From NCBI GenBank assembly GCA_963709385.1, contig CAVPWD010000012.1, positions 336,989 to 400,988 of the forward strand: a DNA stretch of 64,000 bases, in the 5' to 3' direction. Each line of letters starts with the position of its first letter. Positions within the stretch are counted from its first letter, which is position 1. The DNA comes from an uncultured Acidobacteriaceae bacterium. GTDB taxonomy: Bacteria; Acidobacteriota; Terriglobia; Terriglobales; Acidobacteriaceae. Positions 1 to 64,000 of the stretch are shown here, in pieces. Below the pieces are notes generated by a model, which saw only the letters and a program-made list of their open reading frames with translations, did not search any database and had not been told where the DNA came from. A program made the translations under genes and the position numbers.

Positions 1-921
1 CTGGGTGACCAGCAGGCGCGTACTCGAACACACAAACGACAGGAACACGACCACGGCGGCCAATCCCAGGCGCTCGCGCGCAATGCGCAGCGACATGAAC
101 AGCACCAGCATCGGGTAGAGCAGAAAGAATATCTCGGTATAAATCCGTTTCTCGTGCCGCGGTGGATCGAGCGAAATCTCCGGCGCCTCCACCTGCTTCC
201 AGGTAATTGCGATCAGGAGATTAGCGATCAACAGCCCGCTCCAGAACAAATCAAACCAAGCACCCGTTCCCATGGCTCGTCCGGGGCCGTAAAAGTACAA
301 AGCATCGACGCATCCGGAGAGCGATAGAAAGATTCCCATGCGGCCGAACAGCGCGCGGGCGTCCCGCGAGCGCGTAACCGCGGCGCGCACCACGAAGGCT
401 CCGGCAACGAAGGCATAGCCCGCGAAGTAGGGCGTCCAGACCGAGTGGGCCAGTTCGTCGGGCCGATCTGCCTTGGGCAGATAAAAGAAATACAAATAGG
501 CGGCCACGCACACCAGCACCGCCTGCACGAAATCGAGGGCGATGAGCGCATCCAGTTGTCCGGCCTCGTGCTCGGGGTCGAGGAACATGGCCATGGCCAG
601 GGGCACGAACCAGAAGATGAACAGCAGATTGTTGACCCAGGAAACGAACGGAGATGCCGCCACGTCGTTATAAACGCTCAGACTCTGCGCGACCACCCAC
701 AGGGCATACGCCACCGCGGTCAGCCGCCAGAAGGAACGCGCCAGCCCCTCGGATCGCCGTGCGGCATCGACGATCGCGTAAATCAGCACCAAGCCCACAA
801 GGCACTGCACCAGGTCCGACAGAAAAGGGCCTGGAGGTCTGGTCCCCAGCACGGTGACCACACCGATATGCAGCAGCCATAACAGGCCGGCGACGATCGC
901 GACGATGCGAGTGCGTGGCAA
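1..921 (-). CDS. integral membrane protein, N-terminal portion (rest of gene lies beyond the window start)
   Basis: The minus-strand frame is open from TTG at 921-919 down to position 1 with no stop. The translation (LPRTRIVAIVAGLLWLLHIGVVTVLG...) is a series of hydrophobic helices. The listed + ORF 445..882 is its His/Gly/Arg-rich antisense shadow. Confidence 0.45.
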   Translation of the reverse strand, partial: MPRTRIVAIVAGLLWLLHIGVVTVLGTRPPGPFLSDLVQCLVGLVLIYAIVDAARRSEGLARSFWRLTAVAYALWVVAQSLSVYNDVAASPFVSWVNNLLFIFWFVPLAMAMFLDPEHEAGQLDALIALDFVQAVLVCVAAYLYFFYLPKADRPDELAHSVWTPYFAGYAFVAGAFVVRAAVTRSRDARALFGRMGIFLSLSGCVDALYFYGPGRAMGTGAWFDLFWSGLLIANLLIAITWKQVEAPEISLDPPRHEKRIYTEIFFLLYPMLVLFMSLRIARERLGLAAVVVFLSFVCSSTRLLVTQ

Positions 922-1124
922 TGTAATTCGCCTATCTGCCGAGAATTAGAACGGCAAATTCAAGGCATTTTGTCGTAGGGAAGATTAACCGGTATTGCGA
1001 ATGGATCGGCTATCCGCCAACTGGGCGGCACACTTCGAGGCCCCAAGACTCACTAGTATCTGGCATCATGAGGCCGCTTTCACCTGACCATAGTACCCCT
1101 GTCCTCGTTACCGATAAACGGAAA

Positions 1125-1646
1125 TCAGGACCAGCCCTCGAGCAACCTTTTGAGGATTGCCACAGCCTCGCCGAGTTTGGCGAGCTCTTCGGGAGTCAGC
1201 GAGCCGAGATGCGAAGCGAGGTAGTTGATGCGCAGCTCGCGTCCCTTCTGGATCAAACGCGCGCCTTTGGCGGTAGCGCGAATCTGCATGCGTCGTGCAT
1301 CCTGGGCGTCGTCCGTGATTGTGACCAGACGGCTGCGGGCGAGTCCGGCTACGATGCGGCTCATGGTGGGCGGTTTCACTTGCTCCGCGGCGGCCAGTTC
1401 GCCGAGTGTTTTGCAGCCCCCGAACACAAGCACCGACAGAGCCGAGAGGCGCGCCGGGCCTTCGCCGGTGGCAACGTCCTGTTTGCGCACGCGGCGGAGC
1501 AGGTGAATGGCGGCGGAGTGCAGGCGGTCGGCAACGGCGAGAAGGTCGGAGTTGGGGCTGGACCGCGGTCCTGATAGCGGGGGACTTTCGATTGTCGATC
1601 GCTGATTGCCGATTGACGGATGCGGCGTGGGACTTGACTTCTGCAT
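1125..1646 (-). CDS. MarR family transcriptional regulator
   Basis: ORF 1125..1778. It has a winged-helix MarR core (...LSALSVLVFGGCKTLGELAAAEQVKPPTMSRIVAGLARSRLV...DARRMQIRATAKG...). I prefer the internal ATG at 1646 (MQKSS...), which leaves a divergent promoter gap. Confidence 0.8.
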   Translation of the reverse strand: MQKSSPTPHPSIGNQRSTIESPPLSGPRSSPNSDLLAVADRLHSAAIHLLRRVRKQDVATGEGPARLSALSVLVFGGCKTLGELAAAEQVKPPTMSRIVAGLARSRLVTITDDAQDARRMQIRATAKGARLIQKGRELRINYLASHLGSLTPEELAKLGEAVAILKRLLEGWS

Positions 1647-1653
1647 CGGGATA

Positions 1654-1672
1654 TAGTTAGCTATGCTAACTA
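1654..1672. promoter_or_regulatory. candidate MarR operator (perfect 8-3-8 inverted repeat TAGTTAGC-TAT-GCTAACTA)
   Basis: Perfect palindrome in the 49-bp gap between the divergent marR-like gene (start 1646) and the VOC gene (start 1696). Confidence 0.5.
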
Positions 1673-1695
1673 ATTCACTCGGGGAGGTCAAGACC

Positions 1696-2091
1696 ATGAG
1701 TACCGCTGCTGCCGGAATCGGAATTTCGCGCATCGGGCAGATCGCCATCAACGCCCACGACGTGGAACGCGCTGCCACTTTCTATCAGGATGCGCTGGGG
1801 CTGAAGCTGCTCTTCAAGGCCCCGCCGGGACTAGTTTTTTTCGACTGCGGCGGCGTGCGCCTCATGTTGTCGCGCCCGGATAAGCCTGAGCTCGATCATC
1901 CCAGCTCGATTCTTTATTTTGCCGTCGCCGATATTCAGGCCGCGCACACGAAGATGAAAGCCAGCGGCGTGACGTTCGAAGATGAACCACACTTGCTCGC
2001 AAAGATGCGGGATCACGACTTGTGGATGACGTTCTTTCGGGATTCCGAAGGGAACCTGCTGGGGCTGATGAGCGAAGTGGCGAAGACGTGA
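1696..2091 (+). CDS. VOC (glyoxalase/bleomycin-resistance/dioxygenase) family protein
   Basis: ORF 1663..2091. A GGGGAGG RBS precedes the ATG at 1696. The VOC-fold pattern is present (IGQIAINAHDVERAATFYQDALGL ... MTFFRDSEGNLLGLM). Confidence 0.8.
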   Translation: MSTAAAGIGISRIGQIAINAHDVERAATFYQDALGLKLLFKAPPGLVFFDCGGVRLMLSRPDKPELDHPSSILYFAVADIQAAHTKMKASGVTFEDEPHLLAKMRDHDLWMTFFRDSEGNLLGLMSEVAKT

Positions 2092-2116
2092 GTATTAAGT
2101 GCCTCCGGATAAGACT

Positions 2117-2183
2117 TGTCATCTTGAGCGGAGCGATGTCGTTCGCGAAGCGAACGACTTCGCGCAGTCGAAAGATCCCTACC
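2117..2183 (+). repeat. REP-like element (TGTCATC... family) with a 9-bp perfect hairpin
   Basis: TGTCATCTTGAGCGGAGCG... with hairpin GTCGTTCGC-GAA-GCGAACGAC at 2138-2158, between convergent genes. Related copies are at 7773-7804, 44091-44135 and 56559-56597. Confidence 0.6.
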
Positions 2184-2218
2184 TCGCCAACGACGCAGTA
2201 GCGATAGGTTTCTTCGCT

Positions 2219-2872
2219 TTACTTCGTTCCTCCCGGTGCTGCCGTCGCGCTGGGCGGCATAGTTGCCGCGCCGATGGCCTGTTGTCCGGAGGCTCCAAAC
2301 AACTCCGGATGCAGATAGTGCCCGCGTTCCTGCGGCGGCTTGTCTTCTTCTACCGGGATGCGCTCGGCGTTGGCGAAGGCGTCGTGGCGAATGCCGGTGA
2401 CCTGCCACGAAACTTTCACTAACGGCCTGCTGGTCTTGATGGTGAAGCGGTTGTTGGCGATCTCCTGCTTCACGATGGCCTGGGCAAATTGTCCGATCAC
2501 GGTGAGCTGATAGCGGAAGTCGCGGTTGAGTGCCTCGAAATACGCGGGCAGTTCGACGGTCGCTAGGCCGTGACGGGCGGTGACGATGTTGCCGTTGTAG
2601 ACATTCATCATGTCGGGCGACTCGACAAAGGAATGCGAGAGGTATTTATTCGCCGGGTCGAGCGGATCGTCGATCTTGAACGAGCCGCTGCCCTTGGTCA
2701 CCTTGCCGGTAACGTTGAGGTTGCCGTAGCGAATCCAGCGCGGGATGTCAGCCGTGGCCGCGGTTTGTGATGTTATGGGGGAAGTCGCAGGAGACACTGG
2801 AGTCTGAGCTGGAGTTGGAGGAATGAGGGCCAGAAAACTGGCCGCGGCGACGAAGCAGGTGCGCAATTTCAC
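2219..2872 (-). CDS. secreted protein of unknown function
   Basis: ORF 2219..3124. GTG at 2872 is preceded by GGAGAG and followed by a signal peptide (VKLRTCFVAAASFLALIPPTPAQ). It has a conserved-looking core (FKIDDPLDPANKYLSHSFVESPDMMNVYNGN...), but I cannot name a family. Confidence 0.6.
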   Translation of the reverse strand: MKLRTCFVAAASFLALIPPTPAQTPVSPATSPITSQTAATADIPRWIRYGNLNVTGKVTKGSGSFKIDDPLDPANKYLSHSFVESPDMMNVYNGNIVTARHGLATVELPAYFEALNRDFRYQLTVIGQFAQAIVKQEIANNRFTIKTSRPLVKVSWQVTGIRHDAFANAERIPVEEDKPPQERGHYLHPELFGASGQQAIGAATMPPSATAAPGGTK

Positions 2873-3223
2873 GGGAGATCTCTCCTTCCTGAATTCGATT
2901 GCACTACCGAACCGGAGACGGGGCCGATTTACAAATGAAATCGAATGTGCTCGCACCGACAGTACAGCCGAACGCCTACAGCCGAACCTGGGGCCGATCG
3001 GGGAGGGGACAAACCAAAAAAACTGGGCAGAATCACGGCGAGCGGGCCGCCGTCTGTCAATGAGAAATTGAGTGTAGAAGATGCTCCAGACCGCGCATTT
3101 CGACCCTGCTATCATCGCTTTCAAGCGACAGTATCCGCATCATAATCATACGTCGCGGCTCGACAAGACGACGACTTCGAAGACGACGAGATACCCATTA
3201 TTTCCGGCAGAGGAGAGGGCATC

Positions 3224-3448
3224 ATGGATGAAGCCGCAGGCGCAGGTTCGGGCGCTGGGCGCCGTAACGAAGATATCGCACTCGATCTCATGAAATTCAT
3301 CGCCATGACCACCGGCTACGGCAAGACAGCCAGCAGTGGCGGGGTTGGATTCTCCGGCGGGGGCGCTGCCGCCAAGCCCGAAGACTATGCCACGCACCTT
3401 CTCGAGCTCTACGGAAAGTGCCTGAGTGCCGTCGCCGCGAAGAAATAA
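3224..3448 (+). CDS. small hypothetical protein (74 aa)
   Basis: ATG preceded by GGAGAGGG, with no competing gene. No recognisable family. Confidence 0.35.
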   Translation: MDEAAGAGSGAGRRNEDIALDLMKFIAMTTGYGKTASSGGVGFSGGGAAAKPEDYATHLLELYGKCLSAVAAKK

Positions 3449-3510
3449 GACGGCGGAGCAGCGTGCGCTCTGCCGGCACCCCGGACGTTTTGATCGGATG
3501 GTGCGCCTGA

Positions 3511-6246
3511 ATGTCATTAAGAACCCTGATCGCGCTCCTGCTGCTGGCCGGAACCGTCCAGTTGCCTGTTCTTGCTCAGGTAAAAGCCGCCCCGAAGCCG
3601 CTTGCAGCAGTTCAGGATTATTCCAAGGAAGCCTACGTCATCCAGCGGTATTACACGCGTATATCGGCGGAGTCCGATGGGAGTGGGACGCGTGAAGTGA
3701 CGGCGGAAGTGAAGATGCTCGCCGATGCTGGCGTGAAGGCGTTCGCTGTACTCAGTTTCACCTACACCAGTGCCAACGAAGTCGTGGATGTCGACTATGT
3801 CCGCGTTCGCAAGCCTGACGGCACAATCGTCAAAACTCCGGACTACAACATTCAGGACATGCCCGGCGAAGTGACCCGCACCGCTCCCCTTTATAGCGAC
3901 GTTCACGAGAAGCATGTCGCGGTAAAAGGATTGGCGGTGGGTGATGTGCTGGAGTATCTGGTGCGCTTCAGTGTGGTGAAGCCCGAAGTCCCTGGGCATT
4001 TCTGGTACGAGTATTCGTTCCTGACAGATGCGATCGTTAACGACGAACGCCTGGAAATCAACGTTCCCGCTGACAAGTTCCTGAAGGTCGTCAGCCCCGA
4101 ATTTAAGCCCGAGATCAAGAACGAAGGCGGACGGCGAATCTACCGGTGGAACCACGCCAATCTGGAAGTGAAGGAAAAAGATCCCCGGCAGACGCCGCGC
4201 CGGATTCCTCCAAGTCCATCGGTGCAGGTGACGACGTTCACCAGTTGGGAGGAAGTGGGCCGCTGGTATGGAGAGTTGCAGAAGGCGCCCCTGGAAGTGA
4301 CTCCGGCGATCCAAGCCAAGGCTGCCGAGTTGACCAAGGGTCTGAAGACCGACGACCAGAAATTCCGCGCCATCTACAACTTTGTCTCCCTGCAATTTCA
4401 CTACGTGGGTCTGGACTTCGGTATTGGCCGCTATCAGCCCCATGCTGCGGACGACGTCTTGGGCAACGGCTACGGGGACTGCAAAGACAAACATACGCTA
4501 CTCGCGGCGCTGCTGAAGGGGGCAGGATACGACGCCTGGCCTGCGCTGATCCACGTGCAGAGAAAGCTCGATCCGGATGTTCCCTCCCCGGCCCAGTTCA
4601 ATCATGTGATCTCGGTAATTCCGAGCGGGCCGGATTTGATCTGGCTGGATACAACGCCGGAAGTCTCTCCTTACGGACTCTTGCTGACACTGCTGCGCGG
4701 TAAAGATGCGCTGGTCGTTCCTTCAAACAAGACGCCAGCCCTCATGAAAACTCCAGCCGACTCTGCAGTTCCACAGCGGCAGGAATTCAGGGTGGAAGGA
4801 AAACTTGGGTCGGACGGAACGTTTAGCGGGCATGTGGAACAGAGCTACCGCGGAGACGCCGAGGTGGTGCTGCGCGGCCTCTACCGCCAGGTCTCGCAGT
4901 CGCAGTGGAAAGAGGCGACGCAGGCCTTCTCTTCACGACTCGGCTTTGGAGGCGAGGTCGACAACGTCAAGGTCTCGCCACCCGACGAGACCGACAAGCC
5001 GTTCCAGGTTTCTTACGATTATGTGCGCAAGAACTACAGCGACTGGGACGACAAGCAGTTTACGCCGCCAATTCCGCCCATGGGAGTGGAAGCTTCCAAA
5101 GATCAACTGAAGCCACTGGAGCCCGTCGTAATTGGCGCGGGAGAAATCATTTACTACTCGAAATTCGTGCTGCCGCCCGGCTACTCGATTGCGACACCGC
5201 AGGGCGTGGACCTGGTCGAACCTTACGCCGAGTATCACGCCACGGCCGCCCTGCAGGATGGAGCTCTGATCACCTCGCGGCGACTTGTCATCAAGCAGAG
5301 CGAAGTTGCGCTGGACCATTGGGAGAGTCTCCGGGACTTCGGCAAAGCTGTCTCCGATGACGAATGGAAGTACATCTCGCTGAACGGTACGAGCGCAGGA
5401 AGCAGCTTGAGTTCCGTCCTCCTTGCCGTTCTTGACCAGAAGTTCCGCGACGCCTCCGATGCGATGCAAAAAGGCGATCGCAGCCGGGCTCAGGAATTGT
5501 TCGAGCAGATCATTGCCGCCGATCCAAAGTATCGTATGGCGCACCTGAATCTGGGCACCATCCTGATGACGCAGAACAAGACGGCCGAGGCGATCGTCGA
5601 GTGGCACAAGGAGCAAGATGTCAATCCCGACGACATGCGCTCCTTCCAGGTGCCTGCGCAATACCTGACTTACATGGGCCACAAAGACGAAGCGATTCAG
5701 GAATGGCGCAATCTATTGAAGGCGGATCCAAAGAACCACGACGCCGTTCTCACTCTCGGAGGGCTGCTCTCCGAGACCGGCAAATACTCGGAAGCTGCCG
5801 AAGTGCTGGAGAAGGCCGTTCAGACTTCTCCGGATAGTCTGAACCTTCAACTAGCGCTGGGATCGGCGTACCTGAAGACCGGCCAAACGGCCAAGGCTTT
5901 GCCATATATGCGGGCGGCAGCGGACAAAAGTTCCGACGCGATGACCCTGAATAACGTGGCTTACGAATTGGGAGAGAGCAAAACGAATCTCGACTTGGCG
6001 AAGGAGTACGCGGAAAAGGCAATCCACCAACTCGATGAGCAGTCGCTCAAGGATATAGCCGACGACGATTCAGGAACGCGGATGAGTTACCAGTTTTCGC
6101 TGTTTGAACACTGTGGGCTGGATCTACTTCCAGATGGGCGATATCGCGCGTTCCGAGAGTTTTGTGCGAGCTGCATGGCTTCTCGGACAAGATGGGATCG
6201 TTGGCGAACATTTGGGAGAGATCTACGAGAAGCAGGGCAAGAGTAA
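3511..6246 (+). CDS. secreted DUF3857/transglutaminase-like protein with C-terminal TPRs, part 1 of an apparently frameshifted gene
   Basis: Signal peptide MSLRTLIALLLLAGTVQLPVLAQ. Transglutaminase-core Cys context (GYGDCKDKHTLLAALLK) and TPR repeats. The last ~50 codons look out of frame (see finding at 6086-6106). Confidence 0.75.
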   Translation: MSLRTLIALLLLAGTVQLPVLAQVKAAPKPLAAVQDYSKEAYVIQRYYTRISAESDGSGTREVTAEVKMLADAGVKAFAVLSFTYTSANEVVDVDYVRVRKPDGTIVKTPDYNIQDMPGEVTRTAPLYSDVHEKHVAVKGLAVGDVLEYLVRFSVVKPEVPGHFWYEYSFLTDAIVNDERLEINVPADKFLKVVSPEFKPEIKNEGGRRIYRWNHANLEVKEKDPRQTPRRIPPSPSVQVTTFTSWEEVGRWYGELQKAPLEVTPAIQAKAAELTKGLKTDDQKFRAIYNFVSLQFHYVGLDFGIGRYQPHAADDVLGNGYGDCKDKHTLLAALLKGAGYDAWPALIHVQRKLDPDVPSPAQFNHVISVIPSGPDLIWLDTTPEVSPYGLLLTLLRGKDALVVPSNKTPALMKTPADSAVPQRQEFRVEGKLGSDGTFSGHVEQSYRGDAEVVLRGLYRQVSQSQWKEATQAFSSRLGFGGEVDNVKVSPPDETDKPFQVSYDYVRKNYSDWDDKQFTPPIPPMGVEASKDQLKPLEPVVIGAGEIIYYSKFVLPPGYSIATPQGVDLVEPYAEYHATAALQDGALITSRRLVIKQSEVALDHWESLRDFGKAVSDDEWKYISLNGTSAGSSLSSVLLAVLDQKFRDASDAMQKGDRSRAQELFEQIIAADPKYRMAHLNLGTILMTQNKTAEAIVEWHKEQDVNPDDMRSFQVPAQYLTYMGHKDEAIQEWRNLLKADPKNHDAVLTLGGLLSETGKYSEAAEVLEKAVQTSPDSLNLQLALGSAYLKTGQTAKALPYMRAAADKSSDAMTLNNVAYELGESKTNLDLAKEYAEKAIHQLDEQSLKDIADDDSGTRMSYQFSLFEHCGLDLLPDGRYRAFREFCASCMASRTRWDRWRTFGRDLREAGQE

Positions 6247-6790
6247 AGAGGCGGCGCATGTTTACGAACTGGCGTTGGCCGCGTCCTATGCGCCTGTGCC
6301 AAGAAGGATGGGCGCTTCTTATACCATGACCCTGTCTCCGGCGGCAGCGGGCTCTGCCCTTGCGCATTACAACGAGATTCTTGCTCGCTACGAAAAGCTC
6401 ACGGGAAAGAAACCTTCCACGGACATCCGGAGGTTGCCGACCGGTAAATGGACCCCAACTCCCGCCGAGGAACTCAGTCGTATGCGCGCCGTGAAATTGG
6501 GCAAGATGACCACGATTTCAGGCGCAGCAGAGTTCTCAATCGTGTTCGCCGCAGGCAAGGTCGAGTCGATTAGATACGCCAGCGGAGACAAGGCTCTGGA
6601 GCCGCTGATCGACAAGCTGAAAACTGTCCGCTATCCGGTGGAGTTCCCAGCGGGCAGTCCCGCGAAGATCCTGCGTCGCGTCGAACTCTCATGCCATCCT
6701 GTAGAGGGGTGCAACGCAGTCTTGATCACCCCCACCAGGGCGATTGCGGAGCAGTCTCCCGCCCTGGGCGCGTCTCGAATTCCGCAATAG
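6104..6790 (+). CDS. C-terminal continuation (TPR plus C-terminal domain) of the transglutaminase-like gene, +1 frame
   Basis: ORF 6104..6790 starts ...NTVGWIYFQMGDIARSESF, a TPR continuation of the preceding ORF. It overlaps that ORF by 143 nt in another frame. Confidence 0.65.
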   Translation: MNTVGWIYFQMGDIARSESFVRAAWLLGQDGIVGEHLGEIYEKQGKSKEAAHVYELALAASYAPVPRRMGASYTMTLSPAAAGSALAHYNEILARYEKLTGKKPSTDIRRLPTGKWTPTPAEELSRMRAVKLGKMTTISGAAEFSIVFAAGKVESIRYASGDKALEPLIDKLKTVRYPVEFPAGSPAKILRRVELSCHPVEGCNAVLITPTRAIAEQSPALGASRIPQ

Positions 6791-6802
6791 AAGCTGATTT
6801 TC

Positions 6803-7648
6803 CTAGAACAGCGCCGTCGACCGGCGCTTCCAGGACTTTCCTTTTTCTTTAGCGATATTCTCCATGTCGGCGACGTAGGCTCCCGCCTGCGTCAGCACGT
6901 GATGCAGGTCGTTGCCGATGCTGATGAAGGTGAATCCCTTCTCAAGGAACTCGCCGACGCGCGACGTACCGAACAGAAACAATCCCAGGATCACGTTGTT
7001 CTTGCGGGCATGCTCGATCAGCTTCTTCGTGGCTGCGTCGAGTTCCGGTGAAGTGTACATGTGCGGGAACTCGTACTTGTTGTAGAGGCCCATCGACATG
7101 CAGAGATCGTTCTGGCCCAGGAAGAGAATGTCGACTCCGGGGACCGCTGCGATCTCCTCGATATTCTCGATGCATGAAGCGGTTTCGACCTGCAGGGCCA
7201 CGATTCCTTCGTTGTTCCAGCTGCCCGCGTAGCCAAGCAGTCCACCCTTATTCATGCTGCGCTGTGGGAAATAAACCGACCGCGTGCCGACCGTAGGATA
7301 CTTCGCGCAACTCACCGCGATGCGAGCTTCTTCGGCAGTGTTGATATAGGGAATGAGCACGCCGTCGGCGCCCATATCGAGAGACTGCTGGATGCCGGGG
7401 CGGTCGTCGTATCCGCCGACGCGGACCAGTGACTTGGCTCCGCCGTTCGCGATGCCGCTTAGCATAGCCGAAAGTTTTTCATAGCCCATGGGACCGTGCT
7501 GAGTATCGACCAGGAGCCAGTCGTAGCCGCTGTGCGCCAGTTGCTCGGCGACGGTGGGGCTGTGAGCGTTCAGGAACAAGCCCATCTTGGGGCTTCCGGC
7601 GCGGAGTTGCTTCTTGAATTCGGATCCGGTAAGTGCGGGGTCGGGCAT
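6803..7648 (-). CDS. HpcH/HpaI family aldolase
   Basis: ORF 6803..7798. ATG at 7648 is preceded by AGGAGG. HpcH/HpaI pattern (...GYDWLLVDTQHGP...VRVGGYD...LQVETASCIENIEEIAAVPGVDILFLGQNDL). Confidence 0.85.
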   Translation of the reverse strand: MPDPALTGSEFKKQLRAGSPKMGLFLNAHSPTVAEQLAHSGYDWLLVDTQHGPMGYEKLSAMLSGIANGGAKSLVRVGGYDDRPGIQQSLDMGADGVLIPYINTAEEARIAVSCAKYPTVGTRSVYFPQRSMNKGGLLGYAGSWNNEGIVALQVETASCIENIEEIAAVPGVDILFLGQNDLCMSMGLYNKYEFPHMYTSPELDAATKKLIEHARKNNVILGLFLFGTSRVGEFLEKGFTFISIGNDLHHVLTQAGAYVADMENIAKEKGKSWKRRSTALF

Positions 7649-7772
7649 GAGGCCTCCTTGAAGTCGAATTGCGTAGTGTACCGTATGGCGCAGAAAGACT
7701 GGGGAGTGCAACGTTAATTTTTCGGGACAGTGACCCGAGGGCAGCACGCAAATTCCTCGGTTGCCGTCGCAT

Positions 7773-7804
7773 CCGCTTCGGCTCTCTCGGAATGACAAGA
7801 CCCC
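7773..7804 (-). repeat. REP-like element (GTCATTCCGA family), reverse orientation
   Basis: The reverse complement reads GGGGTCTTGTCATTCCGAGAGAGCCGAAGCGG and shares TCGGAATGACAAGAC with the copy inside mnmG. Confidence 0.5.
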
Positions 7805-7838
7805 GAACTGCGCCTATAGTTCTCCTGAGGATATCCGG

Positions 7839-8192
7839 ATGCGATTGCTATTGAATTGGGTGCTGAGCGCGATTGCGGTGTGGATTGTGTCGAAGCTGGT
7901 GCCGGGTGTGCACGTCAATGGCGCGGTGGCGGCCCTGATTGCCGCACTCGCGATTGGGTTCATCAACGCGACACTGGGAGCGCTGCTCAAGATTATTACC
8001 TTTCCTTTGACGCTGATAACACTGGGCCTTTTCTGGTTCGTGATCAATGCTCTGATGCTGGAACTGGCGTCGGCCGTGGTGCCGGGGTTTCAGGTGCGCG
8101 GGTTTGGCGCCGCGTTCATTGGGGCGATTGTGCTGAGTCTGGTGAATCTGCTGTTGAAAGCGATTGTGATGCCGCAGAAAGATCAGCACTAG
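7839..8192 (+). CDS. phage holin family IV / DUF360 membrane protein
   Basis: ORF 7761..8192; ATG at 7839. Four TM helices with the typical sequence (LLNWVLSAIAVWIVSKLVPGVHV...FINATLGALLKIITFPLTLITLGLFWFVINALML). Confidence 0.7.
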   Translation: MRLLLNWVLSAIAVWIVSKLVPGVHVNGAVAALIAALAIGFINATLGALLKIITFPLTLITLGLFWFVINALMLELASAVVPGFQVRGFGAAFIGAIVLSLVNLLLKAIVMPQKDQH

Positions 8193-8793
8193 ACGCGGCT
8201 TCTGCCGATGCCGCTTCCGAGCGTGCGGAATCCGAGACTACGGAATCCGAGACTCCCGATAGGTGAGCCGCCGCGCGAATCTTTTCCAGCGTTCTCTCCG
8301 GATCGAAAACTCCTTGCATCCAAGTGCGATACCACTGATAGCGGCGCCCACTTCGGGTTTGTACGGCGATGCTCACAGCGTCGTCCTCGGCCAGTTTCTT
8401 AACCTCCGCCGACACGATTTGATCGTAGGGGACCATCTGGAACTCATGCCCGGAATCGTAGACCAGCATAGTGGCTGTGAGGCGGAATGGCCCCACTGCT
8501 TCGAAATGTCCGGCCATCTCGACGTCAAGGCGCTTGGAGATTTCTTCGAACTTTCCGTAACGCGCCAGCTCGTGGTTCACCGGATGCTTCTCGGGAAAGC
8601 GCGCCCAGATCAGCGGGAATGCGATGAAAAACAGCGACGCTAGGCCGAAAAGCACGAACCCCACGGTGCTTGCGCCCCGGAATCCGCGGGGCCAGCCAAA
8701 CCAGGCGCAAACCAGCGCCCATCCTGCGAATACCATCCCCGCCAGCAGGAACGAAAAATTAATCGCGAGAATTTTGCGTTTCGTGTATCCCAT
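8116..8793 (-). CDS. membrane protein of unknown function
   Basis: 225-aa ORF with two N-terminal TM helices. It abuts the upstream SDR gene (stop 8794). Its low-complexity Ser/Ala tail overlaps the 3' end of the convergent gene by 77 nt. Confidence 0.5.
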   Translation of the reverse strand: MGYTKRKILAINFSFLLAGMVFAGWALVCAWFGWPRGFRGASTVGFVLFGLASLFFIAFPLIWARFPEKHPVNHELARYGKFEEISKRLDVEMAGHFEAVGPFRLTATMLVYDSGHEFQMVPYDQIVSAEVKKLAEDDAVSIAVQTRSGRRYQWYRTWMQGVFDPERTLEKIRAAAHLSGVSDSVVSDSARSEAASAEAASSADLSAASQSLSTADSPDSAQSPQ

Positions 8794-9654
8794 CTACGAT
8801 TTTGGTGGAGAGCTTGACTTCTTTGGCTTAATCGCCTGCCAGTCTTCTTCTGTGAGGATGCGGCCGAGATTGCTGAATTCTCCGGCGCCCTGCAAAAACT
8901 CGCCGCCATCCATGCGGATGACTTCGCCGTTAATGTAGCCCGATCCTTCACTCACCAGAAATGCCGCGAGATTGGCCAGTTCCTCGACCGTGCCGAAACG
9001 ATGCAGCGGATTGCGGTCGAGCGCGACCGCCTCAAGTCCCGGATGGGGCAGCACCCGCGAGAACGCGCCCTGCGTAGGAATCGGCCCGGGAGCAATGGCA
9101 TTCATGCGAATGCCGCGATTGCCCCACTCCACCGCCAGGCTGCGCGTAAGCGCTTCGACTCCAGCTTTCGACACGGCGGATGGGACCACGTAGGCCGAGC
9201 CCACCGGCGCATACGTGGCCGAGATACTCAGCACGGTGCCGGGATGTTTCGCCGCAAGCCAGCGGCGTCCGCAGGCCGTCGTGCAATTCAGAGTGCCCAT
9301 GAGCACGATGTTGATGACGGAGTTCCATGCGCCCGGAGAAAGCTCCTCCGTGCGGGCGATGAAATTTCCCGCGGCATTGTTGACCAGCACGTCAAGCGGG
9401 CCTTCTCTCCAAATCGCGTCAATCATGCCCTCGACGGCGTCGAGATTACGCACGTCGCAAGGCAGCGCATGGATTGTGCCGTGCGTCGCTTCAGCGAGTT
9501 CGGCGGCGGTTTGCACCAAAACTTCTTCACGGCGTCCGCAGATGTAAACCATGGCCCCGAGTTCGAGGAAGCGCTGCGCCATGCCTCTACCCAGCCCGGT
9601 GCCGCCGCCGGTGATCAGGATGCGCTTATTGCGAAGAAGATCTGTGCGGAACAT
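8794..9654 (-). CDS. SDR family oxidoreductase (2,4-dienoyl-CoA reductase-like)
   Basis: Rossmann motif ITGGGTGLG, then NNAAG and SKAG catalytic region, over the full-length 286-aa ORF. Confidence 0.85.
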   Translation of the reverse strand: MFRTDLLRNKRILITGGGTGLGRGMAQRFLELGAMVYICGRREEVLVQTAAELAEATHGTIHALPCDVRNLDAVEGMIDAIWREGPLDVLVNNAAGNFIARTEELSPGAWNSVINIVLMGTLNCTTACGRRWLAAKHPGTVLSISATYAPVGSAYVVPSAVSKAGVEALTRSLAVEWGNRGIRMNAIAPGPIPTQGAFSRVLPHPGLEAVALDRNPLHRFGTVEELANLAAFLVSEGSGYINGEVIRMDGGEFLQGAGEFSNLGRILTEEDWQAIKPKKSSSPPKS

Positions 9655-9768
9655 GTGCTCACCCGTGTACCATGCCAGCCCAAAGCAGGTTCCTCACCGG
9701 GCTTGCGCCTGGTTCGGAATGACAGATTATAGGGCGTGGTAGCGCTGGCGTCTCGCCCGCGCAGTTCG

Positions 9769-10497
9769 CTACAGATCGCAGGCGATGCGGAATCCGTAAT
9801 CTGCGTACTGAAATTCCGGCGGAATGCTGGAGCGGGCGGAGCAACGCGCGACTTTGATGTGATGCCTCCACGATCCGCCGCGGGAAGCCTTGCGCTGGCC
9901 GGTTTCCGGGCCGCGCGGGTTGCGCTCGGGGGAAACCGCGTAGTAGTTCGGGTCATACCAGTCGCTGCACCATTCGTGTACGTTATCGCCAATGTCGTAC
10001 AGTCCGAACCCGTTGGGCGCGTACCGGGCCACGGGCTCGGGACCGCTTTGCCAGCGCGTCGCGTAGTCGGGGAGAGATTGCGGCGGGTCGTCACCCCAGG
10101 GAAATTGCTTTTGCTCGAGGCCGCCGCGGGCGGCGCACTCCCATTCCGCTTCAGTGGGCAACCGATAGCTGCGGCCGGACTGCGAACTCAGCCACTCGCA
10201 GTATCGAACAGCCTCGTGCCACGACGGTCCAGCGACGGGCTGCTGCGGGTCGTTGAAATGGGCGTCGCTCCAGAAGGGGGGCGGGGTGGCGCCGGTCGCG
10301 AGCAGGAAGCGACCGTACTCGGCATTCGTGACTTGCGTCGCCGCGAGTTGGAATGCATCTACCCATACGCGATGCACCGGACGCTCGCAGTCCTGGCCGG
10401 AGTTCGATCCCATCGGGAACCAGCCTGCGGGAATCTGGATCAAGGTCGGTTCAAGTGCGCGCACCGGAGTTTCTGAGTGTAGTGGAGTAATCGCCAT
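9769..10497 (-). CDS. formylglycine-generating enzyme (SUMF1/EgtB/PvdO) family protein
   Basis: FGE-sulfatase domain pattern (IPAGWFPMGS...RLPTEAEWECAARGG...NVHEWCSDWY...RGGSW). Confidence 0.85.
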   Translation of the reverse strand: MAITPLHSETPVRALEPTLIQIPAGWFPMGSNSGQDCERPVHRVWVDAFQLAATQVTNAEYGRFLLATGATPPPFWSDAHFNDPQQPVAGPSWHEAVRYCEWLSSQSGRSYRLPTEAEWECAARGGLEQKQFPWGDDPPQSLPDYATRWQSGPEPVARYAPNGFGLYDIGDNVHEWCSDWYDPNYYAVSPERNPRGPETGQRKASRGGSWRHHIKVARCSARSSIPPEFQYADYGFRIACDL

Positions 10498-10561
10498 GGC
10501 AGTTGCCGCGCGTTCTCGACCAGGTTAAAGTTTAGCAGCGCGGGGACTTTGGAGGACTGCG

Positions 10562-11035
10562 ATGGCGGATAAAAAACTAAGCTTTCAGGCGAAGATCCAA
10601 GGGAGAGAGGCGGGCGTGGTGGCGGCGATCGCTCCGCCGGTGGACGTGATCGAGTATTTCGGAACGCGCGCCCGCGTGCCTATCCGAGGGACGATCAACG
10701 GTTTTCCGTTCCGCTCCTCGCTCATGCCCTGCGGAAATGCCCGCATGATGCCGGTGAACAAGACTCTGTGCCAGGGCGCGGGTGTGGAGCCGGGAGACAT
10801 CGTCGACGTCGTGATGGAGCGTGACGAGCAGGAGCGCACGGTCGAGCCTCCGCCCGAACTCAAGAAAGAGCTGGCCAAGAGCAAAAAAGCGCAAGAACGC
10901 TGGGACGACCTGGCCTTCACACACAAGAAAGAAATGGCGATGTCGATTTCCGGAGCCAAACAGGAAGAAACCAAGAAACGGCGGCTGGCCAAGGTGATGC
11001 AGGTTCTGAAGACTGGCGCGAAGTGGCCGGGCTAA
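10562..11035 (+). CDS. DUF1905 / YdeI-like protein
   Basis: N-terminal DUF1905 pattern (VPIRGTINGFPFRSSLMP) and a YdeI-like basic C-terminal tail. Confidence 0.7.
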   Translation: MADKKLSFQAKIQGREAGVVAAIAPPVDVIEYFGTRARVPIRGTINGFPFRSSLMPCGNARMMPVNKTLCQGAGVEPGDIVDVVMERDEQERTVEPPPELKKELAKSKKAQERWDDLAFTHKKEMAMSISGAKQEETKKRRLAKVMQVLKTGAKWPG

Positions 11036-11706
11036 CCACGGAGTTGTTTCACCACTTGAGCGATGTCGTTCTCCTGAAACAGGCGAATGCCGGCGATGCC
11101 TGCGGCCCCGGCTTCGACACACGCGTGTGCGTTGGCCAGCGTGATTCCGCCCAATGCCAGGACTGGGATCCTTACCTTAGACGCTTCGCGAAGAAATTCG
11201 AGCCCGGCTGGCGGCGCGTCTTTCTTCTCGAACACAGGTCCGAAGACGGCCAGGTCCGCGCCCTTTGCGGCGGCCTCAGTTACTTCTGCAGGAGAGTGAC
11301 AGGAGACCGCAATCAGAAAAGCTTGTGGCGAAATCGCGCCTGCGCTCCCGCCGGATTTCTTCCAAGCCTGTCTCACATCTCGCGGCGATACGTCGTCACT
11401 CCGTAAATGCACACCATGGGCTCCGGCGGCCATAGCCACGTCAGTGCGGGAGTTGATGAGAAGAGCAGTGGCCAATTGCTGGTGGTCAGTTGCCAGTCTT
11501 CGGGCCTCGCGGATCGCGCTCGCAGCTTCTCGCGCCAGGGATTCAAGCTCGCGGGTCCAGAGATCCTTTTCGCGAAGCTGGATGAAGTCCACTCCGGCGC
11601 GGGCGGCCTCGGAGATTTTTTCCAAAACGCGTCGCCGGCGCGTGGGTTCGTCGTCGGAAAATGCCCTGCGGTCGGTGATGTAGTAGAGGACGCAACGGGA
11701 GGGCAT
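11032..11706 (-). CDS. thiE: thiamine-phosphate synthase
   Basis: TMP-TENI family pattern (LYYITDR...GVDFIQLREKD...INSR.D.A...GAHGVHL...ADLAVFGPVF...IPVLALGGI). Confidence 0.8.
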   Translation of the reverse strand: MPSRCVLYYITDRRAFSDDEPTRRRRVLEKISEAARAGVDFIQLREKDLWTRELESLAREAASAIREARRLATDHQQLATALLINSRTDVAMAAGAHGVHLRSDDVSPRDVRQAWKKSGGSAGAISPQAFLIAVSCHSPAEVTEAAAKGADLAVFGPVFEKKDAPPAGLEFLREASKVRIPVLALGGITLANAHACVEAGAAGIAGIRLFQENDIAQVVKQLRG

Positions 11707-11716
11707 CGGCTCTCGG

Positions 11717-11941
11717 CTAATTGATAAGCGTTCCGACGAATCTTGTAATCTGGACCTCGTAGATGCACTGCTTGCCCTGATTTACTCTTCTAAGCCTCGC
11801 GGCCTCTTGCTCAGCCTGATCTCGCGTCGCCATTACCTTTACGACGGTTGCAGAGTTCTCCGACGCTTTGTAGGAATCGATTCTCACGATCGCGTAAACG
11901 TGGGCATATTTCGCATGCGGTCTGTCCGAAGCATGAAGCAT
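11717..11941 (-). CDS. small hypothetical protein
   Basis: ORF 11717..11965. ATG at 11941 lies 5 nt after the stop of the upstream LOG gene. No family recognised. Confidence 0.35.
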   Translation of the reverse strand: MLHASDRPHAKYAHVYAIVRIDSYKASENSATVVKVMATRDQAEQEAARLRRVNQGKQCIYEVQITRFVGTLIN

Positions 11942-11945
11942 CGGT

Positions 11946-12824
11946 TTACGGTCTGGTCTTCGCAATATCCGGCAGCACTTCGCCCTGCTTCTGCGGCGCG
12001 CCGCCGAGGTGGTGTTTCGTCAGGCCATCGCGCAGGAATTCGAATGCTTCTTCTGGTGAGTCGAGAAACGTGAATTGGTCCAGGTCTTGCGGCGATACCG
12101 CGCCGGCGTCGACGAAAGCTTGGAAGTTCATGATGCGGTTCCAGTATTCGCTGCCGTAAATCACGACCAGGATTTTCTTGGCCAGCTTGTCGGTCTGAGC
12201 CAGCGTCAGGATTTCGAAAAGTTCGTCCATGGTGCCGAAGCCGCCGGGGAAAATCACTAGCCCCTTTGCCAAATAGGCGAACCAGAACTTGCGCATGAAA
12301 AAATAGTGGAACTGAAAGTTCAGCGACGGCGTGATGTACCGGTTGGGACTCTGCTCGAACGGCAGCTGAATATTCAGGCCAATGGTCTTGCCCCCAGCTT
12401 CGTGCGCGCCCAGGTTGGCGGCCTCCATTATTCCCGGGCCTCCGCCTGTAGTGACGACGAAACGGTGGCGCCGCGCCGGGATCTGGATCGACCACTTCGT
12501 GAGCATGCCCGCCAGCTTGCGCGCGTCTTCGTAATAGCGCGCCATGTCCAGCCCAGCCTGGGCGCGCTTCAAGTCCTTTTCAAGTTGCTCGGCGGGCGTG
12601 GCGGCGTGATTCTGCTTCAGCGCGGCTAGGTTTTCCGTCGCTTGTTCGCGTCCATGAAAACGCGCCGAGCCGAAGAAAACGACCGTGTCCTGAATCTGCT
12701 CGCGGCGGAATCGCGCCAGCGGTTCCTGATACTCCGAAAGAATGCGAAGGATGCGCCCGTCCGGGCTGTCGAGGAACGGTTCGTTCTGGTAGGCGACCGG
12801 CGCGGATTTGAGATGGTCCGTCAT
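11946..12824 (-). CDS. LOG family (TIGR00730) protein
   Basis: GGGPGIMEAAN and PGGFGTMDELFE motifs. Confidence 0.85.
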   Translation of the reverse strand: MTDHLKSAPVAYQNEPFLDSPDGRILRILSEYQEPLARFRREQIQDTVVFFGSARFHGREQATENLAALKQNHAATPAEQLEKDLKRAQAGLDMARYYEDARKLAGMLTKWSIQIPARRHRFVVTTGGGPGIMEAANLGAHEAGGKTIGLNIQLPFEQSPNRYITPSLNFQFHYFFMRKFWFAYLAKGLVIFPGGFGTMDELFEILTLAQTDKLAKKILVVIYGSEYWNRIMNFQAFVDAGAVSPQDLDQFTFLDSPEEAFEFLRDGLTKHHLGGAPQKQGEVLPDIAKTRP

Positions 12825-12928
12825 AATTGAAAGCTCGCGTTCAGAATTCAGGGCCCCGAAGCGCAGACATTCAGAATACCGGAGCGGCAGGGTTATGGGG
12901 AATGGGTTGACGAGTACGGGTGGTTTTC

Positions 12929-13061
12929 GGTCTTAGGTCCTGGGTATTAGGTCTTATGCATTCCGCCGCGAACTCGGATCTCCCGACAGCAGGGCCAAGA
13001 CCTAAGACCCAAGACCTGATTCCCACTACTCCTGCTCAAGACCAAAGACCCAACACCCAAA
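12929..13061. repeat. inverted arrays of degenerate heptamers (GGTCTTA-type / AAGACCT-type)
   Basis: GGTCTTA GGTCCTG GGTATTA GGTCTTA at 12929-12955, then ~42 nt, then AAGACCT AAGACCC AAGACC at 12998-17 and CAAGACC AAAGACC CAACACC at 13037-61. Intergenic. Confidence 0.7.
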
Positions 13062-13076
13062 TGCCCGACGCCAGCC

Positions 13077-13445
13077 CTACTGCTGTTCGTGGTAGTGCAG
13101 CGCTTCCCAGAAACCGATCCAGATATCCAGCAGCCCCAGGCCGCTGCACAGGCCGCGGAAAAAGCCGTTGGAGACGATACTGCGCAGGTCGGGGAACGAG
13201 AGCAGAAGGTAATTGTCCGTCCACTCCGGCGTCCAGGGCAGAATGATGAGCAGCACTCCTGCGACGGCACTGATCAAAACAAAAAGAAAAACGGAAGTGC
13301 GGTGCATCCAGAGCTGTATGCCGCTGGGAATCGCAACCGGCGCGGCGGGTGCTGGCGGATCGAGTACCGCCGTCGGAGTCTCCGCGGGCGCAACCGTTTC
13401 TGCGGGTTTTGCGGGAGCGCTGGAGCCGGGCGTGGGGTCACTCAT
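13077..13445 (-). CDS. membrane protein of unknown function
   Basis: 122-aa ORF with a Pro/Ala-rich N-terminus and two TM helices. It is last in a co-directional group with the TPR genes upstream. Confidence 0.5.
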   Translation of the reverse strand: MSDPTPGSSAPAKPAETVAPAETPTAVLDPPAPAAPVAIPSGIQLWMHRTSVFLFVLISAVAGVLLIILPWTPEWTDNYLLLSFPDLRSIVSNGFFRGLCSGLGLLDIWIGFWEALHYHEQQ

Positions 13446-13549
13446 CCTAAAGGACTCCCGGCGCGGCTCATCCCGGAAACGGCGGAGAAAGAGTGGCGCT
13501 CGCTGAACCCCGAACGGAGACGATTAGGCACAAAACCCATCGGGCTATT

Positions 13550-14485
13550 CTACGACTTCAGGCCCTTAATGCGCTCGGCCACGTCGCGATAGTCGATGTT
13601 GTTGCCATACACATCCATGAAATGCTTGAGAGCGGAAGCTTTGTCGCCCGCAGTTTCGTAGGCGGCGGCCAGTTCGTAGTTCAGAGCGACCCGGGTCTCG
13701 CCATCGATGCCAGGAACGTGGAGAGCCTTGTCGTACCAGCGGACGGCGGCCTCAGGCACGCCTTTTTCCAGGAAACAATTCGCCAGCCAGGTATAGGTTT
13801 GCATGATCTGCGGGAAAGCGTGCCCGCGATCGAAGAACTGGCACGCTTTCTGCAGTTCGCCGATCGCTTCGTCGAGTAGTCCCATCTCTCGAAAGGCGAT
13901 GCCGAGGTTGTAATGCGTTTCCGGATCTTCGTCGGCCGACGCGACGTCCGATTCGAGATCCTGCTTGAGCTCGCCGAACATCTCGGCCAGGTCGACTCCC
14001 GCGTCTTCACCGAATGGAGAAGACTTGGCGGCAGCGGGCGCAGCCGGAGCAACCGGTTGCTGCTTGGGAACGTCGACTCCCGGCGCAGGCCAGGCCGAAG
14101 CCGGCGCGGCCACCGGTTGCGCCGCAGGCGCAACGTGCGAAACAGCTGAGGCCGACGCGGCGGCACTGGCGGCCATCGGCGGGATGATCCTCGGGGCCGT
14201 CACCGGAGGTGCGACCGGCGCAACCATCGGCGGCGCAGGCTGAGCCTTGGTGGCTGGAGGTCCCGCTTGTGCGACCGGCGCAGCCTTCAGGAAGTCTTCG
14301 CCTAGAGACGATTCAATGTCGGCAACGAACTCGCCCAGAACCGGCGCGGCCTGCGCGGCAGCGATCTTGGGTTCGGTGTGCGCAGCCGGAGCAAAAGCGG
14401 GCGAGGTTGGCTTGGGCCCAGAGGGCTTGGTCGCGGCAGGTTTCGACACGACGGTTGCTGCAGGCGCGACTGCGGGTTTGGCCAC
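13550..14485 (-). CDS. Pro/Ala-rich protein with C-terminal TPR domain (probably the 3' part of the upstream TPR gene)
   Basis: ORF with a GTG start. C-terminal TPRs (ETHYNLGIAFREMGLLDEAIGELQKA...). Its reading frame stays open and protein-like upstream of the GTG (see finding). Confidence 0.7.
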   Translation of the reverse strand: MAKPAVAPAATVVSKPAATKPSGPKPTSPAFAPAAHTEPKIAAAQAAPVLGEFVADIESSLGEDFLKAAPVAQAGPPATKAQPAPPMVAPVAPPVTAPRIIPPMAASAAASASAVSHVAPAAQPVAAPASAWPAPGVDVPKQQPVAPAAPAAAKSSPFGEDAGVDLAEMFGELKQDLESDVASADEDPETHYNLGIAFREMGLLDEAIGELQKACQFFDRGHAFPQIMQTYTWLANCFLEKGVPEAAVRWYDKALHVPGIDGETRVALNYELAAAYETAGDKASALKHFMDVYGNNIDYRDVAERIKGLKS

Positions 14486-14573
14486 GGTGCCCGGCAGGAA
14501 GCCCTCTCCCAGTGAACTTTCGAGATCGGAAACGAATTCCTTGAGAACGCTCGGCTCGGGCTCCGGTCCAGGC

Positions 14574-16973
14574 TCAGGCTCCGTATGATGAGCGACCGGC
14601 TCCGCTCAGGCTCGACCGAGGCTTCGGCAACCACGGGAACTTCTTCCACCGATTTTCAGCAATCTCTTCCACAGCCGCGGCTTCGGGCTCGGCCACTGCC
14701 TGCTCGACCGCCACTTCCTCGACTGCTTCGACTTCAACGGGCTCGCCTTGGACGGTCTCATCGACGGCCACTTCAACCGACGGAATGTCGTCGGCAGTCA
14801 GCTCTTCAAATTCGGGTTCGGCAGCGACCGCAGTTTCTTCTTCCGCGGCCTGCGGGGTGGCGGCCTCGACCTCGGCTCGTAGCTGCGCGACTTTCGCGCG
14901 GTCACCAGTCAGAGTCTGGAGCTTGGCCAGCGCGGCCATCGCCTGCTCAGGCATGCCGTGCGCCAGATAGAAGCGAATCTCTTCGACGGTCTCGTCTTCC
15001 TTACCCGCGGGGACTTCGTGCACCCCGGCGGCGCTGGCGACTTCGGCTTCCGCAACTTCCGCCGCCGGCTCATCCGCCTCGACCGCAATAGTGTCATCCC
15101 ACTCCGACGAAAGATCGATTTCAGACGACGCAGCGGCAGGCTCCGTCGTCGCTTCCGTTGACTCATCAACGACTGCAAATTCGTTGTCGACCGGCTCGAC
15201 GGTGATTTCCTCCGCATCGGCGGTCGTGGGCCAGGGTGAAGCAGCTTCCGCCTCGGGTGCGGCTTCTTCCGCCACGGATTCTTCGATTGCACTCTCCGCC
15301 GGAACTTCGTCAACGGAGAACTCCGGCACCGAGCCTTCCGCTTCGCCGGCCTGAACTTCTTCAACTTCCGGCGCATCCAGATAGATAGGAGCCTCTTCGA
15401 CGTGCAGGCTGTGCGCCGGGGTCGAAGAGCGCTCTTCATAACGCTCCGCCAGTTCGCCGTAACGCGTGGCTTCTTCCGGATGATCCGCATCGGAGTAGAT
15501 GCTCTGCAAAGTGCGGCAGCAAATGCCAGCTTCGGCGAAACGCTCGGCGCGCGTATGCAGAGCCGCGAGGCGCTGATTCAAGCGAAGATCGTTCGGCGCC
15601 ATCGGCAGCGCACCAACCAGCGGGCCCAGCGCCTTGGCGGGCATGTTGTAGGAAATGAAAAGTTCGGCGTCAGTCAGCGCGGAGCGGATCGCGAGCGCAA
15701 CCTCGTCAGAGTAATGTTGGTGAATCGACGGCGCCGTCGCTTCCAGGTCGTCGATCAGCACCACCGCTTCTTCTGGCGTGATCAGCTTGCTGCCGGAAGT
15801 GCCGCCCAGCTGGCTGACCACCTGCTGATAGTTCTGCATGTGCAGGGGGTTCTGCGGCTCGATGGTTGCGAGTTTCTGGTAGAGATCGCGGGCGCGGGGA
15901 AGATCTCCCGATTGCACGCTGGCATGGGCCAGCAACTCCGTGACCTCGCCAACGTGGGTGTTCTCGCCGGCTTTGTGGAACAGGTCCAACAATTTCTGCA
16001 GCGAGTCGGGATTCTCCCGCACATGCCCGATGATGGTATGCAGGCTGTCGAGAACCTTGTCCGAATTTTCCGCCAGCAGACGCTCGGCGTGCTGGTCGAA
16101 GACCTGCAGAGCATTTTCGTACTGCCCGGCCTGCATGAGGGCGTCGGCAAAACTGGAAATGGCCGGCAGATCGTTGTGCACGGTCAGCAGCTTGTTGGCG
16201 ACCGCTCCTGCATCGGAAAGTTGACCACTCTGCAGATACGCCTTGAGCAGGTCGCGCAGTCCGTCGGGATTCGAATCGATGTCGGAAACTTTTGTAAGAG
16301 TGGCAACTGCGCCGGCCGCGTCGCCCGATTCAATCAGGTTCTTGCCTTGCATCAGCAACGCATAGGCGTTGCCCGGATCGAGCGTAAGCATCCGCTGCAG
16401 AACTTCGTCGGCCGCAGGGAGCGATCCGCGCGAGCGCAGGCTCTCGGCGGCGGCCGAGAAAATCTGCCAGGCTTCCGTCTTTTTGCCCAGGCGAATATAC
16501 ACTTCCGCCAGGCGCACTCGCATGGCGCTGTTTTCCGGATCCATCTCCAGAATCTTCTGGAAAATGCGAACCGCGTTCTCGAGTTCGCCGGCCTTGAGAA
16601 ATTCTTCCGCCACCTGCAGGTACTGGGCGCGGGCGTCGTTGAAAAGGCCTTGCTGGGTATAGAGTTCCGCCAGCTTCAGCAAGCTCTCGAGCGAAGGCTG
16701 GAGCTTGCAGATCTTCTTGTACATGGCGATAGCCTTGACCGTGAAGCCCTGGCTGGCATAGGCATCGCCTACTGTCTTGAAGCACTCGGTAGCTTTATCG
16801 CTTTCCCCGCTGCGCGAGTACAGGTCGCCGACGGTGTTGGTGACCGTCAGATCCTTGGGGTCATTCTTGAGGATCTTCTCGTACTCTGTGATGGCATTCG
16901 GCAGTTTGCCCTGCTGGACATACTTCTCCGCATTGGCGAGAACCTTCTGTTTGTTGAAACCGAACAGCGCCAT
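14574..16973 (-). CDS. large TPR protein with an acidic repeat C-terminal half
   Basis: 799-aa ORF. The N-terminal ~480 aa are TPRs, followed by Glu/Ala/Val/Pro-rich repeats. The last ~27 codons (NRWKKFPWLPKPRSS...) look out of frame. Confidence 0.8.
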   Translation of the reverse strand: MALFGFNKQKVLANAEKYVQQGKLPNAITEYEKILKNDPKDLTVTNTVGDLYSRSGESDKATECFKTVGDAYASQGFTVKAIAMYKKICKLQPSLESLLKLAELYTQQGLFNDARAQYLQVAEEFLKAGELENAVRIFQKILEMDPENSAMRVRLAEVYIRLGKKTEAWQIFSAAAESLRSRGSLPAADEVLQRMLTLDPGNAYALLMQGKNLIESGDAAGAVATLTKVSDIDSNPDGLRDLLKAYLQSGQLSDAGAVANKLLTVHNDLPAISSFADALMQAGQYENALQVFDQHAERLLAENSDKVLDSLHTIIGHVRENPDSLQKLLDLFHKAGENTHVGEVTELLAHASVQSGDLPRARDLYQKLATIEPQNPLHMQNYQQVVSQLGGTSGSKLITPEEAVVLIDDLEATAPSIHQHYSDEVALAIRSALTDAELFISYNMPAKALGPLVGALPMAPNDLRLNQRLAALHTRAERFAEAGICCRTLQSIYSDADHPEEATRYGELAERYEERSSTPAHSLHVEEAPIYLDAPEVEEVQAGEAEGSVPEFSVDEVPAESAIEESVAEEAAPEAEAASPWPTTADAEEITVEPVDNEFAVVDESTEATTEPAAASSEIDLSSEWDDTIAVEADEPAAEVAEAEVASAAGVHEVPAGKEDETVEEIRFYLAHGMPEQAMAALAKLQTLTGDRAKVAQLRAEVEAATPQAAEEETAVAAEPEFEELTADDIPSVEVAVDETVQGEPVEVEAVEEVAVEQAVAEPEAAAVEEIAENRWKKFPWLPKPRSSLSGAGRSSYGA

Positions 16974-17122
16974 AAGAGTGCGAACCCCAGACCTGGTCTT
17001 TAGAGAACAACCTCTTTACAAAAACACAATCGCTGAACGCCGGGTGTTCGGGGAACTGCTCCCGGGATTGCCCCGAGGGTCATCTCACCTATCGGCAGAT
17101 GGACCGACCGGACAAGGCCAAT

Positions 17123-17194
17123 TGTACGACCGGACTCCACGAACCGCATGGTTACCAAGGGTTACCAAAAGGGAGTGTACGACCGGGTTACCAA
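17123..17194. repeat. cluster of short direct repeats (GGTTACCAA x3, TGTACGACCGG x2)
   Basis: GGTTACCAA at 17150, 17160 and 17186. TGTACGACCGG at 17123 and 17176. The cluster lies 150-220 bp upstream of the TPR gene start (16973, minus strand). Confidence 0.5.
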
Positions 17195-17569
17195 CGGAAC
17201 CCCGGGAAAGTGACCGCCAGCGTTAGCAGAAGTGGTGCCCCCGCGGTATCTCTGGTTGCCAGGAAAATCATGTGGGGACAGCCGCCAACGGCTGTCCTTC
17301 GAGCGCCAGTTCGAAATGTTTTTGCCCGATCATATCGAAGACGGCAGCGTCCGCAGGACGCCCGATCGTCGCCCGGCGTTTCAACGCCGAGTAACAGAGG
17401 CGAGACTGAACACCGTCCCGGCAGGGACGGCTGAAATGAATCGATCCGGATGGTTTCAAAAGCGCCCGCTTCGCTCAACCGCCTAATATGATCATGCTAT
17501 CGAGCCGGATCATCCGGCGGTGTATTTTTTTCAAACCGAAAATTTCGGAACCGCGTAACCCGAGGCCCC

Positions 17570-18136
17570 ATGACCTGGATCAAAACCATCCCCCTTTCCG
17601 AAGCCGACGAGAAACTCCGCAAAGCCATCGAGGCCCAGCGTCTCGTCTATCCCAAGGAATACGGGGATCCCGTTCATCCCGACGAATCCGGCGGATCATC
17701 CATCGTGGGTTCCCACACCCTGATTCCCGAAGCGCTGCATCACGCCTTCAGCACGTTCGGATCGCTCATGTCGCCCGACCTCCAGCTGAACCGCCGCCAG
17801 CACGAAATGATCGCCACCATGGTCTCGGTCACGAACCGGTGCGTCTATTGAATCGAATCACACGCAGAGTTTCTGCGTAGGGTGACGCTGGACAAGACAA
17901 TGGTCGAGGCCTTGGAAAAGGACTACGCTACCGCTCCGATCTCAGCCCAGGATCGCGTCATGCTCGACTACGTAATCAAACTGACCAAGGACGCAACGAA
18001 AGTCTGGAAGGACGATATGGATGCCCTGAGGAAAGCCGGCTTCGACGACCGCGGCATCCTGCAGATCACGCTGATCGCGTCCTGGTTCAACTACATCAAT
18101 CGCGTCGCCGACGCGCTGGGCGTGGGCCGGGAGTAG
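17570..18136 (+). CDS. AhpD/carboxymuconolactone-decarboxylase family peroxidase-related protein, candidate selenoprotein (TGA 17849-17851 read as Sec)
   Basis: ORFs 17570..17851 and 17882..18136 share one frame and are separated only by TGA plus 10 sense codons. The TGA replaces the second Cys of the family CxxCxxxH motif (NRCVY-TGA-IESH). Confidence 0.7.
17858..17885 (+). promoter_or_regulatory. candidate bacterial SECIS stem-loop
   Basis: TCAC-ACGCAG-AGTTT-CTGCGT-AGG-GTGA. It starts 7 nt after the TGA, with an apical-loop GU about 20 nt from the UGA. Confidence 0.55.
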
Positions 18137-18167
18137 GCGGCGCAGCCCAGCCGTTAATCTGACCGCG

Positions 18168-18250
18168 CTTAAGGGCGGGTTTGGGAAGGGCACGGCTTCA
18201 GCCGTGCCGCCATCGGTCAATAGGGAGTTCGGGCTTCAGCCCCTGAGGAG
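18168..18250 (+). repeat. REP-like double-hairpin element (GGCACGGCT-TCA-AGCCGTGCC ... GGGCTTCAGCCC)
   Basis: Near-identical copy at 27102-27188. It sits between convergent genes. Confidence 0.65.
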
Positions 18251-18267
18251 CGTCGGCCACCACCGGC

Positions 18268-18597
18268 CTATCTCCTTGCCTTCTTGAGCATGGCGGAAAT
18301 ATTTTCCAGCTCTTCCTCTGTCAGGATGCAGGAACTCCCCAACGTCACGGTTAGAATACGATTAATTTCTTCTAGTGGCCTGCCTTTGGTCCGTTCGATA
18401 AAACGCGACCACTCCCTCCCCACAGCGGCGCGCTCCTGCGTACTGGCGTCGGCGCAGAATTCCCTCACCGCTTCCTCCGGCGAGCCGTACTCATCTTTCA
18501 TGTCCTGATGAAAATATCCCCGCAAAAAGCTGTGCAGCGCGGGGTAATCGGCGGCGGAGATCGCGGCTGGACTCTTGGGAGGATTTGGCTCGTTCAT
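18268..18597 (-). CDS. CdiI-like immunity protein
   Basis: ORF 18268..18651. The ATG at 18597 overlaps the toxin stop (ATGA). Pattern typical of contact-dependent-inhibition immunity proteins (YPALHSFLRGYFHQD...). Visibly more AT-rich than its neighbours. Confidence 0.7.
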   Translation of the reverse strand: MNEPNPPKSPAAISAADYPALHSFLRGYFHQDMKDEYGSPEEAVREFCADASTQERAAVGREWSRFIERTKGRPLEEINRILTVTLGSSCILTEEELENISAMLKKARR

Positions 18598-19127
18598 CGG
18601 CGGCACTCCGGATAGGCAGTCAGAACGTGATAGCTGTTCGCGCCGTCCCACTTCAACACGATCACGGCCTGAGCGCAGGGCTCGACGCGGTCTTCGCCAC
18701 GCCGCAGCGTTCGTCCAAAGGGATGCGCTGAGTCGCCGTCGTAATCGAGGACGAGATTCGGGTGGCCGTTCTCGCGTGCAAGCCAGCGGGAAATTTTGTT
18801 GCTCTCTTGCGCAAGCGCCGCACCAATGGCAGCTTCGGCGCTTTGGCGGTCATTCCAGGTGGATGCCGCCGAGAGGTTGCGCTCGCGCCGCAACCGCTCG
18901 CGCAGTTCTGCATCGCTTCGTCCCACATGCTTGCGCAGAGTGTGTCCGCCCGCGGCCTCGTCTTGCGAGAGATCGCGCGAGGGACCATGCCGCGCGTCAA
19001 AGAATGGCTGGGCACTCGGCCCGTTCTCCGGCGCCGGCGGCCGCGTGCAAGCCGCGCTCAAGCCGATCAGCGCGAGCGCGAGCATCCCCTGGACAAGGCG
19101 CGTTCGAAATGGAATTAAGCGGCGCAT
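18594..19127 (-). CDS. secreted bacterial RNase A-like (CdiA-CT type) toxin domain protein
   Basis: ORF 18594..19214. I prefer the ATG at 19127, giving signal peptide MRRLIPFRTRLVQGMLALALIGLSAAC. The domain pattern is GGHTLRKHVGRSDAELRERL...AASTW...ISRWL...HVLTAYPE. Confidence 0.7.
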   Translation of the reverse strand: MRRLIPFRTRLVQGMLALALIGLSAACTRPPAPENGPSAQPFFDARHGPSRDLSQDEAAGGHTLRKHVGRSDAELRERLRRERNLSAASTWNDRQSAEAAIGAALAQESNKISRWLARENGHPNLVLDYDGDSAHPFGRTLRRGEDRVEPCAQAVIVLKWDGANSYHVLTAYPECRR

Positions 19128-19406
19128 CGGAGGAAGCCAGACTACACAACCGCCGCCCAAAAAGCATCCGCAACAGAGTGCGAATAACTTAGACCCCAAG
19201 AAGGCGGAGCGCATGTTGCACTTCGCAAACTGTACTCCCGTCCCTCGTTCCCCTCACGATTCCACTAAACTTGTGCTGGAGCGCCATGTCCGAATCCCTC
19301 GCAGAGTTTTTTCTCGGAGAACTTTCGCGCCCACCGCCACGAGTGCGCCTACCGCCAGCGCCGCGGATACCGCACTGAATCGTTCACCTACGGTGAAGTC
19401 CTGGAG

Positions 19407-21848
19407 ATGGCGTCCGGCGTGGCCCGCAAGCTTGACGCGCGCGGAATCGCAAAGGGCGACCGCATCATGCTCTGGGGCGAGAACTGCGCCGAGTGGGTTG
19501 CGGTCTTTTTCGGTTGCGCACTCGCCGGAGCGATCGTCGTCCCCATGGACGACGGCTCTGCAACTGACTTCGCCATGCGGGTGTTCCATCAAGTCGAGGC
19601 AAAGCTGCTCGTAGCATCGCGGCGTCACGTGCACGAATTCGCAGCCGCGGGAATATCGACTGCCACGTTGACCCTCGAAGATTTGCCGCAAACTCTCGGC
19701 CCTCCTTCAGACACGCTGCCGAATGCCGCTCTCAGCCGCGATGACACTCTTCAGATTGTCTTCACCTCCGGCACCACCGCCGAGCCCCGAGGCGTCGTGA
19801 TCACGCACGGAAATGTTCTAGCCAACATTGCTCCCTTGGAGCGCGAAATGCAGCGCTATCTCAAGTACGAGCGCTTTGTACATCCCATTCGCTTCCTGAA
19901 TCTGCTTCCGCTCAGCCACGTGTTCGGGCAGTTTCTGGGAATGTTCCTGCCACCGCTGCTCGGGGGCACGGTAATGTTTCAGGACGAACTAAAGCCCTCG
20001 GAAATCATCAACACGATCCGCCGCGAGCGCGTCTCAGTGCTAGTTAGCGTCCCGCGCGTGTTGCAATCGCTGAAACAGAAAATCGAGCGCGACCTCGAAG
20101 ACCAGAAAAAGTCAGACGATTTCTGCCGCCGTTTCCAAATCTCCAAAGGCAGACATTTTCTACGCCGTTGGTGGAAATTCCGCGCCATCCGCCGCCGCTT
20201 CGGCTGGAAGTTCTTGGCCTTTATTTCCGGCGGCGCGGCCCTCGACAGCGAGACCGAGGAATTCTGGGATCGTCTCGGCTACGCCGCCATCCAGGGTTAT
20301 GGCCTCACCGAAACCACTTCGTTGATCAGCGTGAATCATCCCTTCCGTCTCGGCAAGGGATCGATCGGCAAAGTGCTGCCCGGCCGCGAAGTGAAGCTGG
20401 CCGACGACGGCGAAATTTTGGTGCGCGGTGGTGGGGTGACCTCCGGATATTGGGACGCAAACAACAAGCAGCCGAACAGCGCACAAAGAGTCTCAGACGA
20501 CCAAGGCTGGTATCGCACTGGCGACATCGGCGCGCTCGACGACGCCGGTAACCTCTATTTCAAGGGACGCAAGAAAGAAGTGATTGTCACGCCCGCCGGC
20601 ACCAACGTCTATCCCGACGATCTGGAAGCGGCCCTCCGCCGCCAGCCCGAAGTGAAAGACTGCGTCGTGGTGGGAATTGAGCGTGGCGGAAACGCTGAGC
20701 CCTGCGCGGTCGTGATTCTGCGCGACGAAAGTGACCTCGAAGCAGTCGTACAGCGGGCGAATCAGACGCTGGCCGAATTTCAGAGAATGAAAATGTGGGT
20801 TCGCTGGCCCGAAGAAGATTTTCCGCGCACCAGCACGCAGAAGCCACGGCGGAATCTGATCCGCGACGCAGCCCAGGCGCAAATCCAACACAGCCGCGCC
20901 CAGCCCGGTGGAAGTAGTCCGCTGGCCGAATTGATCAGCCGAGTGTCCGGACGATCGTTGTCAGGAAAATCGACCCCAACCTTGCGCCCCGAAGCGACTC
21001 TCGACTCCGACCTCGGATTGAGTTCGCTCGATCGCGTCGAACTCCTGAGCGCCGTCGAGGATCGCTATCAGGTCGACCTGAGCGAGACTCGCTTCAGCGC
21101 AGTGCGCACGGTCGGCGATCTGGAACGCATGCTCCGCGGAGAATCGGCGCCCGGCCCGGGATATCACTATCCCAGTTGGACACTGCGCTGGCCCGTGACC
21201 TGGCTGCGCATCGTGGCGCATTATCTGCTGCTGCGTCCGGCGATCATCCTGCTGGGCTGGCCGCGCATCGAAGGCCGTGAGCACCTGCGCGGGGTAAAGG
21301 GCCCGCTCCTGGTAATCTCAAATCACATCGGCGACGTCGACGGTGGATTCATCCTGACCGCACTTCCTGCGCGCTTTCGGCATCGCCTGGCGACTGCGGC
21401 GGGCGGCGAGGCACTGGAAGAGCTCCGCACCCCCCCGCCCGGCAGAAATATTTTTCTTCGTATTTACGACCGCATCCAGTGGACTCTCGGTGTCTCGCTG
21501 CTGAATCTATTTCCATTGCCGCGCGAGGGCGGATTCCGCCGCAGTTTCGCCTACGCCGGGCAGGCCGTCGATCGTGGTTACAGCCTGCTCGTATTCCCCG
21601 AAGGCCGCCACACCACGGATGGAAAAATCAATCCCTTTCGCGCCGGGATCGGTCTGCTCGCGGCCAATCTCGCGATCCCGGTGCTGCCCATGCGCATCGA
21701 CGGCTTGTTCGAGTTGAAACGCGCGGGCAGGAAATTTGCCTCCCCATGGAAAATCACGGTTCGAATCGGAGAACCAATAAAGTTCGGCTCCGGCGTCGAG
21801 CCCGGGGAAATCGCCGCCAGCCTGCAGCGGGCCGTGACCTTGTTGTGA
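19407..21848 (+). CDS. fused acyl-CoA/AMP ligase - carrier domain - PlsC-type acyltransferase (N-terminus probably starts at 19286 in another frame)
   Basis: AMP-binding motifs (TSGTTAEPRGV, GYGLTET, YRTGD). Carrier-domain serine context (LGLSSLDRVEL). Acyltransferase motifs (NHIGDVD, FPEGR). Confidence 0.85.
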   Translation: MASGVARKLDARGIAKGDRIMLWGENCAEWVAVFFGCALAGAIVVPMDDGSATDFAMRVFHQVEAKLLVASRRHVHEFAAAGISTATLTLEDLPQTLGPPSDTLPNAALSRDDTLQIVFTSGTTAEPRGVVITHGNVLANIAPLEREMQRYLKYERFVHPIRFLNLLPLSHVFGQFLGMFLPPLLGGTVMFQDELKPSEIINTIRRERVSVLVSVPRVLQSLKQKIERDLEDQKKSDDFCRRFQISKGRHFLRRWWKFRAIRRRFGWKFLAFISGGAALDSETEEFWDRLGYAAIQGYGLTETTSLISVNHPFRLGKGSIGKVLPGREVKLADDGEILVRGGGVTSGYWDANNKQPNSAQRVSDDQGWYRTGDIGALDDAGNLYFKGRKKEVIVTPAGTNVYPDDLEAALRRQPEVKDCVVVGIERGGNAEPCAVVILRDESDLEAVVQRANQTLAEFQRMKMWVRWPEEDFPRTSTQKPRRNLIRDAAQAQIQHSRAQPGGSSPLAELISRVSGRSLSGKSTPTLRPEATLDSDLGLSSLDRVELLSAVEDRYQVDLSETRFSAVRTVGDLERMLRGESAPGPGYHYPSWTLRWPVTWLRIVAHYLLLRPAIILLGWPRIEGREHLRGVKGPLLVISNHIGDVDGGFILTALPARFRHRLATAAGGEALEELRTPPPGRNIFLRIYDRIQWTLGVSLLNLFPLPREGGFRRSFAYAGQAVDRGYSLLVFPEGRHTTDGKINPFRAGIGLLAANLAIPVLPMRIDGLFELKRAGRKFASPWKITVRIGEPIKFGSGVEPGEIAASLQRAVTLL

Positions 21849-21893
21849 GCCTAGTCGATGGTCACTCTCATGGCCGTGGGTTTCTTCTCGTGT

Positions 21894-24800
21894 CTACTCT
21901 TCGTCGGTTTGAGTGTCGTGTTGCTGAAAATCCGCGTTCGGCTCGATCTCTGGAGCTTTCGATTCCCGCAATTGACGATTCAAGGTCGACAGTTCCGTGC
22001 CCTTGAACTCGCTCCAGCGTTGCAAGGCCGCGGCGCTATCCCGCTCGACGCCCGCCAGAGCTTCCCCTTGCGCACCCGTCGGCTCCGCATCGGCTTGCCA
22101 GATTTGCTGGTACAACGTAGTGGCCTGTCCGTTGACCCGCGCGACCGTGAGTTCCTGTGAAGGCGGAGCGAAGAAACCGCCCGCCGCGCCCAGCAGATCG
22201 TTCAGCTTCTTCTCGAACGCCTGCAGGCGTTCCTTGATCGAGGAGTCCGCTTGTGCACTCGACTTCTCGATCTGCTCGCGGATCGATGCCCCCTGACGAA
22301 GAGCCTGCGTGGTCGAGGTCATCGCCGCCGCCAGGCTCGTCTCCGCCTTGAATTTTTTCTGCAAACCGAGCGGTGGTGTCTTTACCCGCGGATCCATCTT
22401 CACCGTGAGCGGCGCGGTCGAACTCTTTCCATCGACAGTAAGCCGCACCGTGTACTTCCCTGGAAGCACCGTGGGGCCCATCGGATAGCGTGGCGTGTCG
22501 TGCGGAATCGCAGCGATCGGAAAGTCATGCCCCACGGCCGCCGGCGCAGGGTAATGCAAACCCCAGACCCAGCGGTGCATTCCCGCGTCGGTCGAGAGTC
22601 GCTGGAATTTGCGAATCCAGTACATCGGGATCAATTGCTTCTCCAGGTCTTCTTCGCTAACCGCCGGCTTGTCCGCGCTGGAGAACGTCCGCACGACCCG
22701 CCCCGCGTCCAGAATTTCCAACGTCACACTCGCCGCCGCCGCGGGTAGGTAGTAGTCCAGAATCGCCCCATCCGGCGGATTCGCCGCGGCCGGTTCGTCC
22801 GGCGGAAGCGGTGTGTCCGCGTTGGTGTCGCGTTGAATGCGATACGCCGGCGCCGGGGCAAACAGATGCGCCGAGTTCGCCATTGCCACCGATGCTTCGC
22901 GCAAGGGCGTGATGTCGTCGAGGATCCAGAACGATCGCCCATGCGTCGCCACGATCAAATCGTCGTCATGAATCCACAGATCGCGCATGGAAGTATGCGG
23001 CAGATTCAGCTGCAGCGACTGCCAGTGGTCGCCGTCATCGAAAGAAACCCAAACTGCATTCTCCGTGCCCGCAAAAAGCAAGCCCTTGCGCACCGGATCT
23101 TCCCGCACCGTGTCAACCGGACCAAATTCAGGCAAGCCGGCCGTGATCAGCTTCCAATTCTTGCCGCCATCTCGCGTGCGATAGATATAAGGATGCGTAT
23201 CGTTGATGCGGAATCGGCTGACCGAAGCGAATGCCGTTTGTTCGTCGAAGTGCGATGCCGAAATCTGCGTCACCTTGCTCCACGCCGTGAGTTCTTTGGG
23301 TGTGATGTTCGCCCAATTTTTTCCCCCGTCGCGCGTAATCCACATCTGCCCATCGTCGGTGCCCGCCCACAACGTCTCCACCGTCTTGAATGACGGCGCC
23401 AGCGCATAAATCACCCCGCGCGACTTCTCGGCATTCTTGGGAATGAGCGCGCCCACGCTCGCGGGCATCTCCGGCTTCTCCCGCGTCAGGTCCGGGCTTA
23501 TCGTCTGCCACGAATTCCCGCCGTCCGTAGTCTTGAACAGCACATTGCTCGCAAAATAAAGAATGTGCGGATCGACCGGCGAGAACATCAGCGGCTCGGT
23601 GCGATCCGTGCGGTATTTCGGACTGCGCAAGGGAATCGGCGTGACATTCTGCACCTCGCCCGTCGACCAGTGAAACTTCGAAACTTCAGTTCTGCCCCCG
23701 CCATAGACGACGTCGGGATCGAGCGGATCGGGCGCAACATACCCATATTCGATTACGCCCACCGGGTGCCACTCGCGAAACGTAATTGCTCCATCGTTGC
23801 CGCGGCTCGAAATGCAGACCGATCCGCTCTCCTGCTGGCCGGCACAAACTTTGTACGGAAACGTATTGGTTGTGATCGCGTGGTAAAGCTGCGCCGTGGG
23901 CTGGTTGTACCACGAACTCCAACTCGCGCCCGCGTTCACGGTAACGATCGCGCCCTGATCGCTGACGATCAGAATGATGTTGCCGTTGTTGGGATTGATC
24001 CACAGATTCTGGTAGTCATCGCCACCCGGTGCCCCGCGAAAGCCGGACCAGGTCTTGCCGCCGTCGCTCGATCGCATGGTGACGGTGCTGACCACATAAA
24101 CCAGGTCTGGATTCTTCGGATCGACCCTGGGAACGGACAGATCGCCCCCACCAATCCGCCCCGCCGGCCGCGGATCGTTCGTGATTTCTGTCCAGCTCTC
24201 ACCCGCGTCGTCGGAGCGGTAGACGCTGAGTTTTCCCGAGGCTTGAGAGAGAGTTGCATACAGCCGGTGCGAATCGCTGGGCGCGATACCGACGTAAATC
24301 TGCGAAAGGTCTTTCGGCAACCCGTGAGTCAAAGCGTGCCAGGTGACCCCGCCGTCGTTCGACTTGAACAGACCGCCGCCGCTGCCGTTGAACTCGTTCC
24401 CGTCCTCCCACGGCCCCTCGCGAGCTTCCCACATCGACGCGTAAACCACGTCGGGATTCGAAGGATCGATCTCCACATCCGATCCCCCGGTGTTTCCGTC
24501 CCTCCAGATCACTCTCTGCCAGGTCTGCCCGCCATCGGTCGAACGGTAAATCCCACGCTCATCACTCGGCCCATAAGGATGCCCCAGCACAGCGGCAAAC
24601 ACCAGGTTCGGATCGCGCGGATCGACCGCCAGCGCCGGAATCTGCTGCCCGTCCACCAGCCCCAGATGAGTCCACGTCTTGCCCGCGTCCGTCGATTTAT
24701 AGATCCCGTTGCCCACCGAAAGATCGGGCCGGTGCAGCCCCTCGCCGCTGCCCACATAAATAATGTTCGGATCGGACGCAGCCACCGCGATCGCGCCAAT

Positions 24801-25073
24801 CGACTGCGTGGATTGTTTGTCGAAGATCGCGTTCCACGTGCGCCCGTAGTCGTCCGACTTCCACACGCCGCCGTTTACCTGCCCAACATAGAAAACATTC
24901 GGCTGGCTGGGAACGCCGGTGGCGGCGCGCGTTCGTCCGCCGCGAAACGGCCCGATCATGCGCCATTGCAAGTCCTGATAAGTATTCTCGGGAACCTGTG
25001 CCAAACTCACGGCTACAGGCAAAAAAGCGGATACGAAAACGAACAGACGGAGAACTACCCGCGATTGGATCAC
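21894..25073 (-). CDS. secreted BNR/Asp-box repeat, sortilin/VPS10-like beta-propeller protein (glycosyl-hydrolase-like)
   Basis: ORF 21894..25271. GTG at 25073 follows GAGGGGGG and gives a signal peptide. There are many SxDxGxTW Asp-box repeats (STDAGKTW, STDGGQTW, SNDGGVTW, SDDAGESW, SSDGGKTW, TTDGGNSW, TRDGGKNW). Confidence 0.8.
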   Translation of the reverse strand: MIQSRVVLRLFVFVSAFLPVAVSLAQVPENTYQDLQWRMIGPFRGGRTRAATGVPSQPNVFYVGQVNGGVWKSDDYGRTWNAIFDKQSTQSIGAIAVAASDPNIIYVGSGEGLHRPDLSVGNGIYKSTDAGKTWTHLGLVDGQQIPALAVDPRDPNLVFAAVLGHPYGPSDERGIYRSTDGGQTWQRVIWRDGNTGGSDVEIDPSNPDVVYASMWEAREGPWEDGNEFNGSGGGLFKSNDGGVTWHALTHGLPKDLSQIYVGIAPSDSHRLYATLSQASGKLSVYRSDDAGESWTEITNDPRPAGRIGGGDLSVPRVDPKNPDLVYVVSTVTMRSSDGGKTWSGFRGAPGGDDYQNLWINPNNGNIILIVSDQGAIVTVNAGASWSSWYNQPTAQLYHAITTNTFPYKVCAGQQESGSVCISSRGNDGAITFREWHPVGVIEYGYVAPDPLDPDVVYGGGRTEVSKFHWSTGEVQNVTPIPLRSPKYRTDRTEPLMFSPVDPHILYFASNVLFKTTDGGNSWQTISPDLTREKPEMPASVGALIPKNAEKSRGVIYALAPSFKTVETLWAGTDDGQMWITRDGGKNWANITPKELTAWSKVTQISASHFDEQTAFASVSRFRINDTHPYIYRTRDGGKNWKLITAGLPEFGPVDTVREDPVRKGLLFAGTENAVWVSFDDGDHWQSLQLNLPHTSMRDLWIHDDDLIVATHGRSFWILDDITPLREASVAMANSAHLFAPAPAYRIQRDTNADTPLPPDEPAAANPPDGAILDYYLPAAAASVTLEILDAGRVVRTFSSADKPAVSEEDLEKQLIPMYWIRKFQRLSTDAGMHRWVWGLHYPAPAAVGHDFPIAAIPHDTPRYPMGPTVLPGKYTVRLTVDGKSSTAPLTVKMDPRVKTPPLGLQKKFKAETSLAAAMTSTTQALRQGASIREQIEKSSAQADSSIKERLQAFEKKLNDLLGAAGGFFAPPSQELTVARVNGQATTLYQQIWQADAEPTGAQGEALAGVERDSAAALQRWSEFKGTELSTLNRQLRESKAPEIEPNADFQQHDTQTDEE

Positions 25074-25246
25074 TTGCGCCCCCCTCAATCTGCTGACACC
25101 AAAGCAGCTAGCATAAACCAATTTCGGCGTGATCGGGGTCAAGGCTGGTCCCGGCACCGCGGAACTGGTATGTTTGCCAAATCGTTTTGTGCCGTGGCAA
25201 GAGCGCGGGTATGATGGCGGAGCTTTCCACCGATGCCGTCCACACC

Positions 25247-27007
25247 ATGAGTATTCAGCGTTCGAAGACATTCCGTGTTCTTCTTTTCGCTATTCGCTCC
25301 CTGATGCTCGTCGCAGTTTTCTGCGCAACCTCTGCCGATCGCGCGATCGCAGGCCCGCCCTCTGCCAGCCCCGAGACGCCGGGTCTCAAGCCGATTCTCG
25401 ATTACATTTCTTCCGCCTGGGACACCCTCACCCGCTCCATGACCAATTGTGAGACTCTGGCCGATCCAAAACTGAAAGTAGCCCCCGTGCTGTATTTGCC
25501 GGCGGGTTTTCCCGAACCTCCGGCAGTTCAGAAGCTGGCCGCGGATTGCCACGTCCGCGTCGAATACCTGCCTTTCGTGATCCATCGCTTGGGCGAGATC
25601 GATACCGCCAAGATTTCTCCTCACGGCCTGCTCTACCTCGAGAACAAATACGTCGTCCCCGGTGGCCGCTTCAACGAAATGTACGGCTGGGACAGCTACT
25701 TCATCGTCCGCGGTCTGCTGCGCGCCGGGCGCCTCGAATTGGCTCGCGGCATGGTCGACAACTTTTTCTTCGAGATCGAGCACTACGGCGCCATGCTCAA
25801 CGCCAACCGCACCTACTACCTGACGCGCTCGCAACCGCCGTTTCTAAGCTCCATGTTCGTGGACGTCTACCGGGCCACGCAAAAAAGCGGACAACCGGAC
25901 AAGGCCTGGCTCGATCGCGCCTACGCCGATCTCAGCAAAGACTACGCGATGTGGACCCACGATCCGCACCTCGCCGGCCAGACCGGACTCTCGCGATACT
26001 ACGATTTCGGTGACGGCCCGCCCGCCGAAGCCGTTCAGGACGAAACCGGCTTCTACCGCAAGGTCGCGCAATATTTCTTCCTGCATCCCGCCGAAGCCAA
26101 CGACTATGTCGTGCAGGACGAGCCGGGCGGAACTGAAACGAGCATGACACAACCGGTTGCGGGCGCGGTGTATTCGCTGCAAGTCTGCGATGTGTCTCTC
26201 CCGATTACGCAGGCGGGATGCGAGAAGGCACGCCAGTTTCAGCTCAGCGCCGACTATTACAAGGGCGATCGCTCCATGCGCGAGTCCGGCTTCGACGTGA
26301 GCTTCCGCTTCGGCCCCTTCGGCGCAGCCACGCATCACTACGCTCCCGTCTGCCTGAATAGCCTGCTCTATAAAACAGAAAAAGATTTGGAACAGATCAG
26401 CCTCTGGCTAGGGAACGCCGACGACGCGAAAAAATGGAATCAGCGCGCGGAAGCGCGCAAGCAACTCATCACACGCTATCTCTGGAACGCGCAACAGGGG
26501 TTGTTCTTCGACTACGACCTCCAGACCGGCCGCATGTCGAACTACCAGTACGCCACCACGTTCTACCCTCTATGGGCGGGTCTGGCCACACCGGAGCAGG
26601 CGAAAGCCGTGGCCGCCAACTTGAAGATCTTCGAGCGTCCTGGCGGACTCCCCATGAGTACTCGAGAGACCGGCGCACAATGGGACCTGCCCTACGGTTG
26701 GGGAAACATCGAAATGCTCGCGATCGATGGCCTGCGCCGCTATGGCTACAACGCCGACGCCGATCGCGTCTCCTACGAATTCCTCTCGACTGTCGCTCAG
26801 AATTTTCGCCGCGACGGCAACATCCGCGAAAAATATAACGTCGTCACTCGCTCGTCCGAAGCCCACGTCGAACTCGGCTACGAAATGAACGTAGTCGGCT
26901 TCGGCTGGACCAACGCCGCATTTCTCGAACTACTCCACGGCCTGCCCAAAGAAATGGTCGAACGCCTGGAGAAAGAACAGAACGAACCGCTGCCCGCCGC
27001 GAAATGA
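25247..27007 (+). CDS. treA: trehalase (GH37)
   Basis: ORF 25187..27007. ATG at 25247 gives a signal peptide. GH37 signatures are present (PGGRFNEMYGWDSYF and QWDLPYGWGN). Confidence 0.85.
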   Translation: MSIQRSKTFRVLLFAIRSLMLVAVFCATSADRAIAGPPSASPETPGLKPILDYISSAWDTLTRSMTNCETLADPKLKVAPVLYLPAGFPEPPAVQKLAADCHVRVEYLPFVIHRLGEIDTAKISPHGLLYLENKYVVPGGRFNEMYGWDSYFIVRGLLRAGRLELARGMVDNFFFEIEHYGAMLNANRTYYLTRSQPPFLSSMFVDVYRATQKSGQPDKAWLDRAYADLSKDYAMWTHDPHLAGQTGLSRYYDFGDGPPAEAVQDETGFYRKVAQYFFLHPAEANDYVVQDEPGGTETSMTQPVAGAVYSLQVCDVSLPITQAGCEKARQFQLSADYYKGDRSMRESGFDVSFRFGPFGAATHHYAPVCLNSLLYKTEKDLEQISLWLGNADDAKKWNQRAEARKQLITRYLWNAQQGLFFDYDLQTGRMSNYQYATTFYPLWAGLATPEQAKAVAANLKIFERPGGLPMSTRETGAQWDLPYGWGNIEMLAIDGLRRYGYNADADRVSYEFLSTVAQNFRRDGNIREKYNVVTRSSEAHVELGYEMNVVGFGWTNAAFLELLHGLPKEMVERLEKEQNEPLPAAK

Positions 27008-27101
27008 GATCGCCGCCGTCGTCGGCCTCGTTACCGGAACACCCCGCGCGCGTGCTGGCGCAAAGGATTGCACTGGTCGGTGCCATCCCCGTAAGCGGTT
27101 T

Positions 27102-27188
27102 CTTAGGAAGGGCGGCTTTTGGGAAGGGCACGGCTTCAAGCCGTGCCGCTAAGCGCCTGTGAAAAGCCGGGCTTTAGCCCCTGAGGAC
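27102..27188 (+). repeat. REP-like double-hairpin element, second copy
   Basis: Same GGGAAGGGCACGGCTTCA(A)GCCGTGCCGC ... GGGCTTTAGCCCCTGAGGA as 18168-18250. It is followed (27330-27480) by further degenerate hairpin and repeat pieces. Confidence 0.65.
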
Positions 27189-27540
27189 TCGACCGGCACA
27201 ATCTTGACTAGCTATTGTCAAGTCCACTTTCGTAGGTATAAAACGTCCTCGAAAGTAGACGTTTCTTCCACAGCCTAACCCGTTGCATCTGCACCTGCGC
27301 CGAATCCCTCACTCGTCGAATCAATTACTTATGAAAGGCAAATCCGCCGATTTCCACAGTGTTCCCGTAGGAACACTTCGCTCTCCAGACGCCAATGCCG
27401 GCCCACGTCTCACGCTTTCCTTCGTGCACCTTCGTGCCCTTCGTGGTGATCGCCTTTGTTCAACGTCAAACCCGCGCTGAGTCCTCCGCGTTGACGACGC
27501 CCGTCATCCACCCTAAGATTGAGGCTCCCAACCTTGCAAC

Positions 27541-27596
27541 CAAGCATGATCAACCAAGCATGATCAACCAAGCATGATCAACCAGGCATGATCAAC
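27541..27596 (+). repeat. 14-bp tandem repeat x4 (CAAGCATGATCAAC) containing the kinase start codon
   Basis: Three perfect copies plus one copy with a single A-to-G change. Each copy carries ATG and GATC. The last ATG (27588) starts the kinase ORF. Confidence 0.9.
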
Positions 27597-29585
27597 CAGA
27601 CCATCTCGCACTACCGCATCACTGGCCGCGTGGGCAGCGGCGGGATGGGCGTCGTCTACGAAGCGGAAGACCTCAACCTGGGCCGCAAGGTCGCGTTGAA
27701 ATTTCTCCCGCCGCTCCTCTCGCGCGACCAGAACGCTCTCGACCGTTTTATGCTGGAGGCGCGCACCGCCTCGGCGCTGAATCACCCTAACATCTGTACG
27801 ATCTACGCGGTCGAAAAATCAGGCGACGGTGCGGACGCGCAGTCCTTCATCGCGATGGAACTGCTCGATGGCCAGAACCTCGATCAGAAGCTCTACTCCG
27901 GCCCGCTTCCGACCGGCCCGTTACTCGATATCGCGATTCAGCTGGCCGACGCGCTCGACGCCGCGCACGCCAAGGGAATCATTCACCGCGACATCAAACC
28001 GGCAAACATTTTTCTCACCGCGCGCGGTCAGGTGAAGGTGCTGGATTTCGGTTTGGCCAAGCTGTCTCGCCCCGAAATGCAGATGGAAACCATCGGCGCG
28101 ACGCAGGACTCGCCCAGCCCGAACCTCACTAGCCCCGGCGCAACCGTGGGCACCATCGCCTACATGTCGCCCGAACAAGCGCGGGGCGAAGAACTCGACA
28201 CACGTTCTGACCTGTTCTCCTTGGGCACTGTGATTTACCAGATGGCCACGGGCAAGCAGCCCTTCGCGGGCGCGACCTCGGCGGTGGTGTTTCACGCCAT
28301 TCTCGAACTCGATCCGCCCTCTGCGCTGCAACTGAATGCGACGCTCCCGCCCAAACTGCAGGAGATTATTGAGAAGCTTCTGGAGAAAGATCACGACCTG
28401 CGTTACCAATCGGCCGCCGATCTGCGCGGCGACTTGAAGCGCCTGAAGCGTGACACCGAGTCGGGAAGAAAAACCGCGGCGTCGTCCTCCGCTTCAACGT
28501 CGACTCCGGCTGCGGCCGTCCCGTCGTCGGCAGCGGGCGTTTCGGCTACCGTTGCCGCGACCCGAGCGTCTTCGGGCTCTGCCGTGGTTGCGGCGGCAGG
28601 ACGACACAAGCTGGGAACCAGTTTGACCGTCGCTCTTGGCATCGTCGTACTGCTGGCGGCGGGTTATGGAATCTATTCGCTGCTGCTGACGCACCGTCGC
28701 ATGCGGCCGTTCCGCAACTTCTCCGCCACCAAGGTGACAGAGGAGGGCAACGTGGTCTTTGCGGCGGTGTCGCCCGACGGCAAGTACATCCTCAGTCTGA
28801 TACGGGACAGAGGTCTGGCCAGCCTCTTGCTGCGCAACGTGCCCACCAACAGCGTGACCCAGGTGCAGCCACCGGCCGAGGTCTACTACGGCGGGCTGCG
28901 GTTCGCTCCCGACGGGAACTATTTTTATTTTGTGCGCAGCGATCCTGGACCGGCGCCTGACCTGAAGTTTCTGTATCGCGCGCCGTTGTTGGGCGGCACT
29001 CCAGAAAAGCTGGCCGAAGACGTGGATTCAAACATCACGTTTTCCCCGGATGGCCGCAGGCTAGCCTTCATGCGTTACGACAACCCCGAGCCAGGTAAGT
29101 ACCAGCTGATCGTGCGTTCTGTCGATCAGGGAGTGGAGAAGGTGTTGACCAGCGGTCCGGCGGGTCAGGGACTCAGCGCTCCCGCGTGGTCGCCCGACGG
29201 CAAGACGATTTTGTGCCTCGCCACCCAGCCGGGGACTGCCCTTACCGGGCTCATGGCAGTGGACGCAAACACCGGCCTGCAGCGCCTGGTGATGAGTTCC
29301 GGCGACGCTTTAGGATTGCCGACATGGATGCCCGACGGCAGCGGCTTGCTCGCTCTCGACAGCGATCGCACGAGCAATTACACGCGGGCGCAGATCGTTT
29401 TTGTGTCGTATCCCGATGGCTGGGTGAATCCGGTCACCCGCGACACCAACAATTATTCCGATCTCAGTCTGGCGGCCAATGGCCAGCTACTGGCCACCGT
29501 GCTCAGCGAGGGGCGCTGGAATCTGGCGGTGATGTCGACGGCCAGCGCCGGGGCTGACGTGCGTGCCGATCGGACCGGTGGTTAA
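27588..29585 (+). CDS. Ser/Thr protein kinase with TM segment and TolB-like beta-propeller, part 1
   Basis: Hanks kinase motifs ([38 protein letters not shown]), then a TM helix and WD40-like beta-propeller repeats (SPDGK, APDGN, SPDGR). Confidence 0.85.
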
Positions 29586-30348
29586 TTTTACAAACGTCAC
29601 CTGGACGCATGACGGGCGCTTAATCGACGACAGCGACAACGTGCTGCATTGGGTGAGTCCCGACACAGGTGCAAAAGGCCCATTCGCTACGCTGGCGAAC
29701 TCAGTGGAGGGCGACCCGTGGGAATGCTCCGATGGAAGGACGATTGTGTTTGTCGCGAGCCAGATCGGCGGCAAGGGCGGGCAAAACGTATGGCGCGCCG
29801 ACGAGTCGGGCGAAAATCTGAAGCAACTGTCGAACGGCAAGCAGGATAACTATCCGGTGTGTTCTCCCGACTCGCGCTGGGTCTATTACATGGACAATAG
29901 CGAGGCCCACATCATGAAGGTTTCGATTGACGGCGGCACGCCGGTGAAGGTGACCGATACGACGCCGAATGGGTTGTTCGATGTCTCACCGGACGGCAGC
30001 ACCCTGGCGTTGGCGATCGTCGACCACGCCAATGGTCACGAGCAGAAGCTGCTGCTGATCGATGCGAGTACGGGGAACGTCCGCAGTCAAACGAAATTTG
30101 AACGGGATCGCTTCGGTTTTTTTATCCGCTTCTCCCGCGATGGTAAGTCGGTGGTCTACACGGTGCGCGAGAATGGTGTGGACAACCTGTGGGCGCAGCC
30201 GCTTGACGGCTCGGCGGGCAAGTACCTTACTTCATTCAAAGCGGACCACATCTGGGATTTTCACTGGTCCCCCGACGGCAGCAAACTGGCGCTGGTGCGG
30301 GGTCACGACGACTCCGACGTGGTGCTGCTGCGCGATATGCAGCCGTAG
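29563..30348 (+). CDS. TolB-like beta-propeller repeats, apparent continuation of the kinase gene in another frame
   Basis: Same repeat type ([45 protein letters not shown]). It overlaps the kinase ORF end by 23 nt. Confidence 0.7.
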
Positions 30349-30446
30349 CGACTGGCGCGCAAAATTGCTCCTGAGAAGTATTTACATTGTTGTAACTACA
30401 TTTCGCGACGCAAAGCGGATGCTGACTCCGACATGGGCCGATCGAA

Positions 30447-31217
30447 CTAACAGCCGGCCCGGATCTTGAACTCTCGAGCCCGGTCGCGAGCCACGGTCAG
30501 ATCGGTATTCTTACTATCCTTGAGTCGAATATTTAGGGCCCCGCCGGGGAGAGATGTAACTTCCTTAATCCAGGGGAGGCTCACCACCGTGCCGCGGTGA
30601 ATACGGAAAAACTTCTTCGGATCCAAGGTTTTCTCCAACTCCGCGATCGAGTGGTCGATACAGTAAGCCTTGCCATCGGCTGCGGCGTACGTCAGCTTTT
30701 CCTCCGCATAGAAATGGGTTATGCGATTCAGATCGAGAAACCAAATGCGGTCTCCCAGGCGCGAGGCGATTCGCTCCGGGTATTGTTGTTGCGCGTCGCG
30801 CAGCGAGTCGGCCACTTTCTGCAGGAGAGCTTGAAGGTCGGCAGGAGTGGATTGTCCCGACTCGCGCAGCGCTTTGATTTTCTTCAGAGCGCGTTCCAGA
30901 GATTCGGGATCCACCGGCTTTAACAGATAGTCGACAGAATTCACGGCGAACGCTTTGAGGGCGTACTGATCGTAGGCGGTGGTGAAAATCACGACGGGCT
31001 GTTTCGCCAACTTCGCCAAAACGTCGAAGCCGTTCAGCCGCGGCATTTGAATGTCGAGGAAGCAAACGTCGGGCGGGTCCTGGGCCAGGGCGGCGACGGC
31101 CTCCTCGGGCATGGTTGTCGAACCGATGACTTCCACGTCTGCCGACTGCTCCAGCAGCCGGCGCAGCCTCTCCAGGGCGAGAGGTTCGTCATCGACAAGA
31201 TAAGCGCGCAGTTTCAT
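30447..31217 (-). CDS. LytR/AlgR family response regulator (REC + LytTR)
   Basis: REC domain (LVDDEPLA...FLDIQMP) and LytTR domain (FFRIHRGTVVSL). Confidence 0.9.
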   Translation of the reverse strand: MKLRAYLVDDEPLALERLRRLLEQSADVEVIGSTTMPEEAVAALAQDPPDVCFLDIQMPRLNGFDVLAKLAKQPVVIFTTAYDQYALKAFAVNSVDYLLKPVDPESLERALKKIKALRESGQSTPADLQALLQKVADSLRDAQQQYPERIASRLGDRIWFLDLNRITHFYAEEKLTYAAADGKAYCIDHSIAELEKTLDPKKFFRIHRGTVVSLPWIKEVTSLPGGALNIRLKDSKNTDLTVARDRAREFKIRAGC

Positions 31218-32302
31218 ACCAGGGGAATCACCATCTCGACAACAGAGGCGGCGTCGCGCCGGAAAGCATTCAGATGCGCCTTGTCTCCGAAGAGAGCGTC
31301 GAGACGTTCGACCAGATTGTTGATTCCGCGTCCGGGTGGAACCACACTCAGGTCGAAGCCCGGTCCCGAATCGCAGACCTCGACCCGCAAGCTGCCATTC
31401 GCCGTGGAGGCAGTCACGCGGACTTCTCCACCGGCGGTTAGCGGAGTGATTCCGTGTTTGACCGCATTTTCCACCAGGGACTGCAGCGACATCGGAGGCA
31501 CATGGGCGTTGAGCAGGGCTTCGGGCACGTCCACCGATCCGCGAAGTTTTTCGCCGAAGCGGGTTCTCTCGATATCGACGTAGCTCTGTACCATCGCCAG
31601 TTCTTGTCGCAAAGGTATGAGCGATTGGCCGCTGTTATCGAGCGAGGCGCGCAACAACGTGGCCAGCCGGCCGACGGTCTGTTCTGCCCGTGCCGGGTTG
31701 ACGGCGATGAGCGCACTGATCGAATTCAATGTGTTGAACAGGAAATGGGGTTGAATGCGCGCCTCGAGCGAGCGCAGCCGCGCTTCGGCTGCCAGTTTCC
31801 GGCTTCGTTCCTCCGCTACTTCTTTTTCGTGAAGATGCTTCTCGCTGGTTTGAAGGCGCTCCTGTAAGAGGGCATGAACCAGGGCGCCTAATCCGAACAC
31901 GATGGCAAGTGGCATGGCCACCCGCAAAGTGCGCAGATAGTCATTCCAGAAGTGCTTCGGTACGGCGACTCCGACCCACATCAGCAGAACCTGGGACGCC
32001 AGGCATCCGACCGCCACAAAAGGAATCAGGCACGCCAGCACCGAGGGAAACAGGGGAAGCCTGCGAAGCATCATTCGCTCCACAAGCCCGGTCATGAGTA
32101 GCACGCCGAGGATGCCGGTCAGATTGGCGTAGACCAGCGAGTAGACCAGGGTATTCAGGAAATCCCGGCCGTTGCCAATCTGACCGCCCGCAAACTGGAT
32201 CAGAATGACGAGTCCGACTGCCAGATTGATCCAGCCCAGCGAGAATAGCCATTTACGTTTCACGGCATTGTTCCCCGCTTTTCGACTCACATTACCTGCC
32301 AT
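31214..32302 (-). CDS. LytS/YehU-type sensor histidine kinase
   Basis: Multi-TM N-terminus, His_kinase box (IQPHFLFNTLNSI) and HATPase_c (ENAVKHG, DSGPG). ATGA overlap with the regulator gene. The start could be 32302 or 32335. Confidence 0.85.
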   Translation of the reverse strand: MAGNVSRKAGNNAVKRKWLFSLGWINLAVGLVILIQFAGGQIGNGRDFLNTLVYSLVYANLTGILGVLLMTGLVERMMLRRLPLFPSVLACLIPFVAVGCLASQVLLMWVGVAVPKHFWNDYLRTLRVAMPLAIVFGLGALVHALLQERLQTSEKHLHEKEVAEERSRKLAAEARLRSLEARIQPHFLFNTLNSISALIAVNPARAEQTVGRLATLLRASLDNSGQSLIPLRQELAMVQSYVDIERTRFGEKLRGSVDVPEALLNAHVPPMSLQSLVENAVKHGITPLTAGGEVRVTASTANGSLRVEVCDSGPGFDLSVVPPGRGINNLVERLDALFGDKAHLNAFRRDAASVVEMVIPLV

Positions 32303-33137
32303 CTGAGGGCTCGAGCGTGGCGATGCGGAAGACATCGATCACCTGGGTGGTGTCCTGGCCGGGCAGCTTCATTTCGCCCACGACCATCTCCTGAAGCGTA
32401 GCGTATTCGATCTGTTTGGTCGCAAGCGAGACCCAGATTTCTCCCCAGTAGTCGCTACGTCCTTTCAAAGTCATCCCGCCGCTTGCGATTTCCACGGGGT
32501 TGAAGAATGCCCGATAGCTGATGAGCGCGCAGTCCTGACCGTTTCGTTGCGAATTGCCGATCCACTCGAGCACGACGTCGCGATTCTGAAACGTGCCCAC
32601 GTCCGGCAAGGTAATCTCCTCACTCGTCAGGGCATGGTAAGGCTCGTTCAATTTGAGTTGGGCAAAGTGGTTCTGGCCGAACATCTCGATCATTCCCGTG
32701 TCCCAGACAAGATTACGCTCAAAGACCGCGGTGGGAGGGAACGCCTTGAAGAAGTCGGGCCTCATGGTGCTGGCCATATCGTTGTGGTAGCGGAAACCCT
32801 CCATGAACTCCCGCTTCTGTGGCGGCGCATATGGGGCCGTGGCTCCAATTGCGTCCGCCTGGGTAACGTTCTTCCACATTACGTCGCCGCCCTCGATTCC
32901 GCGCGTGTAGTCACCCGTGAGGCGCTGCCGGGACGAGATTTCGCCCCGAGTATTGGCCATGTTGTACTCCACGTCGAAGCGGTAGGTGCGCAGGCCGGAA
33001 TCTTTTACGGACGTGCCCTGGGGCAGAGACCACTTCTCGGCAGGCGAGAGCCGTGTGGGGGAAGACTGGCCGTGCAGGCCGGTCACCGTGGACGCCAGGA
33101 CCAGGATCACGAGAACTGAGCTAATTCTGATTCGCAT
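32292..33137 (-). CDS. secreted protein of unknown function, first gene of the kinase/regulator operon
   Basis: ORF 32292..33278. ATG at 33137 is preceded by AGGAGG and gives signal peptide MRIRISSVLVILVLASTVTGLHG. Confidence 0.6.
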   Translation of the reverse strand: MRIRISSVLVILVLASTVTGLHGQSSPTRLSPAEKWSLPQGTSVKDSGLRTYRFDVEYNMANTRGEISSRQRLTGDYTRGIEGGDVMWKNVTQADAIGATAPYAPPQKREFMEGFRYHNDMASTMRPDFFKAFPPTAVFERNLVWDTGMIEMFGQNHFAQLKLNEPYHALTSEEITLPDVGTFQNRDVVLEWIGNSQRNGQDCALISYRAFFNPVEIASGGMTLKGRSDYWGEIWVSLATKQIEYATLQEMVVGEMKLPGQDTTQVIDVFRIATLEPSDGR

Positions 33138-33257
33138 GGAATAATTTCCTCCTGGCCCCAAGTCTGGACTGGGAGGAGGGCTGGCCGCATCCCATTTGCG
33201 ACGAAAGGCAAGGATGGTGGATGGAGGGTATCTGGGGCGGGACGAGCCGGGCGCGCA

Positions 33258-33290
33258 CAAAAAACTAAGGGCGGCCATTGCTGGCCGCCC
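33258..33290 (-). terminator. rho-independent terminator of the cold-shock gene
   Basis: GGGCGGCCA-TTGC-TGGCCGCCC (33269-33290), followed on the minus strand by a TTAGTTTTTT tract. Confidence 0.7.
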
Positions 33291-33320
33291 TCATTTTCGA
33301 GTTGTTACTGGGAAGCGGGG

Positions 33321-33521
33321 TTAGACGCCCTTGACGTTCTCTGCCTGCCAGCCCTTGGGGCCTTTGACCACGTCAAACTGCACTTGCTGACCTTCTTGCA
33401 GGCTGCGGAATCCGCTGGCCTGAATGGCGGAGAAATGCACGAAGACATCCTCGCCGTTCTGGCGGCTGATGAATCCATAGCCCTTGGCGTCGTTAAACCA
33501 CTTCACTGTTCCTGTTTCCAT
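33321..33521 (-). CDS. cspA: cold-shock protein (CspA family)
   Basis: 66 aa with RNP1 KGYGFIS and RNP2 VFVHF. A long 5' leader lies upstream. Confidence 0.95.
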
Positions 33522-33797
33522 GATGTTGCAATTTCCTTTGTTGTTGATGTAGCGCTGAAACTTTTCGGGTCTTCTTGCAGGCAGGTCACACGCTGGGTTA
33601 AGCGGAGATGCATGTACTGCGAAGGAGCTCTTAAAGTCAAACGCAAGATGATTGTACGTGGAATGCCCTGAAATTGCTACATAATTCGCTGTAGGCCCGG
33701 TCTAAACAGTTGATAGGGAGGATGTTATGCCAGCCGGGGGATGGAATATATGGGTCTCGGCTTGCCACTTTTCGGGCCCAGGCTTCATCATTGAAGT

Positions 33798-34715
33798 ATG
33801 CGATTGAGAGTACTGCTGGCTTCGGTTGTGCTGACGGCTTCGGCGTGGGCGGGGATTGTCGACAATGTGCGGATTGCGCTGGATCAGAACAATTTTTCGG
33901 CGGCGGAGGCGGCGCTGAGTTCTTATCGCGGGCAGCAGGGCGAGAACGCGGAATATGCGGAGGCCTATTCCTGGTTGGGGCGGGCGGCGCTGGAGCAACA
34001 CGAGTACGACCGGGCGGCTGCCTATGCGAAACAGACAAAGACGCTTGCGCTGGCGCAATTGAAGCAGCGTTCGCTGGACGCGGAGCCACACTTGCCAATC
34101 GCGCTGGGAGCGGCGTACGAAGTGGAGTCGCAGGCGATGGCCGCGAAGGGTCAGCGGACGCAGGCGGTCGCGCTGTTGCAGGCTGCGCTGACGAAATATG
34201 CGAATACTTCGATCCAGGCGCGGCTGCGGAAGAATCTGAACTTGCTTTCTTTACAGGGCAAGGCGGCGCCGGCTTTGAAGGCGGAGCAATCGCTGGGGGC
34301 GAATCTGCCGGCAGCGGCTTCGCTGAAAGGTGAGCCGGTGCTGCTGTTTTTCTGGGCGCACTGGTGCGGGGACTGCAAGGCGGAGGCTCCGATCATTACG
34401 CAGTTGCGGTCGGAGTACGCGGGCAAAGGCTTGCAGGTGATTGGGCCGACGCGGCTGTATGGTTACACCGCGCAGATCGAACATGCGTCGCCGAGCGACG
34501 AGATGCGGTATATCGATGCGGTGCGGCATCGGTTCTACAGCGGACTGCTGGATATGCCGGTGCCGGTGAGCGCCTACAACTTCGATACTTACGGTGCGTC
34601 GACGACGCCGACGCTGGTGCTGCTGGATCGGGCGGGGAAAGTGGTCTGGTACCATCCGGGGGCGGTGCCGTATGAGGAGTTGCGCGGGGAGATTGAGAAG
34701 GTGGTAGCGAGGTAG
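33798..34715 (+). CDS. TlpA/ResA-like thiol:disulfide oxidoreductase with an N-terminal TPR-like domain
   Basis: Signal peptide, and a thioredoxin fold with active site WCGDC (LLFFWAHWCGDCKAE). Confidence 0.8.
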   Translation: MRLRVLLASVVLTASAWAGIVDNVRIALDQNNFSAAEAALSSYRGQQGENAEYAEAYSWLGRAALEQHEYDRAAAYAKQTKTLALAQLKQRSLDAEPHLPIALGAAYEVESQAMAAKGQRTQAVALLQAALTKYANTSIQARLRKNLNLLSLQGKAAPALKAEQSLGANLPAAASLKGEPVLLFFWAHWCGDCKAEAPIITQLRSEYAGKGLQVIGPTRLYGYTAQIEHASPSDEMRYIDAVRHRFYSGLLDMPVPVSAYNFDTYGASTTPTLVLLDRAGKVVWYHPGAVPYEELRGEIEKVVAR

Positions 34716-34797
34716 TTTCGCGCGGTCGCCCTCGCCCAGGAAGACTCCGCAGACAGTGCTGCGCTCCGTACCGGCGGATTTTGTTAGAATCCGGCCC

Positions 34798-35043
34798 ATG
34801 CCGACTGTGTTGCGGTCCGGCCCGTACCGATTCTATTTCTATAGTCATGAGCCGAATGAGCCGCCCCACATTCATGTCGATCGCGACGATCTTTCGGCAA
34901 AATTCTGGCTCGATCCTGTACAACTCGCGTCGAATTTCGGGTTTCGTGCCCACGAACTGCGCACGATACAATCGATAGTGACGGAAAATGGGTCGCGGTT
35001 TCTGGAGGCGTGGAATGAGTTCTTCGGCAATCACGGCGGATGA
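34798..35043 (+). CDS. DUF4160 domain protein
   Basis: ORF 34756..35043; ATG at 34798. Typical sequence (YRFYFYSHEPNEPPHIHV). Confidence 0.75.
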   Translation: MPTVLRSGPYRFYFYSHEPNEPPHIHVDRDDLSAKFWLDPVQLASNFGFRAHELRTIQSIVTENGSRFLEAWNEFFGNHGG

Positions 35044-35290
35044 GCGCGTACTGGATGTTGCCTTCAGCGACGACGCGCTGAGCGTATCGCTGCGCGACGG
35101 ACGCGTGATCAGTGTACCGCTGGTGTGGTATCCGCGCCTGCTCAACGCCACGCCCGCTCAGCGCAGGAATTGGAGAATTGCTGGTGGAGGCTACGGCATC
35201 CACTGGCCCGAAGTGGATGAAGACCTGAGCACTGAAGGGCTGCTGCGCGGCGCAAGGGCGCCGAAAAGTCACTCCCCCGCGAAATCCTGA
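35015..35290 (+). CDS. DUF2442 domain protein
   Basis: ORF 34988..35290; ATG at 35015. Typical sequence (LSVSLRDGRVISVPLVWYPRL...GYGIHWPEVDEDLS). It overlaps the DUF4160 gene by 29 nt, which is the usual pairing. Confidence 0.75.
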   Translation: MSSSAITADERVLDVAFSDDALSVSLRDGRVISVPLVWYPRLLNATPAQRRNWRIAGGGYGIHWPEVDEDLSTEGLLRGARAPKSHSPAKS

Positions 35291-35429
35291 AAGTCAATTC
35301 CTACGTTCGCCCGCGGCAAGAGCCTCGACTACGCCTACTAGCGGTGAACCTGGCTCTACCAGACGGGATCCATGCCGTATGCCGACTCCGAGGCGAGATT
35401 GAGAAGGTGGCGCGGTAGGCGTTACCCGA

Positions 35430-36098
35430 TCAGGCGATCTCCTGTTTTGAGAAATTCCTTGCGGTGTCTGAGAAGGCGCGCGCCGAGATGACGCTACCAA
35501 TCGCAAGGCCCAGCCCTGGCAGCACTATATCCCGCAACAATACCCATAGGAACAGGAGGGCGGCTCCTCTGACTGCTCCAAGCGAGTGGTATGAGGACCA
35601 CTGCACCAAGTGGATCGGCAAGAGCAGAGCCATCACGCACCAGCGCACCGCGTAAGGGGCGATGATGGACATTGCGGCCCAACGTCTCTGCGACAAATTG
35701 CCACCGAGTTCGCGCGAAAAAAATGCCGCGCAGAATCCCAGTGCGATAGCGATGAGCTCGATGCCGGTTTCATGCCGCAAGAATTGATGTCCCCAATAAA
35801 TATCGAACGAGAACGAACCGCACCCATCGTAAAAGAAGAATAGAACGAGCGCGGGCAAGGCCACCGACCGCAGCCAGGATTGCAAGCCGCCCTCCTGTTG
35901 CCAGCGCAGGCGCCGGATGGTTGGCCCGAAATTCTCGCCCGCGGCCGATACCCTCGCGATGGCCTGTTCTTCCGAGGCGCCGTCGCGGCGAAGGTCGAGA
36001 TACATTTCCTCGAGGTGGCCGGCCAGTTCGCTCACAATTTCCCGTTCGCGGGGATCTGTTTTGCGGCCGGGAGCGACGAGTTTTCTGAAATCAGGCAT
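35430..36098 (-). CDS. membrane protein co-transcribed with the PadR regulator
   Basis: 222-aa ORF overlapping the padR stop by 8 nt. It has a soluble N-terminal helix region followed by 4-5 TM helices. Confidence 0.55.
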   Translation of the reverse strand: MPDFRKLVAPGRKTDPREREIVSELAGHLEEMYLDLRRDGASEEQAIARVSAAGENFGPTIRRLRWQQEGGLQSWLRSVALPALVLFFFYDGCGSFSFDIYWGHQFLRHETGIELIAIALGFCAAFFSRELGGNLSQRRWAAMSIIAPYAVRWCVMALLLPIHLVQWSSYHSLGAVRGAALLFLWVLLRDIVLPGLGLAIGSVISARAFSDTARNFSKQEIA

Positions 36099-36429
36099 GG
36101 GTCAACCTCGCAACGCGATTTAAGGCGCCGAAGAATTGCTGCCAGCTCTTGCGCAGGGGGACGAGCTGGCGGCGGCCTTCCCTGGTCAATTTGTAGTACC
36201 GGCGTTTTCGCCCGGCTGCGGATTTCTCCCAGTAGGCTTCCAGCCACCCCTTATTCAGCATGCGGTAGAGCACGGGATAGAGCGACGCCATTTCAAAGCG
36301 CAAGATGCCACCGGAAAGTTCCTCGACCTGCTTGCCGATCTCATAGCCGTGCATGTCGCGCTGGCTGAGAAGGCTGAGGATGACGACTTCCGAACTGCCC
36401 TGCTTCACTTTGGAATCGAGGCGGCTCAT
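36091..36429 (-). CDS. PadR family transcriptional regulator
   Basis: PadR winged-helix pattern (VILSLLSQRDMHGYEI...LYPVLYRMLNKGWLE...RRYYKLT). The start could be ATG 36429 or GTG 36441. Confidence 0.85.
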   Translation of the reverse strand: MSRLDSKVKQGSSEVVILSLLSQRDMHGYEIGKQVEELSGGILRFEMASLYPVLYRMLNKGWLEAYWEKSAAGRKRRYYKLTREGRRQLVPLRKSWQQFFGALNRVARLTHA

Positions 36430-36448
36430 ATATAGCCACACTATATAT
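36428..36448. promoter_or_regulatory. candidate PadR operator (ATATATAG-CCACA-CTATATAT)
   Basis: Perfect 8-bp inverted repeat overlapping the padR start codon and its AT-rich -10-like sequence. Confidence 0.4.
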
Positions 36449-36480
36449 TGCGAGGCTCTATAAGGGCAAGAGCGGGCCGG

Positions 36481-36984
36481 TTACGGAAGGACTACTTCCT
36501 TCAACCTTCCCGTCTTCACGTCATACACAAATCCCCGCACCGGAATATGTTTCGGGATCCAGGGGTGCGATTTCACGCGCTGCATCTGAAGGCGAACGTT
36601 CGCTTCTAGATCGTCGAAGGCGTGGAAATGCGCGGGCTCGGCCGCGGGCGCTCCCATCTTTTCGGTCAGGCGCGCTTTCAGTTCGTCTTCGCGCACCTTC
36701 AGCAGGCCGCAGTCGGTGTGGTTGATGATGATGAATTCCTGGGTGTCGAGCAGATGATGGGAGACGATGAGGGAGCGCAGGGCGTCGTCGGTGGCGATGC
36801 CGCCGGCGTTGCGAATCATGTGGGCGTCGCCGGGATGCAGGCCGAGACAGTGCTCGAACAGGATGCGGGAATCCATGCAGGCGAGCACGGCGACGTGGCG
36901 GCGCGGGCGGACGGAGAGATCTCCCAGCGTGAAATTGCGGGCGAAGGTTTCGTTGGCTTGTAAGAGTTCGTCGGCTACGGACAA
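36481..36984 (-). CDS. beta-class carbonic anhydrase
   Basis: Zinc ligand motifs CMDSR and HTDCG. TTG start preceded by AGGAG. Confidence 0.85.
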   Translation of the reverse strand: MSVADELLQANETFARNFTLGDLSVRPRRHVAVLACMDSRILFEHCLGLHPGDAHMIRNAGGIATDDALRSLIVSHHLLDTQEFIIINHTDCGLLKVREDELKARLTEKMGAPAAEPAHFHAFDDLEANVRLQMQRVKSHPWIPKHIPVRGFVYDVKTGRLKEVVLP

Positions 36985-37001
36985 GAAGTGCTCCTAGGGA
37001 A

Positions 37002-37147
37002 GTCGTTGGTCGTTCGTCGTTGGCCGTTAGCCAAACACTTTCAGTGTTCGTGAAAATCCCCACGTCTCGCAAAGGACGCTAGACATGGGGCACCCAGCCG
37101 TTGGTTTGCCAACGACCAACGACCGACGACCAACGACCTGTGACCAG
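37002..37147. repeat. composite element: inverted GTCGTTG-type heptamer arrays flanking a REP hairpin
   Basis: GTCGTTG GTCGTTC GTCGTTG GCCGTTA (37003-30), then AACACTTTCAGTGTT, then the AAAATCCCCACGTCTCGCAAAGGACGCTAGACATGGGGCACCC unit (37053-95), then CCAACGA CCAACGA CCGACGA CCAACGA (37109-36). Confidence 0.75.
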
Positions 37148-37161
37148 TTTACAATCGGCGC

Positions 37162-38613
37162 GTGAATCTGGACGACACCATTGTCGCGATTGCCACACCC
37201 ACAGGGCGGGGAGGGATTGGAGTGGTGCGGCTGGCGGGACCTGCGGCGCGAGAGATCGTTGCGCCTATGCTGCGGCTGCGGCATGAACTGGAGGCGGGGC
37301 GGGCGGTGTTGGGGGAGTTGGTTGAGCCGGAGGTTTCCGCTTCAGTGCAAGAAGTCAAAATCCCCACCCCTTCGGCAAGCTCAGGGCAGGCTCTCTTTCG
37401 CGAAGAACGCGAAAGAAGGATGGGGCACCCGCAGCATCGGATCGACGAGGTGGTCGTCACTTATTTTTCCAAGCCACATTCTTATACGACCGACGACATT
37501 GTCGAAATTTCGGCGCATGGGGCGCCGGTGGTGTTGCGGCATATTGTGGAGCTTTGCGTGGCGGCGGGGGCGCGGCTGGCGGAGCCGGGCGAGTTCACCA
37601 TGCGTGCGTTTCTGAACGGGCGCATCGATCTTACGCAGGCGGAGGCGGTGCGCGATCTGATCGATTCGCAGACGTTGTATCAGGCGAAAGTCGCGGCGCA
37701 GCAACTGGAAGGCGCGCTGTCGCGGCGGTTGCAGCCGATCAAGAAAACGCTGGTGGAGCTGATTGCGGTGCTCGAAGCCGGGATTGATTTTGCCGAAGAC
37801 GACGTGTTGGTGATGGCGGACGCCGCGATTCTTGATCACATTGCTTCCGTTCGTAAACCCCTAGAGCAGCTGAACGCCACATTTGCTTACGGCAAGATCG
37901 TGCATGAAGGCTTGACTCTGGCAATTGTGGGGCGGCCGAACGTTGGGAAGTCGAGCCTGTTTAACCGGTTGGTGGAGCGGGAACGGGTGATCGTCACCGC
38001 GACTCCGGGGACCACGCGCGATTTGGTGAGCGAGACGGTCGCGATTGGCGGGATCCCGGTCAAGCTGATCGACACAGCCGGCATTCGCGAGGCGCTCGAT
38101 GAGGCGGAGTCGATCGGGATTCGCAAATCAAAGGAGGCGCTGGCCGACGCAGACCTGGTGTTGGTCGTGCTCGACGCATCGCAACCGGAGACGGCGGACG
38201 ATGCGGAACTGCAGCGGCTGGCTGAGGGCCGGCCGGCGATTGTCGTGGGAAACAAGTGCGACTTGGGAAGCAGTGGACAGTGGACAGGGGCCAGTGGTCA
38301 GAAGGTTCTTACTTCAGCGATCACTGGCGCGGGCATGGCCGAACTTCGCGAAGCCATTCTGCGACACATTGGTGGTGAGGCGGGAGCGCCGGCGGAGTCT
38401 GGTTTTCTGACCAGCGTTCGCCATCAGGGATTGATCAACGATTCGATGGCTGCGCTGGATGCGGCAAAGGTTGCGGTGACGGGGAAGATTCCGCACGAGA
38501 TGCTGCTGCTCGATCTTTACAACGCGCTGCGGCCGCTGGATGCGATCACGGGGGCGACTACCACAGACGATATTCTGAATTTGATTTTCAGCACGTTCTG
38601 CATCGGGAAATAG
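37162..38613 (+). CDS. mnmE: tRNA modification GTPase MnmE
   Basis: N-terminal [20 protein letters not shown] domain [18 protein letters not shown] and NKCD. C-terminal CIGK. Confidence 0.95.
37357..37430 (+). repeat. REP-like hairpin element embedded in frame in mnmE
   Basis: AAAATCCCCACC...CTTTCGCG-AAGAA-CGCGAAAG...GGATGGGGCACCC has the same termini as the intergenic units at 37053-95 and 42334-76. It encodes [25 protein letters not shown]. Confidence 0.65.
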
Positions 38614-38628
38614 CGCGTTCCCGATGTG

Positions 38629-39216
38629 CTAGAAACGGCCGCCGCGAAGATAGAGGATGATCAGTCCGGCGACGGTCAGCACGAGAAATCCGAACGAAAA
38701 GATGTAGTAGACAATCTTCACCTTGGGCCAGATAAACGCGGGCCAGAGGTCGGAGAACTTGTCGGCGAAGGTATCGCCCATGCGCGGCGGTAAGACGGCC
38801 TCTTCGGAGTCAGGCTTCCAGCTGCCCGCGATCCATGTAGCGCGCAGGTTCGAGAGCAGCAGAGCGACGATGATGATCCGGAGAACTCCAATGCCCGGCG
38901 AGTTCACGAACAGGAAAACAATCGACGCCAGAAAATCGACAATGTAATAGACCAGGATGATGGCCGCCGCGAAGGGATTGTGTTCGCGCACACCCACGCC
39001 TCCGAGATGAAATAAAAGGAAGACGAGTAAGCCGGTGATCGGCTGGTGAGCGAGCGCAAGGAACCCGAGCGACATCACCCCCACAAACGTGCACACCCAG
39101 AAGCCCTGCACCGCCAGGTAGTCGACGTCCGCGCCGCTCTGGATCGAGGGCCAGAACAGGCTCTTGATGCGGCTCTCGCTGCGCGTGGTCGAATCGGAGA
39201 GGCCAAGGGTTTGCAT
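38629..39216 (-). CDS. membrane protein of unknown function
   Basis: 195-aa ORF with 5-6 TM helices. No family recognised. Confidence 0.5.
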   Translation of the reverse strand: MQTLGLSDSTTRSESRIKSLFWPSIQSGADVDYLAVQGFWVCTFVGVMSLGFLALAHQPITGLLVFLLFHLGGVGVREHNPFAAAIILVYYIVDFLASIVFLFVNSPGIGVLRIIIVALLLSNLRATWIAGSWKPDSEEAVLPPRMGDTFADKFSDLWPAFIWPKVKIVYYIFSFGFLVLTVAGLIILYLRGGRF

Positions 39217-39266
39217 GGCTGGGGATTAAATCCCAAGCCGGTTACTTTGTCCACCAGAAAATCTTG

Positions 39267-39854
39267 CTATTTTGAGAGCTGGCCCAGGACTTTCCGGAAC
39301 ATCTGATCGAAGGATCTTGCGCTTCCATCTTTCGCAGCGGAGGCCAAAGCCTTTTCCGCCGCGGCCCGTTGATAGCCGAGATTCAGCAGAGCAGAGAGCA
39401 CGTCCTCCTCCGTGGCGTTCAAGGACGGCACTGCCGGGGCGGGCGTTCCCACCTCAGGCAGCTTGTCGCGCAGCTCCAGGACCATGCGCTCAGCGGTCTT
39501 GCGGCCGATGCCGGGGATGCGGGTGAGGCGGGCTATGTCGTTGCCGCGAATGGCTCCCACCATTTCGTCGGCGGCCATGCCGCTGAGAATGGTGATGGCG
39601 AGCTTGGGGCCGATGCCGCTCACCGTGATCAGCCTTTCGAATAGGAGTTTCTCCGCGGGACGTAGAAATCCGTAGAGCGCGATCAGGTCTTCGCGGACGT
39701 GGGTGTGGATGTGCAGAGCGACCTCGGCGCCGACCGTGGGCAAGTCGGAAAACGTGGGCACGCTGATGGTCACGTCGTAGCCGACTCCGGCCGTCTCGAC
39801 GATGGCCTGGTTGGGATGCTTGGCCAGCAGCTTTCCGCGCAGATGAGCAATCAT
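39267..39854 (-). CDS. ruvA: Holliday junction branch migration protein RuvA
   Basis: MIAHLRGKL...GVGYDV...VSGIGPKLAITILS...IPGIGRKTAERMVLELRDK. Confidence 0.95.
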   Translation of the reverse strand: MIAHLRGKLLAKHPNQAIVETAGVGYDVTISVPTFSDLPTVGAEVALHIHTHVREDLIALYGFLRPAEKLLFERLITVSGIGPKLAITILSGMAADEMVGAIRGNDIARLTRIPGIGRKTAERMVLELRDKLPEVGTPAPAVPSLNATEEDVLSALLNLGYQRAAAEKALASAAKDGSARSFDQMFRKVLGQLSK

Positions 39855-39872
39855 TGGAGAACATTGTACGGG

Positions 39873-39907
39873 AGCTATCAGCTATCAGCTATCAGCTGTC
39901 AGCTATA
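39873..39907. repeat. heptamer tandem repeat (AGCTATC)x3 + AGCTGTC + AGCTATA
   Basis: Read directly from the sequence, 19 nt upstream of the ruvA start in the divergent intergenic region. Confidence 0.85.
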
Positions 39908-40003
39908 AACTGTGAGCAAATGAGTCCACGAAAAACCCGGAAATCAGCTCGGCTAGAAGGTCGCGATGGACAGCGTTTCCGGGCACTCTTAGAATCTCTT
40001 CGC

Positions 40004-40555
40004 ATGGTCTTACGGCGAGCTGCGATGTTTGCGTGGATGGTGCTTGTTGGCCTGACCGCGGCGTTCGCACAGACTGGCGCTGATCACGACGGGAACGCGG
40101 CCAGGCTGCTTTCGCCGGGTAAAGTTGTCGTGATGGTGTTTCTGCGACGGGACTGCCCGGTTTCGAGCCGCTATGCGCCGGTGATTCAGCAGATCAGCAA
40201 GACGTACTCCAGTCGCGCGAAATTCTTTCTAATATTTCCGGACAAAGCGGATTCTGCGGCGGACATTCAAAAATATCTGACAGATTACCGGTATTCCCTG
40301 CCCGCGTTTCCCGACCCCCGCCACATGCTGGCGAAACTGGGACACGTGCAGATCACTCCGGAAGTGGCGGTCTTCAGCGACCGTCAGCTGGTCTACGATG
40401 GGCGCATTGACGACTGGTATATCGAGTTGGGCAAGGCGCGTTCCGCGCCTACGACCCATGAGTTGAAAGACGCGCTGGACGCGGCGTTGGCCGGAAAAAC
40501 CCCGGCTCGCGCCGAGGTCAGGGGAGTGGGATGCTACATTTCCGACATGGAATGA
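40004..40555 (+). CDS. secreted thioredoxin-fold (redoxin-like) protein
   Basis: ORF 39854..40555. ATG at 40004 gives a signal peptide. Redoxin-like core with CPVS in place of CxxC. Confidence 0.6.
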   Translation: MVLRRAAMFAWMVLVGLTAAFAQTGADHDGNAARLLSPGKVVVMVFLRRDCPVSSRYAPVIQQISKTYSSRAKFFLIFPDKADSAADIQKYLTDYRYSLPAFPDPRHMLAKLGHVQITPEVAVFSDRQLVYDGRIDDWYIELGKARSAPTTHELKDALDAALAGKTPARAEVRGVGCYISDME

Positions 40556-42327
40556 CGCGCATCCTCGGGCTCGTGGTCGGAACGGCGGCGCTCGCTGCGC
40601 AGAATTCCAAGCCCGTCACCTTCAATCGCGATATTGCCCCGATCATTTTTCGTTCCTGCTCGACGTGTCACCGGCCGGGTGAGGCTGCGCCGTTTTCTCT
40701 TCTGACGTATTCCGACGTGAAAAAGCACGCGCGGCAGATTGCGGAAGTGACGCGGTCGCGGGCTATGCCGCCGTGGCTCCCCGAGCCGCAGGCCCTGAAG
40801 TTTGCCGACGAACTGCGCCTGCCAGAAGCCGAAATCGAGCGAATCGAGCGCTGGGTCGAGCAGGGAGCGGTCGAGGGCGACGCCGGCGATCTGCCCGCGC
40901 AGCCGAAATTTGTGGAAGGCTGGCGCCTCGGGAAACCGGACATGGTGCTCACGGCGACTAAGCCGCTTACGCTTCCGCCGCAGGGCACGGACACCTATTG
41001 GAACTTTATTTTCCCTGTGCCGATTCAAGAAACCCGCTGGGTGAAGGCCGTCGAGATTCGTCCGGGCGATAAGCGCTACGTGCACCACGCCAACATTCTG
41101 GTCGATCGCTCCGGCGCATCGCGCAAGCGCGAAGCCGAGCCGGGCGCTGGTTTCGGTGGCATGGAGATTCGCATCGAATCGCAGGTGTTCGATCCCGATA
41201 GCCATCTTCTCTTCTGGAAGCCGGGGACAGTTCCTTACGTTGAGCCGGAAGGAATGGCGCTAAGGCTCGATAAAGGAACTGATTTGATTCTTAACACGCA
41301 CCTGCAGCCATCGGGGAAGCCGGAGGTGATCCAGCCGAGCATTGGACTCTACTTCACGCCGCAGGCCGCGACGAAACTCCCCATGCTCCTGCAGCTCGAA
41401 AATGATTTGAAGCTCGATATTCCGGCCGGGGATGGGGATTTTCTAGTCACCGATGACTTCGCGCTGCCGGTTGATGTAGATCTGATCGCGATCTATCCGC
41501 ATGCACATTATCTGGGGAAGGATATTCAGGCGTTCGCGACATTTCCTGACGGCACGAAGACAACGCTGATTCACATTCCGCAATGGAATCTGAACTGGCA
41601 GGCGGTGTATCGCTATGCGGAGCCGGTGCGGCTGCCGAAGGGGACGACAGTGAGTTTGCGCTACACCTACGACAACTCGGCGGAGAATCCGCTGAACCCG
41701 AATCATCCTCCGGTGCGGGTGGTGGCCGGGAACCGGTCGAGCGACGAGATGTGCCACCTGTGGCTGCAGGTGCTGCCAGTGAATTTCGACCCCGCGGACG
41801 GCGATCCGCGGATGGCGCTGCAGGAAGCGTTGGCGCGGCGTGATGTGGAGAAAAATCCTGCCGACTTTGAAGCGCATTACAACCTGGCCGCGATGCTGCA
41901 GGCGAAAGACAAGCTGGAGGCGGCGATCGGCGAATACGAATCGGCAGTGCATTTGCGGCCAGCGGATGCGGCCGCGAACAATGCTCTTGGAGCGGCGCTG
42001 GTGGCGGCGGGGCGTCCCGAGCAAGGAGTCGGATATTTGCAGACCGCGTTGAAGGCGCGGCCGGACTATTTCGAGGCTCACTACAATCTTGGCCTGGTGC
42101 TGGCCGGCCAGAGCCAATTCCAAGAAGCCGCTCAACAATTTACATTCGCGTTGCAATTGCAGCCGCAGGATGCCAACGTGGAGGCCAACCTGGGAGCTGC
42201 GCTGGCGGAGATGGGAAGATTTGCGGAAGCGAAGGCGCACTTCGAGCATGCGTTGCAGCTCGATCCTGAGCAGCCCATTGCGAAAGAGAATCTGGAAATG
42301 GTGAAGAAGGAAATGGGGGCGCACTAG
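40552..42327 (+). CDS. protein with CxxCH heme-binding motif, copper type II monooxygenase-like domain and C-terminal TPRs
   Basis: ATGA overlap with the upstream gene. CSTCH motif in a planctomycete-cytochrome-like segment. His-rich beta-sandwich segment (YVHHANILV, IYPHAHYLG). The TPRs start around residue 440. Confidence 0.65.
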   Translation: MTRILGLVVGTAALAAQNSKPVTFNRDIAPIIFRSCSTCHRPGEAAPFSLLTYSDVKKHARQIAEVTRSRAMPPWLPEPQALKFADELRLPEAEIERIERWVEQGAVEGDAGDLPAQPKFVEGWRLGKPDMVLTATKPLTLPPQGTDTYWNFIFPVPIQETRWVKAVEIRPGDKRYVHHANILVDRSGASRKREAEPGAGFGGMEIRIESQVFDPDSHLLFWKPGTVPYVEPEGMALRLDKGTDLILNTHLQPSGKPEVIQPSIGLYFTPQAATKLPMLLQLENDLKLDIPAGDGDFLVTDDFALPVDVDLIAIYPHAHYLGKDIQAFATFPDGTKTTLIHIPQWNLNWQAVYRYAEPVRLPKGTTVSLRYTYDNSAENPLNPNHPPVRVVAGNRSSDEMCHLWLQVLPVNFDPADGDPRMALQEALARRDVEKNPADFEAHYNLAAMLQAKDKLEAAIGEYESAVHLRPADAAANNALGAALVAAGRPEQGVGYLQTALKARPDYFEAHYNLGLVLAGQSQFQEAAQQFTFALQLQPQDANVEANLGAALAEMGRFAEAKAHFEHALQLDPEQPIAKENLEMVKKEMGAH

Positions 42328-42333
42328 AAGATC

Positions 42334-42376
42334 AAAATCCCCACGTCTCGCAAAGGACGCGAGACATGGGGCACCC
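42334..42376 (+). repeat. REP-like hairpin unit (AAAATCCCCACGTCTCGC-AAAGGAC-GCGAGACATGGGGCACCC)
   Basis: Differs at one position from the copy at 37053-37095. It sits 7 nt after the stop of the upstream gene. Confidence 0.7.
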
Positions 42377-42429
42377 GTAGTGCTGTGAGACTCCAAGACC
42401 CGCTCGGTTTTTATGCTTTAATCCACGGT

Positions 42430-43488
42430 ATGCGCGGAATTTACTTACATTTTCGTTTTCGATGCTTGGGCATTGCGTTGCTCGTGGCGGCATTTTCTGT
42501 GGTGGGGATTGCGCAGCAGGGTGCGCCTGCCGCACCGCCGTCGCAAGCGGTGCCGCCGGCGGAGTTTGCCGAAGCGCGGAAGTTGATGCAGCAGGGAAAG
42601 GCCGACGAGGCCATCGCGGAGTTGCAGAAACTTGAAGCCAAAGATCCCGCCACCAAGGGTCTCGCACTGGAACTGGGCACGGCGTATTACAAGAAGGCCG
42701 ACTTCGTAAAGGCGATCCAGTATCTGAAGCAGGCAACCGCCGCGGATCCCGCGAATGGCGAGGCGACTCAATTGCTCGGTCTCTCGTATTACCGGGGCGG
42801 TCATCCGGCGGATGCCATTCCCTTGCTGGAGAAAGTGCAAGGGTGGTATCCGCGGGTCAACGCGGATGCCTCGTACGTGCTGGGCGTTTGCTATATCCAG
42901 ACCAAAGACTACGAGCGGGCGCGCAAGGCATTTGGCCAGATGTTCGACGTGCCGCCGGACTCGGCCGCGAGTTACCTGTTCACGGCGCGCATGCTGTTCC
43001 GCCAGGACTTCGATCCGGTGTCGGAAGAGTACGCGCAGAAAGCAGTCGCGCTCGATCCGAAACTGCCGCTGGCACATTTCCTGCTGGGCGAGTTGTACAC
43101 CTACAAATCGCGGATCCCGGAGGCGATTTCGGAGTTCGAGAAAGAACTCGCCATCAACCCGGCGGACGCTGCGACCTACTACAAACTGGCTGACGCGTAT
43201 TCGAGAATTCAAAAATACGAAGAGGCGCAGCGCTTGCTGCAGCGTTCCATCTGGCTGGATGCGACGTCGACGGGGCCGTTCATCCTGATGGGCAAGGTGC
43301 TGGAGAAAAAAGGTGAACTCGATCTGGCGGTGCTCGCGCTGCGGCGCGCGGTGAGCATGGACCCGAATAATCCCATGCCGCATCACTTATTGGGGCAGGC
43401 GTATCGCGACATGGGGAAGAAGGAAGAAGCGGAGAGCGAACTGAAGCTGGCCGAGGAGTTGCAGACGCAGCAGGACGCGCATCCCTAG
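42430..43488 (+). CDS. TPR repeat protein (secreted)
   Basis: ORF 42385..43488. ATG at 42430 gives a signal-like N-terminus. TPRs run throughout. Confidence 0.7.
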   Translation: MRGIYLHFRFRCLGIALLVAAFSVVGIAQQGAPAAPPSQAVPPAEFAEARKLMQQGKADEAIAELQKLEAKDPATKGLALELGTAYYKKADFVKAIQYLKQATAADPANGEATQLLGLSYYRGGHPADAIPLLEKVQGWYPRVNADASYVLGVCYIQTKDYERARKAFGQMFDVPPDSAASYLFTARMLFRQDFDPVSEEYAQKAVALDPKLPLAHFLLGELYTYKSRIPEAISEFEKELAINPADAATYYKLADAYSRIQKYEEAQRLLQRSIWLDATSTGPFILMGKVLEKKGELDLAVLALRRAVSMDPNNPMPHHLLGQAYRDMGKKEEAESELKLAEELQTQQDAHP

Positions 43489-43494
43489 CTTTTC

Positions 43495-43615
43495 TCCGCG
43501 ATCTTCGCGGATTTCCTTCGCGACCTCTGCGGGTAAGAGCTTTTCGCTAGCCTGCGGAAAAAGCGTTTAACCGCAGAGGCCGCGAAGAAAGGCCGCAGAG
43601 GTCGCAGAGAGGGGC
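43495..43615. repeat. REP-like mosaic (CCGCAGAGG/CGCGAAG units) between convergent genes
   Basis: Long imperfect hairpin: CCTTCGCGACCTCTGCGG (43515-32) pairs with CCGCAGAGGCCGCGAAGA (43571-88), plus a direct repeat GGCCGCAGAGGTCGCAGAG. Related CTTCGTG units occur at 27416-27447. Confidence 0.55.
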
Positions 43616-43620
43616 AACGG

Positions 43621-45675
43621 CTAGAGTGCGGCGGCTTGCTCGCGCCGGCGAGCCTGAATTTCGACATAGACGTTCACCAACGACACCGCTGCCGGGGTCA
43701 CTCCTGGGATGCGCGAGGCCTGGCCCAGCGTGCGCGGTTGCACTTTGCTGAGCTTTTCCTGCATTTCGCGCGAGAGGCCGCTGACGGAGCGGTAGTCGAA
43801 CCATTCGGGGATGGCATGCTGCTCGGACTTTTTCAGGCGCTCCATGGCGCGCTGCTGCTGCAGCAGGTAGCCTGCGTACTTGATCTCGGTTTCGACGGAT
43901 TTCAGTTCGTTTCTTACTTCCGACGAGATCTTCACCACAGGGGAGAACCTTGCGAAGAAATCCGGGGTGAGCTCTCGCAGGACCGGCAGCAGTCGCTCGA
44001 TTGCGATTTCCGGGCGCTTTAGCAACTGACCCAGCGTTTGTCCGAGGGCAGACGACAGGTCGGCAGTTGGGGCGCCGCCGGCGACAGCAGGTTCCTCACC
44101 CTCGCTTCGCGAGAGTTCGGAATGACAAGACGCCAATATTTCGGCGGTGATCCGAGTGGTCTCCAACAACTTCTTCAGCTTCTCCAGCCGCTGCTGCTTC
44201 GCCTGAAAATCTTCCCAGGCTTCATCATGAATGAGCCCGACGCGGCGGCCGTGGGGAGTGAGGCGGCGGTCGGCGTTGTCGATGCGGAGGTGCAGACGGA
44301 ACTCGGCGCGCGACGTGAACATGCGGTAAGGCTCGTTCGTGCCCTTCGAAATCAGGTCGTCGATCAGGATCGCGGTGTATGCTTCGGTTCGGTCGAGAAT
44401 CAGCGGCGGTTGTTGCTTTACTTGCTGCGCGGCGTTGATGCCGGCCATCAATCCCTGGCACGCGGCTTCTTCGTAGCCGGACGTCCCGTTGATCTGGCCC
44501 GCGAGGAACAGGTTCGCGATCTTGCGGGTTTCGAGCGTGCGCTCCAGTTCCGTTGGATCGATCGAGTCGTATTCGATGGCGTAGCCCGGCCGCAGCATTT
44601 CGGCGTTCTCAAGCCCGGGGATCGACTTCAGAATCGCCATCTGCACTTCGACCGGGAGGGAGGTGCTCATACCGTTAACGTAAATCTCGTGCGTGTTCAG
44701 GCCTTCGGGCTCGAGGAAAAGCTGGTGCGTCTCCTTGTCGGGAAATTTCACGATCTTGTCTTCGATCGAGGGACAGTAGCGCGGGCCGATCGACTGAATC
44801 TGGCCGCTGTACATGGGCGAGCGATGCACGTTCTCGCGAATGATGCGGTGTGTCTCGGCCGTGGTGTAGGCGATGTAGCAGGGCACTTGTGAGTCGTGAT
44901 GCGCGACGCGCTTCGTTCGAAAACTGAACGGAGTGGGATCGGCGTCGCCCGGCTGCTCCGCGAAGCGCGACCAGTCGATGCTGCGTCCATCCAAGCGCGG
45001 CGGAGTGCCGGTCTTGAGCCGGCAGCCGCGCAGGCCCAACTTTTTCAGCGCTTCGCCGAGCAGGACGGCGGCGGGTTCGCCGGAACGTCCGGCAGGATAT
45101 TGTTGCTCGCCGCAGTGGATGAGGCCGTTCAGGAACGTTCCGGTCGTGATGATGACGGCTTGCGCGCCCACGGTGCGGCCGTCGCGAAGGCGAATGCCGA
45201 GAACCCGGCGTCGGTCGTTGGTCGTTAGTCGTTGGTCGTTAGCAAAAGCGTCGCCATCCTGCGGGTCGGCCAACGACGAACGACCAACGACTAACGACTC
45301 GACTTCCGCCTGCTTGATCTTCAGATTCGGCTGCGACTCCAGCACTTCGCGCATTTTCAGGCGGTAGGCCTGCTTGTCGCATTGGGCGCGCGGCGACCAG
45401 ACGGCGGGGCCGCGCGACGTATTGAGCAGACGAAACTGGATGCCGACCGCGTCGGTGATTTCGCCCATGATGCCGCCGAGGGCGTCTACTTCGCGGACCA
45501 GGTGTCCTTTGGCAATGCCGCCGACGGCGGGGTTGCACGACATCTGCGCAATCAGATCGACGTTGAGCGTGTAGAGCGCGGTCTTCAGGCCCATGCGCGC
45601 GGCGGCCATGGAAGCTTCGCATCCAGCATGGCCGGCGCCGACCACGACTACGTCGAATTGTTCGGTGAATTGCAT
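43621..45675 (-). CDS. mnmG: tRNA uridine 5-carboxymethylaminomethyl modification enzyme MnmG (GidA)
   Basis: [18 protein letters not shown] motif, then [24 protein letters not shown] and the C-terminal [13 protein letters not shown]. Confidence 0.95.
44091..44135 (-). repeat. REP-like element (GTCATTCCGAAC family) embedded in frame in mnmG
   Basis: The coding strand reads TGGCGTCTTGTCATTCCGAACTCTCGCGAAGCGAGGGTGAGGAAC and encodes [14 protein letters not shown]. It matches the intergenic copies at 56559-97 and 7773-7804. Confidence 0.6.
45213..45298. repeat. inverted GGTCGTT / CCAACGA heptamer arrays embedded in frame in mnmG
   Basis: GGTCGTT GGTCGTT AGTCGTT GGTCGTT, then a 27-nt loop, then CCAACGA CGAACGA CCAACGA CTAACGA. 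Confidence 0.8.
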
Positions 45676-45863
45676 TGAGCTGTGGAGCAGACCTTATCGG
45701 AATGAACCCGATCGGCTTGAAACCGGCGAATCCGGGAAATCCGGCCGATTTGTTTCTTCTTTCATTCTAGCAACTTGGGGCGAAACGTGATCCCCATCAC
45801 GGGCCGAACGGCCCTTCTGGCCTTATATTGGTCTGTCCTAATCGGAAAATCCCAGGGGGCTTC

Positions 45864-46577
45864 ATGACTGCCGCGAATACCGCCGATTTTCTTGCGCAAC
45901 TGGAAGCGCGTATTGGGAAATATGACCTGCTTTGCCACCCGTTTTACAAGGCTTGGGACGCCGGCGAACTGACGCGCGACGATCTGCGCGAGTACGCGCA
46001 GGATTACTATCATCACGTCGAAGCGTTTCCTTCTTACCTGGCGACTCTCGGCCTGCGCCTGGAGGAAGGTGAACTGCGGCGCGCCGTGCTGGCCAACATG
46101 TGCGACGAAAAAGGTGTCGAAGGCAAGCCCGGGCGAAAGTCGGTTCCGCACTCCGAGCTTTGGCTCGACTTCGCCGAGGGCATGGGATCGACCCGCAACC
46201 TGGAGTGGCATACTCCGGTAGCGGAGGTTCGACAACTGATTCATCACTTCCATCATGTGGCCAGCGAAGGCTCGCCCGAAGAAGCGCTGGCGGCTTTTTA
46301 TGCCTACGAGTCGCAAGTGCCGCGCATCGCGAAGGAGAAGGAGCGTGGCCTGCGCAGCAAGTACCGCGCCGACGACAAGACCTGCGGCTACTTCACGCTG
46401 CACGCCACCGCTGATGTGGCTCACTCAAAGGTGTGGCGCAATCAGCTTGAGATGCGCGTTGCCACCAACCCCGAGACCGCCAAGCCGGCTCTCGATGCTG
46501 CCGAGCGCGCCGCCCACACCTTGTGGCGGGCGCTGGATGGAATTGAGGCGCGGCGACTGGTAATGACGTCCGCTTAG
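45864..46577 (+). CDS. CADD/PqqC-like heme-oxygenase-fold protein (CADD family, putative folate/pABA metabolism)
   Basis: ORF 45828..46577; ATG at 45864. Pattern YDLLCHPFYKAWDAGELTRDDLREYAQDYYHHVEAFPSYL...HSELWLDFAEGMG. Confidence 0.7.
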   Translation: MTAANTADFLAQLEARIGKYDLLCHPFYKAWDAGELTRDDLREYAQDYYHHVEAFPSYLATLGLRLEEGELRRAVLANMCDEKGVEGKPGRKSVPHSELWLDFAEGMGSTRNLEWHTPVAEVRQLIHHFHHVASEGSPEEALAAFYAYESQVPRIAKEKERGLRSKYRADDKTCGYFTLHATADVAHSKVWRNQLEMRVATNPETAKPALDAAERAAHTLWRALDGIEARRLVMTSA

Positions 46578-46615
46578 GATCGGTGTTCCGGGATTCATTC
46601 AGGCCACATTCTTTC

Positions 46616-46655
46616 GAGCCACTGATTTGGATAAAATCAGTGGCTCATTCGTTTT
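46616..46655 (+). terminator. rho-independent terminator
   Basis: 13-bp perfect stem GAGCCACTGATTT-GGATA-AAATCAGTGGCTC followed by ATTCGTTTT, 39 nt after the stop of the CADD-like gene. Confidence 0.8.
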
Positions 46656-46684
46656 GAAGAGTCTTTTTGGGAGAGTGGACAACT

Positions 46685-47074
46685 GTGGCCAAAGACATTC
46701 CCATCGGCGCGCGCGGCGAGGCCGAAGAGACGGTCGAGTTCAAACACACGCTCACGTCGCACCATCCGGAACTGCCGCCGGTGTATTCGACGCCGGACAT
46801 GATCCGGCTGATGGAGACGGCCGCATTTCGCGCGCTGCAGCCTTTCTGCGAAGGCGACGAGATCACGGTGGGAACGTCGATTCACATCGACCACCGCGCC
46901 GCCAGCGGCGTTGGCGCACACATCAAGGCCGAGGCCGTGTTGGAATCGTTTGACGGCCGCTTCTACACGGTTCGCGTCACGGTCCGCGATGATGACCGCG
47001 AGATCGGCCGCGGCACCGTGGGACGGGCGGTGGTGAGCATCGGAAAATTTGTCGAGAGGATGAAGGGAAAGTGA
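46685..47074 (+). CDS. hotdog-fold thioesterase (FlK-like family)
   Basis: ORF 46667..47074. GTG at 46685 lies 9 nt after GGGAGAG. Pattern VYSTPDMIRLMETAA...GTSIHIDHRAASGVG...GRFYTVRV. Confidence 0.65.
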   Translation: MAKDIPIGARGEAEETVEFKHTLTSHHPELPPVYSTPDMIRLMETAAFRALQPFCEGDEITVGTSIHIDHRAASGVGAHIKAEAVLESFDGRFYTVRVTVRDDDREIGRGTVGRAVVSIGKFVERMKGK

Positions 47075-47102
47075 GTCCCGAGAACTGAGAACTGGAAACT
47101 CC

Positions 47103-47561
47103 ATCCTGATCGGCGTCATCTCCGATACCCACGGCCTGCTTCGTCCCGAGGCGATCGAGGCGCTGCGCGGGTCGGATCACATCATTCACGCGGGCGATGT
47201 TGGCGACCGTGCCACACTTGATCAGCTTGCCGCCATCGCGCCGCTGACCGCAATCCGCGGAAATGTCGATACGGCTCCGTGGGCTCGCGAGCTTCCCGAA
47301 ACTGAAGTTGTCGAGACTGGCGGCATTTCCATTTACGTGCTGCACGACATAGCTCGGCTGGATCTGAAGCCTGCGGCCGCGGGATTTCGAGTTGTGATCT
47401 TCGGGCATAGCCACGTCCCCAAACAGGAAACGCGCGACGGCGTGCTCTACTTCAATCCCGGCAGCGCGGGTCCGCGGGGGTTTAAATTGCCGGTCAGTGT
47501 TGGGCGGGTGACGATTAGGCAAGAACGGATAGCAGCGGAAATTCTTGTGTTGAGCGTGTGA
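47103..47561 (+). CDS. YfcE/MJ0936-type metallophosphoesterase; no canonical start codon upstream of the catalytic motif
   Basis: The frame is open from 47064 and encodes ILIGVISDTHG...HAGDV...RGNVD...VIFGHSH. The first ATG/GTG/TTG in frame is GTG 47337. The start coordinate is a guess (ATC 47103 or CTG 47106). Confidence 0.55.
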   Translation: MLIGVISDTHGLLRPEAIEALRGSDHIIHAGDVGDRATLDQLAAIAPLTAIRGNVDTAPWARELPETEVVETGGISIYVLHDIARLDLKPAAAGFRVVIFGHSHVPKQETRDGVLYFNPGSAGPRGFKLPVSVGRVTIRQERIAAEILVLSV

Positions 47562-47683
47562 TAAATCACGTAGCCCGGACGCATGATCCAGCGGCACGCT
47601 TTTGACTTCCGAGCGGGCGCTCGTTGCGCGGACGAAGGCGTCGGCCGCTCCACGGCGATTGCGGTTGCTACAATCGCAATCGG

Positions 47684-48895
47684 ATGTCGCTGCAATTTCA
47701 GATTGAAAAGACTGCCGGCTCTGCCCGCCTCGGGCGCCTGATCACGGCGCATGCGGTGATCGAGACGCCGGTGTTTATGCCGGTCGGGACCGTGGCGTCG
47801 GTCAAGGGCGTGTCTCAGGACATTCTGGAAGAACTGGGCGCGCAGATTATTCTCGGCAATACCTATCACCTCTACCTGCGGCCCGGCATCGATACGGTGC
47901 GGAAGATGGGCGGGCTGCATGGGTTCATGGCGTGGCGGCGGGCGATCCTGACGGACTCCGGCGGGTTCCAGGTCTTCAGCCTCAACGAACTGCGCAAGGT
48001 CAGCGAAGAGGGCGTGACGTTTCGTTCGCACCTGGATGGGTCTTCTCACTTCTTCAGCCCGGAGAGCGCGATGCAGGCGCAGATCGGGCTGGGCGCCGAC
48101 ATCATCATGGCGTTCGATGAATGCACGGAGTATCCGGCGGATCGCGCGCGGATGCGGGATTCCATGGAGATGACCGCGCGCTGGGCGGCGCGCAGCAAGA
48201 AATATTTCGAAGAGCATAAGCATGAAGTGCCGTGGAACCAGGGGCTAGGGGCCAGTGGCCAGGGATCAGGAGATCAGGGGCCAGAGGCTCCGGCTAATCC
48301 CTTGCCCCTAGCCCCTAGCCCCTCGACCCAATCTCTCTTCGGCATCGTGCAGGGCGGGATGGATCGCGAGTTGCGAAGAGAGTCCGCCGAGCGGACGGTT
48401 GAAATCGGATTTCCCGGCTATGCAATTGGCGGACTCAGCGTGGGTGAGCCGCGCGAGCTTACGCGCGAGATGGTCGAATCCACGCTGGAGCACCTTCCCT
48501 CGGACAAGCCACGTTATGTGATGGGCGTGGGTACGCCGGAAGAAATTGTCGAGTATGCCAGCCTGGGCGTGGACATGATGGATTGCGTCCTGCCGACGCG
48601 GGCGGCGCGGCACGGGCTGCTGTTTACGTCGGAGGGCAAGGTTTCGATCAAGCAAGCGCGCTACGCCCAGGATGCGGGGCCGCTCGACCCGAATTGCTCC
48701 TGCCGGGTGTGCCATCGCTATTCGCGAGCATATTTACGTCATCTCTATGCTTCTAATGAAGTTCTGGCGCAGGTCCTGAACACGATCCACAACCTGAGTT
48801 TCTACCTTGACACTATGCGGCGGGTGCGGCATTCTATCTCACTTGGGGAAGAGGCTCGTTTTCTTTCGAGTGTATGGTCTCTACCGAAACCGTAG
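47684..48895 (+). CDS. tgt: queuine tRNA-ribosyltransferase
   Basis: ORF 47624..48895; ATG at 47684. Motifs TPVFMPVGT, LTDSGGFQVFS and GYAIGGLSVGEP, plus zinc site CSCRVC...H. Confidence 0.95.
   Translation: MSLQFQIEKTAGSARLGRLITAHAVIETPVFMPVGTVASVKGVSQDILEELGAQIILGNTYHLYLRPGIDTVRKMGGLHGFMAWRRAILTDSGGFQVFSLNELRKVSEEGVTFRSHLDGSSHFFSPESAMQAQIGLGADIIMAFDECTEYPADRARMRDSMEMTARWAARSKKYFEEHKHEVPWNQGLGASGQGSGDQGPEAPANPLPLAPSPSTQSLFGIVQGGMDRELRRESAERTVEIGFPGYAIGGLSVGEPRELTREMVESTLEHLPSDKPRYVMGVGTPEEIVEYASLGVDMMDCVLPTRAARHGLLFTSEGKVSIKQARYAQDAGPLDPNCSCRVCHRYSRAYLRHLYASNEVLAQVLNTIHNLSFYLDTMRRVRHSISLGEEARFLSSVWSLPKP
48241..48323. repeat. inverted GGGGCYA / TAGCCCC heptamer arrays embedded in frame in tgt
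   Basis: GGGGCTA GGGGCCA GTGGCCA GGGATCA GGAGATCA GGGGCCA ... TAATCCC TTGCCCC TAGCCCC TAGCCCC. Confidence 0.75.
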
Positions 48896-49044
48896 ACGGC
48901 TTAACCGCCTTCCCCGGATGCAAGCCTGAAAGCTGAAGGAACCCGGCCGAAGTCGATCCAAACCCCGTGGTGAAATAACAGCTCCCGTCAGTGGCGGGCG
49001 TTTTTTCGCGGACACATCCGCCCAGACTTTTTGAATAGGTCCGC

Positions 49045-49386
49045 TTGAATATGCACGTTTCAAATATGCAGGCTCTATTTTTATTGCAGGCACCGAGTGG
49101 TGGTGGCGGCATGTCGCTGCTGATCATGTTCGTGCCCATGATCGCCATTTTTTACTTTCTTCTGATCATGCCCCAGCAACGCCGCCAGAAAAAATGGCAG
49201 GCCATGCTCGACCAGTTGAAGACGGGCGATAAGGTTACGACCAGCGGCGGGTTGCGGGGAACGATCATTGCCCTGAAAGATGACGCGGTGCATCTGCGCC
49301 TGCCGCCCGACAATCTGCGGGTGGAAGTGACCAAGGCCTCGGTCATGCAGGTGACCACGGTCGAAGACGAAGTGAAGACGAAGTGA
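49045..49386 (+). CDS. yajC: preprotein translocase subunit YajC
   Basis: TM helix followed by the PQQRRQKKWQAMLDQLKTGDKVTTSGGLRGTI pattern. The start could be 49045, 49051 or 49066. Confidence 0.85.
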   Translation: MNMHVSNMQALFLLQAPSGGGGMSLLIMFVPMIAIFYFLLIMPQQRRQKKWQAMLDQLKTGDKVTTSGGLRGTIIALKDDAVHLRLPPDNLRVEVTKASVMQVTTVEDEVKTK

Positions 49387-49388
49387 AA

Positions 49389-49481
49389 CAGTTGCCAGCG
49401 GCCGGTTGTCAGTTGCCAGTGTTTGGCCAACGGCAGCTCATGGTTGTGACTGGCAACTGGCAACAGACAACTGGCAACTGG
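49389..49481. repeat. inverted CAGTTGC / TGGCAAC heptamer arrays in the yajC-secD gap
   Basis: CAGTTGC CAGCGGC CGGTTGT CAGTTGC CAGTG, then a 26-nt loop, then GAC TGGCAAC TGGCAAC AGACAAC TGGCAAC TGG. Confidence 0.8.
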
Positions 49482-49489
49482 TTCTCATC

Positions 49490-51103
49490 ATGACTAAGAA
49501 TTATCTCTGGAAACTCGGACTCATCCTCGGCACGCTGCTGTTTTTCCTGTTCGGAATCTTTGGGATTCCGCAGAGCTTTTCCGGCGCCGGCCTGCTTGAT
49601 GCCATGACCAAGCGCATTAATCTTGGCCTCGATCTGAAGGGTGGGACGCACCTGATTCTGCAGGTGCAGGTCAATGACGCAGTCAACGTAGATGCGCAGA
49701 ACGCCATTGAAATCCTGAAGCAGCAACTGCGCAATCGCAAGATCGACTACACCGATATTACCCAGCCCGACCAGCAGAATAATCCCGATCACATCGTGCT
49801 AAAGGGCGTCCAGGCCGGTTCCCGCACCGACCTGCTGAGCATTGTGTCAGATCGTCTGCCCGAGTATGACATCACCGGCGGAGCGGAAAATTCGTGGAAC
49901 ATTTCGATGAAGCCGCAACTGCTTTCCGAGTTGAAAGACAAAGCGGTGACGCAGGCGATCGAGACCATCCGCAACCGCATTGACGCTCTCGGTGTGAGTG
50001 AGCCCACGATCCAGCCGCACGGATTGGGGCAGTACCAGATTCTTGTGCAACTGCCCGGCGTGGACGATCCGCAACGCGTGAAGGACATTATGCAGTCCAC
50101 CGCGATGCTCGAGATCAAGCAGTCGCTGGGTGGGCCGTATCCCAGCGAGCAGGCGGCCATGCAGGCAAATAACGGCGTTCTGCCCGCGGATTCGATGCTG
50201 ATGCCGGGGCACAGCATGCCCGGCGACCCCGAAGGGCAGGCCTGGTACCTGGTGTCGCGAGTCTCGGCAGTGAGCGGAAAAGACCTGCGCGACGCGCAGC
50301 CCAACCGGGATCAGAATGGCCAGCCCAGTGTGACCTTCACCCTGACCAGCGAAGGCGGACAGCGATTTTACGGCTTTACCTCCAATCACGTGGGCGACAG
50401 CCTGGCCGTGGTGCTCGACAACAAAGTGCAGGAAGTCGCCAACATCAAGGAAGCGATCCGCGACCAGGGCTCGATCAGCGGTGGGCACATGAGCGAGCAG
50501 CAATCGAAGGATCTTTCCATGATCCTGCGTTCCGGCGCGCTCCCGGCCGGGATCAAGTATCTGGAAGAGCGTACCGTCGGTCCGTCGCTGGGAACAGATT
50601 CCATCCGCGCGGGCGTGCGCGCCGCAGTTGCGGGCATGGCCGCCGTGCTGATCTTCATGCTCATTTATTACCGCGGGGCCGGCATTAATGCCGACGTGGC
50701 GCTCATTCTGAATCTTGTCATCCTGCTGGGATTCATGGGCTATTTCGGTGCAGTGCTCACGTTGCCCGGAATTGCCGGCGTGATTCTGACGGTTGGTATG
50801 GGCGTCGACTCCAATGTGCTGATTTTCGAACGCATCCGCGAAGAATTGCGCAATGGCAAGACGCCGCCTTCGGCAGTGGATCAGGGATTCAGCCACGCCT
50901 GGATCACCATCGTGGATACGCACGTTACGACGATTGTTTCGGCCGCAATTCTGTTCCTGTTCGGAACCGGCCCCGTACGCGGATTCGCCACCACTCTGAC
51001 TTTCGGCCTGCTGGCAAACCTGTTCACGGCCGTATTCGTGTCGCGCGTGATCTTCGATTGGGGTCTTGAGCGGAAAGAGCGCGGCGAAGCGCTGAGCATT
51101 TAG
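49490..51103 (+). CDS. secD: protein translocase subunit SecD
   Basis: ORF 49406..51103. ATG at 49490 (MTKNYLWKLGLILGTLLFF). Pattern LGLDLKGG plus the C-terminal 6-TM SecD/SecF domain. Confidence 0.95.
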   Translation: MTKNYLWKLGLILGTLLFFLFGIFGIPQSFSGAGLLDAMTKRINLGLDLKGGTHLILQVQVNDAVNVDAQNAIEILKQQLRNRKIDYTDITQPDQQNNPDHIVLKGVQAGSRTDLLSIVSDRLPEYDITGGAENSWNISMKPQLLSELKDKAVTQAIETIRNRIDALGVSEPTIQPHGLGQYQILVQLPGVDDPQRVKDIMQSTAMLEIKQSLGGPYPSEQAAMQANNGVLPADSMLMPGHSMPGDPEGQAWYLVSRVSAVSGKDLRDAQPNRDQNGQPSVTFTLTSEGGQRFYGFTSNHVGDSLAVVLDNKVQEVANIKEAIRDQGSISGGHMSEQQSKDLSMILRSGALPAGIKYLEERTVGPSLGTDSIRAGVRAAVAGMAAVLIFMLIYYRGAGINADVALILNLVILLGFMGYFGAVLTLPGIAGVILTVGMGVDSNVLIFERIREELRNGKTPPSAVDQGFSHAWITIVDTHVTTIVSAAILFLFGTGPVRGFATTLTFGLLANLFTAVFVSRVIFDWGLERKERGEALSI

Positions 51104-51104
51104 G

Positions 51105-51196
51105 AATTGAGCCATTGAGCGATTGGATCATTGAGCGATTGAAAAACTATTTAGTTTTCAATCACCCAATAACGCAATCGGCAAATCACGCAATTC
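51105..51196. repeat. inverted heptamer arrays (..ATTGAGC.. / ..CAATC..) in the secD-secF gap
   Basis: AATTGAGCCATTGAGCGATTGGATCATTGAGCGATTGAAAAA, then an 8-nt loop, then TTTTCAATCACCCAATAACGCAATCGGCAAATCACGCAATTC. About 29 of 41 positions are complementary by my hand alignment. Confidence 0.75.
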
Positions 51197-51234
51197 AAGC
51201 TAAGTCATAGATAGATAAGGGGCTAGACAAACCG

Positions 51235-52419
51235 GTGGAGTTCTTTCGCAATACCAACATAGATTTTCTCGGGAAAAAGTGGTATTTTCTCGCCTTTTCG
51301 CTGCTCTTTAGCGTGGCCGGCGTGTTTTCCATGCTGTTCTGGCACCACATTCCTTGGGGTGTGGATTTCCGGGGCGGCACGCTGGTGTATGTGAAGTTTT
51401 CCCATACGCCTGACGACAATGCAATCCGCGCGGCGCTGGATCGCGCGGGCCTGCACGATGCCAAGAATCAGCGCTTCGGCGACGTGGCGAATAACGAACG
51501 GCTGATTGACCTTGACGTGCGCGAAACCAACGAGCAGGCGCTCGATCAAGGCAAGTTGAACATCATCAAGGCGCTGGAGAGTAATGCACCGGCAGGCAAG
51601 ACCGACCTGAACAACGCCAGCTCTTTGACAATCAAGAACTATCTGATGGATAAAGATCCGCTGCATCTGGGTTCTGACGCCAATCAGAAATACGCGGCGC
51701 AAGGGCAAGCCGTGGCGGATTACCGCGACAAATCGGCTGGCGGCGTGCTCAGCTCGCTGGATCAGTTGAAGGGCGCGGCGGGCGTCGATCCGGCGGTTGC
51801 CGCGTCATTGAGCGACGGATTCTTCCTTTCCGATTTCGGGGTACGCGACGTGGCGATTGTGGGCCCCCAAGTGGGGTCGCAGTTGCAGCGGCAGGCGGCC
51901 ATGGCGACGATTTATTCGCTGGCCGGGATGCTGGTTTACCTGGGGTTCCGGTTTGAGTGGATTTACGGGGTGGCGGCTGTCATCACCGTGTTCCACGATA
52001 CTTTGATCACGGTAGGTGCGTTTTCGCTGTTGAAAGAGGATATTTCGCTGACCGTGATCGCGGCCATCCTGACCTTGATTGGTTACTCTAATAACGACAC
52101 GATCGTGGTATTTGACCGCATCCGGGAAAACATTAAACTCATGCGGCGCGAGAAACTGTCGGATATCGTAAATCGGAGTATAAATCAGACTCTGAGCAGA
52201 ACGATCTTGACAGCGGGCCTCACCTTCCTTACCGTACTCGCACTCTTTTTATTCGGCGGCGAGGTGCTTCGTGGATTCAGCCTCGCGCTGGTAATTGGCA
52301 TTCTGATTGGAACGTATTCTTCGATTGCCATTGCGGCACCGATCCTGGTGGCATATCAGGACTGGCGGATTGAAAGAGGCAAGCGTCCGGTGGCGATGCC
52401 TGCAGGCAGGGGTCGATAG
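51235..52419 (+). CDS. secF: protein translocase subunit SecF
   Basis: GTG start after AAGGGG. Pattern FLGKKWYFLAFSLLFS..GVDFRGGT, and the C-terminal SecF TM domain. Confidence 0.95.
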   Translation: MEFFRNTNIDFLGKKWYFLAFSLLFSVAGVFSMLFWHHIPWGVDFRGGTLVYVKFSHTPDDNAIRAALDRAGLHDAKNQRFGDVANNERLIDLDVRETNEQALDQGKLNIIKALESNAPAGKTDLNNASSLTIKNYLMDKDPLHLGSDANQKYAAQGQAVADYRDKSAGGVLSSLDQLKGAAGVDPAVAASLSDGFFLSDFGVRDVAIVGPQVGSQLQRQAAMATIYSLAGMLVYLGFRFEWIYGVAAVITVFHDTLITVGAFSLLKEDISLTVIAAILTLIGYSNNDTIVVFDRIRENIKLMRREKLSDIVNRSINQTLSRTILTAGLTFLTVLALFLFGGEVLRGFSLALVIGILIGTYSSIAIAAPILVAYQDWRIERGKRPVAMPAGRGR

Positions 52420-52611
52420 GCAGAGTCGGTAGATTACCTGATGGTGCGGTTGTCATACTTGCAGTAGGCCTTCTTATGTAAGGGGTTAGAAGGGTTTGCT
52501 GGACCCGCTTTTGGGGCTTGGGTGGCTCGAAGAACGGGCGAGGAAACTGGGAGCAAAGGGGAAGCAGTCGGTGTCTAAGGTTCCGTAGGGTCTGAAGTAG
52601 GGGAGAATCAC

Positions 52612-53352
52612 ATGTTTGAAGACAGTCTTATCGAGTCCGGCGGCAGGCTGAAAACGAAGCGGGGATGGACGTCCCTGGTTTCGTTCATGATTCAGTGCGG
52701 GATCATTGGGGTCATGGTTCTGATCCCGCTGATTTTCACGGATGCCTTGCCGAAGACGCAGTTGATGACCTTTCTGGTGGCCCCCCCGCCGCCACCGCCG
52801 CCACCGCCACCTGCAGCCGCTCCGGTGCATGTCGTGAAAGTGATTCAGACCGACATCATCAATGGCGAGCTGCGCACTCCGACCAAAATTCCGAAAAAGA
52901 TCGAGATGATCAAAGAGGACGAAGCGCCACCGCCGGTGATGGCATCGACAGGCGTGGTGGGCGGCGTTCCGGGCGGCGTTCCGGGTGGATCGATGGGCGG
53001 CGTGATGGGCAGCGTGCTCAGCGGGATTCCCGTTGCCGTGCCGAAGATCGCTACTCCGCAGCGCATTCGCGTTTCCTCCGGCGTGAGCACCGGTATGCTC
53101 ATCCGGAAGACGCAGCCGGTCTATCCGCCGCTGGCGCGCCAGGCGCGCATTCAGGGCGTAGTAGTCCTGCAGGCGCAGATCAGCAAGGACGGCAGCATCC
53201 AGAACCTGCAGTTGATCAGCGGGCATCCGATGCTGGCGCCAGCCGCGATTGAAGCTGTGAAGCAGTGGAAGTACAAGCCCTACCTGCTGAACGGAGAGCC
53301 GGTCGAGGTTGAAACACAGGTGCAAGTGAACTTCACGCTTTCCGGGGGTTAG
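52612..53352 (+). CDS. tonB: energy transducer TonB
   Basis: N-terminal TM helix, poly-Pro linker (APPPPPPPPPPAAAP) and C-terminal TonB domain (YPPLARQARIQGVVVLQAQISKDGSI). Confidence 0.85.
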   Translation: MFEDSLIESGGRLKTKRGWTSLVSFMIQCGIIGVMVLIPLIFTDALPKTQLMTFLVAPPPPPPPPPPAAAPVHVVKVIQTDIINGELRTPTKIPKKIEMIKEDEAPPPVMASTGVVGGVPGGVPGGSMGGVMGSVLSGIPVAVPKIATPQRIRVSSGVSTGMLIRKTQPVYPPLARQARIQGVVVLQAQISKDGSIQNLQLISGHPMLAPAAIEAVKQWKYKPYLLNGEPVEVETQVQVNFTLSGG

Positions 53353-53668
53353 ACTCCACGGAAGCAGCGTGAACGGAAGTTTCTGAGTACAAGTGTGTGC
53401 GTTGGCCCTCCCCTTCCCACCAAAATGCGGTGGCCGGGAGCGGTTTTTAGAAGCTCGGACGTGGCCGCCGTACCTTAAGGTTCCTTCATTCAGGGTTCCT
53501 CATCCGGTATGGGCTGTCGCGCCCGGGCATTTGCAGCGTATAGCCGCAAATGCTGGAGTTTTTCGTTTCCTCCAGCGGCGGGCACAGAAAAGTGCATCAA
53601 AGTGTCTAAGTACAAGAGCAGGGTGTTTAGGTAGAAGCAGGGAATTTCCGAGGAGGGAAAAGCAACTC

Positions 53669-54427
53669 ATGTTAGCAGCTCACGCAGGCGCAATTCTCAG
53701 TCACGTTCACGTCGCAGCCACCTGGATCGCTCAGGAAGGCGGCGGCGCCATGGCGACCGACCCGCTTGGTTTGTGGAAAGCAATGGGCTGGGTCGCTCGA
53801 ACCGTAGTTATCATTCTCTTCATCATGTCGGGCTGGTCGATCGGCGTGATGATCGATCGCTGGATGGCCTACAGCGCGGCTCGCAAACAATCGCGCGCTT
53901 TCGCTCCGGCCGTGGCCGGCGCTCTGCGCGATGGCCGCATCGACGAAGCCATCAAGGTTGCCGAGCGCAACAAGAAGAGCCATCTGGCCAAGGTTGTCAC
54001 CGCAGGCCTGATGGAGTTCAAGGCTCACCAGGATTCTCCGGGTGCAATCCCTGGCGAGACCATTGAAGCCTCCAAGCGCGCTCTGGAACGCACCGAAGCC
54101 ATCGTCCACGCGGAATTGAAGCGTGGACTGGGCGGCCTCGCCACCATCGGATCGACCGCCCCGTTCGTGGGACTGTTCGGAACGGTGATGGGCATTCTGA
54201 ACGCGTTCATCGGCATCAACAACTCGAAGGCCACCGGTCTGGCTGCAGTCGCCGGCGGTATCGCGGAAGCGCTGGTTACGACGGCCATCGGGCTGCTCGT
54301 CGCCATCCCGGCCGTCATGATGTTCAACTATCTGACCGGCCGCGTGGAAGCGTTCGACGTCGAAATGGATAACTCGTCGAGCGAACTGATCGATTACTTC
54401 CTGAAGAAACGCGGCGATCGCCGGTAA
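53669..54427 (+). CDS. exbB: MotA/TolQ/ExbB proton channel protein
   Basis: ORF 53393..54427. ATG at 53669 follows GAGGAGGG. Pattern GLGGLATIGSTAPFVGLFGTVMGI. Confidence 0.9.
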   Translation: MLAAHAGAILSHVHVAATWIAQEGGGAMATDPLGLWKAMGWVARTVVIILFIMSGWSIGVMIDRWMAYSAARKQSRAFAPAVAGALRDGRIDEAIKVAERNKKSHLAKVVTAGLMEFKAHQDSPGAIPGETIEASKRALERTEAIVHAELKRGLGGLATIGSTAPFVGLFGTVMGILNAFIGINNSKATGLAAVAGGIAEALVTTAIGLLVAIPAVMMFNYLTGRVEAFDVEMDNSSSELIDYFLKKRGDRR

Positions 54428-54560
54428 GACAGGTCGGATTTTTCTGCCGTGAGTTGCGTCCGGCGCTGGACCGTTCCGGTGCCGGACATTCCCAACTCCG
54501 CGCAGGATCCGGCATGATCGAGTACCGCTTCACGGTTGGAAGCACGGGAGATTTCAAGCT

Positions 54561-55022
54561 ATGGCACTCTCAAAGCGAAACGAAGGAGCCAAGGTCAGCT
54601 CCGACATCAACGTCACGCCCATGGTGGACGTGATGCTGGTTCTGCTGATCATCTTCATGGTGGTTACGCCCATGTTGCAGAAGGGCGTCAGCGTGGATAT
54701 GGCCAAGGTCGATAACCCGCTGCCCATGGAAGATGCCGACAAGGAAGACGCTCTGCTGGTCTCGATTACGCGGGACGGCAAAGTTTACTTCGGCACCGAC
54801 CAGATCACAGTGGACAATTTAACCACGAAGGTGAAGGACCGCCTGGCCAATCATCAGGACAAGCGGGTGTATGTGAAAGCGGACATGCGGGCCCGCTTCG
54901 GTGGAGTGGTCGGCGTGGTTGACGCTGTCCGCGCTGCCGGTGTCGACGATCTTGGCTTGCTGACCGAACAGAGGAAATCAGCTCCAAATGCCCCACCAGT
55001 TCCGGCTGCTCCCGGGCAGTAG
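54561..55022 (+). CDS. exbD: ExbD/TolR biopolymer transport protein
   Basis: INVTPMVDVMLVLLIIFMV and the ExbD periplasmic domain. Confidence 0.9.
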   Translation: MALSKRNEGAKVSSDINVTPMVDVMLVLLIIFMVVTPMLQKGVSVDMAKVDNPLPMEDADKEDALLVSITRDGKVYFGTDQITVDNLTTKVKDRLANHQDKRVYVKADMRARFGGVVGVVDAVRAAGVDDLGLLTEQRKSAPNAPPVPAAPGQ

Positions 55023-55060
55023 TTAGCGGAAGTGGTTAGCGGAATAAGAGGAGAACGACC

Positions 55061-55501
55061 ATGGGAATGGCAGTTGGCCCGAGCGGAGGCCAAAGTGCAA
55101 ACATCAACGTCACACCGCTCATTGACGTCCTGCTGGTTCTGCTGATCATCTTCATGGTGATCTCGCCGGTTACGCCGAAAGGACTGGATGCACTGGTCCC
55201 GCAGCCGCCGCCGCCCAATCAGCCCAGGAACACTCAACCGGACCGCACCATCGTGGTGCAGTTGGTCGATCGTGGCGCGGGTTCGCAACCGGGCGTAAAG
55301 ATCAACAATGAAGATGCGACTTGGGATAATCTCCAAGGGCGCCTGACCGACATTTACAAGCAACGCGCGGAAAAGGTTATGTTCGTCAAGGGAGATGACG
55401 CCATCCCCTTCGGCAACGTGGCCAATGTGATCGATATCGCCCACGCCGCCGGTGTGGACAAGGTCGGTCTGATCACCGCGAAGATCGAAGCGGGCAACTA
55501 G
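55061..55501 (+). CDS. exbD: ExbD/TolR biopolymer transport protein (second paralogue)
   Basis: INVTPLIDVLLVLLIIFMV and the ExbD periplasmic domain. Confidence 0.9.
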   Translation: MGMAVGPSGGQSANINVTPLIDVLLVLLIIFMVISPVTPKGLDALVPQPPPPNQPRNTQPDRTIVVQLVDRGAGSQPGVKINNEDATWDNLQGRLTDIYKQRAEKVMFVKGDDAIPFGNVANVIDIAHAAGVDKVGLITAKIEAGN

Positions 55502-55686
55502 AAAGATTGCCCGTCCGGTAAAGCCCGGAGTGCGTGTCTGTACCCGGCCCATGGCACGGAAGCCTGTCGCTTCCGTGCTCCCGCGGCCCGCGCTTGTCGC
55601 ACCTGGCGTGCTTGGCATACTTATCATGCTTGTCAAAGCGCCGGCTCTGGGCCTAGGATGCTGTGGCGAGGGAGACTTATACCGCA

Positions 55687-56532
55687 ATGAATAAGAACTT
55701 AAGACTGCTCACGCTGGCGGCGGTTGCGCTGGCGCTCTTCTCCTCTGCGGGCTGCGACAAGCTACGAGCCCGCGATCAGCTTAACAAGGGTGTGAAAGCG
55801 TACAAGGACAGCCACTACGAGCAGGCCATCGATCATTTCCAGCAGGCCGTTCAACTCGACCCTGGTCTGCTCAATGCCCGCATGTACCTGGCGACCGCTT
55901 TCGTTTCCCAATATATTCCTGGCGTGGACTCTCCGGATAATCTCCGCACCGCGCAGCAGGCCATCGACGAATACCAGAAAGTTCTCGACGCTCCCAACGC
56001 CGCCCGCGACCAAAAAGTGAACAGCGCCAAGGGCGTGGCTTACCTCTACCTGAACCAGAAAAGGTGGGACGACGCTAAGAAGTATTACCGCATGGCGTCG
56101 GACATGGACCCGAACGATCCCGAGCCTTACTACTCCGTCGGAGTGATCGACTGGACCGCCTGCTACCAGCCCCGCATGGAAGAGCGAGCCAAGTTGGGGC
56201 TCAAGCCGGAAGAGAATCTAAATCCGAAGAACAAAGATCAGAAGCAGGTCTGCGCCGAATTGAAGACGAAGAACACGCCCGCGATTCAGGAGGGCATCGA
56301 CAGCCTTAACAAGGCGATCCAGATCAGGCCGGATTACGACGACGCCATGGCGTACCTGAACTTGATGTACCGTGAAAAAGGCGACGTGGAATGCGACGAT
56401 CTCGCCGCCCGCGCCGAGGATCTCAAAACCGCGGACCACTGGGTCGACGAAACTCTGCGGGTCAAGAAGGCAAAAGCCGACAAGGCCGCCCAGAGCGCCG
56501 GCGGCGGCATTACGGTGGATCAGCCGAAATAA
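55687..56532 (+). CDS. TPR lipoprotein of the TonB-ExbBD cluster
   Basis: ORF 55663..56532. ATG at 55687 gives a lipobox-like LFSSAGC. TPR repeats follow. Confidence 0.7.
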   Translation: MNKNLRLLTLAAVALALFSSAGCDKLRARDQLNKGVKAYKDSHYEQAIDHFQQAVQLDPGLLNARMYLATAFVSQYIPGVDSPDNLRTAQQAIDEYQKVLDAPNAARDQKVNSAKGVAYLYLNQKRWDDAKKYYRMASDMDPNDPEPYYSVGVIDWTACYQPRMEERAKLGLKPEENLNPKNKDQKQVCAELKTKNTPAIQEGIDSLNKAIQIRPDYDDAMAYLNLMYREKGDVECDDLAARAEDLKTADHWVDETLRVKKAKADKAAQSAGGGITVDQPK

Positions 56533-56558
56533 GATCGTTCGAAGTAGATCTTTGATGG

Positions 56559-56597
56559 TGTCATCCCGAACGTTTTCAGGCGGAGTGAGGGATCTGG
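56559..56597 (+). repeat. REP-like element (TGTCATCCCGAAC...GGCGGAGTGAGGGATC)
   Basis: Same family as 2117-2183, 7773-7804 and the in-gene copy at 44091-44135. Confidence 0.55.
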
Positions 56598-56621
56598 CGA
56601 GTACGAAACCCACACCAGTTC

Positions 56622-56659
56622 AGCCTCTCCGGGCCAAGGCCCGGAGAGGCTTTCTTTTT
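56622..56659. terminator. strong rho-independent terminator between convergent genes
   Basis: 14-bp perfect stem AGCCTCTCCGGGCC-AA-GGCCCGGAGAGGCT followed by TTCTTTTT. Confidence 0.8.
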
Positions 56660-56672
56660 ACGCCGAAGCGCG

Positions 56673-58280
56673 TTATTCCCTGCTGTAAAGCCGCACTTCG
56701 ACTTCCGGAAATTGCCAGCGCTGCACCTTGGGGAACGATTCGGGAAGCACCTGTGTCAGCAAGACGTTGGTGGGGTCGGGAAGCTTGGGTCCGTTGTACA
56801 TCAGCATGACCCATACTCGCGGATGGCTTGGAGCCGTCGCGCGAATGAACTCCGCCGTTAGCTTGCCCTTGAAATCGCGATAGTCGAGCCCGGCCGCGTA
56901 GTGAGGGTATAGGATCTCCGGGCTGAGCTGAGCGCTGGCGGAACTTCCAATGGCGCGCCGCGAGAGAAAAAATTCATACGGAACGCGGGTTTGTGGGATG
57001 TGAAAGAAGATGGCGTCGCCGGGCTGGGCGCGGTCGAGAATAAAGTTGGTCGCGGCTCCGGCGGAGTCCCGCCGCTCGCCATCGAAGTCGTGATTGTAGA
57101 CAAAGAAGGTTCCCCGCGCCGACAGAGGCAGCACACAGATGAGAACGGCCGCGAGCACCCAGGAGTTGCGCAGCCGCGCCATTCCCACAGCCACCAGGAT
57201 CAACAGCGCAGGCAGGCAGAAGATCAGGTAGCGCGGCAGAAATACCGGACGGATCACCGACAGCACGACGGTCAGCAGCACTGGAAACAGCAGCCAGAGC
57301 AGGAGGAACTGAGTTCGCCATGCTTCCCAGCTTTCCGCTCGAAACTTTGACTTGCTCCGAAACAGTTGGCCGCGAAACGGAGCAATCGCGACGTAGCAAG
57401 CCACTGCAAAGATCGTTGGCAACGGCCAACTCTCGCCACCGGAGAAATACTCCGCGAACACGAGCAGATCGTGCAAGCCGGGCCGATGAATCCAGCGGAT
57501 GGGGCCGGCTCCGGTTTTGGCCACGAAAATCAGCAGAGGCAGTACGGCGACGCCAATGATCCTCCAGGCGCTTCGCATCTGTGCGGAAACATCAGTGCCG
57601 TTCCGGTTGTCGCCCTCGCTTCGGGTGTTCAGGTCTCTGACATCCAGGTCTCTGACATTCAGGCAGCGCAGCGCCAGCGCATGCGCCGCCAGCAGCAACA
57701 GCGCATAGAAATGGGCGTAGACCGCGAGGATGCTGGCCAGAATGTATCCCACTCGGTACGCGCGCGAAGGCTCACGCAGGTATGCGATGAAGAATCCGGA
57801 GGAGAGTGTCGCCAGCAAGAGGAAGAGTGAATACGTACGGGCTTCTTGCGCATAGCGCACGCTGTAGGCGTTGAAGGCGAGCAGGGTGGTCGCAATCAGC
57901 GCGACTCGCCGGTCATAAAGTCGTGCCGCCAGCCAATAGACCGCGGGAATCGTGACTGCGGCGAACAGCACCGAGAGGCTGCGGATGAAGAATTCGCTTT
58001 GCCCGAAATGCAGCCAGACTCGCAGCAGCAGGTAATACAGCGACATGTTGGCTTCGCGCCACCAGAGCAGGCGCAAGAAGCTGGGCCAGCCGATGCGGGC
58101 AAGCGCCACGCTGAAAGTCTCGTCAAACCAGAACGGCTTGCAACCCAGGCAAATCAACCGAATGACCGTGCCGGTGGCGACCAGCAGCACAAGCGTGAGG
58201 CGGTGCACCCAATAAACGGAATCTGACGGGAGCGGCGGCGCTCCTGCGTTTGGTTTCGCCGCGGCTTCGGAGGTCAGCAT
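56673..58280 (-). CDS. GT39/ArnT-like (PMT_2) membrane glycosyltransferase
   Basis: ORF 56673..58472 with about 11 TM helices and a C-terminal soluble domain. The start is uncertain; I chose ATG 58280 to avoid overlapping the divergent GT2 gene. Confidence 0.65.
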   Translation of the reverse strand: MLTSEAAAKPNAGAPPLPSDSVYWVHRLTLVLLVATGTVIRLICLGCKPFWFDETFSVALARIGWPSFLRLLWWREANMSLYYLLLRVWLHFGQSEFFIRSLSVLFAAVTIPAVYWLAARLYDRRVALIATTLLAFNAYSVRYAQEARTYSLFLLLATLSSGFFIAYLREPSRAYRVGYILASILAVYAHFYALLLLAAHALALRCLNVRDLDVRDLNTRSEGDNRNGTDVSAQMRSAWRIIGVAVLPLLIFVAKTGAGPIRWIHRPGLHDLLVFAEYFSGGESWPLPTIFAVACYVAIAPFRGQLFRSKSKFRAESWEAWRTQFLLLWLLFPVLLTVVLSVIRPVFLPRYLIFCLPALLILVAVGMARLRNSWVLAAVLICVLPLSARGTFFVYNHDFDGERRDSAGAATNFILDRAQPGDAIFFHIPQTRVPYEFFLSRRAIGSSASAQLSPEILYPHYAAGLDYRDFKGKLTAEFIRATAPSHPRVWVMLMYNGPKLPDPTNVLLTQVLPESFPKVQRWQFPEVEVRLYSRE

Positions 58281-58350
58281 GAGTCGGAGAATTTCAAATG
58301 ATACTATGCTAGCAATACGTTGAATTTGCGGGTATTTTTCAGGCGGAGCC

Positions 58351-59205
58351 ATGCGTGTGACATCCCTTAATACCGCGCTGCGGGAGATTCCGGAAGCGTC
58401 GACCAATCGGAGGATCGACCAGAATAACGACCGGTGGAAGGGATGCGTGTCGGTAATCGTACCGGTGTACAACGAAACAGCGCATGTGGACGAACTGTTG
58501 CAGGCGATTCATGCGGCACCGGTGAAAAAGGAAATCATTATCGTCGATGACGGCTCGACCGACGGCACTCGTGAAAAACTGCAGGCGCTGCCGTTGGCCG
58601 GCGACGTGACGATTGTCTTCCACGAGAAAAACTGTGGCAAGGGAGCGGCCATCCGCACTGCGCTCGCCTATGCCCGGGGCGAGTACGTGCTGATCCAGGA
58701 TTCCGACCTGGAGTACGATCCGCAGGATTATCCCGCGCTGTTGCGCCCGCTCGAAGAAGGCCGGGCGAACGTGGTGTACGGCGTGCGTCCGGATCGTCCC
58801 GAGCGCGGCTTGCGGTTTTTTCTCGGCGCCAAGCTGCTTACGCACCTCGCCAACTTTCTTTACGGCGCCGGGATCCACGACGAAGCGACCTGCTATAAAG
58901 CGATTCGCCGCTCGCTGCTGGGGCGGGTGCAATTGGACTGTCACCGTTTTGAATTCTGCCCGGAAGTGACCGCGAAGCTGTCCCGTATGGGCGAAACGAT
59001 TGCGGAAGTTCCCATCTCGTACCATCCACGCTCGACCGTGGAGGGGAAGAAGATCCGGCACTCCGACGGTTGGCTGGCCATCTGGACGCTGATCCGCTAC
59101 CGGTTTGTACCGCGACGAGGATGGGAGAGAGATGGCCAACAGAAGGCGACGGCACCGTTTCCCGTGAGTTTCTCGCGGCTGCCGGAGGATGAACGGCACC
59201 GATAG
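58351..59205 (+). CDS. family 2 glycosyltransferase (dolichyl/polyprenyl-phosphate sugar synthase-like)
   Basis: VSVIVPVYNE...IIIVDDGSTDGT...IQDSDLEYDP. Confidence 0.85.
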   Translation: MRVTSLNTALREIPEASTNRRIDQNNDRWKGCVSVIVPVYNETAHVDELLQAIHAAPVKKEIIIVDDGSTDGTREKLQALPLAGDVTIVFHEKNCGKGAAIRTALAYARGEYVLIQDSDLEYDPQDYPALLRPLEEGRANVVYGVRPDRPERGLRFFLGAKLLTHLANFLYGAGIHDEATCYKAIRRSLLGRVQLDCHRFEFCPEVTAKLSRMGETIAEVPISYHPRSTVEGKKIRHSDGWLAIWTLIRYRFVPRRGWERDGQQKATAPFPVSFSRLPEDERHR

Positions 59206-59273
59206 GTATCGAGGGATTGTTATCCCACGCAGAATCTCCGGTAGAATCTTGAGTTCTCCGCGCCGCTCTCAAA

Positions 59274-60809
59274 ATGTTCAAGAAAATTCTCATCGCGAAC
59301 CGAGGCGAGATTGCGGTGCGCGTCATCCGCGCCTGCCACGAGATGGGGATTGCCGCAGTGGCCGTCTACTCTGACGTGGATCGTGCATCGCTGCACGTCC
59401 GCAAAGCCGACGAGGCTTATCCCATTGGCGCGGCGGCCGCCTCCGAGTCTTATCTCAACATTGCAAAGATTCTCGACGTAGCTGCGCGTTCTGGCGCGGA
59501 AGCCATTCATCCCGGTTACGGATTTCTCTCGGAAAATGCGAAGTTTGCCCGGGCGTGTGGAGAAGCGGGCGTCAAATTTATTGGGCCCAGTGCCGCAGCC
59601 ATGGACGCCATGGGATCGAAGACACAGGCGCGGCAAGCCATGGAGCGCGCTGGCGTTCCCATCGTTCCCGGCACTTCACGCGGACTGGAGTCGTTCGAGC
59701 AGGCCGAACAGATCGCGGCCCGAATCGGATATCCCATCATGCTCAAGGCCGCTGCCGGCGGCGGCGGCAAGGGCATGCGGTTGGTCCGCGCTTCCGAGGA
59801 TCTCAAGTCGGCGCTGGAAGGGGCGCGCAGCGAGGCGGAGCGCTCGTTTGGCGACGGCGAAGTTTATATCGAGAAGGCGATCGTTAACCCGCGCCACATC
59901 GAGATGCAGATTCTGGCCGATGAGCACGGGAGCACGGTCTATCTCGGCGAGCGCGAGTGTTCGATCCAGCGGCGTCATCAGAAAGTGGTCGAGGAAGCTC
60001 CGTCTCCGATCGTCGATACCGAAATGCGCCGCCGCATGGGCGAAGTTGCAGTCCGCGTCGCTCAGGCCGCAGGCTACACGAATGCGGGCACAGTAGAGTT
60101 TCTAGTCGACGCGCAAAAGAATTTCTATTTCCTCGAGATGAACACGCGCCTCCAGGTGGAACATCCGGTGACCGAACTGGTGACCGGGCTCGATCTCGTG
60201 CACTTGCAGATTCGCATCGCGGCGGGCGAGCCGTTGCCGTTCACGCAGAACGAAGTGCAGATTCGCGGGCACGCCATCGAGTGCCGCATCTACGCTGAGG
60301 ATCCAGACAACAACTATTTTCCCAGCCCAGGCAAGATTACTTTGCTGCTGGCGCCCTCAGGGCCCGGCATTCGCCGCGACAGCGGCATGTACGAGGGCTG
60401 GACCGTCCCCATGGACTACGACCCGCTGCTGGCCAAGTTGATCGGTTATGGCAGCGACCGGGATCAGGCCATCGGCCGGCTGACCCGTGCGCTGAACGAA
60501 TATTTTGTGGGCGGGATCAAGACCAATATTTCACTGTTTCGTCGCATCCTGCGCGATGCGAATTTTCGGGCGGCCAAGATCGATACGGGGTTTCTCGATC
60601 GCCTGCTCAAACAATCGGCCAGCTTCCATGCAGATCCGAACGCAGCCGAGGTCGCGGTGATCGCCGCCGGCGTCTTTGCCGCTCTTGGCCCTGTCGCGGC
60701 TGGAGCGGGCGAGCGTGCCGCAGTGGACGGAAGCGCGGTGAAGGCTAGATCGAACTGGAAAGAGGCAGGCCGTAGCGAAGCGCTGGGCGGAAAGTTGACT
60801 GGCAACTGA
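59274..60809 (+). CDS. accC: biotin carboxylase (acetyl/acyl-CoA carboxylase subunit)
   Basis: MFKKILIANRGEIAVRVIRAC, then GGGGKGMR and EMNTRLQVEHPVTE. It has a ~60-aa C-terminal extension relative to typical AccC. Confidence 0.9.
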   Translation: MFKKILIANRGEIAVRVIRACHEMGIAAVAVYSDVDRASLHVRKADEAYPIGAAAASESYLNIAKILDVAARSGAEAIHPGYGFLSENAKFARACGEAGVKFIGPSAAAMDAMGSKTQARQAMERAGVPIVPGTSRGLESFEQAEQIAARIGYPIMLKAAAGGGGKGMRLVRASEDLKSALEGARSEAERSFGDGEVYIEKAIVNPRHIEMQILADEHGSTVYLGERECSIQRRHQKVVEEAPSPIVDTEMRRRMGEVAVRVAQAAGYTNAGTVEFLVDAQKNFYFLEMNTRLQVEHPVTELVTGLDLVHLQIRIAAGEPLPFTQNEVQIRGHAIECRIYAEDPDNNYFPSPGKITLLLAPSGPGIRRDSGMYEGWTVPMDYDPLLAKLIGYGSDRDQAIGRLTRALNEYFVGGIKTNISLFRRILRDANFRAAKIDTGFLDRLLKQSASFHADPNAAEVAVIAAGVFAALGPVAAGAGERAAVDGSAVKARSNWKEAGRSEALGGKLTGN

Positions 60810-60833
60810 CTACGGCCTCTGACCACTGCTTTC

Positions 60834-61328
60834 ATGATTTACGACATCACTATCGATGGCAAGAACTACCGCCTCGAACTGGACCGGGCGGAAAACCTCT
60901 GGGCGTGCCGCCTCGACGGGCGCGAAGTCGAAGTCGATGCGGTACTGGCGCGGCCCGACGTGCTCTCCCTGCGCATCGGCAACCGTGCATACGAGGTGAA
61001 ATGCGAGCGCGTGGCCAGCGATCTTCATCTGTGGGTGGGCAGCGAGCGGTTTGCCGCCGAAGTCCGCGATCCCCGGTCGTTGCGCGGGCGCGTCCGCGCA
61101 GTCGACGATCGCGGACCGAAAAAACTGACAGCTCCCATGCCGGGCAAGATCGTTCGCATTCTAGCCTCCGAGGGCGCTGAGGTTGAATTGGGTGCGGGCG
61201 TGCTGGTGGTTGAAGCGATGAAGATGCAGAACGAAATCAAGTCGCCGAAAAAAGGGACGATCCAGAAAATCTTCGTCGGCGAGGGTGCCGCAGTGAACGC
61301 GGGCGACGTGCTCGCGATTGTGGAATAG
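60834..61328 (+). CDS. biotin/lipoyl attachment (BCCP-like) protein
   Basis: C-terminal biotinyl domain with the EAMKMQNEI motif. Confidence 0.8.
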   Translation: MIYDITIDGKNYRLELDRAENLWACRLDGREVEVDAVLARPDVLSLRIGNRAYEVKCERVASDLHLWVGSERFAAEVRDPRSLRGRVRAVDDRGPKKLTAPMPGKIVRILASEGAEVELGAGVLVVEAMKMQNEIKSPKKGTIQKIFVGEGAAVNAGDVLAIVE

Positions 61329-61341
61329 AAAGTCCGACCGA

Positions 61342-62382
61342 CTACTTTTCCATTCCGTTGCTGTCGAGCACCTTCTTCGCGTAGAAGTTCTCGACCTTGG
61401 CGGAATCGCGCAAAACTTCGTAATACGCGGCCTTCAGCAACTGGTCGCGCCGATCATGCAGCTGCGACCGGATGGCTTGCTGCACCCGCGGATCAGCGAG
61501 CTCCCGCTGTCCGGCGAGTTCTTTCGCCACCAGTTTCACGATGCGGAATCCCTCTAACCGATTCGCGGGATTGATGACCGTGATCACCGAGCTGTACTGG
61601 CCGGGTTTTAGCTTCAGCACAACTTCGCGCGTAGCCGGATCGGCGCCTTTCAAGCCGGACTCAGGTACGGTGCCAAGATCGCCGCCGTTGCCCGACGTTT
61701 CCGGATCTTCGGAGTACTTCATGGCCAGCGTGGCGAAATCGTCGCCACTATCGAGCCGGTTCGCGATCATCTGGATCTTCTTGCGCGCATCGGCTTCGTT
61801 CTGCGCCTTGTCATTCTGGTTGTGCGCCTGCGGGTTGGGCGCGGGAGTCACCATGATCTGCGCCAGATGGTAGGTCGGTTCGATCAAGTTGAACTCGCCT
61901 TTGTGCTCGTTGTAGTAATCGGTAACGTCCTGATCGGTCACGTTGATCTTGGAAGAAACTTCCTTGTTCATCACCTTCTCGACGGTGATGGAGCGGCGGA
62001 TGTCGCGCTTGAAATCGACCAGGGTGATCTTCTTGTCCTTGAGCCGCTTGTCGAATTCCTCCTGAGTAAAGGGAGATTTGTAATCGTTATATTTGCGGTC
62101 GACTTCCTCGTCGGTGGCCAGCAGGCCGAGTTTCTCCGCGCGCCGCATCAGGATCTCATCATCGATCATCTGGTGCAGAATATTCAGGCGCAATGCAGTG
62201 GCCTGCTCGCCCGTCGGCGCCTGCTGGGCTGAGGCGACATTGTTGTCGTAATACTTGTCCACTTCGCTGCGGAAAATCTTTTTGCCATCCACCGTGGCCA
62301 TCACGTCGCCGCCAACCTGCGATTTGCAGGCGGCCAGGGCCGCCAGCAGAACAGCGACGAAAATCGCCGCGGCAGCCTGCAT
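61342..62382 (-). CDS. SurA/PrsA-like peptidyl-prolyl isomerase (parvulin domain)
   Basis: ORF 61342..62487. ATG at 62382 gives signal/lipobox LLAALAAC. Parvulin pattern FATLAMKYSEDPETSGNGGDLG. Confidence 0.8.
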   Translation of the reverse strand: MQAAAAIFVAVLLAALAACKSQVGGDVMATVDGKKIFRSEVDKYYDNNVASAQQAPTGEQATALRLNILHQMIDDEILMRRAEKLGLLATDEEVDRKYNDYKSPFTQEEFDKRLKDKKITLVDFKRDIRRSITVEKVMNKEVSSKINVTDQDVTDYYNEHKGEFNLIEPTYHLAQIMVTPAPNPQAHNQNDKAQNEADARKKIQMIANRLDSGDDFATLAMKYSEDPETSGNGGDLGTVPESGLKGADPATREVVLKLKPGQYSSVITVINPANRLEGFRIVKLVAKELAGQRELADPRVQQAIRSQLHDRRDQLLKAAYYEVLRDSAKVENFYAKKVLDSNGMEK

Positions 62383-62487
62383 CGGAATCGAGCTTCTTTT
62401 CAAGAGAGTTTCTCCCGTCTTTGGGAACAATAGCGCCACAAAATACTGCGGAGGAACGGCCTGGAACGGCGCGCCCTTAACCGCCAT

Positions 62488-63432
62488 TTACTTGGATGCT
62501 GGAGCCGGAGCCGACGGCATATGTTCCGGCACGGGCTGCCCCGCGTCTCTGAGGGCTGCGTCCAGCGTGGCGCGAATCTCGCTCACCGGCACCGCGCCGT
62601 CAATCTTCCGGCCGTTGATGAAAAGAGTGGGGGTTGCGTTCACGCCGATTCCATCCGCTTCTTTCATCGACGCTCTGACCGCATCCTCATTCTGCGCCTT
62701 CATGCACGCCTCGAGCTTGGCGACATCCAGGTTGTGCTTCTGCCCCTGCAGCACGGCCATCTTGTCGAGAGCATCGAAGCGCGCCGGTTGAGTATTCTGG
62801 CCGTCGACCTCGCGCTTGTTCGCGTGGATGTAGTCGGCGAAATCCCAGTAGGCATCGGTGTTTTGCGCGACCAGACAGTTCGCGTCCACGGCGGCGTGAA
62901 TCGCCCAGGGATGAATCTCGGCCAGTGGATAATCCTTATAAATGAAAGTGACCCGGTCGCCGTATTCTTTCAGAATCTCGGGGAACAGCATGGCATGCAT
63001 GCGCGAGCAGTACGGGCACTCGAAGTCGTCGAAATTGACCACGACCACTTTGGCTGACTTGGCCCCGCGCGAAGGCCGGCCCGCCACATCGATTTTGGTC
63101 ATCAACGCGGCGAAGGGATCCTTGGTCAGGTCGAACTTGGTAACGCGCAGCATAGTGCCGCGATCTTTGGAAAGCAGAAATTTGTAATCCTGTTTTTTGT
63201 TTTCCCCGTCGATGGTGACCGCCACGGTGTCGTAGCCGGGCCACTCTGTGCTGGGCGAGATGTCCCCGACGACGACCTGCACATCCGAAGGAAGGCTGTA
63301 GTAAGAGCGAACCTGGTGCTCGATTTTTCGTGCCACATCTGGCGGCGCCGACTGGGCAACGCAACCCAGGCAAACCAGTAGCAGCATCGCGAACGAACGT
63401 CGAATTGTGATCACCAAAAACCGCCTCAGCAT
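62488..63432 (-). CDS. DsbA-family thioredoxin-fold protein
   Basis: ORF 62488..63447; ATG at 63432. Signal peptide and active site CPYC (FDDFECPYCSRMH). Confidence 0.8.
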   Translation of the reverse strand: MLRRFLVITIRRSFAMLLLVCLGCVAQSAPPDVARKIEHQVRSYYSLPSDVQVVVGDISPSTEWPGYDTVAVTIDGENKKQDYKFLLSKDRGTMLRVTKFDLTKDPFAALMTKIDVAGRPSRGAKSAKVVVVNFDDFECPYCSRMHAMLFPEILKEYGDRVTFIYKDYPLAEIHPWAIHAAVDANCLVAQNTDAYWDFADYIHANKREVDGQNTQPARFDALDKMAVLQGQKHNLDVAKLEACMKAQNEDAVRASMKEADGIGVNATPTLFINGRKIDGAVPVSEIRATLDAALRDAGQPVPEHMPSAPAPASK

Positions 63433-63504
63433 CGCGAAAGGAACCACTCGATTATCTCACAGCGTGTGTGGACGAGACCCGCGCGGCGTGCTTTACGGCG
63501 TGTT

Positions 63505-64000
63505 CTAACCAGTGCGGCGGAGTTGTTCCGCGGGCAGTAGTGAGTTCATCGAACCAGAACGGAAGCCCTCCATGTCGAGGGTGACGAACTTGAAGCCGAG
63601 AGCTTTGAAGATCGAGGTGAACTGGGCTGCCATGGCGGGATTCAAAGCGCGATCCAGTTCCTCGCGGGCGATCTCAATGCGGACGATGTCGCCGTGATGG
63701 CGTACCCGGAATTGCCGGAAACCGAGACCGCGAATGGCGTCTTCGCCGCGTTCGACCACGTCGAGCGCTTCGCGCGTCACCGGACGGCCGTATTCGATCC
63801 GCGAGGAGAGACATGCGGACGCTGGCTTGTCCCAGATGCGCAGGACGGCCTGACGAGCGAGTTCGCGAATTTCCTGCTTAGTGAGTCCGGCTGCGAGCAG
63901 AGGAGCGGCAACGTGATGCTGCTGGGCGGCTCGCTGCCCCGGACGAAAGTCGCCCTGGTCGTCGAGGTTGACCCCGTAGGCAATCGCGTCGAAACCGCGC
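63505..64000 (-). CDS. larE: PP-loop ATP-utilising enzyme, LarE-like sulfur transferase (C-terminal part; gene continues beyond the window end)
   Basis: The frame is open from 64000 to the stop at 63505: ...AIAYGVNLDDQGDFRPG...ACLSSRIEYGRPVT...FRVRHHGDIVRIEI...GFKFVTLDMEGFRSGSMN. Confidence 0.7.
   Translation of the reverse strand, partial: RGFDAIAYGVNLDDQGDFRPGQRAAQQHHVAAPLLAAGLTKQEIRELARQAVLRIWDKPASACLSSRIEYGRPVTREALDVVERGEDAIRGLGFRQFRVRHHGDIVRIEIAREELDRALNPAMAAQFTSIFKALGFKFVTLDMEGFRSGSMNSLLPAEQLRRTG

Follow-up and report, generated by a model that had tools for sequence, protein, structure and literature searches.

An in-frame inverted heptamer array in mnmG of an uncultured acidobacterium is probably a tolerated, translated copy of a genome-wide repeat population

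In this work, we analysed a stretch of 64,000 nt of DNA from an uncultured Acidobacteriaceae bacterium (the window), in which the tRNA-modification gene mnmG carries in frame a period-7 element at positions 45209-45298, in which two runs of about four GTCGTTN units each, inverted relative to one another, flank a 27-nt spacer. The host reading frame is full length and encodes a protein whose closest orthologue is 97% identical. The gene and the parts of the element are as follows, with the arms named according to the coding strand:

43621..45675, minus strand: mnmG, the host ORF, 684 aa, full length, matching E. coli MnmG structures with E = 2e-192
45270..45298, minus strand: 5' arm, four GTCGTTN units, translated, with the native DLIVE codons overwritten
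45243..45269, minus strand: spacer or loop, 27 nt, translating to about DPQDGDAF
45209..45242, minus strand: 3' arm, about four NAACGAC units, translated

The original prediction of a heptamer hairpin in mnmG is borne out by reading of the sequence, by Tandem Repeats Finder and by comparison with shuffles. Tandem Repeats Finder reports one array at 45209-45240 with 4.6 copies of the unit CGTTGGT, which is a rotation of GTCGTTG, and a second one at 45270-298 with 4.1 copies of CCAACGA. The pattern GTCGTTNGTCGTTNGTCGTT, allowing up to two mismatches, has nine matches in the window, all of them within 37002-37137 or 45207-45298, and none in 100 dinucleotide-preserving shuffles. That the hairpin was called near-perfect is justified only in a staggered register, since the arms are complementary to 87% over 30 nt and reach 100% over 20 nt once the register is shifted by one unit. 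Folding of the RNA of 45195-45315 (minus strand) yields -60.7 kcal/mol with z = -4.8, a value equalled by none of 200 shuffles. No target-site duplication was seen at the element junctions, and neither a transposase nor defined element termini were found; the region within 10 kb to each side contains ordinary housekeeping genes, with no RAYT gene among them, and Rfam gave zero family matches across the whole window.

In the alignment to E. coli MnmG structures, the extra residues of the host protein fall into the gap between VEDLIVE and RVVGAVT, at the ND turn of the E. coli protein between two strands. This turn comprises only 4-9 residues in E. coli, in other solved MnmG and in many Acidobacteriaceae, as expected if the segment is an insertion and not a conserved part of MnmG. 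The earlier estimate of about 25 extra codons was right in regarding the insert as in frame, while the size needs adjustment: the element spans about 30 codons, about 5-6 native codons are overwritten (DLIVE to SLVV), and the net gain is 22 residues compared to the empty-site orthologue P0120. As judged from alignment and modelling, the insertion site coincides with a beta-hairpin turn of the FAD domain; a surface loop is predicted there, the exposure of which is deduced from alignment and secondary structure. AlphaFold renders the insert as a low-confidence coil between the predicted strands E125-131 and E157-163; this model is poor (mean pLDDT 43), was built on a shallow alignment of 34 sequences that are all at least 86% identical, and was rejected as input for a fold search.

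Further heptamer arrays are found in the same window:

37002..37138: sister element of the GTCGTTG unit family, intergenic, upstream of mnmE, arms at 37002-37028 and 37109-37138
48238..48329, plus strand: inverted heptamer-array hairpin (CCAGGGG-type / CCCCTAG) in tgt (47624..48895), in frame, giving NQGLGASGQGSGDQGPEAPANPLPLAPSPS
38271..38301, plus strand: single CAGTGGA array of 4.4 copies in mnmE, in frame and translated
49389..49481: inverted heptamer pair CAGTTGC / GCAACTG, intergenic between a yajC-like and a secD-like gene, found by Tandem Repeats Finder and by eye
39873..39917, plus strand: single AGCTATC array upstream of ruvA
12995..13060, plus strand: two direct CAAGACC-type arrays, intergenic

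The element before mnmE does belong to the same family as the one in mnmG, as had been proposed: one arm shares a 25-nt identical run and the other 31 of 34 bases. The loops of the two are unrelated, that of the sister element measuring 80-84 nt and holding a different small palindrome. Three inverted pairs in the window are strict, and the fourth (49389-49481) is clear by eye and from Tandem Repeats Finder. Three of the nine window elements lie in frame in conserved enzymes (mnmG, tgt and mnmE). This division into coding and non-coding copies was made by hand for the window elements; GC3-based gene calling for all 179 arrays of the wider search described below was dropped, as antisense frames score alike at 60% G+C. 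Several of these sites are variable in relatives as well. The tgt site is a second hot spot, the yajC-secD site shows three unit families, and the AGCTATC array upstream of ruvA is a CTAAGAC/CCAAGAC array in the 97% relative, whose nucleotide identity is 95%. The CAAGACC-type unit family of 12995..13060 also fills the ruvA-upstream site in the relatives L081 and L202.

Among 120 orthologues, the length of MnmG varies in three places only, and the mnmG site is an insertion hot spot: across the 78 species loci measured its length ranges from 12 to 297 nt, and in 54 of them it amounts to 60-297 nt. At least seven unit families occupy the site, and many of the inserts are inverted heptamer arrays. 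These differing units agree with the expectation that DNA repeats, and not protein conservation, shape the segment. Where two species are 92-96% identical over the flanking 340-aa block, they have the unit family in common in only 17% of cases, and none of the three pairs above 96% shares it. The same mnmG unit occurs elsewhere in the same locus in 12 cases versus 2.35 expected, a number reached in none of 5000 permutations; in L025 and L013, tgt and mnmG hold the same unit. Such same-unit copies within one genome share their arms and have unrelated loops. In the 97% relative, the mnmG element has identical architecture and equal unit numbers, with four substitutions that all lie in the two arms. 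Compensatory arm changes in this closest relative were considered and rejected, as the four substitutions do not restore pairing. No fresh insertion of this class distinguishes the window from this relative, all heptamer hairpins being common to both, with one replacement elsewhere. Some mnmG-site copies have unequal units in their two arms (L027, L030) and others a single arm (L019, L026), forms which a simple palindromic transposon does not predict.

For 17 of 70 in-frame arrays, a perfect consensus repeat would give an in-frame stop, and in all 17 the triplet is changed, mostly from TGA to CGA, with out-of-frame TGAs retained. Since the stop triplets are mutated in every one of these arrays, we infer from sequence constraints that the insert is translated, in line with the earlier claim that the mnmG frame is kept open. 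In all 84 species loci examined (L001-L081, L202-L204) mnmG is free of frameshifts; this includes the three loci missed by the search pattern (L008, L016, L076), in which the gene is intact. Presence/absence variation is found in the orthologue alignment, where the close orthologue P0120 (L202) reads GAG AGT TCG CGC only at the site; this 6-nt scar is consistent with the excision of an AGTTCTC/GAGAACT hairpin. As the P0120 orthologue retains just this scar, the insert can be regarded as dispensable. When the 54 mnmG-site inserts were folded, 19 had z below -3 and 28 folded no better than shuffles, and since about half of them no longer fold, the hairpin structure is not conserved. On this sequence evidence the mnmG insert appears tolerated and translated rather than useful.

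In 1.49 Mb, we counted 179 period-7 arrays compared to 2 in shuffles, with 22 arrays of period 8 and 10 of period 9, and 30 strict inverted pairs. The density of arrays changes with MnmG identity, from about 18-20 (17.9) per 100 kb at an identity of at least 80% to about 1 (1.4) below 70%, and covers 0 to 20 per 100 kb across Terriglobales, so that the arrays are strongly enriched in the Candidatus Sulfotelmatobacter-like clade, to which the host organism belongs, and low in distant Acidobacteriaceae. The 1.49 Mb hold 71 unit families, 41 of which contain CAG/CTG (23% expected); of the pairs, 15 have CAG in the 5' arm and one has CTG there. Strong arm polarity and recurrence at fixed sites could reflect function or dedicated synthesis rather than neutral spread. 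In a metagenome scan with (GTCGTTG)3, in which partner detection was too strict for reliable pair statistics, plain arrays were found in many phyla at a G+C content of 37 to 74%, and the GTCGTTG unit is therefore not lineage-specific. A listing of host proteins by an idealised array-peptide search was discarded, as it returned only ORFs below 100 aa from many phyla, which are likely spurious.

The comparison to Rickettsia palindromic elements (RPE; Ogata et al. 2000, summarised in PMC3733652), drawn in the original prediction, holds as an analogy and not as membership. Both are palindromic non-coding repeats lying in frame in housekeeping genes, tRNA-modification genes included, and both are translated and tolerated in permissive parts of proteins. 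The mnmG element is palindromic and in frame in a functional gene as RPE are; a whole-element consensus is lacking, since RPE copies are summarised there as having a conserved body of ~100-150 bp, whereas heptamer copies share arrays only. In addition, the host of RPE is obligate intracellular according to the same summary and the heptamer-array host is a free-living soil/peat acidobacterium, and, unlike with RPE, different unit families come to occupy the same sites again. To call the element selfish is likewise an interpretation, as neither a mobilising enzyme nor a footprint of transposition was found.

Heptamer repeats occur in other phyla, and inverted heptamer arrays are already known from Xanthomonas, where convergent GGGAATC arrays were described in a study that also covers G-rich heptamers in Nostoc (Rehm et al. 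2015, PMC4692102). The Xanthomonas arrays, too, consist of 7-nt units in tandem, as a rule about four to an array, and are scattered across the genome, they form 70-75 convergent inverted pairs per genome with possible stem-loops, the G-rich arm lies 5' on each strand, and length and sequence differ between close relatives at conserved positions (PMC4692102). Dispersed arrays of about four tandem units, close convergent pairs and a corresponding polarity are all found here. The differences lie in the units and their placement: Xanthomonas has essentially one unit with G-quadruplex potential, whereas here dozens coexist, and GTCGTTG has no G-tracts and thus falls outside the G-quadruplex class, the tgt copy (CCAGGGG) being the only G-rich one in the window. 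Furthermore, 7-11% of the Xanthomonas arrays are intragenic (PMC4692102), compared to three of nine window elements in frame here, and the stop-avoidance and hot-spot turnover that we see are not described for Xanthomonas (PMC4692102). REP/REPIN, which are mobilised by RAYT, resemble the present arrays as short repeats in inverted hairpin doublets, with genome-specific families and occasional in-frame copies in ORFs (PMC3116915, PMC3733652), and Acidobacteria encode RAYT-like (TIRYT) transposases (PMC3733652). Inverted hairpin doublets in many copies are indeed present here. However, a REP is a single 20-40-bp imperfect palindrome with a GTAG or CGTC tag, while the arms here are tandem heptamer arrays without internal palindrome and without GTAG, CGTC occurring at one outer element boundary only (45209-45212), and the spacer is not conserved, unlike in REPIN; nor did a RAYT gene show up close to any of the copies. 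Assignment as a MITE does not fit either, as the arms act as inverted repeats, yet there is no target-site duplication and the internal sequence is not conserved.

A different type of heptamer array is represented by neuO of E. coli K1, which reportedly contains a perfect, copy-number-variable heptanucleotide array acting as an on/off switch. As in neuO, the coding arrays here are read in three frames to give a 7-residue peptide repeat; unlike in neuO, they are short and imperfect, come as inverted pairs and have a stable copy number between close relatives. Neither unit-number variation in the 97% relative nor out-of-frame alleles in the 84 species loci were found. Cyanobacterial STRR are heptamer repeats as well, and many of their units, like those of the TAACTGA type, have a CAGT/ACTG core, as do many units here. 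The TAACTGA repeats of Beggiatoaceae, Cyanobacteria and Bacteroidetes (PMC4679880) and STRR also resemble our case in having several heptamer units per genome, but these arrays are mostly direct and intergenic, in contrast to the inverted pairs and in-frame copies that are frequent here; in BOGUAY, one set out of 170 is inverted (PMC4679880).

We consider it probable that the mnmG insert is a tolerated, translated, DNA-level repeat that undergoes concerted evolution across the genome. The segment would then be one copy of a genome-wide heptamer-array population in Sulfotelmatobacter-like Acidobacteria, with each arm being a short tandem array of one 7-nt unit. As the arms are inverted, a long hairpin can form in either DNA strand or in the RNA, and as three units make up 21 nt, translation passes through all three frames of the array one after another, GTCGTTG giving VVGRWSL and CAACGAC giving QRPTTND. 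The outcome in MnmG would be a low-complexity loop of about 25 residues, transcribed and translated with the gene, on which selection may act only by keeping the total length a multiple of three and by removing in-frame stops, and loss of the element would leave the gene undestroyed. Units are most likely homogenised within an arm via replication slippage, the likeness of the two arms may stem from a palindromic origin or from template switching within the palindrome, and the likeness across loci may result from copying, either via REPIN/MITE-like mobilisation in trans or via ectopic gene conversion. Hairpin sites would be re-occupied repeatedly while old hairpins decay, so orthologous sites come to differ in units between species.

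This reading has to be weighed against local simple-sequence-repeat growth, in which a native 7-mer would be duplicated by slippage and copied in inverted orientation with no movement or exchange between loci. It would account for a fixed site with changing units and for the 3' array running seamlessly into native V/I-x-G codons in L033, L080 and L025, and heptamer repeats are over-represented in many bacteria, which PMC4692102, citing Mrazek 2007, attributes to polymerase slippage. We nevertheless judge it unlikely, as the similarity of units to native flanks is not significant overall in a permutation test (P about 0.1-0.17), other loci of the same genome carry the same unit with variant units in the same order, genomes with the same native flanks have unrelated units, and two genomes with 95% nucleotide identity differ in that one array has been swapped for one of an unrelated unit. 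A functional nucleic-acid structure, i.e. an mRNA hairpin, DNA cruciform or protein-binding array under selection with the coding effect being secondary, is quite improbable; its role could lie in mRNA stability, in ribosome pausing or in regulation. Hairpins with complementary arms do recur at the same sites with different sequences in a covariation-like manner, the arm polarity is consistent (15 to 1), and intergenic copies lie just upstream of genes or between operon genes, but palindromes that are born complementary mimic covariation, and the 28 inserts that fold no better than shuffles, the several one-armed or mismatched copies, the empty site in P0120 and most Acidobacteriaceae and the lack of any Rfam match in the window all speak against a selected fold.

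Regarding the protein, the extra 22-30 residues might confer a lineage-specific MnmG function, for example a contact to MnmE, tRNA or another partner, and the presence of an insert in most of about 200 clade orthologues of an enzyme that works in a complex fits this idea. We regard it as very unlikely, though, since the peptide is hypervariable in sequence and in length (from 4 to about 100 residues), the DNA unit read in three frames determines its residues, its amino-acid changes among relatives track the seventh, degenerate position of the unit, each of the four differences from the 97% relative is non-synonymous, and P0120 has lost the insert. Equally hard to credit is a phase-variation switch, by which gain or loss of one 7-nt unit would frameshift mnmG, mnmE and tgt and turn tRNA modification reversibly on and off: although seven is not a multiple of three, in-frame arrays occur in three tRNA-modification genes of one window and heptanucleotide phase variation is already known as a type (PMC13001214), the arrays are short (about four units) and broken by variant units, with the identical copy numbers and uniformly unshifted frames given above. 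An assembly or sequencing artefact, finally, may be dismissed almost entirely; repeats and palindromes can be mis-assembled and 49 of 120 metagenome contigs stop inside such arrays, but in-frame inserts at this same site are present in more than 150 independent assemblies (NCBI, ENA, JGI), contigs of 0.8-4 Mb included, and the closest relative combines the identical architecture with its own four substitutions.

A further mechanism, which we put forward as a rather improbable one, is that the arrays, rather than being transposed, are newly made at sites of recurrent breaks or hairpins through templated addition of 7-nt units. The activity behind this would be akin to a telomerase, a reverse transcriptase or a primase-polymerase, would use genome-specific templates and would extend both 3' ends of a break. 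If true, it would explain the strict period of 7 together with the inverted arrangement, the constant polarity 5'-(CAGNNNN)n...(NNNNCTG)n-3' that both strands show (15 to 1), the repeated use of the same sites by new units, the genome-wide sharing of units despite unrelated loops and the occasional elements with different units in their two arms, and the heptamer repeats with a CAGT core in cyanobacteria and Beggiatoaceae would be explained by it too.

With the mnmG insert being probably a translated passenger that evolves in concert with other copies in the genome, in-frame translated repeat DNA in core enzymes would not be confined to reduced intracellular genomes such as that of Rickettsia, and such inserts occur frequently in free-living Acidobacteria of peat and soil, which are an abundant group. 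For annotation, they inflate and diversify protein loops, break assemblies and create spurious small ORFs, and they can mislead alignment-based and model-based annotation. The fixed hot spots in mnmG, tgt and yajC-secD, at which one unit family takes the place of another from species to species, allow an unusually clean comparison for the old question of why 7-nt repeats accumulate in bacteria, helped by the strict arm polarity and the probable concerted evolution of copies within a genome, and given the range of array densities within Terriglobales, phylogenetic profiling could reveal the responsible enzyme.

The element in mnmG at window positions 45209-45298 consists of GTCGGTCGTTGGTCGTTAGTCGTTGGTCGTTAG, a 27-nt spacer and CCAACGACGAACGACCAACGACTAACGAC, and Tandem Repeats Finder detected period-7 arrays at 45209-45240 (4.6 copies) and 45270-45298 (4.1 copies). 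It lies in frame in an ORF of 684 aa on the minus strand (43621..45675), assigned to MnmG with E = 2e-192 against E. coli MnmG structures, in which the extra residues align to a gap between VEDLIVE and RVVGAVT. These data confirm the originally predicted heptamer arrays with a 27-nt loop in the mnmG reading frame. The predicted near-perfect hairpin was retained only in part, since the arms are 100% complementary over 20 nt if staggered by one unit and 87% complementary over 30 nt otherwise. RNA of the coding strand folds with -60.7 kcal/mol (z = -4.8). A three-unit pattern with at most 2 mismatches matched nine times in the window, always at this element or at 37002-37137, and never in 100 shuffles. 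The element is an insertion at a permissive turn.

MnmG of the window is best matched by proteins from MAGs that carry the names Candidatus Sulfotelmatobacter or Acidobacteriia. Besides the unit in mnmG, the window (G+C ~60%) carries the period-7 units CAGTGGA, AGCTATC, CCAGGGG/CCCCTAG, CAGTTGC/GCAACTG and CAAGACC. Arrays were counted in the window and 80 species-level loci of relatives, 1.49 Mb in total, with at least 3 copies and at most 2 mismatches required for period 7.

Tandem arrays in the window and 80 loci of relatives
Period-7 arrays: 179 in 1.49 Mb
Period-7 arrays, shuffled sequence: 2
Period-8 arrays: 22 in 1.49 Mb
Period-9 arrays: 10 in 1.49 Mb
Array density, loci with MnmG at least 80% identical to that of the window: 17.9 per 100 kb
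Array density, loci with MnmG below 70% identity: 1.4 per 100 kb
Array density, four cultured-strain loci: 0
Array density, window: 20.3 per 100 kb

Heptamer repeats are a lineage-specific expansion. The top-scoring tandem repeat of the window has a 14-nt unit (CAACCAAGCATGAT; 27537-27598, 4.4 copies, 97% identity) and lies near an ORF start at ~27564.

Nearly all of 120 aligned MnmG orthologues (84-97% identical) carry extra residues at exactly the same place, and MnmG length varies at three places only (~aa 130-160, 516-540 and 576-580). The insert peptides of these orthologues are different heptamers translated in three frames, such as ...ANDQRPTTND from GTCGTTG/CAACGAC and SSQLSAVSS...TENRELRTENS from AGTTCTC/GAGAACT. 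Many Sulfotelmatobacter-like species have inverted heptamer arrays at this site, with units including GTCGTTG, GGCTTCG/GGCTTCC, AGTTCTC, GTACCGA/GTACCCA, CAGTCGT, CAGCACT and CAGTTGT, and some inserts are nested (L054, L011, L055, L014, L042) or combined with small palindromes of other kinds. A segment of equal length in relatives, with conserved protein sequence and no DNA repeat, would have spoken against an inserted element; we observed many units instead, and lengths of 12-297 nt in the DNA of 80 loci, with a baseline turn of 4-9 residues (e.g. L056, L023, L038, L045, L048). Where the flanking 340-aa block was 92-96% identical between two species, these had a unit family at the site in common in only 17% of cases; above 96%, none of the three pairs did. 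Judged from these comparisons, unit turnover is fast, and the site is a hot spot at which insertion recurs and units change. L081, the closest relative, is 97% identical in MnmG at the amino-acid level and 95% identical in nucleotide sequence over 22 kb; its insert matches that of the window in length and shows four substitutions, each within the arrays and each non-synonymous.

The presence/absence polymorphism sought among orthologues was found in P0120 (671 aa), where the insert present in nearly all others is reduced to a six-base remnant. This protein reads DLIVESSRRIL, encoded in locus L202 by GAG AGT TCG CGC CGC, which can be derived from an AGTTCTC/GAGAACT hairpin (ESS|QLS...TEN|SRR) by an excision leaving six bases. 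Since the P0120 gene is otherwise intact, the insert is dispensable.

Further elements were observed within mnmG. Loci L040 (10001-12244) and L033 (10001-12094) carry a further heptamer hairpin in the variable C-terminal part of mnmG (~aa 516-580, window numbering), with a unit the same as or close to that of the first site, and at the first site of L040 a duplicated AELIVEE, possibly a target-site duplication, flanks an RTGHP-type element. In L204 (6448-6478, mnmG of P0003) a 31-nt mini-palindrome, GTTCTTAGCCCGCCCTGAGCAGGGCGAAGGG, encodes FLARPEQGEG and is nested in the 3' heptamer array; it also occurs in proteins P0029 and P0066, and no further copy was found in the sequences examined.

Since successive heptamers of an array are read in different frames, all three in turn, a stop triplet in the unit, in any phase, should truncate the protein every third unit. 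The perfect consensus unit predicts an in-frame stop in 17 of 70 in-frame arrays at the mnmG site, and the triplet is altered in all 17 (mostly TGA to CGA; also TAG to TCG, TTG, TGG or GAG, and TAA to TTA), while identical triplets out of frame are kept intact in adjoining units. No frameshifted mnmG was found among 84 species loci (L001-L081, L202-L204). Altered stops in frame, together with intact reading frames, are what purifying selection leaves on translated sequence, and they argue against excision of the segment ahead of translation; the codon pattern indicates that the insert is translated. Among 54 inserts of at least 60 nt compared with shuffles, 19 fold far better (z < -3), 7 are intermediate and 28 fold no better. 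Several inserts have a single arm, or arms with different units (L019, L026, L027, L030). Hairpin structure is not conserved at this site, and the hairpins look as if they originate as palindromes and then decay.

Within the window, the elements were distributed as follows.

Elements of the window inside and outside ORFs
In frame in genes, 3: mnmG, tgt and mnmE
48238-48329: inverted hairpin CCAGGGG/CCCCTAG in frame in tgt (47624..48895), directly before LFGIVQGG
CAGTGGA array: in frame in mnmE
Intergenic, 5: 37002, 49389, 39873, 12995 and 47080
Ambiguous, 1: 1589

This count, which covers the window out of the whole genome originally proposed, gives an under-representation of intragenic copies (~90% of the window is coding), as would follow from loss of most insertions into genes. 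In relatives, the tgt site (after HKHEVPW, before TQSLFGIVQGG) ranges from 26 residues, the baseline with no insert, up to 98; it is a second hypervariable hot spot with several element families. In the yajC-secD spacer, four related genomes have inverted heptamer hairpins that belong to three unit families. The intergenic site upstream of ruvA holds (AGCTATC)n in the window (39873-39917) and (CTAAGAC/CCAAGAC)n in L081 (15700-15760) and L202 (11867-11899), the unit of L081 being found also at window 12995-13060; an array was replaced here between genomes of 95% nucleotide identity. In mnmE (37162..38613, plus strand), a 75-nt in-frame segment of a different, small palindromic family (37349-37423) is absent from L081, and in-frame repeat insertion in the clade is not restricted to heptamer arrays.

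This mnmE segment is a presence/absence polymorphism between the window and L081, and its RMGHP-type palindrome is also part of the 37002-37138 loop and of the L202 insert in tgt. A palindromic element of 132 nt directly follows the mnmG stop, at ~43491-43620 (arms GACCTCTGCGG / CCGCAGAGGTC, with 9-mers of the CCGCAGAGG type). L081 lacks it and has the next gene abutting mnmG. Related peptides of the PRRHGGAEK type are encoded in frame in L036, L044 and L046, at the mnmG site. Further small palindromic families are in frame at the mnmG site (L001, L009, L028, L061, L019, L021, L055, L068, L014) and at the tgt site (L003, L009, L013, L021, L034), with the peptide signatures VGTGAPPVQ..ERS, HPERSEG..AVEGP, REGHDFSRAE and HVGTAA.GC...AELRSAGQP.AAVPT.

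The intergenic element upstream of mnmE (37002-37138) belongs, as predicted, to the same heptamer family as the one in mnmG. Their 5' arms share a 25-nt identical run, variant-unit order included, and their 3' arms agree in 31 of 34 bases, five of which lie within the loop boundary, and the loops (80 nt and 27 nt in mnmG) are unrelated. Likewise, mnmG and tgt both carry GTACCCA arrays in L025 and GGCTTCC arrays in L013. The mnmG-site unit was found again in its own ~22-kb locus 12 times against 2.35 expected with permuted loci, a value reached in 0 of 5000 permutations. Copies in one genome are, by these measures, alike. Simple local duplication fails to explain unit identity, since units are not significantly similar to native flanking codons. 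We infer that mobilisation or gene conversion carries units from one locus to another, and that the mnmG copy is a passenger without benefit.

CAG/CTG occurs in 41 of 71 unit families (58%, 23% expected). In the inverted pairs of the window and L001-L080, the 5' arm has CAG in 15, CTG in 1 and neither in 10, a bias that implies the arrangement 5'-(CAGNNNN)n...(NNNNCTG)n-3' on both strands. GTCGTTG lacks CAG, yet obeys the rule of a G+T-rich 5' arm. Cyanobacterial STRR units have a CAGT/ACTG core, as do TAACTGA repeats, and a CAG/CTG core is enriched in the acidobacterial units too.

Heptanucleotide arrays in the coding region of neuO form a phase-variation switch. Over-representation of heptamer simple sequence repeats has been described in bacteria (PMC4692102). 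A Xanthomonas genome contains 70-75 pairs of GGGAATC arrays in convergent inverted orientation, of which 7-11% are intragenic; both strands have the G-rich unit, a polarity as in the acidobacterial pairs (PMC4692102); the mnmG element looks like such an inverted heptamer array. TAACTGA arrays are known from Beggiatoaceae, Cyanobacteria and Bacteroidetes (PMC4679880). There are documented cases of REPs within ORFs and of in-frame RPEs, and Acidobacteria encode RAYT-like transposases (PMC3733652). The proposed resemblance to RPEs holds in that the mnmG element also acts as a tolerated, translated palindromic repeat; it fails the defining features of RPEs, and equally those of REPINs, MITEs and phase-variable VNTRs. 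Our searches of the literature gave no description of in-frame heptamer hairpins for Acidobacteria. The fixed, conserved hot spots offer a place to study the unexplained origin of bacterial heptamer repeats.

Follow-up and report, generated by a model that had tools for sequence, protein, structure and literature searches.

The 64-kb window, by which we mean the whole stretch of DNA that was analysed, includes a tgt gene (47684 to 48895, plus strand) encoding a queuine/preQ1 tRNA-ribosyltransferase of 403 amino acids. Tgt structures in the Protein Data Bank (PDB) match its product at an E value of about 1e-117, and the catalytic and zinc motifs LTDSGGFQ, MMDCV and CSCRVC..H are present in the translation. 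Solved structures align well with residues 4-177 and 216-396 of the query, leaving 38 residues unaligned, compared with 4 in E. coli Tgt. Within this gap, residues N185-S214 are flanked by the conserved sequences EVPW and TQS-LFGIVQGG and align to no solved Tgt structure, and both the open reading frame and the catalytic motifs are intact with the segment in place. This gene serves as host to the following features.

48236-48325, plus strand: in-frame repeat-derived insert of 90 nt, codons N185-S214, NQGLGASGQGSGDQGPEAPANPLPLAPSPS
48233-48330, no strand assigned: whole imperfect palindrome, with arms at 48233-48269 and 48294-48330 and a 24-nt spacer at 48270-48293
48239-48288, plus strand: 5' arm, a degenerate (C/T)AGGGGC heptamer array, CAGGGGC TAGGGGC CAGTGGC CAGGGAT CAGGAGAT CAGGGGC CAGAGGC
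48299-48325, plus strand: 3' arm, a TAGCCCC heptamer array, CCCTTGC CCCTAGC CCCTAGC CCCTCG(A)

The two arms of the palindrome, each 37 nt long, are 81% complementary and include a perfect 13-bp stem formed by 48240-48252 and 48311-48323. Specifically, TRF detects a period-7 array of 7.1 copies with 75% matches at 48238-48288 (5' arm) and one of 3.6 copies with 94% matches at 48299-48323 (3' arm). The sequence GGGGCTAGGGGC occurs three times in the window, all within this element, where 0.33 occurrences are expected by chance. When folded as RNA, the element is predicted to have a minimum free energy of -63.1 kcal/mol (z = -3.8). These inverted, hairpin-forming arrays, together with the preserved frame, bear out the preliminary description of a palindromic heptamer-array element located in frame in tgt. 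The palindrome was correctly placed there, but the flanks 'HEVPW' and 'TQ' had been included although they belong to the conserved Terriglobia loop, such that the element proper is N185-S214. Measured against the baseline loop that is commonest in Terriglobia, the insert adds a net 23 amino acids, rather than the 35 or so that had been counted against E. coli Tgt.

Several features that might accompany a mobile or regulatory element were sought at this site. We found no direct repeat or target-site duplication flanking 48233-48330, no GTAG or CGTC tag at either end (the units carry CTAG), and no terminator-like feature at the insert. No family in Rfam 15 exceeds its gathering threshold, the best score being 36.7 bits where 97 would be required; the sub-threshold matches are eukaryotic miRNA-precursor look-alikes, which we rejected as generic long hairpins. 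A second copy of GGGGCTA was not found elsewhere in the window, and no transposase, RAYT or other mobilising enzyme was found among its 20 larger open reading frames. A protein search with a 44-residue synthetic version of the insert peptide produced no candidate. Separately, the arms of the element could act as terminal inverted repeats like those of MITEs.

An artefact of assembly or sequencing is a conceivable source of the insert: repeats and hairpins are prone to assembly errors, and some related long-read contigs contain split genes. However, an independent assembly (L084) has the identical insert, eight other samples (L081 and L165-L171) have variants of it, and L082 and L083 share one insert sequence even though their data sets differ in origin (JGI and ENA). 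The chance that the insert is an artefact is negligible.

An intervening sequence that is absent from the protein, owing to ribosomal bypassing or to RNA-level excision, would also explain a stable GC-rich hairpin within a coding sequence, a feature that the element shares with bypass elements. Bypass elements, of which T4 gene 60 and the mitochondrial 'byp' elements are examples, can do without a preserved frame and usually contain stops. The tgt alleles differ from this pattern. All 132 scorable alleles from Terriglobia (133 when L019 is included), defined as loci with both loop anchors and having loops of 46-143 amino acids, keep a loop length that is a multiple of three and contain no stop, and spot checks agree. 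Moreover, the in-frame TAG triplets that an ideal repeat would contain have been specifically mutated. In the 5' arm, all three in-frame xAG triplets (48239, 48260 and 48275) are CAG and none is TAG. In the 3' arm, two in-frame TAG positions have become TTG (48302) and TCG (48323), whereas two out-of-frame positions retain TAG. Such replacements of an in-frame TAG by CAG, TTG or TCG explain two of the three mismatches in the stem. Because a skipped segment would need neither frame nor stop removal, we reject bypassing or excision as extremely unlikely. The insert is best read, from its frame, its lack of stops and the purging of in-frame stops, as being translated rather than skipped.

A model of the protein generated with AF2 from an 81-sequence alignment has a mean pLDDT of 86.6 and exhibits the canonical Tgt fold (target-normalised TM of 0.94 and rmsd of 1.9 A relative to Z. 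mobilis TGT). Residues 191-210 have pLDDT values below 50 and are modelled as coil with no secondary structure, in a loop between helices H154-178 and H183-188 and strand E217-222. The insert is predicted to form a disordered surface loop, which joins a helix to a beta-strand and leaves the fold undisturbed. In TIM barrels, helix-to-strand loops are located on the face opposite the active site, and by this topology the insert probably lies away from the active site.

The same loop is occupied by very different sequences in related organisms. At least eight insert classes are found there in Tgt proteins that are 77-97% identical to the query (most are 82-93%), including other heptamer families and the 'AARMGHP', 'RFARNDK' and 'HVGT..AGQPGAAVPT' types. 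A short baseline loop is present in 32 of the 132 Terriglobia alleles, and short, seemingly empty alleles occur at 88-90% identity. In L002, a clean insertion lies beside a retained ancestral GGARA segment. The insertion point is nearly constant across lineages, falling 1-2 codons past Trp184, and tolerance of the site does not by itself fully explain this constancy. The Tgt loop is a lineage-wide hot spot that accumulates unrelated repeats. Protein-level conservation of the segment in relatives that lack repeats, which the preliminary description had held to be incompatible with its proposal, is not what we observe: the segment varies extremely, and its place is taken by other repeats.

Among alleles with related inserts, L081 has gained 21 nt (3 units) in a single arm, whereas L082 and L083 have lost 15 nt, and array length appears to change in slippage-like steps. 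The insert has an amino-acid divergence of 0.45, compared with 0.10 for its flanks, meaning that the peptide changes about 4.5 times faster, and this difference rules out a conserved functional peptide.

Selection might instead act on the nucleic acid, with the hairpin or a sense-strand G-quadruplex serving as a cis-regulatory element and the peptide being a by-product. Such a structure might cause a translational pause between the barrel halves, or provide an RNase III site or a signal for replication or transcription. Stem columns formed by the G-runs and C-runs have a pairwise identity of 0.87, versus 0.59 for unpaired insert columns, the latter value being equal to the four-fold-site identity of the flanks. 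In addition, all 10 GGGG-type alleles still fold as hairpins, long inserts of whatever class have a folding z below -2 in 62% of cases, and G-rich heptamers of this kind from Xanthomonas and Nostoc form G-quadruplexes in vitro (PMC4692102). The stem-column conservation could reflect selection on the hairpin or on G-tracts. Alternatively, it could arise because repeat units align to each other and because paired columns were chosen from the same sequences. Covariation is absent: RNAalifold gives a covariation term of +0.79, and double changes occur in only 2 of 22 pairs. Pairing has been given up for stop removal, 32 of the 132 alleles have just the baseline loop, and some others have inserts that are decayed and do not fold. 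When combined with the results of the terminator and Rfam searches given above, these observations make a selected structure quite improbable.

Heptamer arrays are also present at other sites in the window, as listed below.

45209-45298, minus strand: sister element in mnmG (43621-45675, minus strand), an in-frame hairpin of TCGTTGG / CCAACGA
37002-37137, no strand assigned: intergenic AACGACC hairpin upstream of mnmE, with the same heptamer as the mnmG element and a loop that encloses a REP-like core
49380-49489, no strand assigned: hairpin in the yajC-secD spacer, heptamer arrays CAGTTGC / GCAACTG
12922-13060, no strand assigned: intergenic hairpin and a third array, heptamer arrays GGTCTTA / AAGACCT
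38271-38301, plus strand: single in-frame array inside mnmE, CAGTGGA, 4.4 copies, encoding 12 amino acids

The mnmG element has 30-nt arms that are 87% complementary, with a 20-nt core at 100%, and adds 21 amino acids relative to E. coli MnmG and solved MnmG structures. Its architecture is that of the tgt element with a different heptamer, just as the preliminary description had proposed. Members of the AACGACC family lie in mnmG and at the intergenic site of the window, and other Terriglobales carry them in their Tgt loops. Likewise, the yajC-secD spacer of relatives carries other heptamer families, with GGGGCTA-like arrays or hairpins in L165, L169, L170 and L081. The window contains 7 inverted repeats whose arms span 30 nt or more and 13 period-7 arrays, versus 0 and 0-1, respectively, in each of 20 dinucleotide shuffles. 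Across 805 kb of acidobacterial loci, TRF reports 122 period-7 arrays (median of 4.3 copies, many of them paired) versus at most 37 for any other period. Even genomes that are 96.6% identical differ by the presence or absence of a 136-nt hairpin and by the heptamer array located upstream of ruvA. The tgt element thus belongs to a class, the heptamer-array hairpins, that is very abundant.

Such arrays might have grown in place by slippage, with the inverted arm produced by hairpin-templated strand switching (quasi-palindrome correction) and with no transposition. Under this explanation, the heptamers that differ between lineages at the same site would all descend from a single ancient array that evolved in concert. 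Unit-number changes in single arms are consistent with local growth, as is the succession of Tgt-loop heptamers in single-base steps (CAGGGGC, CAGTGGC, CAGTTGC, CAGTTTC, CAGTTCT, CAGTACT). Mixed arrays in which CAG stays constant while the tail varies, such as those in the L171 spacer and in the 5' arm of the tgt element, also fit, as does the result that neither a target-site duplication nor, among the 20 larger open reading frames of the window, a transposase was found. Furthermore, a published proposal, quoted in PMC4679880, holds that 7-nt units are favoured by polymerase slippage. However, one and the same heptamer family is found with both arms in mnmG, at an intergenic site and in Tgt of a different clade, which are unrelated loci. 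The different heptamers found at one site in the 96.6%-identical genomes adjoin non-homologous DNA, the repeats that share the Tgt loop include unrelated, non-heptamer types, and L002 resembles a clean insertion next to intact ancestral sequence. We judge a purely local origin to be unlikely.

Our preferred explanation, to which we assign a probability of about 0.68, is that the tgt segment is a copy of a dispersed hairpin repeat of non-coding type, tolerated in a permissive loop of Tgt and translated. The two arms would represent inverted tandem arrays of the 7-nt unit TAGGGGC / GCCCCTA. The segment would be expressed as part of the gene, through transcription and translation, to yield a loop of about 30 residues, rich in Gly, Gln, Ser and Pro, that is predicted to be disordered. 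Selection would act on the reading frame only (a length that is a multiple of 3), such that in-frame TAGs would be removed while the peptide drifts, and the arrays would gain or lose units through replication slippage. The Tgt loop of Terriglobia may accumulate, nest and lose unrelated palindromic repeats, and in this sense may act as a 'safe harbour' for them. The element is best read as non-autonomous or slippage-prone, and we infer arrival by insertion, near-neutrality and the manner of spread from these comparisons.

The closest precedents in architecture are the Rickettsia palindromic elements (RPEs) of an obligate intracellular alphaproteobacterium, which comprise families of 105-146 bp with a defined consensus (Ogata et al., 2000, as summarised in PMC3733652 and PMC3184786). 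RPEs likewise are short palindromes in frame in intact housekeeping genes, belong to families that are also intergenic, and are located in protein loops. The likeness is one of architecture. The tgt element differs in having arms made of 7-nt arrays, a unit that varies between copies, and a free-living soil acidobacterium as host. In addition, unrelated elements have repeatedly colonised a single loop here. REP sequences also insert in frame in genes for DNA repair and RNA modification, including a tRNA pseudouridine synthase, where they have been read as lying in flexible loops (PMC3733652). REPs tagged by GTAG or CGTC are single stem-loops of 20-40 bp, and those with GTAG have a link to RAYT transposases (Di Nocera et al., 2013; PMC3733652). 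The tgt element differs in its CTAG and its array arms, and in having no RAYT gene among the 20 larger open reading frames of the window. In Borgs, which are archaeal extrachromosomal elements, fast-evolving direct tandem repeats within open reading frames add disordered segments to proteins (PMC9879509). The tgt element resembles them in creating a disordered segment by repeats within a gene, and differs in its period of 7 and its palindromic arrangement.

Heptamer arrays themselves are known from other phyla, including the GGGAATC arrays of Xanthomonas and the GGGGAYT arrays of Nostoc (PMC4692102), as well as the TAACTGA arrays of Beggiatoaceae and cyanobacteria (PMC4679880). Convergent pairs capable of forming stem-loops number 70-75 per Xanthomonas genome. 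Published arrays resemble ours in their period of 7, their preference for about four units, their G-rich units and their pairing. As in TAACTGA, CAGT/ACTG is common to many of the units examined here. The STRR1 and STRR3 units share this motif too; cyanobacterial STRR heptamers were reportedly described by Mazel in 1990, and by Elhai in 2008 with small dispersed repeats inside heptamer arrays. The tgt element has the over-represented tandem 7-nt unit that characterises heptameric simple sequence repeats, a class with about 3-5 copies per array. However, published arrays are described as intergenic, under-represented in coding sequence and dominated by one unit per genome, whereas many different units are present here, and those in tgt, mnmG and mnmE lie in frame within genes.

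The excess of period 7 and the shared CAG(T) motif point to one common mechanism, and we know of no enzyme for it. TIR-associated tyrosine transposases that are specific to Acidobacteria have been reported (PMC3733652). A tentative and somewhat doubtful extension of our proposal is that heptamer-array hairpins form, across phyla, a DNA element class of their own that either propagates itself or is generated by enzymes. Such elements would consist of two inverted arrays, each with about four units of 7 nt phased on CAG(T), whose arms are kept complementary as the unit changes. They would land preferentially in existing hairpins, making permissive loops such as that after Trp184 of Tgt recurrent targets.

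These inserts inflate protein length, and in metagenome-assembled genomes they can lead annotation, the calling of start codons and alignment astray. The alleles of this single enzyme loop, which number more than 130 and represent at least eight repeat classes, offer a natural experiment on the birth of disordered segments, and could also be used to study palindrome erosion under coding constraint and the rate of element turnover. Rickettsia provides the best-known case of selfish or slippage-prone palindromes colonising conserved proteins in frame, yet such colonisation is also common in abundant soil Acidobacteria, where heptamer arrays, published as intergenic, take part in it. If these arrays do form a distinct element class, then permissive loops would be a continuing source of new disordered segments in free-living bacteria.

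The tgt gene of the window encodes a 403-amino-acid Tgt (queuine/preQ1 tRNA-ribosyltransferase) that matches the solved structures of the E. coli, Z. mobilis and T. maritima enzymes with E values of about 1e-117. Query residues 4-177 align to these structures as one block and 216-396 as a second; between them the window protein has 38 residues versus 4 in E. coli Tgt. An imperfect palindrome lies under this gap, and 48240-48252 pairs with 48311-48323 as a perfect 13-bp stem.

Features of the tgt element
47684-48895, + strand: tgt ORF
48233-48269 and 48294-48330: palindrome arms, 37 nt each, 81% complementary, 24-nt spacer
48236-48325: element proper, 90 nt, codons N185-S214

Both arms are period-7 arrays. 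The 5′ arm reads CAGGGGC TAGGGGC CAGTGGC CAGGGAT CAGGAGAT CAGGGGC CAGAGGC (7.1 copies, 75% matches) and the 3′ arm reads CCCTTGC CCCTAGC CCCTAGC CCCTCG (3.6 copies, 94% matches), and the predicted fold has an energy of -63.1 kcal/mol (z = -3.8). Such a structure is not due to chance. The window contains GGGGCTAGGGGC three times, always inside the element, where 0.33 copies are expected. Inverted repeats with arms of 30 nt or more number 7 in the window and 0 in 20 dinucleotide shuffles; for period-7 arrays the counts are 13 and 0-1. The alignment gap, arms, arrays, fold and shuffles confirm the in-frame heptamer-array hairpin proposed in the preliminary description; the finding is real and that reading of it correct. 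Only the extent needs revision: 'HEVPW' and 'TQS' belong to a conserved Terriglobia loop outside the element, which thus comprises N185-S214.

Nearly all of the strongest inverted repeats in the window are array hairpins.

Array hairpins in the window
12922-13017: GGTCTTA units
37002-37137: TCGTTGG/CCAACGA units; REP-like core in the loop, translating as 'RMGHPQ'
45209-45298: TCGTTGG/CCAACGA units, in frame in mnmG
48233-48330: tgt element
49380-49489: CAGTTGC units, yajC-secD spacer
51104-51196: arms formed by period-8 arrays (ATTGAGCG-like), secD-secF spacer

Given the period-8 arms of the last hairpin, the architecture is not strictly bound to 7 nt. The mnmG copy, with which the tgt insert had first been compared, is indeed in frame and gives MnmG 21 residues that its solved structures lack. 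Among close relatives (the window and loci L082, L084, L165, L167 and L171), MnmG (mnmG, 43621-45675) ranges from 684 to 718 amino acids, and a further stretch, near residues 513-560, is variable as well; hypervariable, repeat-bearing loops are thus a feature of mnmG too. Compared with its solved structures, MnmE (mnmE, 37162-38613) carries an insertion of ~40 amino acids at residues 54-92 that contains 'RMGHPQ', the translated REP-like core, and mnmE has an in-frame CAGTGGA array at 38271-38301. The mechanically called secD ORF starts at TTG 49406, inside the yajC-secD hairpin; because homologues start with MTKNYLWK, at an ATG near 49470, its first ~21 codons are probably non-coding. At this spacer, loci L165, L169, L170 and L081 have GGGGCTA-like hairpins, the window CAGTTGC and L168 GGTTTCC. 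The top TRF score in the window belongs to (CAACCAAGCATGAT)x4.4 at 27537-27598 (97% matches), with an ATG in each unit and the last unit opening a Ser/Thr protein kinase ORF. Because the unit length, 14, does not divide by 3, gaining or losing units would shift the upstream start codons.

When TRF was applied to 805 kb of acidobacterial loci (the window, L001-L045 and L081-L171), it returned 122 period-7 arrays, which are not independent in that many lie at orthologous sites, versus 37 of period 8 and at most 15 of any other period. The period-7 arrays have a median of 4.3 copies (interquartile range 3.7-4.6). Their units share a phased CAG(T): CAG/CTG is found in 61% (25% expected) and CAGT/ACTG in 37% (4.5% expected). 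Cyanobacterial STRR1 and STRR3 also have CAGT. The motif is present in the published TAACTGA heptamer too (PMC4679880). Paired arrays near tgt are also present in one Geobacter locus and one Poribacteria locus.

One unit family is present at unrelated loci, and two differences separate the window from L084, a locus with 96.6% identity over 15 kb and an identical tgt insert. The first involves a MITE-like hairpin.

43490-43627: MITE-like hairpin, 136 nt, 52-nt arms 79% complementary, between a TPR gene and the mnmG stop codon

In the window, CTAG flanks this hairpin, which L084 lacks; the site is a filled/empty polymorphism. The second lies upstream of ruvA, where the window has (AGCTATC)x5 at 39873-39917 and L084 has (GGTCTTA)x3 plus a hairpin; beyond these arrays, ~750 bp are non-homologous and carry different genes (window 39872-40618; L084 2094-2945). 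Here one segment has been replaced by another, with a heptamer array at the border. The shared unit family and these differences argue for turnover or mobility of the class. No mobilising enzyme was found among 20 larger window ORFs, nor did the window yield a target-site duplication or a second GGGGCTA copy. The tgt element probably arose when a hairpin repeat of non-coding type entered a permissive loop, growth in place being less likely.

Compared with the window, the tgt insert of L081 has 21 nt (three units) more in its 3′ arm, and those of L082 and L083 have 15 nt less in the 5′ arm, with the frame preserved throughout. The array would thus be a structure that changes through slippage. 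Purely local slippage with strand switching could in principle have built the whole hairpin, which we consider unlikely. An assembly artefact is contradicted by independent assemblies and has a negligible probability.

If the array were perfect, (TAGCCCC)n or (GGGGCTA)n, TAG would come into frame once per 21 nt. The 3′ arm has TTG (48302) and TCG (48323) at the two positions concerned, and both of its out-of-frame positions are still TAG; the 5′ arm has CAG at all three of its in-frame positions, and its sole TAG is out of frame. Two of the three stem mismatches fall at such in-frame positions. By contrast, AACGACC is stop-free in every cyclic frame on both strands, and its mnmG hairpin is 87-100% complementary. 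Coding constraint on the element is visible in this pattern, and the same frame and stop evidence runs contrary to translational bypass, which we regard as highly improbable.

Across ten GGGG-type alleles (the heptamer class of the window element), amino acids diverge by 0.45 in the insert versus 0.10 in the flanks, and nucleotides by 0.26 versus 0.16 (all flank sites) or 0.41 (four-fold sites). Pairwise identity is 0.87 in G-run/C-run stem columns and 0.59, equal to that of flank four-fold sites, in unpaired insert columns. This is the only sign of constraint on the nucleic acid itself, and a weak one, because repeat units align mutually and the 'paired' columns were chosen from the same sequences. 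Covariation is absent from these alleles (RNAalifold term +0.79; double changes in 2 of 22 pairs), and a selected hairpin or G-quadruplex seems to us a rather improbable explanation. We favor an element retained solely under open-frame constraint.

An AF2 model of the window Tgt, built from 81 diverse Tgt sequences (mean pLDDT 86.6, pTM 0.86), superimposes on Z. mobilis TGT with a target-normalised TM of 0.94 and an rmsd of 1.9 Å. Residues 191-210 lack secondary structure, and their pLDDT is below 50; the element would be translated into a loop predicted to be disordered. These residues are flanked by helices H154-178 and H183-188 and by strand E217-222 (LFGIVQ), and therefore occupy an alpha-to-beta loop of the Tgt barrel. 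As a general rule, catalytic residues of TIM barrels lie at the C-terminal ends of strands, so this topology would put the insert on the other side of the barrel from the active site.

Among 120 clusters 77-97% identical to the window Tgt and about 170 genomic and metagenomic loci, a hypervariable stretch lies between the invariant ...EVPW and TQS-LFGIVQGG. All 132 Terriglobia loci having both anchors keep both Tgt halves in one stop-free frame. The FDEC-to-FG distance has a baseline of 48 amino acids (32 loci) and a maximum of 143; that of the window is 71. The loop is a hot spot for inserts, which fall into at least 8 classes.

Insert classes in the Tgt loop
GGGGCTA type: GLGARDQGS...PLPLAPSPS, about 20 clusters
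CAGTACT heptamer hairpin: QYSVPSTQYS..NRVLSTEY
CAGTTTC/GGAAACC heptamer hairpin: VSSFQFPVSS..KPETGN
CAGTGGT, CAGTTGC, CAGTTCT and TCGCTGT heptamer hairpins
AACGACC heptamer hairpin: 18-aa translation
Non-heptamer palindromic repeats: AAKNAARMGHP, KQIPRFARNDK, HVGTAAPGC..AGQPGAAVPT

The non-heptamer repeats are often nested between heptamer arms. The clearest case is L042:3526-3867, with 115 amino acids between anchors (about 95 above baseline), where TCGCTGT / GCGAATA arms surround three copies of a 'VLRFAQDDN / VPRFARDDK' repeat. About 60% of long inserts fold significantly better than shuffles. Short alleles (AENGGGDTRA) are 88-90% identical to the window Tgt, as close as many filled alleles, and L002 looks like a clean insertion beside the retained ancestral GGARA segment of L009. 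Over evolutionary time, the heptamer element has probably shared this loop with other palindromic repeats. The Tgt of a Pseudomonadota MAG (L079:1577-1696) has a 17-aa x2 tandem duplication (DAQGSASVAGGRTPGAT) in the same loop, which therefore tolerates insertions outside Acidobacteria too.

In function, the tgt element resembles the Rickettsia palindromic elements (RPEs) and the REPs in ORFs (Di Nocera et al., 2013; PMC3733652), which are in-frame palindromic repeats in housekeeping genes; in all three cases, protein loops tolerate the repeat. As for structure, the arms recall the heptameric arrays known from Xanthomonas and Nostoc (PMC4692102) and from Beggiatoaceae and cyanobacteria (PMC4679880), with a common preference for about four units and convergent pairs. 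The element is not a GTAG/CGTC-tagged REP, since it has neither tag, nor a published heptamer-array type, since those arrays are intergenic, nor a bypass element, since these need no frame keeping. It fits no Rfam family, and a literature search of incomplete coverage yielded no report of Acidobacteria heptamer hairpins or in-frame repeats, which is weak evidence of absence.

That a protein loop tolerates a selfish or slippage-prone repeat is ordinary in principle. Three things are new: the array-armed hairpin inside ORFs, the recurrent colonisation of the Tgt loop, and a class of repeats that in Terriglobia is abundant and shares a motif.
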